From the NCBI RefSeq assembly GCF_902713615.1, contig NC_052152.1, forward strand, positions 35,315,810 to 35,379,809: DNA of 64,000 nt. The letters are read 5' to 3'. The stretch comes from Scyliorhinus canicula (taxonomy: Eukaryota). The stretch's first letter is position 1; the number at the start of each line of letters is the position of its first letter. Positions 1 to 64,000 of this stretch are shown piece by piece. The position numbers were made by a program, and so were the translations under genes. The notes beneath the pieces were generated by a model. The model did not search any database. It was not told where the DNA came from and saw only the letters and a list, made by a program, of their open reading frames with translations.

Positions 1-1247
1 CTGGATTTCCAATCCCAATGGGCTTGGAGTTCTGAGTCAGGCAATTTCCCAGCTTGTGGCACTTGCATCCCTCAAATGGAGAAAGCTTCATTCCAGAGGA
101 GTGGTTGCGGGATAATGTTAGACATCCTGTCCTGGATTGGAGGTGACCAGAGGGGCTGCTGAATGCCAAATCAAGATGTTTAGAAGGCCCTTTGTTACTA
201 TTGTTTTCCTAAGTATTAGGCCCTTTATCCTCATCCCACCATGCCATATATATGAACTCATGCCAATTCAGGCCCCCTACCTTTGCACATCACTCCTAAT
301 AGCCCATATGCCAATGTAATGCCAACACATGACCCCTTATATCCCTTATGCCAACTTGGTGCCAACAACCTTTGCCATCATACCCTCCATACCAAGGGTA
401 TCTACCATAGGCAGACCTCAGGTGCCATGCTGAGATTAAATAAAATAAAAATAAAGTTCTGAATATATATCACAGTCTTCACTCTATAAAAAACTCTCAT
501 TCATGAAAGCCATTCTTAAATTACCTCAAGTACTTAACCTATTATAAAACACAATTTGCATTGATAACCCCTCAAAGACAGGTAACCTTTAACCTCTGTG
601 AGCAATCAATCAAACTGAGCATTGAGTTCATCTAGTCCTACTGAGTTTGGGTTTTCCACATATTGGAGTCACTTCCAACCCAGGTCTCCCTCAGTGAAAA
701 TGGTTCCCACCGGATATGGAGATGGGACTCCCGGATCCGGAGTTCACCTGTCATTTTGAACTTTCAACGACTCCATGAAAATCCAGTTCACGGAGTTTTC
801 GGGGTGGGGAACGGGGGGAGTGGAACTCAACCAATTCATATTGACTGCAATTCACAACATCTAGAGTATTGCACATGCGCAAACCATGCATACAGGGGCC
901 TTTCCTGCAGGGTTGCCATCAGCACTCGAGAGACCAATTGCCTATACCTTAAACTCCAGCCAAAATCAGGAGTGTTAAGAACCTTGGTTTCCAGTGCAAA
1001 GGACAAACATAGATGCAATTAATTTAGCCATGCTGTCTAATACAACCTGTGGTTAAATAACCATTTTGTGCAAATTGTGTCATATCCAATTTATTAAAAA
1101 ATGGCCATTTGTATAAGGCACTACCAGGTACTCATGGACTGATACCCTATCATGACTTAATGCCTTGAGAAGAAAAGTGGAGAATTGCAGGGCTGGGGTG
1201 GGGTGCAGGGGGGCGGGGGGAGGTTGGAAAACACATTTTTCTGGAGT

Positions 1248-1570
1248 GGGGTGGCACAGTGGCACAGTGGTTAGCCTCACAGTTCCAGGGACCTGGATTC
1301 AATTCTGGCCTCGGGTGACTGTCTGTGTGGAGTTTGCACTTTCTCCCCGTGTCTGCGTGGATTTCTTCCGGGTGCTCCGGTTCTCTCCCACAGTCCAAAG
1401 ATGTGCAGATTAGATGGATTGCTAAATTTCCCCTTAGTGTCTGAAAAGGTTAGATGGGGTTACTGGGTCATGGGGATAGTGGAGGTGTGGGCTTAAGTAG
1501 GGTGCTCTTTCCAAGGGCTGGTGCAGACTTGATGGGCCAAATGGCCTCCTTCTGCACTGTAAATTCTATT
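1248..1570 (+). mobile_element. HE1-like V-SINE with CR1/HER1-type 3' tail
   Basis: tRNA-like head GGCACAGTGGTTAGC...GGATTCAATTC; V-domain GTGGAGTTTGCAC...CCGGGTGCTCCGG; tail GATGGGCCAAATGGCCTCCTTCTGCACTGTAAATTCTAT. Confidence 0.9.
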
Positions 1571-1872
1571 ATATGATATCTCCTTTTGTGAAAATCATGT
1601 TTTTTATTGCTTTTCCCCATTTTATTCTATGCTTTTTACCATGTAGAAACTGCCAGCTCCAGTTTGGAACTGCCCAGTGTTGGACGAGTTGTACTGCCTG
1701 TGGTTGAGAATTTGTTGCCTCAACGTGTCCGCCACTTCCTGCATTGGTGCCTTACACGGAAGTTCCAGGTTCTTGTCCATTTAAATTAAGTTGCCTTCCA
1801 TTAGATCATTTCCTTTATTCTTAGAGAAACTATTAGCTGACCAGTTATTTTCCTCTTTAATATTTGTTTCAG

Positions 1873-1892
1873 GAAGGTACAAATGGTGTAAT
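1873..1892 (+). other. possible 20-nt micro-exon of an unidentified host gene
   Basis: Pyrimidine-rich TTTCCTCTTTAATATTTGTTTCAG acceptor and GTATGT donor. Phase-compatible with 10906-10945 (joined reading EGTNGVINGNICWKRPIHPP or GRYKWCNQRQHLLEKTHPST). Confidence 0.2.
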
Positions 1893-2623
1893 GTATGTAC
1901 AGCTTTTTCCTTTCACTTTACTACTCCCTCAGGAAAACCACAAATGAAAAAGTTTTGTAATACCTTGGCGCTTCTAGGTCCTGTGGAATTGTAGATAAAA
2001 GTGTTCTGTTAGTTGGGACAAAGACTTATATTTGTTTTGTACATACAAAAAACAGTTGTTGGGAATTGATTTTACTTCCATATAAATGGACCACATTGGA
2101 TCACAATAGCGTGTGTAATTTACTCACGCACACTATGGAGATGCAATGAATTGGTTCATTAAGAATGTCCTGAGCATAGTAAGTTCTCCAGTTTCACATG
2201 TAATTTGTAAGACTGGCTTTACACTTAGTCCTAAAGTCTGATCAAGATCCATTTTCTGCAGTGTGTAGACACTTGACCAGTGACAGTCTGGGTTCACCTT
2301 GAGATTATTTATCCAGAGCAGCAACAGGAACTTTGTGAGGATAAGAAGTGAAAATCGTGTTTTCTCACTTTAACATGTTCAAGCCATGATGTTAGGTTGC
2401 AGATCAGCCATGCTCTCAATGAATGACAGCAAAGGCTTGAGGGGCTAAATGACCTACTGCTGTTTCTATGTTATCCATTTGGACAGCTTCAAGAGTATGG
2501 TGCAGTAACCATTACAGCCACCAGCCTATAAGCTGGGCTAAATTTTCCAGGCCATAAGATCTATAGAAATGAAAGGAAAAATGTGAATGAGGTGGAGTAA
2601 TAATATTGATAAAAGACATAATC

Positions 2624-2933
2624 AGGTGGCACGGTACCGCAGTGGTTAGCACTGTTGCTTCACAGCGCCAGGGTCCCAGATTCGATTCCCGGCTTGGGTC
2701 ATTGTCTCTATGGAGTCTGCACATTCATCTGTGTCTGCATGGGTTTCCTCCGGGTGCTCCGGTTTCCCCCCACAAGTCCCGAAAGACGTGCTTGTTAGGT
2801 GAATTGGACATTCTGAATTCTCCCTCTGTGTACCTGAACAGGCGCTGGAATGCAGCGACTAGGGGCTTTTCACAGTAACTTCATTGCAGCGTTAATGTAA
2901 GCCTACTTGTGACAATAAAGATTATTATTAATA
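2624..2933 (+). mobile_element. V-SINE with alternative tail ending in (ATT)n
   Basis: HE1-like head and body followed by CAGGCGCTGGAATG...GGGGCTTTTCACAGTAACTTCATTGC...GACAATAAAGATTATTATTA. Confidence 0.85.
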
Positions 2934-3680
2934 ATCACAGCAGAAGAAAAGGAGACTTTCAGTAAGGCGAGCAGGCAGTAGCAACAGTTTAGGTGGATTT
3001 AAGGAACAATAAAGAATGTAAAATTCTGGTTGCCTGCAGAAATGATGTAACTGCAAGAGAAATAAATACAGAGATCACAGAAGCATGGAACAAAAATAAT
3101 GTGGGTTCTGATGGATTATTTTAATTTTCAGATGGATGGGAAGAAGCTGAAGAGAAAATTATGAAGAAATGAATTTTGAGAGTGTTTTTGGAAAGTTTTC
3201 TGGATAGGGTATGTTATTAGAATGACAAGGAAACACACCATAATAGACTCAGTGATGCGTAAAGAAACAAAAGTAATCTGACAGTATGGGAACATCTTGC
3301 GAGCAGTGACGATATCATGATTGAATTTTACACTGGCAAGGCCGAATCATAAACCAAGATTTTTTTTCCATAAACTTTGAAGGGATGAAACATAAACTGA
3401 CTACAGTAAATGGGTAAATCGACAAGCAGTGGGAAGCATTTGAAGTGGTATTTGGTAGAATGCAAAACCAGTACATAAAAGGAAAAAGCTCAACTTGTGT
3501 AGTTAGGCAACCATGGTCAACAAATGACGTAAGGTACAGTGTCAAGCTAAAAGAAAAGACTTACACAAAAGCAAAGAAACCCAGAGGACTTAGAGAGCTA
3601 TATAAAGCAATAAAGGTTTACAAAACTTATTAAGAAGTGCAGAAAGTATGAGAAAAACATTTCAAGGGATCAAAGCTAAT

Positions 3681-4334
3681 GGCCGGGATTCTCCAACCCC
3701 ATGACGGGTTGGAAAATCGCCCGGGGGGGCGCGGCGGGTGGGGAGGGCGTGCGAGAATCGCGCCACACCGCCCCGACGCCGGTTCGCCGATTCTCAGACG
3801 CCGATTTTCGGGCATCCGTTGAAAGCGCCCCCCCCTCCCCGGTGATTCGACGGGCCGAGTGCCCACTGAGTTCGGCCGAGTCAAGCCAGCGTGGGTTCTG
3901 TATGGTCCCACCCAGCGGGACATTGGAGTTCTGTCTGCGGGGGCCGTCCAGGTTGGGGGGGGGGGGCGGGGCAGAGGGATCTGACCCCCGGGGGGGGTGC
4001 CTCCCCGGTGGCCTGGCCTGCGATCGGGGCCTACTGATTGGCGGGCGGGCTAGTTCCGTGGGGGCTATGTTCCTCTGCGCCGGGCCCCTGTAGGGCTCCG
4101 CCATATTTCCGGGGGGCCGGGGCGGAGACAGGAACCCACGCACATGCGCGAACTCACGCCGGCCGTGGCGCGCCGGCTTTCGGGCGCCAGAGCTACAGAC
4201 AGCATTCCGGCACCATACTAGCCCCCTAGGAAGGGGTGGATACCTGCCACTTGAGGCCCGTTGATGCCAGAGTGGCTCACAGCGCTTTTCATGCCGCCGT
4301 CAGAACTTGGCCGCAGGATCGGAGAATCCCGGCC
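3681..4334. mobile_element. PIF/Harbinger-type non-autonomous DNA transposon (MITE)
   Basis: Perfect 14-bp TIR GGCCGGGATTCTCC / GGAGAATCCCGGCC; 3-bp TSD AAT (3678-3680, 4335-4337); GC-rich non-coding interior. Confidence 0.85.
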
Positions 4335-4760
4335 AATGTTTTGAATGTATAACAAGGAAAGTAGGAAATAACAACAGCAACTTTAATTTATATTGCGAGT
4401 AATGAAACGTGCCAAGTAATATGAAGAAAGCATGACACAAAGCCACATAAGGAGCTATTAGGTCAGACAACCAAAAGCTTGGTCAAAGAAATTGGTGTTA
4501 AGAAGTGTCCTAAAAGAGGAGAGCAAGGTGAGCAGTTCCACTGTTATCCAACTAGGTTGGGGCTGCTCTTACCTGATTCCATTCTTATCTATCTAATCAT
4601 GGCTTCACTTCCTGCTCCTGCACTGTTATGTCTGTCCCCCAAGGGACTATCTTTGACCATGTCCTATTTCTGATCATGTGGAGATGCCGGTGTTGGACTG
4701 GAGTGAGCACAGTAAGAAGTCTTACAACACTAGGTTAAAGTCCAACAGGTTTGTTTCAAA

Positions 4761-4797
4761 TCACTAGCTTTCGGAGCACTGCTCCTTCCTCAGGTGA
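4761..4797 (-). ncRNA. minimal type I hammerhead ribozyme motif (PLE-associated)
   Basis: Minus strand TCAC-CTGAGGA-A-GGAGC-AGT-GCTCC-GAAA-GCTA-GTGA: CUGANGA and GAAA core boxes, 5-bp stem II, 4-bp stem I, palindromic AGCU in place of stem III. Confidence 0.75.
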
Positions 4798-4885
4798 ATG
4801 AAGAGGTAGGTTCCAGAAACATTTATATCGACAAAGTCAAAGATGCAAGGCGATACTTTGAACGCGAGCATTTGCAAGAAATTAA

Positions 4886-5327
4886 GAGGGTGATTCTCCA
4901 AAATGGAGACAGAGTGTTCGCGCTGTCGTGAACGCCATCGCGTTTCACGACGATGCGAAACAGGCACGGGGATGATGACCGATTTTGTCCCCCACAGGGG
5001 GTCAGCACAGCGCTGGAGCGGTTCACGCCGCTCCAGCCTCCCTTCCCGTGCCAAATGGGCACCGCGCCAACCCGTGCCCCCCCACCCCCAGGTGAAAGAG
5101 CGCTTTTCCCCGCCCCAGATGCCGCCCCCGACCCTTCGCACAGAGTTCCCGGTGGCAGCGACCAGGGGTGAATGGCGCCGGCGGGACTCTGTCGTATCCG
5201 GGCCGGAATCGGAGAATCAGGGACTCTGTTGTATCCGCACCTCGGAGAATCGCGCACCGGCGGCGGGGTGTCGTGGCTCAGTTGCGGCGATTCTCCGGTC
5301 CGGTGTGGGGCTTGGAGAATCGCACCC
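4886..5327. mobile_element. PIF/Harbinger-type MITE nested in the PLE
   Basis: TIRs GAGGGTGATTCTCC / GGAGAATCGCACCC; TSD TAA at 4883-4885 and 5328-5330. Confidence 0.85.
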
Positions 5328-6991
5328 TAAATCTTTACAGAGCCAGAGAGAGGGGTAACCCCAGGCTAAAGAGGCGTGAATTGTCTCAAGCCAGGACAGT
5401 TGGTAGGATTTCGCAAGCTCAGGCTAGATGGTGGGGGGTGAATGTAATGCGACATGAATACAAGGTCCCGGTTGAGGCTGTACTCATGTGAACTTGGCTC
5501 TAAGTTTCTGCTTGGCAATTCTGCGTTGTCGCGCGTCCTGAAGGCCGCCTTGGAGAACGCTTCTCCGAAGATCAGAGACTGAATGCCCTGGACTGCTGAA
5601 TGTTCCCTGACTGGAAGCTATTTCTCATCGACATGCTGCCCGAAAGCAGAGCATTAGTTTCATGTGTTCACTGATGATTCCAGCTTTTTTACCACAGCGC
5701 CACATCTCCTGACTCCCCCACAGTTGCTAAATTATCACACTGCTTATCTGACCTCCAGTACTGGATGATCATAAATTTCCTGCAATTTCCTCCATCCTTT
5801 AGTTTCTGACTCCATCCTTCTCCATGGCAACAATCTGAGTTTAAGCCTGTCTGTTCGAAACTTTGGTATCACATTTAATCCTGGGATGAGGTTCGGACTT
5901 CAGATTTGTGCCATCACTGAGATCATCTATTTCCATCTCTATAATATTGCCCAATCCCCTCGTCTCAGCTCATGTGCTGCTGAAACCTTTGTTCATGCTT
6001 TCATTATGACTATTCCAACGGACTCCTAGCCGGTCTCCTGCATTCTACCCTCCATAAACTTGTCACTCTAATCTCTGCTGCCTGCGTCCTAACTCGCAGC
6101 AAGTCACCTTCACCAATTTTTCCTGTGCTCGCTGAAGTACACTGGCGCCCAGTCAAGCAATATCCTGGTTTTAACATTATCATCCTTGTTTATAAATCCC
6201 TCCAGGCCTCCCATCCTTATCTCTGTAATCTCCTCCAGCCCCACTGACCAAGATATCTATGCTCTAATTCTGGCCTCTGTTCATCTCTGATTTTATTCGC
6301 TCCCCTATTTGTGGCCTTGTCCTCAGCTGCCTAGCACTCAAGCTCAGCCATGCAGGTTGCTATTGCCTCTGGGAACCTGGCTCTGGGAAAAGTGCACTGA
6401 GGCGGGAATATGTTGGGGAGCTGTCCTGAAGAACTCTGTTGTAAAATTCTACCCCCGACCTTCAGATTCACCTCCACGGTGTTGGAAAACTCCAGTCATG
6501 AAATCAGTACTTCGTACTGATTATTTTCACAGTAGAAGAAGAGGTTTAGAGTGTCAGTGAGACAAGTGATACTCGAATGGTCACTTTGAGAAGTCTCAGA
6601 GTGATAGCACTTGAATTATTTGGTATTACGTAAGGAAAGGATCTTCTGGGTGCAACCACATTTACCACTATTGGGCTCTGCTCTCCTCTGCCAAAATCCA
6701 CTACTCCAAGATTATCCAGGAATGCAAAGATAACCCATGGTTTCTTTTTTTTCCTTTGTAACCCATCTCCTTAAACTTCTCTCCCCTGCCCATCTCCCTC
6801 ACCTCCAGACCTGGAGTTATCTGCCACTGAATTGAAACCACCGACACAGCTGCTATTCCCCTATCCCCCCTTTCTTGTCCATCAAGTCACTTTCCTCGAG
6901 ATTTTCCTCTGCTGCAAATGTTAACTTGCTTCTTTCTCCAGTTTATCCCACGTCTTGACTATTCCAATGCTCTCCTGGCTGACCTCACATC

Positions 6992-7160
6992 CAGTGTTTC
7001 CTTTAGGCTGCAGCAGCCCAAAGCCCCGATGCAGGTCGGATGGAGTCGGCCCCTTTAAATTACCCGGTGTGTGCAGCCATGGCCGTGCAAAATGATTTAA
7101 AGGGGCCATGCGCTTAAATAAGTCGCCTGCATACTCAAAAGAAAGTTACTTAGAATATTA
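6992..7160. mobile_element. possible hAT-type MITE inserted in an L2 remnant
   Basis: Starts CAGTGTTTCC; 8-bp TSD CTC(A/C)CATC at 6984-6991 and 7161-7168; internal 13-bp inverted repeat at 7048-7060 and 7095-7107; right TIR degenerate. Confidence 0.4.
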
Positions 7161-7444
7161 CTCCCATCTTTCATCCTGCATAATCTGAAGTGCATAAAAA
7201 AACCCTGCTACTGATATCCTTACATGCAGAAAGCCCTGTTCCATCATTCTTGTACATACTGACCTACATCAAGTCCTAATTCATTAATACCTCAATTTTA
7301 AAGTATTCATCCTCGTGTTCAAATTCCCCCATGGCCTCAGTCCATCCTGTCTCTGTGACTTCCTGAAGTCCTACAACCTTCTGAGAACTGCATTCCTCCA
7401 AATTGGAGCTCTTATACATCCTCCTTTTTTAAAATGAAACTATT

Positions 7445-7720
7445 GGGGTGGCACGGTAGCACAGGGGTTAGCACTGCTGCATCACAGCATCAGGGACCCG
7501 GGTTCAATTCCGGCCTTGGGTAACTGTCCGTGTGGAGTTTGCACGTCCTCCCAGTGTCTGCATGGGTTTCCTCCGGGTGCTCCGGTTTCCTCCCATAGTT
7601 CAAAGATGTGCAGGTTAGGTGGGGGTAGGACTGCGGCGTTGGCCTAGGTAGGGTGCTCTTTCAAAGGGTCGGTGCAGACTTGATAGGCTGCACTGTACCA
7701 ATTCTTTGACTCTATGGTTC
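7445..7720 (+). mobile_element. HE1-like V-SINE
   Basis: tRNA head and V-domain with a shortened CR1-type tail. Confidence 0.85.
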
Positions 7721-10700
7721 TTGTTCTATTGACGGCCATACGTTCAGCCATCTAAGCTCAAAGTACTGAAATTCTTTCCCTCCACCTCTCTCTTCTTAAA
7801 ACCTGCCTCTTTGACAAAATCTCTAGTCACCTGTTCTAACATTGCCTTCTTTGGCTCCCTGTCAATTTTGTGTTATCTTATTTTCCTGTGAAGCACCTTG
7901 TGATCTTTACTATGTTAAAGGTACTGAAGGGGGGGGGGGGGGGGTCAGCGATGATACCTCTTAAAACTGAATCGTTACCATGCCACTGGAGTAGTTTTAC
8001 ATAAGTTGTTTTTATTAAGGATTGAGATGAATTATAGGACTGAGTAATCATTATTCACCATTAAACATGTATTTTTAGGACATACCAGTAATAAGTAATC
8101 AAAAGGGATTTAGGATCAAGCTAACTTGACCAAAAGGACATTACTTCTGACATCTTGTCTTTGTGAAACAATTCAGGGTGCTGGTTCTGTTGTTCTGATT
8201 CTCACAGTCAGCAAACTGCTGGGATTGTACCCAGCTGTCAAGATGAGGTGCTGCGACTCTATTGGGTGAAGTTTAAACACTGCTTGCAATTCTATTGGAT
8301 AAGTTTAAAAGTAGCAGCTTCAGGGATTAGATTGCGTCCAACTGGGGAGGGCTATTGATTTTTGAACGTTGTATAATTACAGTGTTCGGGTCTTTGTTCG
8401 GCAGAACAGGTTTTGGCCGATATCTAGTCTGTTCTCCGTGTGCACATAACAAGCTTGATTAAATAGCCATCTTGTCCAGGTTGCGGTGTTTTGTTCCTCT
8501 CTGTACTGAGCTGAGCCACAGGGAATAACCCCACATGGAAGCTGACTCAATACACAGGTCTTGAAACCGCTCCTACATCAGGTACTATATAAAACTAAGT
8601 TGTATTGATCAAAATGATTCATTAGTGTGTGAAAGATGATGGACCTGGAATTGACTTATCTTTTAAAGTAACTCACCAAACTATTTTCAGTTCAGTTAAA
8701 TATTTTGGAGTTTCTTTCAGTTACCTATCTCAGGAGTTTAAACACATTTAGTCAGGCCTAAGATGAGATGGAGGTACCTGGACTGTAGACAAGACAAGTT
8801 TGATCCAATAAATGACCTTTTCTTGACTGGTGTAACCAGACGTAGAAACTAATATATGAACTAGGAGCAGGAGTAGGCCACTCAGCCCTTCGAGCCTGTT
8901 CCGCCATTCAATGCAATCATGACTGATCTGATCACCTTTATAGATTGTCCAATATGTTACTATATGATAGTGTAGCCAGGAGGACCGCCCTTGTGACATC
9001 AACAGGATATTATGATTTTCAATGTCATGTTCCTCATGTGGCCTCTTCAATCTCTTCAAAGATACGGAAATAGATTCAGTAAGGCCAGATACAAACCAAC
9101 AGACAGGAAGTGAACACATACTGTAACAGTTAATTCCAAGTCTCAGTCTTGCTTATTCTCTCTTCAAATATGGAAAAATTAATAAATTGTACATATTGCT
9201 CCATCTGTTAGGTAACTTGTTTTTGGCAGAACTACTGCTAATTGTTAAAATGATCTTTGGCATATTATTTAGATTTTAACTTTAGGCCCAGGGCTTTATA
9301 CCTGAGCATCTTCCTTAAAACATGTTCTAAAAGTAATCCTTCGTGTTCACAGCCAAAGAGAGTGAGGTGCCAACTTCTGAGTACTAATTTGCTAGCGGGC
9401 CTGTCAATAAACCCAACCTACCCCCGCCAACCTCTCCTGGGCTATGAAGTTAAAAAATAAATTTCTGCCTCTCTCAAAATGAATGCTGGTTGTCCTTGCT
9501 AACAGATCTGAAGTAGGCCAATTGACAGCATCAGTTTGATGCAGGCTGTGAAGTGAACAACTTCATAAAATCACATGTCTGGTTTCGGCCTACACCTCAA
9601 ATATCCTTAGTCTGCGGCCTTCCCGCTTTAATCTTGTACAATTCATTTTTTTTTCATAACACAGCCCTTAAACATAATCATTTCCAAATTCTTTCCGTGG
9701 ATAAAAAAATTAATTCAGATCAGTAAAAGTATCAGACAGGAAGATTTCTGTTTCCCAGTAATCCAGATTTACTGTCTTAAGGGCAATTAGGATCAGCCAA
9801 GGAAAGAATTTACCAGTGAACAAAATTTAGGACTGCACTGGTCAGTCTGGGAGGTAGGGGGACTTTAGCTTCATTGAGTGTTGTGGATCTGTTTACTGCT
9901 TTGGTGCCAGCTATATATGATCTGCATCCTGTCACCACGCATACACACTTCTCGACAATAATGTGTTTAAAGTTTGTTTACGGTTTAGAATATTTAGTAA
10001 CCACAGCTTAAAGCTAAGTTATGTTCAAGAAAATGTAACCAGGGCAACCGTCTCAATATCTTCAGGGAAGTGTCTCTGGGCAGACATCTTTTGTATCCGT
10101 TTTGTAAAATGTCTTAATGTCTGCTGAGGCTTAAAGCCACTACTGCATAAGCTATATTTCTCAATGTCAGTTTCTGGATTGTTGTTAACTTTTTCTGACA
10201 CAAACATCTCTCCAATTGGGGCTTTGTTTCGTTGGGTAAGTTAACAAGTTTCCCGTGCTCATTAGCAGATATATCAAATATGGCCTGAGAGTTGCAATCC
10301 CTCAACTATATTTAAAATTCCTGCCTGAGGTGCTCCTTGATTTCCTTTTGGGCAGGAAATTACTGTTCCTTCCTCTGCATGAGTCTGATACAAAAGTTCT
10401 GTTAGGTGGATGCCAAAGGAGCTTGGAGTTGCACTCACAGAGCAAAAGTGTTTCTCAAACCTCAACTTAGCGTTTGTGTCTTTCGGAACATGTGCATGTG
10501 GTAATATTATGGCTAAAGAAAAACATGATGCACTGAGATCTCTTAATCCCTTGCCTAAATAACATTAGAATAATGAGTAATTGGTGCATGTTACATTACT
10601 GAGCAGGTAAAGGAAACTAAGGGATGTTGTGCAACATTTTCACTGATAATGTAAGATAGAATCTCCATTACCATTTGGATTGACCAGTCAAACTTGATGG

Positions 10701-10905
10701 ATACCTGGGAACCTTTGTTTTATATTTAGGTGTTTTGAGCAACGTGTAGTTTACCGCCTCTTTCCGGGTCACATTCAGTCAGTCTCTTGATTGAAATCTG
10801 AAATGGGAACATTCTATTTGTAGTAATTAGTTATTGTATAATATTTATTATGGTTACGGAAGCTTTATAAAGTATTAAAATGCTTCTTTTTGGTCTCTAT
10901 TCTAG

Positions 10906-10945
10906 CAACGGCAACATCTGTTGGAAAAGACCCATCCATCCACCT
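10906..10945 (+). CDS. candidate 40-nt internal exon of an unidentified host gene (coding status unknown)
   Basis: Acceptor TGCTTCTTTTTGGTCTCTATTCTAG and consensus donor GTGAGT in non-repeat sequence; all three frames open (NGNICWKRPIHPP / QRQHLLEKTHPST / TATSVGKDPSIH). Confidence 0.45.
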
Positions 10946-11002
10946 GTGAGTTTATTTCTTGTCAGGTTTCTCTGAAAAGCTTTCTAAATAGAACATGGAG
11001 CA

Positions 11003-11325
11003 CAGAACATACAGTACAGAAGGAGGCCATTTGACCCATTGAGACTGCACCGACCCACTTAAGCCCTCACTTCCACCCTATCCCCGTAACCCAATAACCC
11101 GTCCTTACCTTTTTTGGACACTAAGGGCAATTTTAGCATGGCCAATGCACCTAACCTGTACGTCTTTGAACTGTGGGAGGAAACCGGAGCACCCGGAGAA
11201 AACCCACGCACACACGGGGAGAACGTGCAGACTCCGCACAGACAGTGACCCCAAGCCGGGAATCGAACCTGGGACCCTGGAGCTGTGAAGCCACAGTGCT
11301 ATCCACTTGTGCTATCATGCTGTCC
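11003..11325 (-). mobile_element. HE1-like V-SINE
   Basis: Reverse-complement head, V-domain and CR1-type tail. Confidence 0.85.
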
Positions 11326-12239
11326 CATGTTAGCTGTTTTTAAATTAATTTCTTCTTACGCTTGAGCTTTCATCAAATAAAAGTGCACCACTGGCGCACC
11401 ACCTCAGGGAAGATGTCTCGGTATTGTACATATGAACTGGGAAAGGAAGGTCATGGGGGTAACATTATAATGTCATCTGTATCAAATTGCCTGAAGAGTT
11501 AACATCATCTCATCTGGGTTTAATTCTTCACTATGTGGGGGGTGTTTTCATGCAAAGAAGGAAGATTACCCTCCAGATTAGGCACCCTTTATAGATAGCT
11601 GGCAGTGGAAAAACGCTGGAATTAATTGCAGTTGGAGTTTCATTAGCTTTGCGAGTGACTCTCCCGTGGTACATGGATAGCCTCTGAAGGTCAACATTAA
11701 GTTGCAGTCCTATGACTCATCCATTTTTTGTAATTTATATTATAAACTCAGTTAAATGTAAACCATGTTAAAAATTAAACAAAAAAGTGGAAAAATGATT
11801 TCAAAGAAGCTCTGTGTCTGTCATAACCTCAGATTGAAACTGTCATCCCACTCACAAGTTACTCGGTTGCTGCACATCAATTTAAAAAAAAATGAATAAT
11901 TGAAGTCATATTATGCAATATGCTAACTGAACAAATCACTATCAGTGGAAGTTTTCAGTTCTGAATGTCCCATTTGAATTTTGCCATGTACAATTTGAAG
12001 AAAAAATTGGAAAAAGCAATGTGACTCCGAGTAGGTGATGCAATGTTGTTCTCCTGTGATAGTATAAAGGGTTAACAGATGGGATATGCTAATATATGAT
12101 GGAGATGATAATGTATCACTAACATTAAGTCAATAATGTTTTAGATTATTTTGAGAGGTTGGAACACCGTGCCCAGGAGCAAACATGCCTATTCTGTAAC
12201 CTGTTAACATTGTGTGTTTTTATTTATTCTTTATTTAAA

Positions 12240-12432
12240 AAAAATAAATTTAGAGTACCTAATTCATTTTTTCCAATTAAGGGGCAATTTAGCGTGGCCA
12301 ATCCACCAAGTCTGCACATCTTTGGTTGTGGGGTGAAACCCACGCAAACACAAGGAGAATGTGCAAACTCCACACGGACAGTGACCCAGAGCTGGGATCG
12401 AACCTGGGACCTCGGTGCCATGAAGCTGCAGA
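12240..12432 (-). mobile_element. V-SINE, A-tailed subfamily, 5'-truncated
   Basis: AAATTTAGAGTACCTAATTCATTTTTTCCAATTAAGGGGCAATTTAGC tail plus V-domain. Confidence 0.85.
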
Positions 12433-12459
12433 GCTTCACCGGCTGGCCTTATTTCTTTA

Positions 12460-12790
12460 TTTTTATCGGATGTGGGCTTCGCTGGCTAGGCCAGTATTTG
12501 TTGCCCATCCTTAACTGCCCTTGAGAAGGTGGTGCTGAGCTGCATTCTTGAACTTCTTGCAGTCCATGTGGTGTAGGTGCACCTACTGTGCTATTAGGGA
12601 GGGAGTTCCAGGATTTTAAACCCACCGATAGTGAAGGAACAGTGATATATTTCCAAATCAGGATGGTGAGTGTGTTGGAGGGAGACTTCCAAGAGGTGGT
12701 GTCTGCTGCCCTTGTCCTTTTGGATGTTATTGGTCATAGATTTGAAAGTTGCTGCATAAGGAACCTTTGTGAGTTCCTTGGTGGGTGCTA
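12460..12790 (-). mobile_element. 3' end of a CR1-group LINE
   Basis: Minus strand CACCACCTTCTCAAGGGCAGTTAAGGATGGGCAACAAATACTGGCC...CCCACATCC; related sequence at 50230-50285 and 53460-53500. Confidence 0.65.
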
Positions 12791-14172
12791 ATAAACAAGT
12801 GTTAAGCAGGTACCAGGGTATGTCTACAGTCGGTCTACTGGCCAAGTCCCATGCTGAGAGTCCAAGATAGAAGGACCATGTCAGAACATGGTGGCAACTG
12901 TGGAGACCTTAATGGACACAGAGTGGAGAACACCTTGATAGCAGCTCACGACAAATCAGCAGGTGGAGGAAGCACACTGGAGAGAGGTAGTGATGACCAT
13001 ATCGGCTGAGCAACCTGCCCTTGCTCCACTCGTTTGACTGCCTCGAGGACCTACAGAGAGGCCAGCAATGGAAGATATGGAGATGCCATTTTCTACAGTA
13101 TTGAACAGCATCATGACAAAGAGCAACATGTTCAAGTCAGTTCCTTTCTTTATGCAGTGGGCCCAGTAGCAGACAAGGCTTTATTAAGGCAGGGCGTGCA
13201 AGGGATAACTTCAGTCTTTGAAATATTCTTAAAACCAACTTGATAATCGAACAAGCACGTTTTAACCAGCAGCCGTAATGACCTGGGAATTGATTGATTT
13301 ATTTCTAACTGACCTATATTGTCTAGCTAGTTCTTGCTGAAGGGTGAGCTATCTGTTGGCTGTCTAGGAAGAAAAACGCTCTGACCTTTCTGCTGACCAA
13401 ACATGATCTCACTTTGGATCAAGCAGTCCGGTTTACAAGGCAGGCTGAGCTTCTGAAAATTTAAACCAGTCTATAATTCGACCAACTCCGAGGTTTCACA
13501 TTACTCCACAGGCAGCGGCCCAACCACATGAAAGCCTGCTAAATTAGGCAAAGGGACAGGAAACTCAAAGACGACAACCGTTTGAGATGTCTGCGTTGTG
13601 GCATGGAAAACCCAGCATTGATGCCAGAACTGCCCAGCATACTGGTCCAGTATGGCAAAATTGGACATTTCAAGCATTTCGGCAAATCAAGCAATTTTAA
13701 TCAAGGTGGAAGGCAAGTTTTATATTCGACAAGAAGTGGAAGATCAAGATAAAGGCTACATTACAGAGTTCCGAGGGGAAGTTGATAGTCCTAATCCAGA
13801 TTATTGGTGTTACAGTGCAAATTCAGGCTTGGATACCACCTTTAAAATTGATGCTGGAGCTGCTGTGAATATGTTAGCAGATGATCTCACTGCAACCTCA
13901 AATCCTTCATTCATTAGACACCAAATTACAAGGTCCACATGGCATAGACCTTCCAATTAAACGCAGGATTGGGGCAGCACAGTGGCGCAGTGGTTAGCAT
14001 TGCTGCCTTATGGTGCCGAGGGTCCGAGGTTCGATCCCGGCTCTGGGTCACTGTCTGTGTGGAGTTTGTACATTCTCCCCGTGTTTGAGTGTGTTCGTCT
14101 CCACAGCCAAAGATGTGCAGTCTAGGTGGATTGGCCACGCTAAATTGGCCCCTTAATTGGAAAAAATGAATT

Positions 14173-14458
14173 AGAACATAGAACATAGAACGTACAGCAC
14201 AGAAAAGGCCCTTCGGCCCTCAATGTTGTGCCGAGCCATGATCACCCTACTCAACCCACGTATCCACCCTATACCCGTAACCCAACAACCCCCCCCTTAA
14301 CCTTACATTTATTAGGACACTACGGGCAAATTTAGCATGGCCAATCCACCTAACCCGCACATCTTTGGACTGTGGGAGGAAACCGGAGCACCCGGAGAAA
14401 ACCCACGCACACAGCGGGAGGACGTGCAGACTCCACACAGACAGTGACCCAGCTGGGA
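14173..14458 (-). mobile_element. 5'-truncated HE1-like SINE (left arm of composite)
   Basis: (AGAACAT)n tail, CR1-type 3' region and V-domain. Confidence 0.9.
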
Positions 14459-15707
14459 GTTACTGTCAGTGGGTTATCGCTGGTTACTGAGCTGGGAGTT
14501 ACTGTCAGTGGGTTATCGCTGGTTACTGAGCTGTGTTACTGTCAGTGGGTTATTGCTGGTTACTGAGCTGGGAGTTACTGTCAGTGGGGTTATCGCTGGT
14601 TACTGAGCTGGGAGTTACTGTCAGTGGGTTATCACTGGTTACTGAGCTGGGAGTTACTGTCAGTGGGTTATTGCTGGTTACTGAGCTGTGTTACTGTCAG
14701 TGGGTTATCACTGGTTACTGAGCTGGGAGTTACTGTCAGTGGGTTATCACTGGTTACTGAGCTGTGTTACTGTCAGTGGGTTATCGCTGGGTACTGAGCT
14801 GGGAGTTACTGTCAGTGGGTTATCGCTGGTTACTGAGCTGGGAGTTACTGTCAGTGGGTTATCGCTGGTTACTGAGCTGTGTTACTGTCAGTGGGTTATC
14901 GCTGGGTACTGAGCTGTGTTACTGTCAGTGGGTTATCGCTGGTTACTGAGCTGGGAGTTACTGTCAGTGGGTTATCGCTGGTTACTGAGCTGTGTTACTG
15001 TCAGTGGGTTATCACTGGTTACTGAGCTGGGAGTTATGTTCAGTGGGTTATTGCTGGTTACTGAGCTGCGAGTTACTGTCAGTGGGTTATCGCTGGTTAC
15101 TGAGCTGTGTTACTATTAGTGGGTTATCACTGGTTACTGAGCTGGACGTTGCTGTCAGTGGGTTATCTCTGGTTACTGAGCTGGGAGTTACTGTCAGTGG
15201 GTTATCGCTGGTTACTGAGCTGGGAGTTACTGTCAGTGGGTTATCGCTGGTTGCTGAGTTGGGAGTTACTGTCAGTGGGTTATTGCTGGTTACTGAGCTG
15301 TGTTTCTGTCAGTTGGTTATCTCTGGTTACTGAGCTGGGAGTTACTGTCAGTGGCTTATCGCTGGTTACTGAGTTGTGAGTTACTGTCAGTGGGTTATCT
15401 CTGGTTACTGAGCTGTGTTACTGTCAGTGGGTTATCTCTGGTTACTGAGCTGGGAGTTACTGTCAGTGGGTTATCTCTGGTTACTGAGCTGGGAGTTACT
15501 GTCAGTGGGTTATCTCTGGTTACTGAGCTGGGAGTTACTGTCAGTGGGTTATCACTGGTTACTGAGCTGGGAGTTACTGTCAGTGGGTTATCGCTGGTTA
15601 CTGAGCTGGGTGTTACTGTCAGTGGGTTATCGCTGGTTACTGAGCTGGGAGTTACTGTCAGTGGGTTATCTCTGGTTACTGAGCTGGGAGTTACTGTCAG
15701 TGCGTTA
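14451..15707. repeat. 39-bp minisatellite with 37-bp variant units, about 32 copies
   Basis: Unit CTGGGAGTTACTGTCAGTGGGTTATCGCTGGTTACTGAG repeated head-to-tail; variant CTGTGTTACT replaces CTGGGAGTTACT. Confidence 0.97.
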
Positions 15708-15708
15708 C

Positions 15709-15966
15709 AGAACATAGAACATAGAACAGTACAGCACAGAACAGGCCCTTCAGCCCTCAATGTTGTGCCGAGCCATGATCACCCTACTCAAACCCACGTA
15801 TCCACCCTATACCCGTAACCCAACAACCCCCCCCCCTTAACCTTACATTTATTAGGACACTACGGGCAATTTAGCATGGCCAATCCACCTAACCCGCACA
15901 CCTTTGGACTGTGGGAGGAAACCGGAGCACCCGGAGAAAACCCACGCACACAGCGGGAGGACGTGC
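15709..15966 (-). mobile_element. 5'-truncated HE1-like SINE (right arm of composite)
   Basis: Near-identical direct repeat of 14173-14428. Confidence 0.9.
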
Positions 15967-16521
15967 AATTGGGTCCTCTAAATTTATTTTTAAAAATTAA
16001 AGGCAGGATTATTGCTGCTCTTACTACACAATGCGACAAATCATCCATTCTGACTACACGATCAAAGTGAATCCTTCTTGAGTGGCATCCTTACTGAGTG
16101 GCAATGTTGACATACTTCTAGGAATCCTACTACAAACAGATGATACCCACCATTTGAATGACTCATTGTCTTTCATGCAACCATCTTCAATCTTTAATTT
16201 ATAAGCAGTGGAAATTCAGCCTTCAGAAACTGAGGAGGTTTATACCAATCAGAAGTCAGTTCCTTTCTTTCACAGATACGCCATCCACTGGGCCTGACAT
16301 AGTGATTGGAGTTACAAATCTCTTGGTTCTTCAAGGAGCAAGGCCAAAGGTGGCAGAAGGTACTACAGTAGAATTGGCTCTGCCAAGAAGATAGTGATGA
16401 GGAAAAATCCCTTGTAGCAGTGAGTGATCTCTTGGAGATTGAGTTCCTGGAAGTTGATAGACACACTGTGAAATCTCTGTGCTCTTTTTAGAGGATTGGT
16501 GTTTTTAGCCAATGAGTAGCT

Positions 16522-16966
16522 TTCAGGGGGTTTCTTCTCCGCGCCGGCCATGGCGGAGCCCTACAGAGGCCGGTGCGGAGGGAAAAAGAGTGCCCCCACG
16601 GCACAGGCCCGCCCGCAGATCGTTGGGCCCCGATTGCGTGCCAGGCCACCATGCCCCCCCCCCCCCCCCCCCCCCGGGGGCCGGATCCCCCCGCGACCCC
16701 CTGAGGACTCCGGTAGACGCCCGACAAGCCAGGTCCCACCGTGATGGACCATGTCCATTTCACGCCGGCGGGACTGGCCGAAAACGGATGGCCGCTCAGC
16801 CCATTGGGGCCCGGAGAATTGCCGGAGGGGGGGTGCTGCCAACGACCCCCGACCGGCACGGTGTGATCCCCGCTGGCACCGGAGAATTCGGCAGCTGGCG
16901 GCGGGGCGGGATTCACGTCGCCCCTGGCGATTCTCCGACCCGGCGGGGGGTCAGAGAATCCCACCT
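16522..16966. mobile_element. Harbinger-type MITE, one end missing
   Basis: Right TIR AGAGAATCCCACCT; similar to the 3681-4334 element in inverted orientation. Confidence 0.7.
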
Positions 16967-17453
16967 TTTAATTTTAAACTGTGCATCCTAGCTCTAGATT
17001 CCCCCACAAGAGAAAACCTCTTCTCAACATCCACCCTGTCAAGCCCCCTCAGAGTCTTTCATGTTTCAATAAGTTCACGAGGCCCCTTGTACTGCCTAAC
17101 TTTTAAGGGCAGATCATGCATGAGTAATTTAACCACAGTTATGAGGAAAATATTGTGTACATAAGTTAGATATATGAATTATCAGAAAACATTTGATAAA
17201 GCTCTTCATAATGGCCGTGATCCAATGAGTAGCTCGCGGCGTGGCCGTAGAAAGCTGGGAAACCCCGCTCCCGGGATCTACTCGGCTCACAACGCCTCGT
17301 GAGATTCAACGCAGTTTTAGCAAATCTGCATATTAGAGCGAGGCAGCTAGTCTCTCTCTAATGTGTAGATTCCCGAGGTATCTGAGGCTTTGAGATTCCA
17401 CCCCTTCACCTCAGAGACCTCGGGCAAGCACCGTTTGGTACTGGTAATGTGAA

Positions 17454-18115
17454 CGCTGCCCTTGGAGTGGCTGTGGGGGAAATGAGATGGTCACCCACCT
17501 CCTTGTGGAATGTGCCTTCGCAAACAAAGTCTGGAGAGAGATGCGGTGGTATTTGTCAAGGTTCATCCTGAACAGCTCTGTGACACAGGACTCAGTGCTA
17601 TACGGCCTGTTTCCAGGGACACACACCGAGACAAACATCAACTGCTGCTGGAAGGTCATCAGCTCGGTGAAAGACGCTCTTTGGTCTGCCCGAAACTTGC
17701 TGATCTTCCAGTGCAAAGAATTGTCCTCGACCGAGTGTTGCAGACTGGCACATTCCAAGATCCAGGACTACGTGCTGAGGATCGTACTCAAGCTTGGGGC
17801 AGCTGCCACCAAGGCGCAATGGGGAAAGACCACTGGTAAGGTCTTCCAACAAATGTACACCGAGGGGTGGGTAACCATGTAAAACCCCTTGGTCTGGCTC
17901 ATTAACACTCCAATGTATAAAAGAAATATGATAATGTAAATATTTAAGAAAGAATTGTAACGTAAAGAGGGATATGTGTGTAATGTCATCCCAATTGAAT
18001 GGAAGAAAGTGAAGGGAATGTGTAACTTTGATGGAAATGTACAGTCAAGACAATTTGAAATGTTCTGTAATGTTTATTATAGATTTTATGAATAAAGTAG
18101 ATTTTTTGAAAAAAA
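17454..18115 (+). mobile_element. 5'-truncated Tx1/L1-type LINE (zinc-knuckle C-terminus plus 3'UTR)
   Basis: ORF 17487-17882 (THLLVECAFANKVW...KDALWSARN); AATAAA at 18091 and A-tail; 8-bp TSD AATGTGAA at 17446-17453 and 18116-18123. Confidence 0.8.
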
Positions 18116-18123
18116 AATGTGAA

Positions 18124-18575
18124 TGGTTCCAGGGACCAGGAACTTTAGTTACACATGTAAGTTAGAAACACTGGAACTACTCTCCTTGGAGAAGAGAATG
18201 TTGAGATGAGATTTGCTAGAAGTCTTCAAAATGCTGAGGGGTCTGTACAGAGCAGATAGGGACAAACTGTTCACATTGGTGGAAGGATCTAGGATGAGAG
18301 GGCACTGATTTAATGTAATTGTCCGAAGAAGCAGTGGTGACATGAGAAAAAATAATTATGCAGCAAGTAGTTAGGATCTGGAATGCGCTGCCTGAGAATG
18401 TGGCGCAGGGAGGTTCAATCGAGGCGTTCAACAGGAATTGGGATCATTATCTGAAAAGAAAAATTGTGCAGGCCTATGGAGAAAAGGCGAGTAATGGCAT
18501 TACCTGAATTGTTCCTACAGACGGCCAACACAGAAGCCACAGGCTGAATGGCCACTTTCTGTGCTGTGACAATGC
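18124..18575 (+). mobile_element. CR1/HER1 LINE 3' fragment
   Basis: Degenerate LELLSLEKRMLR.DLLEVFKML, RIWNALP and CR1-type 3'UTR. Confidence 0.8.
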
Positions 18576-19961
18576 TATAATGTCTAGTTAAGCAATAGCA
18601 TAACCCAGGGGTTTATCAGTGGAGCCTCCTTCCACCCCCACCAACTCCACTTTGTGATCTGAAGTGGATAATGTGTCTTTTGTACACACCTTCATGTGCA
18701 CTCCTCCAATGTTTATGAAAGTAGATTGAAAAACATTTGGTGGGCCAAGGGCAGACCAATGTCTTCGTATCCCTTAGCAATCCTTGCTATTGATCAGGCG
18801 CTTTACCCCAATTTCATGCTCTGCTGTTTGCTTCATGCCATTTGATTCTGTGTAACAGTCACATGAAAGTAATGTTCTAATTTTCCAGACTGCTGACAGC
18901 AACGAGAAAGAAGATTGTACTCTGCCACACAGCAACAAGAAAAGGTACTGCATACATGAATTGACCATATTTAATTGGGGAATAATTTCCAATTTTGCCG
19001 TATTTTTAGAAACTGTTTGAACATGCAGACTCAATACTGGGATTTTGTGCCAATATGTACAAGTTAATTCCAAAAATAGCACTGAAATGTGGAACATGCA
19101 GTATCTCAGGGAAATGTAGCCAGTTTACAATCTCAAGTAGGAAAAGATTATTTGTGGCCCTTGACAACTGTTGGTGGGAAAATAGTCTAATTATTTATGC
19201 TCATGTTTATATATTTTTTAATTTCCATCAGTTGGGTAACATGATATGCTTTTAATGTTTGTAGTCCCTTTTAGCACATTAGATTTTCTGCTTTTGGGAA
19301 GACTACAAAAAAGTTTATTGGAGAGAGTGCATGAATGAAAGATGCGTGAATGAAAGTTGGATCGTATAGCACTAAATTCTTGTTTGCCGAAACACATTAA
19401 ACCCTTTCTTGCTGACAAAGTTTCATTTTTCATAGGTTTTTGCTTTGTAGTTTGGTTTCCCTTGACCAACTGATTCAATCGTATTTATCAGCGAAACAAT
19501 AGGACATAGAAAATGAAGTGCTTGAATTTATATTGTACCGTATCATGTTTCCAGTGCCTCAAAGTACACAAAGAATTACAATAAAAAAATAAAAAAAAAT
19601 TCCTACAGATTTCAACTACATGCTGGCCGATTTTCAGTCTGCGACCACTGTCAGAGAGAATGGCGATGGGGGCGGAACATCCAGAGAGAATCAGGTTTCC
19701 TGATTTTCCTTGCCGATGATGTCACAAAGTTCATACCCACAAGGGGTGGAAACCTCATTTAATTGGATTCTAATAAATTTTAATATTATTAACGGGCCTC
19801 CCCAACATGTGATCCCCCCCCTTCATAAATATTCCCACCTTTCCAGCGTGACATCACGTCGGCGAGACTTAGAACAGTTTTTTAATTACGGGATTCAGTC
19901 GTGGGGATCCCTCTGGGGTGGGGGGGCAAAAGTAAGTATAGCCCTGGGGCGAGGAGGACAT

Positions 19962-20470
19962 AGATAAATGTGAAGTGATTCATTTCGGAAGGTCGAATTT
20001 GAATGCTGAATACAGGGTTAAAGGCAGGATTCTTGGAAGTGTGGAGGAACAGAGGGATCTTGGGGTTCACGTACATTGATCCCTCAAAGTTGCCACTCAG
20101 GTTGATAGGGTTGTTAAGACGGCGTATGGTGTGTTGGCTTTCATTAACAGGGGGGTTGAGTTTAAAAGCCGCGAGGTATTGCTGCAGCTTTATAAAACCC
20201 TAGTTACACCACACTTCGAATATTGTGCCCAGGTCTGGTCACCTCATTATGGAAGGATGTGGATGCTTTGGAGAGTTTGCAGAGGAAATTTACAAGGATG
20301 CTGCCTGAACTGGAGGGCATGTCTTATGAAGAAAGGTTGAGGGAACTAGGGCTTTTCTCACTGGAGCGATTAAGGAAGAGAGGTGATAAGAGGCATGGAT
20401 CGAGTGGATAACCAGAGGCTTTTCCCCCAGGGCGGAAATGGCTGTCACGAGGGGACATAATTTTAAGGTG
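19962..20470 (+). mobile_element. CR1 LINE fragment within a GC-rich MITE-like remnant (~19620-20780)
   Basis: ORFs LAFINRGVEFKSREVLLQLYKTLVTPHFEYCAQVWSP and LESLQRKFTRMLPELEGMSYEERLRELGLFSLE. Confidence 0.85.
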
Positions 20471-20865
20471 AGTTGTCAGTGAGGAGGGATCTGCAGGCAC
20501 AGGAGGGAATGGCCAATGAGGGGGAGGAATGCCGGTGATGCTTTTGTGATGGAGGGGGGTAAAACTTCAGTTCTGATCGGCGAGCCATCTTTAAAGATGG
20601 TGTTCCGATCTCTGTGGATCTGGCTGCCGGCACTATCTGGCTGCGCCCCACCAGAGTGACGATGTAACCCATATCCACTCATTATTTTTCTTTAAAGGGG
20701 CTCAAGATCTGGAGTGAAGACTGGTCTGTGCAGCTGGAGAGCTACACGTCAGTTTTCAGTCTGAGCCAGACACATTGAAAAAATACGGTAAGGTTCCGCC
20801 TGTAATTGTTGCATAAGAGAGTATTATAGTGCAGAAAAAGAATGTATAATTTTCTTTTTTTTATA

Positions 20866-21190
20866 TTTTATAAATTTAGAGTACCCAATTCATTTTTTCC
20901 AATTAAGGGGCAATTTAGCATGGCCTATCTACATACCCTGCCCATCTTTTTGTTTAGTAAGAAGTCTTACAACACCAGGTTAAAGTCCAACATGTTTGTT
21001 TCAAACACTAGCTTTCGGAGCACTGCTCCTTCCTCAGGTGAACATCATCTTTTTGTTGTGAGGGCGAAACCCACGCAAACACGGGGAGAATGTGCAAACT
21101 CCAGACAGACAGTGACTCAGGGCCGGGATCGAACCTAGGACCTCGGCGCCGTGAGGTAGCAGTACTAACCACTGTGCCACTGAGCTGCCC
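20866..21190 (-). mobile_element. V-SINE, A-tailed subfamily, interrupted by a 91-bp PLE fragment
   Basis: SINE sequence is continuous on both sides of 20955-21045. Confidence 0.85.
20955..21045 (-). mobile_element. PLE terminal mini-insertion containing a hammerhead motif (21006-21040)
   Basis: Near-identical to 4710-4798; perfect 12-bp TSD CATCTTTTTGTT at 20943-20954 and 21046-21057; CAC-CTGAGGA-A-GGAGCAGTGCTCC-GAAA-GCTA-GTG. Confidence 0.85.
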
Positions 21191-21558
21191 CTTATGTTCA
21201 ATTTTCTTAGCAAAAAGTTGCTTCCTTTCGGATGAAAGGACCATATATTTTATTTTCCAAAACAAACACCTCGCATTTTCCTGAGGTGGCTCAGCATGCT
21301 CAGTTCAACAGGAAACCAGTCCATAAAGCCCATCCTCCGTTCAAATCCCATGTCAATTAGCTGATATCACCCAAACTGATTGTAATGAGATTTAACAGTA
21401 AATTAAGCATTTGAATTGGACGGTTCACTTTCGCAAAAAAACATTTTTGATTATTTTAGGAATGAATTAAAGGCTGTGAGTAATCACGTAGAGTTGAATG
21501 GTTTTCAGCCAATATAATTTACAATTATATAACATTTGTTACATTTGGAATTTCTGAG

Positions 21559-21578
21559 TACTACCTGGCAGGGGAGAT
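21559..21578 (+). pseudogene. possible 3'-truncated U1 snRNA fragment
   Basis: TAC-TACCTGGCAGGGGAGAT versus U1 5' end ATACTTACCTGGCAGGGGAGAT (17-nt exact match); nothing further matches. Confidence 0.35.
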
Positions 21579-23443
21579 TGTGCTGTAATTTAATGTTAAA
21601 AATGTTTTCGAGTGAAATGCAATTCTCAAAGGGTTAAATCAGTAGAACTGTGGACATGCTGTTCAGGATTCAAACAAAGTGTCTGAACCAGAACTGGTTT
21701 AGAGATTCTACTAAATATTTGTAGCTTTTTTCTTTAATTTGCTGACGGCGGGGTGTACTGTTTATATTTGTGTAGGCATGAGAAGTTGCTGATACTTAGA
21801 GGAGGGGGAGGGGGGGGGGGGGGGGGCTGGGGAGTTGATTCTGTTGACAGATTTATGGGCGAATCTCGAAACATGGAAGGAGTATGTGATCCCATCCTTC
21901 CATTTCTTGTAATTGCTCAGGGAAAAGGGGAGAAAGAGGAAAACGGTCAGTTAGTTAGATAGATCTCGGGAGGATGTTGGCCTAGTGAAGGAAGGTGTGT
22001 TCATTCCAAGCCCATAGCTGTTTAGCATCAAAATGTGGCCCTGCAAAAATTAAGTGAGCTTACTAACAGGTAATGGGACTATTATTTTCCTTGTAATCTT
22101 AGGAAGGTCTGTAGTTTGTTGAATCAAGATAAAACTTAATTACATCTATTACTACACGTTCACTTGTTACTTATAAAACAGGTAGCTTCACAATTCCTGC
22201 CCAGTCTCATCTCGCTAAACTCTTTCAGTCAGATTTAAGTTGTGTAGCTGAACACCCAGAGCGAATCCTTCCACAAGAAGGTAGAGTCAATACTGTAAGA
22301 AGAGAGGGAAGCCTGTAGAAGGTTGCACTGAGTAAAATTGTGGAAGGATGAAAATGATAAATTTGAACTGTGGGGTTAGGGCACTGCAACGTAAAACTGT
22401 ATATGGTTACAGTTATTCATAGTTAACCATATACAACGTATATGGTTATTCTGTTTATTTCTATCACACGTGAAAGAGAATGCGCCTTTTTTCACTGTCA
22501 TCCTGCTTTAGTGTTACAGTATTTTAATTTGAACAATGAAATGCTCCTGTGGCGTGCATACACGGAAAATGCAGGACAATATTGTGTTGCTTTTTAAAAA
22601 AGAAAATCAGTTTTCTGAAAATTACAGGCAACTCATTTGCAGCATTTAAGTTCTCAAAAGTAAATGTTTCAACAATAAACAGGAAAATGCAACGTTAGTT
22701 CATAAATCAAATCCAAAGATTGTCAAACCAGTGTGCCTTCACAATCTTTCACAGAGCAGCTCTGTCATCCTGCAGACTTGAAGAGTTTTTGTCTGGTGCG
22801 CAGTTGCATGCAGAAGGTACAAGCATTTCTGGAGCATGACTCATTGACTGCAGCCTGTTGGAGGCCTCCCTTACTGGGAGTGACCTTCATTTGGAATGGG
22901 TGGGAGAGAGTACTTGGAAGTAAACTCGATATATTTCTTTGTGAGAAATATTGAACCTAGTTTGAACAATTCCCACAGCAACACAGAACGCGTGACTTTG
23001 GGTTCAAGAACAGAAAAAATGGTGTCTAGGGTACAATTCTTGTTTGTAATGATGTCTGGAGACTGCTGATTTTTAAAATATGTTTGTTGTTGCCAATAAT
23101 TGACTCTCAAGGGAACTGCACAGTTCCACTAGTCCAAGAGGGAGGAAAAGAAACAGATCTGCCCATTTTACTAACTCCACCTATTTAAGAATTGCGAAAT
23201 AAAAACGGCGTTGGAAAATCCATGGACCCAATATCCTGGTGTAAGTGCTAGAATGCACCTGACATTGACCCCAACAAAGAATGCAAGGTCAGCAAGAGGA
23301 AACAGAACTGTAATATATGGAATGGGCTTCCAGTGGATACACTAATACAGACTTTGAAGTGCCTTTACATATTCCTTCAAATATAATGTTGTCAGTCACT
23401 CTGTAAGTGGTCCATAATGTGTTATGGTACTGTCTAATTATAT

Positions 23444-24536
23444 ATTTTTTAAAAATATTTTTTATTCTCCTTTTTCACATTTTCTCCCAAATTTACACCC
23501 ATCAACAACAGACAATAATCGGTAACAAATATGTCAATCCCCATATCAATAACAACGATCCCATCCTCCCACCACACCTCAAACATTAGCCCGCATGTTC
23601 ACACAAACACATGCCAAAAAGGAATCACCCATAGTCGCCATTAACACACACAGCCCCATCCCTCCCACCCACACACCCCAACCAATGTTCGATGTTATCC
23701 AGTTCTTGAAAGTGCATAATGAATAATGCCCATGAATTGCAGAACCCCTCCATCCTTCCCCTCAGTTCAAACTTAACCTTCTCAAGAGTCAAGAATTCCA
23801 ACAGGACCCCCTCGAACACCAGGGCACAGGGTGGAGAGGTTGCTCTCCAACCTATCAGGATCCGCCATCGGGCGATCAACGAGGCAAAGGCTACAACATC
23901 TGCCTCCGCACCCGTTTCCAGCCCTGGCTGGTCCGACACCCCAAAAATGGCCTCCCGGGGGCCCGGGTCCAGTTTCACATTCACCACTTTAGAAATTACC
24001 CTAAAAACCTCCTTCCAGTATCCTCTAGCTTTGGACGGGACCAAAACATATGAACGTGATTAGCCCCCCCCGCAACGTTCACACACATCTTCTACTACTT
24101 CAAAGAATCGGCTCATCCTCGCCCTCGTGAGGTGTGCTCTGTATACCGCCTTCAGCTGTATCAGCCCCAACCTCGTGCACGAAGTGGAGGCATTCACTCT
24201 CCGGAGCACCTCACACCAGAGCCCCTCCTCCATATCCTCTCCCAACTCTTCCTCCCACTTTGCTTGATCCCTTCCAGTGGTGCCTTCTCCTCTTCCAAAA
24301 TAGCTCCATAAACCACCGACACTACCCCCTTCTCCAGTCCCCCTGTCGTCAGCACCTCCTCCAGCAATGTGGAGGCTGGCTCCACTGGGAAGCTCTGTAT
24401 CTCCCTTCTGGCAAAATCTCGAACCTGCATGTATCTAAACACTTCCCCCTGCTCCAGCCCATACTTCACTTCCAGCTTCTTCAATCCTGCAAACCCGCCC
24501 CGAAGAAACAAATCTTTTAGTGTCTTAATCCTCTTC
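23444..24536 (-). mobile_element. 5'-truncated L1-clade LINE
   Basis: Frameshifted ORF2 C-terminus (FRYMQVRDFARR; RLGLIQLKAVYRAHLT; FASLIARWRILIGW) homologous to the 30456 ORF; 14-bp TSD CTGTCTAATTATAT at 23430-23443 and 24537-24550. Confidence 0.92.
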
Positions 24537-25289
24537 CTGTCTAATTATATTATAGAAGAACTCAGAAGAATAACTCGCTTGTGATCTGGACTGAATATTC
24601 TCCAGTCTTTCCAAAGGCAGACTGAAACATATAGGAAGAAGCCAGAAGGGAATTGTTAAGCTTTATTTTACAGTTAGCGAGTGAAGATACACAGTAAGAG
24701 CTGTACCTCCGATCTCACCCTGAATAAATTCACTAAATAGCTCTCTTTGTAAACAAAAGAAACTAATTTAAAAATTACAACACATTATGCCTATTGAGGT
24801 GCTCTGAACTTCCCCTGGCCAGCCTTCTGATCATGGCCAGTCTGGATGTGGAAAGAGTAGGAACCTCTGCACCACAAAGCTAGGCTTCTTCTCCAGGCTG
24901 AGTTCACTGACTGCCCAAGTTTCTCTTTGCCTTTTTCAGTTAAACTTGTCGTAGGTCACAGAAAATCCTCCCAAAAATGGAGGTCAACTTGTAAGTTGAG
25001 TATAAAATATGAGCCATTAGTCTAGGTGGCCACCATTTTGAAATGTGGAAAAATAACACTGGCAAATCAAATTAAATTAATGTATTATATTTTATGTGAA
25101 TGAAATAACTACAATCGTAGAATGAAGTGAACTACAATCGTAACGTTGTAAAAGCCATCAAATTATTTGCCTTACTCATCCGATGTTGGGACTTTCCGCC
25201 AACGGGAGCAGAAAATATCGTCAGACGGCAAAAATCACATTTCATGATAACCTCAAACTAGGAAACAATTGTAACCTATCTCTATCAGT

Positions 25290-25503
25290 TTTTAAAAATA
25301 CATTTACAGTGCCCAATTCTTTTTTTTTCAATTAAGGGGCAATCCACCTAGCCTGCACATCTTTGGGGGGTTGTGGGGTTGAGAGCCACGCAGACATGGG
25401 GAGAATGTACAAACTCCACACGGACAGTGACCCCCCGGCCAGGATCGAACCCGGGTCCTCAGCGCTCTGAGGCAGCAGTGCTAACCACTGTGCCGCACTG
25501 CCT
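25290..25503 (-). mobile_element. V-SINE, A-tailed subfamily
   Basis: Head, V-domain and tail on the minus strand. Confidence 0.8.
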
Positions 25504-26219
25504 AGCCCGATCAGAGATGCGCTGCGTTTCCCAACATTCAACATTGGAAACCTCATTAACGCATAATCATAATCATCAGGCCAGTACCCGAGAATCATCC
25601 CCCAAATGTCAAAAAAATCTATCTTGGTGTCAGAGCATGACTAGTCTCAGAATGCAAGCACCAGGCGAGCAGTATTAGGAGGTGAGTGCAGCGCTCATCG
25701 GGGAGAGGGTTGTGCCTGTGTTATGTCAGGTTAATGCCATGATACTGCCGGCTTGACACCAGCATAGTGCCAGGTGGGTGCACCTGGGTGACGATTGTTT
25801 CCTGGTTTGCTAGCTGTGTGCTGGGGCAGCCTTTAAAAATGGTGTTCATTGAGTGTCCGATTTGATGGCGGGATGGGCAAATCACAGGCCGCCCACCAGC
25901 AATACGTTGTGGAACCTGTGACTTCAAGTCTTTTTTTTCTAAGTCCTGGACGAAATAGAGGAAAAAAACCACCAATGCTGTAGGCAGCTTCAGCACCACT
26001 TTTCCCACCCTGTATCGGCCTTTGCCGATATCAGAGCACATCCTCACCAAAGACTTAAGTGAATTAATCTCAAGTCACTTTGGTCATGACAAAATTATCA
26101 TAAACATCATAATAAGGATACCATTCTGGATCAAGTGTGGTGCTTTCGTTTTATAATCAATTCTCCACAACAGTTCACTTGATTCCCAATCCTGCATTTC
26201 CTGAATGATCTGAATTATT

Positions 26220-27075
26220 GGTCACTGGACATCTCGAAATTCGTGGCATTTCATCCATGTTGCAGATGTGCTAAAATATGTCATTGTGATTTTGCCGCTG
26301 TCTGAAACTGAATCGCTGGAAACTGGTTATTTTGGCATCGAGTTCTTTTGGTAGTCTCTGAATAATCTAGTTTTTTTGCCGTAACCCAAGACATTTTCGT
26401 TTCATAGAGTGGCTACACCAATTGGTTCTCTGAAGTCTCTGCTGGACTCGGTGCTTGATTTGTCCTCCTTAAGTGCCTATATACATATTGCGTTTCTGGC
26501 GATGATGTAATCATTCCAGCAAGTTTTGAGGACCCATTCGGATAAATGCATCTCATGAGTAGGTTAGTAGCTGGTCCCCATTTTGTGGCGCACTTTGTCT
26601 TGGATATCTTGTTCAGCTCGGATTTCTCCTTTCATTCTCGGACCACGCTTTCACATACACCGAATTCCCCACTTAGCAATGCAGTTATTTGAAGAGTTAG
26701 CAAATGTTACGACTTTTAGCTTGAAACCAGCTTCATACTTCATTCTAATTGCAGGACGACCCATTTCTGTTTGTCGGTCACAATGCGCATCCCGTTCTGT
26801 GTGCGCATGTCTTAAACACCCATGTTCCTTCTTGGCAGTGCAGCCCATACCGCCTGCTCGATCACATGTCCTGACTTGTAAGGCGAGTAGAATGCTAAGC
26901 AGGTATATCTGAGCTGAAGAATTGAGGCCGATTCCTAATGCAAGTATAGCCCTAAGCATGCATTTATTAGCTGAAAAATGGGTCAACACATACGCCGGGT
27001 ATAGGCCTAAATATGCATTTTGGCACCATAAAAGTGGGGTCCTTTTATATGCTGGGTTGACTTATACTTTGGTAC
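26220..27075 (-). mobile_element. decayed pogo-family (POGK/Brinker-DBD type) DNA transposon, 5' part
   Basis: MGRPAIRMKYEAGFKLKVVTFANSSNNC (BrkDBD-like); CENP-B HTH-like remnant; ICNMDEM first catalytic Asp motif at ~26247-26267; pogo-like subterminal TATAAGTCAACC near 27050-27067. Confidence 0.7.
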
Positions 27076-28541
27076 CAACTTCCGTCCAATAAATCTGAGC
27101 TGTTTATATCAGATGTTTCTAAACTTACTCTAGATTTTTAAAAGGATTAGGATTGGCTTATTAAATTTTAATTAGAGACATTATTTGCCAAAGGCTCTTA
27201 TTTGCCAGAGGAGATCTCTGACCTGAATTTGAGATGTTTCTATTGAACACTCTGCCACAATAATCAAAATAAATGAGAATCCATTCTGGATAGGATTAGC
27301 GGGGTCGTCCATCCCCGCTATCTAACAGCACTTTGTTGCTATTCCGGCAGGACATGTCCGGTAAATCACACACAATGTCTTATTGGTATATTTGCAGCTT
27401 GCAAAAGTTGTACTTGCAGAAATTTTGTGTCTGCTTTATTGTGTTTCTCATGGCTTACTAAAATTTACAAGTTCAAGTTAAAATTTACTAGCAGTTTGGC
27501 AGCACGAGGTGATTCATTCCAGGTCTTTCGAAAACAATGCAATGTATCCTTTTTCCTTTGCTCTCGAGAGACCATTTAACACTAAACAAATGCTTCAGAT
27601 TTGAATTGACTGAGCGGCTTCAAATTACATACCTAGTGGGTATTTACTAATACTGGTCACAGAGGTCCAGATCATCATAGCTGTGCGTGGTGTAATGTAC
27701 TTTGACAATTAAATTGCATAGTTTACAATGTCAAAATAACAACTTCATAAGTCCTTTAATATGGTGCATACCACAAGCCAGATAAAAAAAGTTAAAGCTA
27801 ATCATTATTTGCCACTCATAAGCCTTGAAACCCTCTTGCATAAACTGTTTTATGAACTTTTATTGCCAATTTGCTTCCCAAACATAATGGGAACGTTAAT
27901 ATTTTCATTAAACAAAAATACCACTTCAACAGGCATTAATACATTCCTTTGTCTGCTATTTTAGCAGAGGCGCTAATCAATTTTACATAAAAATCTTAAT
28001 GACTGTGTTTTAAAAAAAGCAGGCACAGGACAGCGAGACAAACCCATTTTGTTTGTCTGCTATCACTAATCATCGACCCTGGGCTTGGAGAACTTGCTGT
28101 AAATTACTGATTTGTAGGGTGTTTGAAGGAGTGCTGAACTTTGAGAAGCCATTTCTAATTTGAGGTCTGTGAATTCAAGCCATGTTCATATTTCCCCCTC
28201 AAATATAACACAGTGAGATAAAGAACAATGTTCCCTTTACTCTGCCCCTCATACTAAAGAACACCAAGACTGTTTTACATCGGTGTGATATTGTTTTTCA
28301 GTTTTCATACCGCGGTTTGTGTGCGAGACTGGCATTAATGCCAACTAGTGATAGGTTTATGTTGCAGATCCAAGCTCACTATGGGAACTGTGTTAAAACT
28401 GGCCAAACTCATTTCACATACAATTCTCCCAGCAACTAAACAAACGGGACAGGCATAGTTGGCGAACGCCTGGTGATCAATACTCAGTAGTAATCATTTT
28501 CAAAGTAAATCATATTTTGATATTCATACTTGACTGCCTAT

Positions 28542-28770
28542 GGGACAGCACGGTGGCGCAGTGGTTAGCATTGCTGCTTCACGGCGCTGAGGTCCCAGGT
28601 TCGATCCCGGCTTTGGGTCACTGTCCGTGTGGAGTTTGCACATTCTCCCCGTGTTTGCAAGGGTTTCGCCCCCACAACCCAAAGGTGTGCAGGTTAGGTG
28701 GATTGGCCACACTAAATTGCCCCTTAATTGGAAAAAAATGAATTGGGTAATCTAAATTTATAAAGAAAAT
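28542..28770 (+). mobile_element. V-SINE, A-tailed subfamily
   Basis: Full head to tail; 15-bp TSD TACTTGACT(G/C)CCTAT at 28527-28541 and 28771-28785. Confidence 0.92.
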
Positions 28771-29217
28771 TACTTGACTCCCTATTTTGGGTTAGCATCA
28801 CTTCATTTTCTGTTCAAAATGAAGAGAGAGTTTAGCAATGCACCGTGATTACGTTTTTAGGAGGTAGAAGTGCTGTAAACCTCCCTGGATTACCTTCCCT
28901 CTTCCCCGTAACTATCTGCAATTTTACAAGGGGGGGGCAAGGTAAGCAAGTTATTGGCTGCTTAAGGACTGCTTCCCGCCAGGCCACAATTTCTCATCCA
29001 GCGGTAGGCGCCCAGGGCCGGGGAGGAAGCCTGGCACATCAACCTGCTTGGGCTTCAGGTGAGAAAGTGGGTGGAGGCATTTCTATCCCTGGCCCCCTAT
29101 CCATATCCTCCACGGTCTGCTCCCCAAGGTGTTGCTTCTTTGCCTGGCCTTGCCATCATGATTCCTAGCCACCCCACTCTTCCACTACCTTCCCTGCCAT
29201 GAGACTCCGCACCTACC

Positions 29218-29537
29218 TAGCTCACCCGGCTAAATTGCTGGCTTTTAAAGCAGACCAAGCAGGCCAGCAGCACGGTTCGATTCCCGTACCAGCCTCCCCG
29301 GACAGGCGCCGGAATGTGGCGATTAGGGGCTTTTCACAGTAACTTCATTGAAGCCTACTCGTGACAATAAGCGATTTTCATTTCATTTTCATTTAGCACA
29401 GTGGGCTAAACAGCTGGCTTGTAATGCAGACCAAGGCCAGCAGCCCGTATCAGCCTCCCCGAACAGGCGCCGGAATGTGGCGACTAGGAGCTTTTCACAG
29501 TAACTTCATTGAACTTCATAAGCGATTATTATTATTA
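29218..29537 (+). mobile_element. two tandem short tRNA-derived SINEs lacking the V-domain
   Basis: Each has a head (GGCTAAA..GCTGGCTT...GCAGACCAAG) joined to CAGGCGCCGGAATGTGGCGA.TAGG.GCTTTTCACAGTAACTTCATTGAA; tails (TTTCA)n and (ATT)n. Confidence 0.8.
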
Positions 29538-30455
29538 CCTGGTTCTGGGGCTCTGACATTTACACCAATGGGACTGTAGGGGTGAACAGTATTGGCCGGC
29601 AGCTCATTGAGGCAGGACTTTCTCCCAAGTGAGGTGTGAAAGTCCCGCCTCCAGCCAATTAATGCTCCTCAAAGGGTTAAGTGGTTGTGGGGCTGCCATG
29701 ATCAGCAGGATGTCCCCCCCCCCCACTGACTGTTCCAGTGGTGGGGGGTGGGAATCCCCACCGTCCAAAAAATCCTATCCCACGTATTGGAAAATGTCCA
29801 GCACCAAAAATTACGTCAGTTCTCGAGGGGCTAAACTGAAAGGAAAGATCTGACAAGTTTAAACTTTGACACCAGTAATTGAGGCACTTTTGAAAAGATC
29901 TCGAGTATGCAGAAATAGGAAATGGTGAATTCAGAATATTGACCTGGATTTGCCGTAATGTTAAAGGTTATGCTATTCGTGTTCACCATTGTAAATCTGT
30001 TGTTAGATATATACACAGTTAAACATGGAAATCTAGAAGCTGCTGTCAGAGATGCTGTTTGGTGCATGTTGTTGCATTTCTCGCTGATCGACTCAATATT
30101 GAAAAGACCGCAATGGTGTGAACTCGGGGTACTTACTTCCTCTATCAATGGCTGAACATGTTAGGGCTTTGCATTCAGGAGTAATTGCGTTTCTCTTTTT
30201 AAAAATAATTTTTATTAAGATTTTCACAAAATATAAACAAAACAATATTAACCAAACAACCATAGTAAAAACCAAAGAGCAAAAACCAACCCCCCCCCCC
30301 CCCCCCCCCCCGTCAGCAACTACAAAAACAAAACAAAAAAAGAACAAAAAGGAAAGAGATAACACCCGCCACATCCAAACAAACCCAAGTACACAGTTCT
30401 CCCTCCCACCGAACCAAACCCCCCCCCGGGTTGCTGCTGCTGCCGGCCTATTTCC

Positions 30456-33400
30456 CTACCGTTCTGCCAGGAAGTCCAGGAAAGGCTGCCACCGCCTAAA
30501 GAACCCTTGCACCGACCCTCTCAGGGTGAATTTCACCCTCTCCAACTTAATGAACCCCGCCATGTCATTGATCCAGGCCTCCACGCTTGGGAGCCTCGCA
30601 TCCTTCCACTGAAGCAAAATCCTACGCCGGGCTACTAGGGACGCAAAGGCCAGAACACCGGCCTCTTTCGTCTCCTGCACTCCCGGCTCCGCAGCAACCC
30701 CAAATATCGCGAGTCCCCAGCCTGGCTCAACCCTGGATCCTACCACCCTCGACACCGTGCTTGCTACCCCCTTCCAAAAGTCCCCCAACGCTGGGCATGC
30801 CCAGAACATATGGGCATGGTTCGCTGGGCTCACCGAGCACCTAGTACACCTATCCTTGCCCCCAAAAAACCTGCTCATCCTTGTCCCGGTCATATGAGCC
30901 CTATGCCGCACTTTGAACTGTATGAGGCTAAGCCTCGCACAAGAAGAGGAGGAGTTCACCCTTTCCAGGGCATCCGCCCACGTCCCCTCCTCAATCTCCT
31001 CACCCAGCTCCTCTTCCCATTTACCCTTCAGCTCCTCCACCGAGGCCTCATCCACCTCCTGCATAACATGGTACACATCCGAAATCGTCCCTCCTCCAAC
31101 CCACACCCCCGAGAGCACCCTGTCCCGAACCCCCTGCGGGGGCAACATAGGGAACCCCGCCACTTGCCGCCTGGCAAACGCCTTAACCTGCATGTACCTG
31201 AACATGTTCCCCGGGGGGAGCCCAAACTTCCCCTCCAACTCACCCAGGCTCGCAAACCTCCCATCTACAAACAGATCCCTCAACCTCCTAATACCTGCCC
31301 TGTGCCAGCTGAGAAACCCCCCATCGACGCACCCCGAGACAAACCGGTGGTTCCCCCGTATCGGGGACTCCATCGAGCCCCCCACCTCCCCCCTATGCCG
31401 TCTCCATTGCCCCCAAATTTTCAGGGTAGCCACCACCACCGGGCTCGTAGTATACCTCGTTGGAGGGAGTGGCAACGGCGCCGTTACCAGCGCCTCCAGG
31501 CTCGTATTCACACAGGACGCCATCTCCACCCTCTTCCATGCTGCCCCCTCCCCGTCCATTACCCACTTACGCACCATTGCTGCGTTGGCAGCCCAGTAAT
31601 ACCCACAGTGGTTGGGCAGCGCCAGCCCTTCCCCATCCCTGCCCCGCTCCAAAAACACCCTTCTCACCCTTGGTGTCCCGTGTGCCCATACAAGCCCCGT
31701 GATGCTCCTGTTGACCCTCCTAAAAAAGGCCTTCGGGATAAGGATGGGGAGGCACTGGAACAGGAACAAAAACCTCGGGAGCACCGTCATCTTGACGGAC
31801 TGCACCCTCCCCGCCAGTGACAGCGGTAACATATCCCACCTCTTAAACTCCTCCTCCATTTGCTCCACCAGCCTTGTGAGGTTAAGCTTGTGCAGGGCCC
31901 CCCAGCTCCTAGCCACCTGGACTCCCAGATACCTCCCTGCCTGCTTCAGTGGGAGCCTACCAATCCCCTCCTCCTGATCCCCCGAGTGCACCACGAACAG
32001 CTCGCTCTTACCCAGGTTGAGCTTATACCCAGAAAAGCCCCCAAATTCGCCGAGAATCCTCACCTCTGGCATTCCCCCCACCAGGTCCGCCACATACAGC
32101 AACAGGTCGTCCGCATAAAGCGACCCTCGATGCTCCTCCCCACCCCGCACCAGGCCCCTCCAGTTCCCTGACTCCCTCAGCGCCATGGCCAGGGGCTCAA
32201 TTGCCAACGCAAAGAGCAAGGGGGACAGGGGACACCCCTGTCTCGTCCCCCGGTGCAGCCGAAAGTACTCCGACCTCCTCCTATTCGTGGCTACACTCGC
32301 CATCGGGGCCTCATGGAGCAGCCTCACCCAACGGACAAACCCCTCCCCAAACCCAAACATTTCCAACACCTCCCACAGATACCCCCACTCAACCCTATCA
32401 AAGGCCTTCTCCGCGTCTAATGCCACCACTAGCTCCGCCTCCCCTTCCACAGCCGGCATCATAATGACATTCAGAAGCCTTCATATGTTGGTATTCAACT
32501 GCCTTCCCTTTACAAACCCCGTCTGGTCCTCGTGAATGACCCCCGGCACACAATCCTCTATCCTTGTAGCTAAGATCTTCGCCAACAGCTTGGCGTCTAC
32601 ATTTAGCAGCGAGATCGGCCTATATGACCCACACTGCAAGGGGTCCTTGCCCCGCTTAAGGATCAAGGAAATCAGCGCCCGTGACATAGTTTGGAGCAAA
32701 GTCCCCCCCTCCCTTGCTTCGTTAAAGGTCCGAACCAACAGGGGGCCCAACAGGTCCACATACATTTTATAAAATACGGCCGGAAACCCATCCGGCCCCG
32801 GCGCCTTCCCCGACTGCATGCTGCCAATCCCAGTGACCAGCTCCTCCAGCTCAATCGGCGCCTCCAGCTCAATCGGCGCCCCCAGTCCCTCCACCTGCCC
32901 CGCCTCCACCTTCGGAAATCGCAGCTTGTCCAAGATGCGCCCCATTCCACCACCCCCTTCACCGGGGGTTCAGACCGGTACAATTCCCCATAAAAGTCCC
33001 TAAAGACCCCATTAACGTCTACCCCCCTCCGCACCACCTTCCCATCTCTATCCTTCACTCCCCCAATCTCCCTGGCTGCGTCTCGCTTTCGGAGCTAGTG
33101 CCAGCATCCTACTCGCCTTCTCCCCGCATTCATACACCGCTCCCTGTGCTTTCCTCCACTGAGCTTCCGCCTTTCTGGTGGTCAGCAGATCGAACCTGGC
33201 CTGAAGGCTACGCCGCTCCCCCAGCAATCCCTCCTCCGGAGCCTCCGCATATCTCCTGTCCACCCTCACCATCTCCCCCACCAATCTCTCCCACTCTCTC
33301 TGCTCTCCCCTCTCCCTATGGGTTCGGATGGAAATCAACTCCCCTCTAATCAACGTCTTCAATGCCTCCCAGACCGTCCCCACTCGGACCTTCCCGTTAT

Positions 33401-34262
33401 TGTTGGCCTCAAGGTACCTCTCGATACACCCCCGAACCCTCCCGCCCACCTCCTCATCTGCCAGCAGCCCCACCTCCAAGCGCCAGAGCGGGCGCTGGTC
33501 CCTCTCCTCCCCCAGCCCGAGGTCCACCCAGTGCGGGGCATGATCCGAAATGGCTATGGCAGAGTATTCAGCATCCTCCACCCTCGAAACCAGCCCCCTG
33601 CTCAGGACAAAAAAATTGATGCTGGATTAGGCCTTATGCACGTGGGAGAAAAACGAGTACTCCCTGGCCCTTGGCCTCGCAAACCTCCAGGGATCCACAC
33701 CTCCCATCTGATCCATAAACCCCCTCAACACCTTAGCCGCCACCGGCCTCCTACCCATCCGGGACCTGGATCGATCCAATGGGGGATCCAGCACCGTGTT
33801 GAAGTCCCCCCCCCCCCAATGATCAGGCCCCCCACCTCCAGGTCCGGAATGCGGCCCAACATGCGCCGCATAAACCCTGCATCGTCCCAGTTCGGGGCGT
33901 AGACATTCACCAGTACCACCCGCTCCCCCTGCAGCTTACCACTCACCATCACATACCTCCCGCCACTGTCAGCCACCACATTTGACGCCTCAAACGACAC
34001 CCTCTTTCCCACCATGATCGCCACCCCCCCGATTCTTCGCATCCAGCCCTGAATGAAATACTTGGCCCACCCATTCCTTCCTCAGTCGAACCTGGTCCGC
34101 CACCTTCAGGTGCATCTCCTGGAGCATGGCCACATCCGCCTTCAGCCCCTTCAAGTGCGTAAACACCCGGGCCCGCTTGACCGGCCCATTCAGCCCCCTC
34201 ACATTCCAAGTTATCAGCCGGATCAGAGGGCTCCCTGCCCCCCGCCCCTGCCGACTAGCCAT
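30456..34262 (-). pseudogene. L1 ORF2 (AP endonuclease, reverse transcriptase, Cys-rich C-terminus), disrupted
   Basis: RLITWNVRGLN...AMLQE; LVNVYAPN; ISDHAP; GKAPGPDGF; SYRPISLLNVDAK; LDAEKAFDRVEW; GTRQGCPLSPLLF; LYADDLL; CTRC...HMFWAC, split over several frames. Confidence 0.93.
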
Positions 34263-34917
34263 AACCCATCCCCAGCCCGCCACTGGCCAGCGCCCCCCGC
34301 TCGGCCTGTTCCCCACGGCGGCAACTCCCCCCCCCCCCCCAGCACCCCCTGCATACTCCAGCTCCTTCCTGGCCATTTCAGGTGCAACCTGGTATCCCCC
34401 CCCCCCCCCCCCAAGGCTAGGACCCCTCCTAGCCGCACCCCCCATCCATAGCACTCCCGTGAGCCAGCTAACGTCTGCTGACCCCGGCGACTCCTGCCAC
34501 ACCGCCGACCCCTCCCCACGTGGGGCTACTCCTCCTCCTCCGTGCCCATCAGCAGACCCTCCTACCCCCCCCCCCCCACCCCCGCTCTTGCGCGGGAAAA
34601 TAAAAACAAGCAAAGGCCCGCGCTTCTCAGCCCCGACCCCGCCCCCATCACCCCGCAGCGTGGGAAACAAGAGTAAAGCCCGCGCTTTCGCCCTGCCCAA
34701 CCCCACCTCCTCTAGGGCAGCTCCCATTGCCGGTCCCCACCACCAGCTCCCCGCACTCCCAGTTTACCTCCCCGCCCGAACCCGTCCACCAGACCCATAC
34801 AAAAAGACATCGCCCCACCCACCCTGAAGCCAACACACATCCTGCATGAAACAGAGAACCCCCCCTCCAAAAAATAGACACAGTTACATTTACATACAAA
34901 ACCCCCATCCCTGACCC

Positions 34918-35747
34918 TCAGTTTGAGTCCAATTTCTCGGCCTGCACAAAGGCCCACGCCTCCTCCGGGGACTCGAAATAATGGTGACGGTCCTTGTAGG
35001 TGACCCACAGACGCGCCTGCTGCAACATGCCAAACTTCACACTCTGTCTGTGGAGCACCGCCTTCGTCCGGTTGTACCCGGCCCTCCGCTTAGCCACCTC
35101 CGCACTCCAGTCCTGGTAGAACCTCACCACCATGTTCTCCCACTTGCTGCTCCGCTGCCTCTTGGCCCACCGAAGCACTCCCGGTCAACGAACCGGTGGA
35201 ACCGCACCAGCACCGCCCGCAGCAGCTTATTCGGCTTGGGCCTCCTGGCCAGTATTCTGTGGGCCCTCTCCAGCTCCAGGGCCCCTGGGAGGACCCAGCT
35301 CCCATCAGCGAGTTCAACAAAACGTCCACATAGGCCGCCAGGTCCAGCCCCTCCGTGAGGCTCAGGATCCGTAGATTTTTCCGCCTTGACCGGTTCTCCA
35401 TCTCCTCGAACCGCTCCTGCCACTTTTTATGGAGCGCCTCGTGCATCTCCACCTTCCCCGCGAGGGCCGCGGCCTCATCCTCTTTCGGAGGCTTGCTGCT
35501 GCAGCTCCCGGATTGCGGCCCCCTCGGCTGTCTGAGTCTCCAGCAGCTTACCGGTGGTAGCCTTCAGCGACTTCAGCAACTCCACCTTAAGCTCTTGAAA
35601 GCAGCGCTGACGAGTCTCCTGCTGCTCCTGCGCCCACTGCCTCCACTCCTCGAGGGCTCCGCCGGCCGCCATTTTGTTTTCCTTCCCCCACTTTTCCAGA
35701 GGCGCTGCCACCGCTTTTCTGCTCGCCCCACTCCTGGTCCGGACCAT
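34918..35747 (-). pseudogene. L1 ORF1 (coiled coil, RRM, CTD; Transposase_22-like), disrupted
   Basis: EMENRSRRKNLRILSL; LELERAHRIL...VLVRFHRFVDRE; RFYQDWSAEVAKRR...ARLWVTY...FESPEEAWAFV. Confidence 0.9.
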
Positions 35748-36789
35748 AGAACCCTGGGGATCTACTGCAGACCCCTTCCCACGTCGGGAATCGTCGATCA
35801 AGCACCGCTGGGGGCCCTAAAAAGAGCCCAGTAATTGAGTTTCTAATGGTGTGATAAGTGACGAGTTATTGATGAGCAATCACTTTGGCTCTGAAAACTT
35901 GTTTTTGAGAAGCGCAAAGGCTCATTCCAGCAGAAGAAAATTAACATTGGCGATTTTATTTACTTTCATTACTCTTATTGCCCCTTAATCCCAAGCACAT
36001 TTTACAAACTTTATTTTGATTTCTGCATATCTAAATTTAAATTTAATTAATAATTCCTGCTTTACACTTCCTGGTTTGCATACATGTTTCATTGAGGATT
36101 ATTAAATTTGATTGGTGGAAGACCCTCACTGTTTCTTAACCCACCCAGAGATGCCATGAATTCCCCCGTCGAGGGCAATACAGTGTAACAGGCGCCAAAT
36201 GACTAGAAATCTCTGTTGATAAGCCCACTAACCTCCGTGGGCAACTGTCAGCGAGGTGAATGATCAACTACTGAGACCAAATTCCCTGCTATTACTTCAA
36301 AGTCAGGAAAATAGGACTTTAAGAAGTACATTTTGAACATGCATTTGAGACCACATGTGATAAATGATTGTAATAATCTTCTAGATTATTAGAAGCGGAA
36401 ACATTTTGAGTCTTTCAAATGCAATTGGATGCGAAAATGGATGAATTAATGTAATTGAAGCTCGGGTTTTCTTGTGGGGGACTGTGATCCCTTTCCAAAT
36501 CTTAGAATTTTTTCATGTACAGGATTTTGAGCCATTTGTAACCCACTTGTGGACTTCTACTCAGTCAGGGGTTGTTCTATCCTTGGAGCTGTTTCAGATC
36601 AGGCTAATCCATCATTCTAGCCAGCAAAAAATGAAAGAACTTTGAGGGCAGCACAAAAACTAATTGTTACGTACTTTTGGACAGAATGATATGGAGAGGT
36701 TTGTGATCACTGGTTAGCTTTTCTTTGGGAACACTAAAGGATGAAATTCAAAAGCTAATAACAATAACTTGCATTTATATAATTTTTAA

Positions 36790-37120
36790 AAAGTTGTATT
36801 TATGTAGAACCTTTAATGAGCTCAGATGTCCCAAAACGCTTTACAGTCAATTAAGTACTTTTGAAGTACAGCTACTGTAGTGATGTAGGAAACACAGCAA
36901 CCAATTTGCGCACAGTAATCGCCCACAACAGCAATGTGCTAATGGCCAGAAAACCATTATTATGTTGATTAAGGGATAAAAATTGATCTTGGCACTGGAT
37001 AACTCCCATGTTTAAAAAAAAATAGTACCATGGGATCTTTTACGTCCACCTGCAAGAGCAGGTGGGGTTTTGTTTTAATGTCCCATCAGAATGACAGCAC
37101 CTCTAACAGTGCAGCGACCT
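36790..37120 (-). mobile_element. old SacSINE1/DeuSINE-like element
   Basis: AAGTACTTTTGAAGT...GTAGGAAACACAGCAACCAATTTGCGCACAG...AATAGTACCATGGGATCTTTTACGTCCACCTG; second copy at 45985-46275. Confidence 0.65.
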
Positions 37121-37126
37121 CTCTGT

Positions 37127-37290
37127 GGGGTGGATTCTCCATTGCATAGGCAGCACACTCATGCCGGAGTTTCCCCAACAGCGTGGGGCTGCTCACAACG
37201 GGAAACCCGATTGGCTGGCTGGCGGGATGAAGAATCTTGCTGCCGGCGGGGGTACGCCGCACCAGTGTGGTGGGACAGAGAATCCTGTCC
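37127..37290. mobile_element. short Harbinger-type MITE (170-bp family)
   Basis: GGGGTGGATTCTCC ... AGAGAATCCTGTCC; similar to 50703 and 51285 in inverted orientation. Confidence 0.7.
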
Positions 37291-38269
37291 ATGTCTCTGA
37301 AGTGGAACTTGAAATGATGACTCTGAGGTGCGAGGGCTTTAACATGACAAATCCTAAGGTGAACCATCAAAGCCTTGACGCTGATACACATGTGGAAATA
37401 TTAGGCCAGATGGCCAATGGCTTGGCCAAAGTGGTTGATTATAAGACTGTCTTACAGAAGGAAGGAGACTGGATAGGTTTAGTGAGATAATTCTCAACAT
37501 TAGGGCCTAGGCGGCTAAGAACACAGCCATTAGGGTGGAATGATCGAAATTGGGAATGCTGAAGAGATCAGAATTGATGGCACAATCTCAGAAGGTGCAG
37601 GTGGGATGGTGCAGTGAGGCTAGAGGAAATCATGGAGATAGGAAAGGCATGGAGAGATTCGAAAACAAGCGGCGGGATTTTATGGTGCCATCATGGCAGG
37701 GACGGGGCCAGAAAATGAGACGACCCGTTCAAAACTCCACTGACTTTGGCAGGCCTGGAAGGTCCTGCCAGTGGGTGGGGCTTTCAAATGCCATCAAAAG
37801 ATGAGAATTTAAAAATTATGGCATTGTTTAAATGGGAGTAGGACAGTGTGCACGGGGGAAGTGAGTGCGTAGGACTTGTCTCATGTTAGGACATGGACTT
37901 TGAATTAACCTCAAGTAAGGGTAGAACTGGTCAACCAGGAGTGGACTACAATTGCTAAGTCCAGATGATCAAAAGAAAGAGGCATGGATGAAAGCTTCAG
38001 CAGCAATTAGCTGAGGCAAGGGCAACATTACAGAGGTGAAAATTAGCCAGTCTTAGTGATGATACCATGATGCACCAGTATAGAAAATGGTAAGTTAATA
38101 AGTGAAGTTGGAGTAAGGGAAAAAGTAATGATGTCTAAATCAGGATTACTGTGCATGTATGTGAATGCACAGAGTATAGTAAATAAGATTGTGGAGTTAC
38201 AATCACAGATTGCATTGTGAAAAAATTATGTTGTTGCAATAGCACAACCCTGGCTGAAGGAAGGGCAAG

Positions 38270-39535
38270 ACTGGGTGTTAAAATTTGCGGATGATACTAA
38301 AATAGGTGGTGGGAAAGCAGGCAGTGAAGAGGAGACAAAGATTTACAGGCGGATATACATAGGCTAGGAGACTCGGCCAAAATTTGGCATATGGAGTTTA
38401 ATGTGAATAAGTGTGAGGTTATCCATTTTGGCCAAAAAAATAAAAAGGCAAATTAACATCTAAATGGAAAGCAGATTCAAAATGCATCTGGGCAAAGGGA
38501 TGTGGGTGTCTTTATTGGGCAGAGGGATGTGGGTATCTTTAAGTTGGTAAGGCAAATGGAATGTTAGCATTTATTGCAAAAGGACTGGAGTATAAAAATA
38601 GAGAAGTATTGTAGCAATTGTATGTGTGATTGGTGAGACCACATCAGGAGTATTGTGTCCAGTTTTGGTCTCCTATTTGAGGAAGGATGTGGTAGCATTG
38701 GAGGCAGTTCAGAGGAGGTTCACCAGATTGATTCCAGGGATGAAGGGGTTGATATATGGGGAGAGATTAAACAGTTTGGGCTTATACTCGCTGGAGTTTA
38801 GAAGGATGGGAGGAGATCAGATCAGGGTATATAAAATACTAAAAGGGATTAATAAAGTAAACGTAGACCAAATGTCCCCCCTTGTGGGGCAATCTAGAAC
38901 GAGATGTCATAGGTTGAGAAGCGGCAGATTTTAAACTGAGATGAGGAGGCACTACTTCTCGCAGAGGGTGGTGAATTATAGACCATAGACCATAGAATTT
39001 AGAGTGCAGAAGGAGGCCATTCGGCCCATCGAGTCTGCACTGGCCTTTGAAAAGAGCATCCTACCCACACCTCCATCCTATCCCCGTAACCCCACCCAAC
39101 CCTTTTTGGATACTAAGGGAAATTTAGTATGGCCAATCCACCTAACCTGCATATCTTTGAACTGTCGGAGGAAATCCACGCAGACACGGGGAGAAACGTG
39201 CAGATGTCACATAGACAGTGACCCAAGCTGGGAATCGAACCTGGGACCCTGGAGCTGTGAAGCAACTGTGCTTACCACTGTGCAACCGTGCTGCCCTGTA
39301 GCATTAATCTGATCTGTGGAACTCGTTGCCCCATAGTGTGGTGGAGTCTGATTCACTAAATAGCTTCAAGAAAAAGTTAGAAATATTTCTGATTTCAAAA
39401 TATGAGTTAAAGGGATATAGAGACCAGGTGGGGAGCTGGATTTGAGACCAGGACGAGATCAGCCATGATCTGATTGAATGGCGGGGAAGGCTCGAAGTGC
39501 TGACTTGCTTACTTCTGCTCCTAATTCCTATGTCC
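38270..39535 (+). mobile_element. CR1 LINE 3' portion with an inserted minus-strand V-SINE (38979-39297)
   Basis: KFADDTKIG at ~38281; LRKDVVALEAVQRRFTRLIPGMKGL; CR1-type 3'UTR. Confidence 0.88.
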
Positions 39536-39620
39536 CTGTGTACAAGATGTTCAGAAAAGATAAGAAAGGGGGAGACGTGCGGTTTTGGTTTGGGAGAGCA
39601 TTGCAGTGCTGGAGAAACAG

Positions 39621-39945
39621 GGGGTGGAATTCTCTGATCCTGAGGCTAAGTGTTGACGCCGTCGTAAATGCCATCGCATTTCATAATGGCGTCAACATGG
39701 CCTCAAGATCAGCAATTCTGAGCCCTACAGGGGTCCAGCACAGCACTGGAGCGACCCAAGCCACTCCAGCTATCGATCCCGGCATCAGATGGGCGTCGCA
39801 GGTCCGCACATGCGTAGTGGGACCGGCGCAATTTCTGCGCATGCGCGGTGTCTCCCTTCTCCGCACCGGCCCCGACGGAACATGGCGTAGGGCTACAGGG
39901 GCCGGCGCAGAACAAGAGGCCCCCAGCCTGCGAGGCCGCTAAGGC
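39621..39945. mobile_element. Harbinger-type MITE fragment
   Basis: Left end GGGGTGGAATTCTC; GC-rich interior similar to the 3681 family. Confidence 0.55.
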
Positions 39946-40439
39946 GTAAAAAACGTGCAATTACATTGCTTGGTGTGGTCTATAGACCACCAACTAGTAA
40001 GAAGGATGGAGAAGAACAAATCTGCAGGGAAATTACAGCAAGATGCAAACATTATAGAGTGGTTTTAATGGGTGACGGTGGTAGTGTGAAGGATGGAATG
40101 GGGTAAAAGTTCCTAAATTGTGTCCAAGAAAATGAGAGGGTACAAATTTGAAGTGATTTTCAAAAGAAGCAAATGTGATGTGAGGAAAACCTTTTTTACA
40201 CAAGTGGTTGGGGTTTCAAATGCACCGCCTGCAAGTGTGGTGGAGGCAGGTTCAATTGTGGCATTCAGGGGAGCATTAGACATGAATAGAAACATCGTTC
40301 AGGGATACGGGGAAAAGACAGGGGAATGGCTCTATGTCATGGTACTCGTTTGGAGAGCCGGTGCAGACACAATGGGCCAAATGGCCTTCTGCGCTGGAAC
40401 GATTCTATGATGTGGTCAGATGCTCAACTCAGGGACAGG

Positions 40440-41270
40440 TATAAGGTTACGGTTGCGAACAATTTGGTTCACCCATCGATGGTTGTCATAGAGAGTGATG
40501 AAGTCAGCAGCAAGGAAACAAAGCCTGTGATGGGGACGACTGACAATTGCTTCTGTTTTCTCAATATTTTGTTGGAAGAAATTTACGTTCATTCAGTAGT
40601 GGATGTCAGATAAGAAGTCTGAAAGGTTAGAGTCAGTGGAGGGATCAAGAAAGGTGGAGGTGAGATGGAGCTACGTATCGCCAATGTACATGTAAAACTC
40701 GATGTTGTGTTTTCTGGGGAGGGGCACAACTTGTAGGTGAGATCCTTGGAGGACAGCAGAGATAACGGTGCTGGAGTCAGGAAGAGAAGCCATTACCGAT
40801 TCTCCATCTACAACTGGATCGATGAGAATGGAACGGGGTAAGTACCGTGGCATCCGGCTGGGTTTTGGTGATGAGCCATTGGAACAGAATTTCACCATCA
40901 ACCATGTCAAAGGCTACAGACGGGGCAAGGAGGGATAGCTTACCTTCGTCACAATCAACTAGACTATCCTTTGCAACTTTCGCGAAAACTGTGGTGTGAG
41001 TTGAAATCTGATTGGAGGCTCACAAACGCAAAATTACATGAAAGATAAATATGGATTTGATTGGCGATAACACATTCAAAGTTTTTGGAGAGGACGTGGA
41101 TATTGGAGATGGGACAGTAGTTTGCAAGGATGGTTGGGGTCAAGGATTTTTGTTTGAGGAGAGTGGTGATGACTGCAGATTTGAAAGAGAGTTGAACAGT
41201 ACCTGTGGTGAGAGATCCATTAATAATGTTAGCTACCAAATGAGCCAGGAAGATAAGTAGGGCAGTCATC
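40440..41270 (-). mobile_element. L2-clade LINE RT fragment
   Basis: ORF 40964-41269 FKSAVITTLLK...LANYCPISNIHVLSK; VLQGS...HNIEFYMYIGDT. Confidence 0.75.
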
Positions 41271-41831
41271 AGATTACAGCCTAGAAAGCAATAGTGAGTT
41301 TCATCAACAGGTTATGTTTCTAACATGTTTGAATCTGTATTAAATAAAACATTTTTAATTTGTGTGCAAAACTGGGAGGAAATAAGTTCATTGTGATTTG
41401 CAATTTTCGTATAGAAATTAAAGAATGAAAGAGCACAAGAATTAAAATTCTAACTTAATTATTTTTAGCCTGCTAAATAAGTGGAGTCCTTAGACATACC
41501 TTCCTAATCTATGCCATGCTAATGTAACCTGAATGCCTTTGAGTCCATTCGTGTGCGCACTTTTGCTGTTATTCACGGGCTTGAGTAATTCCTAGGGAAA
41601 CTCACATTTACCCTCTGTGCCACTCTTTATTTTCACCAACTCCTCACTGCCTCCTCACGAGCAACAAACCCAGCTACCCCATTGTTCTCTCTTCATGACT
41701 TTTCTCTTCCAGTGCACCACTAACCATTGCTGCCTTCCATTCTTCCTGCAGATCAGCAATCACTGCCCATCTCACCCCTTTATTTGTTCTTTAGAATTTC
41801 TGTTCTGGATCAAGGTCCTTGCAAGTCATAA

Positions 41832-42144
41832 TTAATAATAATAATCTTTATTTGCGTCACAAGTAGGCTTACATCAACACTGCAATGAAGTTACTGTGAA
41901 AATCCCCCAATCACCACACTCCGGCGCCTGGTCGGGTACACTGAGGGAAAATTCAGAATGTCCAATTCACCTAACAAGTACGTCTTTTGGGACCCGTGGG
42001 AGGAAACCGAGCACCCGGAGGAAGCCCACACAGACATGGGGAGAATGTGCAGACCCTGCACAGACAGTGACCCAAGCTGGAAATCGAACCCGGGTCCCTG
42101 GTGCTGTGAAGCAACAGTGCTAACCACTGTGCTACTGTGCTGCC
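41832..42144 (-). mobile_element. V-SINE with (ATT)n tail
   Basis: Same type as 2624-2933. Confidence 0.85.
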
Positions 42145-42158
42145 TAAGCTTCTTTGTT

Positions 42159-42402
42159 TTTTTTTGTTGTTTTTAAAAAAAATTTAGAGTACCCAATTCA
42201 TTTTTTCCAATTAAGGGGCAATTTAGCGTGGCCAATCCACCTAGTCTGCACATCCACATCTTTTGGGTTGTGGGGGCGAAACCCCCGCAAACACGGGGAG
42301 AATGTGCAAACTCCACACGTACAGTGACCCAGAGCCGGGATCGAACCTGGGACCTCGGCGCCATGAGGCAGCAGTGCTACTCATTGCGCCACCGTGCTGC
42401 CC
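42159..42402 (-). mobile_element. V-SINE, A-tailed subfamily
   Basis: 15-bp TSD CTAAGCTTCTTTGTT at 42144-42158 and 42404-42418. Confidence 0.92.
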
Positions 42403-42459
42403 TCTAAGCTTCTTTGTTGATGACTGTATTGACATTGTGACTTTGATGGAATCTTAGTT

Positions 42460-42685
42460 GTTTTTTAAAATAAATTTAGAGTACCCAATTCATTTTTTCC
42501 ATTTAAGGGGCAATGTAGCGTGGCCAATCCACCTAGCCTGCACATCTTTCGGTTGTGGTGGCGAAACTCATGCAGACATGGGGAGAATGTGCAAACTCCA
42601 CACGGACAGTGACCCGGGGCTGGGATTCGAACCCGGGTCCTCACCGCTGTAGTCCCAGTGCTAACCACTGTGCCACATTCTGCCC
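42460..42685 (-). mobile_element. V-SINE, A-tailed subfamily
   Basis: 16-bp TSD TGATGGAA(T/A)CTTAGTT at 42444-42459 and 42686-42701. Confidence 0.92.
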
Positions 42686-44774
42686 TGATGGAAACTTAGT
42701 TAATAGGTGACAGCACATTTGCCCTTTGGGAAGCCTCTCTACTTGCTAATACGTTCTCCCATCTTCCATCTTTAAACCACCCGCGGTAGCAATGCAGCTC
42801 TTTTGCTAAATTCTCATTGATCTCTCTAATACTACTCCTCTGGTACCTGCTCTTCATTTGAGCACCTTACTTTCTTCCATCAACATTCTCCGACTTCACA
42901 ATTCTCATTATCTACTGTCTCATTCAAGCAGCATTCCAGGTTTCTCATCCAAGATATTCCCCCTCTTTCCCTGCCCCCCCCCCCCCCCCCCCCCCGCCTT
43001 TGCACTGAGTGAGTCATCATGTTCAGCAATCTCCAACTCCATCTCAATTCACCTTGATTTTATTGCCCGCCAGTGCTCCTGAACCTTTCCTTCCAAACTT
43101 CATGCTTCTTGTCTTGCTCTCTCCCCACCCCAATCCCCCTCCCTGACCCAGCCTTGACCGTGCCATCTCGGGTGGCCCCTCTACTCATAGTCTTGATTAT
43201 ACACAGGGCTCATCTACAGCCAGTTCTTTCTGTCTGTCACCACCCGCAGCTGAAAAGGGAATGAAATGCAAGGGAATAGAGCTAAGAAGGAACAGACGGC
43301 AAGTTGTTTGAAAGGGGATGACGGAAGCACCAAAACCAAGAACACCAACATGAATTTGAAAGAAAGAGGACAAAGTCATGAAAAGTAATGATGACTGTTG
43401 AGAGAATGGATACTTACAATTGCAACAAAAGCATATTGAAACCATCTTCACATTAAAACCTTTGGCAATTTTCAGTGCACAGAGATTTTATTTATGGAGA
43501 ACAAAATCAATTGAAAGAATTATCTTCTGCGCAAAGTCAAATTAGCCTTTAGCTAGGCAAAGGCAAAATGTAAAAAAAAAACTTATTTGTGGATTAACCT
43601 CTTAACTATTTCATGTTTCTAATTACATGATTTCTCTGGTGTTCTTCAGGGACTACTTGGAAATGATATGATGCAGCTCAATGTATTGCTGCAGTGGAGT
43701 ACTTAGACCAAACAAAAACAGATGTTTCCTGTGATGGACATAATTGAATATCATGCCATGCTTTCTGTTGTGAAATGCTGAAGCATATAGTTTGTTCTAT
43801 TCCATGAAATTCTATATAAGGCTACATTTTTAGAAACCAGGCTTTCACTTCAAAGTTGTAATCTGCGGTCCACTAGTTGGAGCATTCCGTAAAGACGATG
43901 TAAACGTATTGCAATATTGTGCAATTAGAATGGGGAAAAGTAAGAAACTTACTTAATGAGAATGGAATTTAGTTTTGACGTTTTAAACACCAAGCTAAAC
44001 TAACGCAGTGGTGTGCTAGCCAAGGTCTTATAGATTTAGAAATTTGTTGGTCTCTGAGCAATGAGGAAGATGATGAGAATCCGAATGTGCCGTGACCTTT
44101 AATTTACTGACAAAACCTTTTTAACTTCTTTACACTGTGAGAACATTCCCTTTGCCTGAGACAATGGACAGTTTGCCAATTTCTCTGTTGCTGGTGATGT
44201 CACGGTTGCTTCACCCATGGATGAATGGAAATATGCGTGTTGCATAATGAGGTGACCACTCCCAAAATTGTGCTTGCCTGACATTATCATTCTCTGCTGA
44301 GACCACAGTTGAGAGATTATAGCATAGCAGCTGGTGTTTTCAGTTATTCCAGGCATTCGAAGTGCAAATCAATGGCAGTGCAGTGTTTTAGCTCCAAATA
44401 TCAACATTTATAGCAATAGTAATAATAATAATAATCGCTTATTGTCACGAGTAGGCTTCAATGAAGTTACTGTGAAAAGCTCCTAGTCGTCACATTCCGG
44501 CGCCTCTTCAGGGAGGCTGGTCCGGGAAGATTCTCTTTCTGCCATTATTCACAAATCTTTTAGTTACCAACCTAATTTGAAAGACTAACAAAGAGTTGAG
44601 TGGACAGTTATTTTTAAACAATGGGCATCTCAACACTTCTGCACCAAGCTATCCTCCTTTAAGCTAGCCTCTTGCCCTCCTTTAAGAAAAAGTCTATTAA
44701 AACATGGCAGCCATACTTAGCACAGCCCCCTGTACTCATTGGCCTGCGCTGACACCGGGTCTGGCAATGCGTAC

Positions 44775-45365
44775 TTAACAGATCAGGCAGCATCTGCAGA
44801 GAGGAAGACCAAAAGGGGAGGGCAGGAGAGATTAAATGACAAACGGTTTAAGGGTAATGGATAAAGTAAAGTAATGAAAGGTGTGTCCAGATGAGGTGCT
44901 GTGAATTGCTGGAGAGCAGTGATCCAAATGAAAAATGGAACAAAAATAACCAAACCAACAAAATAAAATAGAAGTCGAGGTTATGATGTAAATTTTTTGT
45001 ACTCTGAGTCTGGAAGGCTGGAGAGTACCAAGTCAAAAGAGGAGGTGCTGTTTCTTGAGCTTGCAATGTACTTCTTTGGAGCACATATGCAGGCCAAGGG
45101 CAGAAAGGTCAGATGGAAACGAGGTGAAGAATTGAGGTAACAAGTGAAAGGAAGCTCAGATTCATGTTTACACACTGAATGCAGGTGCTCCACAAAATGG
45201 TCACCCAGTCTACTTTTGGTCTCCCCAGGTTAGAAGAGACCAGACTGTGATCTGCAAATAGAGTAAATTACATTAAAAGTACAATAAATTAGTGTTTCAC
45301 TTGGAAGGAGTGTTTGGGCCATTGAATGGTGAGAAGGGGGGAGGTTAAAGGGCAGCCACTGCTTC
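44775..45365 (-). mobile_element. old Penelope-like element remnant (GIY-YIG endonuclease)
   Basis: Degenerate minus-strand GPNTPSK...GETKSRLGDHFVEHLHSVCKHESELPFTCYLNS...QHLLF.LGTLQPS. Confidence 0.75.
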
Positions 45366-45984
45366 TCCTGTACTTGGAAAGGTGGTGTGAGAAATGAACT
45401 GGTTCCCCACCAATCATGCCTTCTGTTTTGAAAAAGACTCATTTATTCCTACTCTCTGGTACCCATCTGCTACCCAATTCTCAATCTATGCCAGTATATT
45501 GCCCCAATCCCATGAACTTTAGTTTTGCATACTAATCTACCTCTTTGACCAAGCTTTGGGTCACCTATCCTAACATCTTCTCCTGTGACATGGTAACAAA
45601 TTCTATCTGATATGTTGTCTGTGAAGCACTTTGAGATGGTAAAGACACTATATAAATACAAGCTGTTGTAAAGAGCTATGAAGAAGGTCGTGAAGAGAAA
45701 TATATTAATGCATCCCAGCTCACTGTTTACAGCAGTGCAAGTGATGACCTTATTCTCACTACATTCAGGAGTGAGGGAGGTCAGGGTCGGATATGCAGGA
45801 GGTCAATGATCAGGGTCAGGAGTAGAGACAATTAGGGGGGACTGTGGTGAGAGAGATCATAATACAAAAGAAAAAAATGGACTTTCCGATTCACGTAACT
45901 TTGATTCAAACACAAATGATTTCTGTTTTCTCTGCTACTAACATTGGCCAACTGACTTTGTTGAACCAAATAAATGAAAGTAGG

Positions 45985-46275
45985 CCTTGCATTTGTACAG
46001 GATCATTCATAACCTCTTGATAGCCCAAAGAGATTTACAGCCAATGAAGTACTTTTGATGCGTTGCCACTGATATAATATAGGGAATGTGGCATCAAATA
46101 TGCACACTGTAAACTCCCATAAAATAGCAATATGATAATGACAATCTGTTTTAGTGAATCTGATAAATATTGCCCAGCACACCAGGGATAACTCCCTCCA
46201 CCTTGTCTTCAAATAGTGCCATGGGATATTTTACTTCCATCTGAGATTCCAGGCAGATCTTCAGTTTAATATTGG
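45985..46275 (-). mobile_element. old SacSINE1/DeuSINE-like element
   Basis: Similar to 36790-37120. Confidence 0.6.
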
Positions 46276-46289
46276 TGGCGGGGATACTT

Positions 46290-46985
46290 CTAGAAACAGT
46301 AATATGGGAGAAAATTAACAGCCACTTGAACACGTATGGGATAATAAAGGAGAGCCAGCACACATATGCTGAGAGAAAATCATGTTTTATCAACTTGATT
46401 GAGTTTTCTGATGAGTTAACAGAGCATTGATGGGTTTAATGCTGTTGTATGTATGGACTTTCAAAAGACACTTGACTAAGCACCATAGATTAGACTTGTT
46501 ATCAAAATTGAGGCCTATGGGATAAAAGTGGTAGTGATAGCATGGGTACAAAATTACTAAGGGATACAAAGAACTGTGTCAAATGGCTTTGTTGCAATGG
46601 AGGAAGTGTATTCTCCATTGTTCAAAAATTGGACCAATACTATTTTTGATAGCATTGAAGAAGAGTAATTGAGTTCAAGAGAATGTAGGCTGGTGGAATG
46701 GGAAGACACATGAAATTCAGCCCAGGAAAGTGTGAGGTGATCCATTTTGGTGGAAAAATTAAGAAAAACGATACAAGCTATCAGTACATGTTTAAAGAGG
46801 GTGCAAGATCAGAAAGACCTGGGGATGTTTTGTGTACACATGTTTTAAATGAGCAGGGCCACAGTAAGGGTTAATAAACCTTATGAGATCCCAGGCTTGG
46901 GAAAACAATAGTCATGGTAAACCAAATGAAACACAAGTTCAGTACCATTTGGAATATTGTGTCCAATCTTGAAGCTTTAGAGAGT
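46290..46985 (+). mobile_element. decayed CR1 RT fragment
   Basis: KESQH...KSCFINLIEF; VCMDFQKTLD; KCEVIHFG. Confidence 0.75.
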
Positions 46986-47814
46986 GTGATAGCCGTGCCT
47001 TCAACTGCCTTGGTTCTAATCTCTGCAATTCCCTTCCCAAACCATTCCGCCTCTTTACTTCTCTCTCCTCTTCTATAAGATGCCCCTTCAAATCCAAACC
47101 TTTCCTCAAGCTTTCAGTTGTCTCTCTATTTTCTTATGTAGCTCAGTGTCAATTTATAAGAATTATTTCCCCGAAATGCCTTTGCAAATTTTACTACATT
47201 AAAGGTACAATATTAAATGCTAGTTTTAAGTAGTTGTAAATTGTTTCTATATGTTTTGAGTAAAATTTTGAGCAAAATTGCATTTTCCTGTTTCAGTGCT
47301 GTATCAAATAATTTTTTTTTTGTTCTCAAATTTGAAGAGAGCAGACTGCACTGCAAGAGCTGAGACTTGCTGGATGAGATGCACATGGTTTTCCGCAGCT
47401 GAAGTATGGTCAGTTAGCCCAGTGGTGACCCAGGAGTTATCACCTCATTACTCGTTAATGAAGTGCTGAGTGACAATGTTAGAATGATAGCCGATGAGAT
47501 CAGAACTAAGTGCCCAAGTATCCTGATGAATAAAAATGCAGCTCTACATCTCTGATTAATTTACTTGAGCTGGAGACTGAACATTATACATGCATATGCA
47601 TGCCTTTTGAACGTAAAGGCTCAGGCATTTATCATTTAATGAAAACAGGAAAAATTACTCCTCAGAGTAAATTAAGGAACATTGAATGAAATTGCAAGAA
47701 TGTGCAGCGTTGAAATGTGTGATATAAAACTCTAGCAGAGAAACACAGTGGGCCTCCAAAAATTATGCTTTAATGTGTTTTGAGCCACTTCCTCAGTGAA
47801 ATGGAGGAAAGCTT

Positions 47815-48180
47815 TGGATTGGATTTGTTTATTGTCACATGTACCGAGGTACACGTGAAAATAATTGTTCTGCGTACAGCTCAGACAGATCATTCCGTAC
47901 TTAAAAATAAAATACATAATAGGGCAAACATAAAATACACAATGTAAATACATAGACACTGGCATTGGGTGTAGTACCACTCGGAAGAGAAGATGTGTGA
48001 AGCGATCAGATCAGTCCATAAGAGGGTCGTTTAGGAGTCTGGTAATAGCGGGGAAGAAGCTGTTTTTGAGTCTGTTAGTGCAGGTTCTCAGACTTTTGTA
48101 TCTCCTGCCCGATGGAAGAAGTTGGAAGAGTGAGTAAGCTGGGTGGGAGGGGTCTTTGATTATGCTGCCTGCTTTCCCAG
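47815..48180 (-). mobile_element. Rex1/Babar-type LINE 3' end
   Basis: Minus-strand LFQLLPSGRRYKSLRTCTNRLKNSFFPAITRLLN; tail GACAATAAAC(AAATCC)n. Confidence 0.75.
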
Positions 48181-48289
48181 TTGTTCATCCACCTATGACA
48201 TGTGTGATGTTCAGTGACAATGGGGTGAACAATGAAGAAAATCGTACATATGGTGGTTGGAAGTGCCTGCAGATCAGTTTGTATTGAAA

Positions 48290-50120
48290 GTATTGTAAAC
48301 TGTGAAAGAAGTTGAAGTTTATAACTTCAGAAGGACATAGTCAAGTTGGTGGAGTGGGCAGATAGATGGCAGATGAAATTTAATGTGTAGCAGTGTGAGG
48401 TGATGCATTTTGGTCAGAAGAACATGGAGAGACAATATTGAATAAGGAGTAAAATTCTTAAAGGGGTGCAGGAGCAGAGGGAGCTGGCTGTATATGTGCA
48501 TAGATCATTGAAGATGGCAGGACAGGGCAGCACAGTGGCCTAGTGGTTAGCACAGCTGCCTCACGGCACTGAGGTCGCAGGTTCGATCCCGGCTCTGGGT
48601 CACTGTCCGTGTCGGGTTTGCACATTCTCCCCGTGTCTGCATGGGTTTCGCCCCCACAACCCAAAAATGTGCCGCGTAGGTGGATTGGCCACTCTAAATT
48701 GCCCCTTTATTGGAAAAAATAATTGGGTAATCTAAATTTATTTATTTTTTAAATTTAAAAAGAAGATGGCAGGACAGGTGGCGAGAACAGTTAATAAAGA
48801 TTGCAGTATTCTGGGCTTTATTAATAGTGGCATAGAGTACAAGAGCAAGGAGGTTATGGTGAAATTATACAAGACACTAGTTAGACCTTGGCCGGAATTT
48901 TGTGTACAGTTCTGGGTGCCACACTATAGGAAGGATGTGAATGCACTGGAGAGATTACAGAAGAAGTTTACAAGAATTGTTCCAGGGTTGAGAAACTTCA
49001 GTGATGAGGATGTTAAGGAATGGGTTAAAAGTCATTCCACAATAATTGACACTGATATGTAAATAATAATAACCATTTATTGTCACAAGTATGAAGTTAC
49101 TGTGAAAAGCCCCTAGTCACCACATTCCGGTGCCTGTTCGGGTAAGCTGGAATTGAACCCCCACTGCTGGCATTGTTCTGCATCACAAACCAGCTGTCTA
49201 GCTCACTGAGCTAAACTGGCCCTGCAGAGGCTGCAGGTGGTCTTTGGCAGCATGTGATACGGTGAGAGAATTTTGTACAGAGCTGTGTTCAAGGAAAATA
49301 AAGGTGTTTTGTGAAAAGGAGCAGAATTCTTGAATCTTTACTCAACAACAGCCAGAAGCTAACAGAGGATAGATTGGAGCGGATCGGACTGTTCTCCTTG
49401 AAGAGAAGGCTGAGAGGAGATTTGATAGATAGAACATAGAACAGTACAGCACAGAACAGGCCCTTCGGCCCTCGATGTTGTGCCGAACAATGATCACCCC
49501 ACTTAAACCCACGTAACCCGTATACCCGTAACCCAACAATCCCCCCATTAACCTTACACTACGGGCAATTTAGCATGGCCAATCCACCTAACCCGCACAT
49601 CTTTGGACTGTGGGAGGAAACCGGAGCACCCGGAGGAAACCCACGCGCACACGGGGAGGACGTGCAGACTCCACACAGACAGTGACCCAGCCGGGAATCG
49701 AACCTGGGAACCTGGAGCTGTGAAGCATTGATGCTAACCACCATGCTACCGTGAGGCCCCAAATCATGTTCCAAATCATGAGGGGGCTGGACCAGAGTAG
49801 ATAGAGAGAAATTGTTCCCGCTTATAAAAGCATCAAGAACGAGAGGGCACAGATTTAAAATGATTTACAAAAGAAGCAAATGTGATGTGAGAAAAAATCT
49901 TTTTTCACACAACACGTGGTTCGGGTCTGGAATGCTCTGCCTGGCATTGTGGTGGAGGCAGGTTCAATTAAGGCATTCAAGAGGGCAGCAGATGATTATT
50001 TGAATAGAAAAAATGTGCAGGGGTACGGGGAAAAGGCAGGGGAATGGCACTTAATTATGATGCTCGTTTGGAGAGCCGGTGCACACACGATGGGCCAAAT
50101 GTGCGCTGTAAGGATTCTGC
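48290..50120 (+). mobile_element. CR1 LINE 3' portion with three nested SINEs (48525-48761 +, 49063-49222 -, 49428-49760 -)
   Basis: ILGFINSGIEYKSKEVMVKLYKTLVRP...; RVWNALP; the 48525 SINE has 15-bp TSD GAAGATGGCAGGACA at 48510-48524 and 48762-48776. Confidence 0.85.
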
Positions 50121-50599
50121 AATGATGTATGGATTAGAGTTTTAGTAGCAGATCAGCTGTGGCTGGGGCAGAGTCAGGTGATGTTAAGGAAGTATTACTT
50201 GGCAGTCTTGTTTTTTTTCTTTCTTCTTTCGTGGACATTGCTGACAAAACCAGCATTCGTTGCCCATCTCTAATTGCCCTTGAACTGTTTGGCTTGTACG
50301 GCTATTTCAGAGGGCAGTTAAGAGTCAGCCACACTTCTGAGGAGGCAAATGTAGGCCGGACCAGGTGAGAAGGCAGCTTTCCTTCCCTAAAGGACGTTAG
50401 TGAACCTGATGGGTTTATACCACAACCAATGATGGACCCATGGTCACAAGACTAGCTTTCATTCCAGATTTTATTAATTTAATTTAAATTCCACCAGCTG
50501 TTGTGGTGGGTTTGAACCCATGTCCTTTGGATCACAATTCCAGTTGCATTACCACTATGCTAACATCTGCCACCCCGCCACCTACCCCCTTTGTTGCTA

Positions 50600-62503: not shown

Positions 62504-62665
62504 TGGGCTGGATTCCCCTTTGGTGGGATCCTCCGTGTCGCTGGCAGCGCACTCACGCCCGGGGATTTCCCGATAGCGTGGGGTGCCCATAATGGGAAAT
62601 ACCATAGGCCGGGACGGAGGATCCCACTGTCGGCGGGGGCGTGCCGCAACAGAAAACGGGTGCAT
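62504..62665. mobile_element. diverged copy of the 170-bp Harbinger-type MITE family
   Basis: Left end GGGCTGGATTCCCC; interior similar to 37127 and 50703. Confidence 0.6.
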
Positions 62666-64000
62666 TAATATCAATGCACCCTGGAACTAGATATTATTCA
62701 ACTGAACAGGAAATTATTATTTACACTTAATTCCTTGCTGGTGGCACAAAATACACATTTTATGCTTTATTTATCACAATCTTTCATTTCTTGCAGTTCA
62801 ATGGGTGTGATTCACTCAGCTTCCTTGTGATTCTACTGTTACTCTAATATAGATTGAACCATGGATCATAAACCAGTCTATTGTATACTAGACTTTTTGT
62901 TTACAAACAATTTTTAAGTGTGTACGAAGCTGGTGAATAAAACGTTGAAAAGTGTTGGCTACATATTTGCTTATGGATTTGATTGACTGGAACCTTATTG
63001 TCTGTTTGATGGACTTGTTAGATATCCACATTCAACTATTTTTCCATTGCCACATTTCAGATTTCATTCCAGTTAACCACATGTGGAGGAAATACTCAGG
63101 CGCATTATGGCTCCTTTGTCATCTCAACACGTACGGTATTCTGATGATACAGTTAGGCCCACATGGTGATCTGACAGGTGATGTGAGATGGTAGTTTGCT
63201 TGTGTGAGGGCATGTGTGTTTACATGCGCACAAGTAAATTTTGTCACATAATTGAATAGACATTTTTGCACATGGGTTTGTGTGTAGTTGTCGTCCCCCC
63301 CCCCTCCCCCCCCCCCCCCCCCCTCCCTCCCAAACTATCCTTCCCCTAGGGTACATTTGTGTGTGGTTTATTTTTGGAATTCCACGATTATTGAGCTAAG
63401 CTTATGTGTCAGGGCAGCTACTATTTGGAGGGGGGGGGGGGGGGAGGAAAGGATTATTGCAGTTCATGAGGTGCAGTGATAATTTTGTTTTTTATCCAGG
63501 AAATATTGTATATGGCGTAATAAAATATATGCCAGGTTTACTTTTCTTTCTGTTAGATGCTTAGCACTGAGGTGAATTGATGATCATGGCAAACGTCCTT
63601 CCCCATTTTTCTAGAAATGCTTTCATATATCAGGGTTAATGAAGTTTGTTGGTATCAATCCAGTAGAACCAGGGAAGGAAGGAACACACTAGTAAGCAAA
63701 ATGCTGGTAGAAGACACCAGGAGGGGAAATTAGAGGTAGTGACCTCATTAATCCCCCCCCCACACTTCCCACAATGAACGGGATAGGATCAGGGCTGGAG
63801 TTTGGGGGGGGGGGGGGGGGGGGTGCAAGAGGGAGTTAAAAAGTACACACACCCTGCTGTGTATTCACTTCCTGCTGATTTTGTGGCAGCGGATGTTGAG
63901 TGTGTTGGAGACAGGGAGATGTTCAAAGTCATGAGGGGTCTGGACAGAGTTGACGGGAAGAAATGTTCCAGTTGATTAAAGGATCTGGATCTGGAACGAG

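Follow-up and report, generated by a model that had tools for sequence, protein, structure and literature searches.

A 1,794-bp block of shark DNA, lying at positions 14173-15966 of the 64-kb stretch that we analysed (the window), consists of two same-orientation, 5'-truncated copies of one SINE with a 1.25-kb minisatellite between them, and it interrupts the tail of another SINE at an exactly duplicated AATT. Judging from these features, we lean towards a single LINE-driven retro-insertion (target-primed reverse transcription) having delivered the block as one composite cDNA, in a one-off event rather than through the spread of a family. On our best reading the block is a chimeric or transducing retro-insertion, which is a known kind of event, carrying a minisatellite, and it represents a single case. 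The features on which the analysis rests are as follows, in order along the plus strand.

13971-14172, plus strand: 5' part of the host SINE, comprising a tRNA-like head, the shared core and the tail as far as AATT; aligns with eight other family copies
14169-14172, no strand: left copy of the target-site duplication AATT, where the host-family consensus has a single AATT
14173-14458, minus strand: left arm, comprising 286 nt of 3'-terminal sequence from a probable V-SINE/HE1-like SINE, aligned to the right arm and to full-length relatives
14173-14191: tail of the left arm, (AGAACAT)2AGAAC, 19 nt
14451-14458, no strand: junction overlap AGCTGGGA, common to the SINE (AGCCGGGA in relatives) and the first array unit
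14451-15708, no strand: minisatellite, 1,258 bp, of 39/37-bp units, defined by Tandem Repeats Finder and manual unit cutting
15709-15966, minus strand: right arm, comprising 258 nt of 3'-terminal sequence from the left-arm SINE, 96.9% identical to the left arm
15967-15970, no strand: right copy of the target-site duplication AATT, from the host-family alignment
15971-16003, plus strand: remaining 3' tail of the host SINE (GGGTCCTCTAAATTTATTTTTAAAAA...), continuing the host-family alignment straight after AATT
Internal junctions: ...GACCCAGC / TGGGAGTT... (SINE to array) and ...GCGTTAC / AGAACATAG... (array to right arm)

Target site and SINE arms

The host element is an old tRNA-derived SINE, older than the block. 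All eight other host-family copies aligned from the window read an uninterrupted ...AAAATGAATTGGGTACTCTAAATTTATT across the insertion site, so the block lies inside the host tail with 4 bases (AATT) duplicated and no host bases lost. The empty site (...AAAATGAATTGGGTCCTC...) was rebuilt and compared against the window. The first-pass annotation had described a plus-strand SINE interrupted in its tail at a duplicated AATT, and the eight uninterrupted copies bear this out. It had also called that SINE unrelated to the arms, which was wrong: the host and arm families have head and core in common (~72% over the core) and differ in the tail alone. The shared segment, present in the host SINE and in the antisense left arm, forms a 45-nt inverted repeat that is 89% complementary (14107-14151 versus 14324-14368). 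These two inverted SINE segments caused the sole Rfam match, to the miRNA family MIR8562, which fell far below threshold (it scored 29 bits, where the gathering score is 211).

Both arms are antisense on the plus strand, with the SINE 3' tail at the left of each and the place of the tRNA-like head at the right. They differ from one another by 3 substitutions and 4 small indel events, the latter mostly in homopolymers, against 252 matches over ~255 aligned positions (K2P 0.012). The next closest copies in the window reach 88.7% (49429-49696) and 78.6% (10990-11261). The near-identical, same-orientation, truncated arms that had been reported on either side of the array were found where they had been placed, as were the two diagnostic strings common to both arms and different in the 49.4-kb copy. 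When that copy was taken as the outgroup, every difference between the arms was private to one of them (four in the left arm, three in the right). Such a pattern would fit descent of the arms from one sequence, and two copies of one young master would fit it equally.

We aligned the arms to two full-length relatives (49429-49762 and 10990-11327), which possess a head, a core in common with the host family and a tail of 7-bp repeats. On this basis the arms are probably copies of a V-SINE/HE1-like SINE, with HE1 itself compared by description. HE1 is listed as the V-SINE of sharks and rays, with a tail of the HER1 type (PMC3747384). The 88%-related full-length copy is itself nested in another repeat (49380-49860; ...GAGGAGATTTGATAGA / ...AAATCATGAGGGGGCTGGACC...).

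The opening 19 nt of the two arms are identical. The left-arm tail abuts the left AATT, and the 49.4-kb and 11.0-kb copies end no more than 1 nt from the same point; the outer end of the left arm is the natural 3' terminus of the SINE family. From this end the left arm tracks the SINE consensus for 286 nt and leaves it at ...GACCCAGC, 28 nt further along than the right arm. The right arm, which is the 5'-most module of the block, is truncated after 258 nt, within the core, at ...GACGTGC(A), and its final A overlaps the right AATT by 1 nt; this copy does not have the tRNA-like head of the full copies. On the SINE-sense strand both arms contain TTTT (14398-14401 and 15937-15940). The sequence here is GGGTTTTCTCC in the arms as well as in the 11.0-kb copy, its TTTT being a minimal Pol III terminator within the element, and the 49.4-kb copy has TTT only.

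A LINE also lies on the minus strand of the window (~30100-34830); its ORFs encode an endonuclease (Exo_endo_phos) and a reverse transcriptase (RVT_1) and reach 668 aa. The tail of the arms is absent from the 3' region of this APE+RT element (~30.1-34.8 kb), so it is not their evident partner.

The minisatellite and its junctions

Tandem Repeats Finder returned a single array at 14451-15707, with a period of 39, 32.7 copies and 91% matches. Cutting by hand at unit starts gave 22 units of 39 bp, nine of 37 bp, one of 40 bp and a terminal partial unit of 27 bp, in agreement with the ~1.26-kb array of 39/37-bp units first reported between the arms. The 37-bp units have AGCTGTG... in place of AGCTGGGAG... 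Unit variants are clustered (units with ...ATCTCTGG, for example, lie mostly toward the right), and the array has therefore undergone local duplication in the past. Neither the 39-bp unit nor anything resembling it was found elsewhere in the 64-kb window.

We considered whether the unit descends from the SINE. The opening of the unit (14451-14475, plus strand), compared with the SINE core in sense orientation, gave GCTGGGTCACTGTCTGTG as its best likeness, inverted relative to the arms. This likeness was equalled by shuffles in 4% of trials and is too weak for us to uphold such an origin. The same likeness makes CCCAGCTGGG palindromic at the left junction; a fold-back or hairpin there was rejected, its stability being no better than that of shuffles (z -0.68).

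Two ORFs run through the array (15300-15818, plus strand, 172 aa; 15395-15760, minus strand, 121 aa) and encode 13-residue repeats (GVTVSGLSLVTEL on the plus strand), since a period of 39 bp keeps runs of 39-bp units in frame. A search of a protein collection with the 172-aa ORF returned zero relatives. Metagenome scans, one for the unit and one for a string specific to the arms, gave no match in a collection that seems to contain no DNA of this animal. Of the words sampled from the array stretch (14430-15740), a flat share of 0.07-0.12 was present in sequencing runs that ranged in size from 90 million to 2.7 billion letters and carried three organism labels. This flat share hints at multi-copy 31-mers of the unit, few in number and common to more than one species, with the positions of the words on the sequence not placeable; plain arrays of the 39-bp unit without SINE arms could also produce it.

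Past ...GACCCAGC the relatives continue with CGGGAATCGAACC, whereas the left arm continues with TGGGAGTTACTG, which is array sequence. A microhomology between left arm and array had been claimed at 14451-14458. The overlap AGCTGGGA is present, but at 7 of 8 bases rather than 8 of 8, because the relatives read AGCCGGGA; it forms part of a wider SINE/unit patch matching at 12 of 17 positions. A joint within such a patch is what would be expected of a template switch or of a microhomology joint. At the other junction, the right arm begins immediately after the partial unit ...GTGCGTTAC. Between one side of the SINE and the other, the array phases overlap by 18-26 nt, and a donor-site duplication could account for this. 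A second copy of either internal junction was absent from the 64-kb window.

Origin of the block

The entry of the block as one unit, by retro-insertion, appears well supported. The first-pass annotation had proposed a single insertion, and this proposal is sustained in that AATT is duplicated exactly, the host consensus is intact across the site, the natural 3' end of the SINE adjoins the duplication, and the opposite end is 5'-truncated. Retro-insertion of one composite cDNA is the best reading because the natural 3' tail, the 5' truncation and the 1-nt overlap mark target-primed reverse transcription. The tail of the host SINE would have been nicked on the plus strand after AATT, and reverse transcription primed at the 3' tail of a SINE RNA would have copied 286 nt to give the left arm. 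Synthesis would then have crossed the similarity patch (AGC[C/T]GGGA) into 1.25 kb of 39-bp minisatellite, and entered another copy of the arm SINE precisely at its 3' end, copying 258 nt of it to give the right arm. There it would have stopped, the 5' end being joined through the 1-nt overlap and a 4-bp duplication left behind.

The geometry of the insertion and its junctions are read directly from the alignments, and from them we infer the nature of the template. One candidate is a single read-through transcript of a donor locus in which the SINE lay inside the minisatellite and had been duplicated with the array by unequal exchange. For this template we also note the length of the block, 1.17 times a 1,536-bp period, and the possible donor-site duplication in the array phases. 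It would need Pol II read-through, as the TTTT in each arm would hinder a long Pol III transcript. The other candidate is three RNAs joined by two switches, from a SINE RNA to an array RNA at the similarity patch, and from there onto a further SINE RNA, precisely at its 3' end. Double template switches that yield tripartite chimeras flanked by target-site duplications are documented for LINE reverse transcriptases (PMC2104539). The two templates fit the block equally well. Of the earlier suggestion that one reverse-transcription event had copied a SINE and carried a minisatellite with it, the carriage in one event therefore stands as the best explanation, and the choice between read-through and switching stays evenly balanced. 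We count against the reading of one insertion that the 4-bp duplication is short and that the arms are without a promoter-bearing head; for the latter reason this copy gives no indication of how the composite RNA was made.

The geometry of the block would also suit an earlier SINE copy that took up a further insertion in its tail. In such a two-step history, the 258-bp truncated SINE that is now the right arm would have inserted first, making the AATT duplication, and a later retrocopy of minisatellite plus 286 nt of SINE would have been primed on its tail, landing between the duplication and the resident tail. The observed order (duplication, left arm, array, right arm, duplication) would result, the 7-bp-repeat tail could have primed through base pairing, and the symmetric private changes in the arms require no common event. 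Against this, two copies of the same subfamily must have arrived at one site, and the second nick must have been placed so as to leave tails identical over 19 nt without an extra duplication. An array-plus-SINE chimera is still required, so no assumption is saved, and we consider the two-step history unlikely.

Somewhat harder to sustain is a mobile SINE-VNTR-SINE family of the SVA/LAVA kind, repeatedly transcribed and retrotransposed by the partner LINE of the SINE. The block does have a central VNTR between same-orientation TE-derived modules in one oriented unit, and the exact AATT duplication with a natural SINE tail abutting it carries the marks of LINE machinery. The flat word share of the array hints in the same direction, being more readily given by a few multi-copy, species-shared words than by one locus, although these shares are not placeable on the sequence and other arrays, without SINE arms, could give them. 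However, zero further copies of the unit or of the junctions occur in the 64 kb, this copy has neither head nor promoter and thus no 5' module to drive transcription, and VNTR composites have so far been described in hominoids only (PMC4432496). We therefore regard a family as quite improbable. If there were one, it would mark the first case of a VNTR composite retrotransposon beyond the hominoid primates and give SINEs a working means of seeding minisatellites genome-wide.

Capture at the DNA level is less credible again. A fragment, or an eccDNA circle, from a tandem [SINE + array] locus would here have entered the host SINE by ligation while a break was being repaired. Minisatellites shed circles readily. 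With a 1,536-bp period (14173 to 15709), the block comes to 1.17 units, a length to be expected of either a permuted circle or a fragment of a tandem locus, and there are short overlaps at both of its ends. Nonetheless, the end of the fragment would have to coincide to the base with the natural 3' terminus of the SINE, and since the chance of a random DNA break there is only ~1 in 1,500, the RNA route is favoured over capture of a fragment or circle. A clean 4-bp duplication without host loss is also typical of staggered nicking and not of break repair. Capture is accordingly very unlikely in our estimation.

An assembly artefact, or growth of the array and second arm in place, is scarcely credible: tandem arrays between repeats are hard to assemble, but a mis-join would not rebuild the host SINE exactly together with a 4-bp duplication, which makes mis-assembly unlikely, and growth in place has no source for 28 nt of genuine SINE sequence, present in the left arm and missing from the right. 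Because growth in place cannot explain these 28 nt, the array-plus-SINE composite came from elsewhere, whatever the order of events.

Two known element classes were also rejected. An LTR, TRIM or LARD element does not fit, as the arms are unequal (the left extends 28 nt further on the SINE consensus), start with AG... and not TG...CA, and are plain 5'-truncated SINE copies. A Helitron does not fit either, as the ends of the block do not match TC...CTRR and a target duplication is present.

Comparison with known composite insertions

The closest parallels to a single composite retro-insertion are the tripartite chimeras WEIRD/Mg-SINE/MGL of M. grisea and B2/U6/L1 of mouse, in which three directly fused modules lie within one target duplication (PMC2104539). 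The features of such template-switch chimeras were found in the shark block: its modules are directly fused, one target duplication surrounds them, and the 3' module ends at a LINE-recognised terminus. As in those chimeras, the 5' module also starts at the exact 3' end of its own RNA (PMC2104539). Unlike them, the shark block has the same SINE as both outer modules and a 1.25-kb minisatellite in the middle, and its partner would be a tail-specific (stringent, CR1/L2-like) LINE, not L1 or MGL (PMC2104539).

The block resembles SVA, LAVA, PVA and FVA in its central VNTR between TE-derived modules and in insertion by LINE machinery with a target duplication (PMC4432496, PMC3287187). These hominoid elements form multi-copy families in which the 5' module is defined and L1 makes use of a poly(A) tail (PMC4432496, PMC3287187). 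In contrast, the shark block is present as one copy in the 64-kb window, has the same SINE at both ends and a short-repeat tail, and has no 5' head.

In 5' and 3' transduction by L1 and SVA, read-through transcripts carry flanking donor sequence, and the proof lies in finding the donor. The shark block is similar in that non-element sequence was moved to a new site within one retro-insertion, but its carried sequence lies between two element copies and not at one end.

Tandem repeats bracketed by element arms, as in the block, are also seen in the satDNA-like repeats borne by Helentrons in oyster (PMC7492417), in DINE-TR1 and in pearl (PMC9659126), and those repeats reach new sites by transposition. 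Those carriers are non-autonomous elements of the DNA or rolling-circle type whose left end differs from the right, whereas the ends of the shark block are direct retroposon copies with the marks of insertion by reverse transcription. Minisatellites born from SINEs, such as the mouse B1-derived VNTR and those derived from Alu, are likewise physically joined to a SINE (PMC9659126). Unlike the shark array, which is enclosed by two SINE copies, they grow in place from the SINE (PMC9659126), and descent of the shark unit from the SINE is marginal (shuffle fraction 0.04).

If a single composite retro-insertion did occur, the locus would clearly show that a minisatellite of 1.25 kb, already formed, can travel to a new site by SINE/LINE retrotransposition in a cartilaginous fish, with a tail-specific partner LINE rather than L1 as the machinery, and this would be one concrete route for the dispersal of tandem arrays. 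A single case adds an example and not a principle; it would gain much greater weight if the junctions recurred elsewhere in the genome. At the locus itself, the two direct SINE arms make the block prone to recombinational deletion or expansion.
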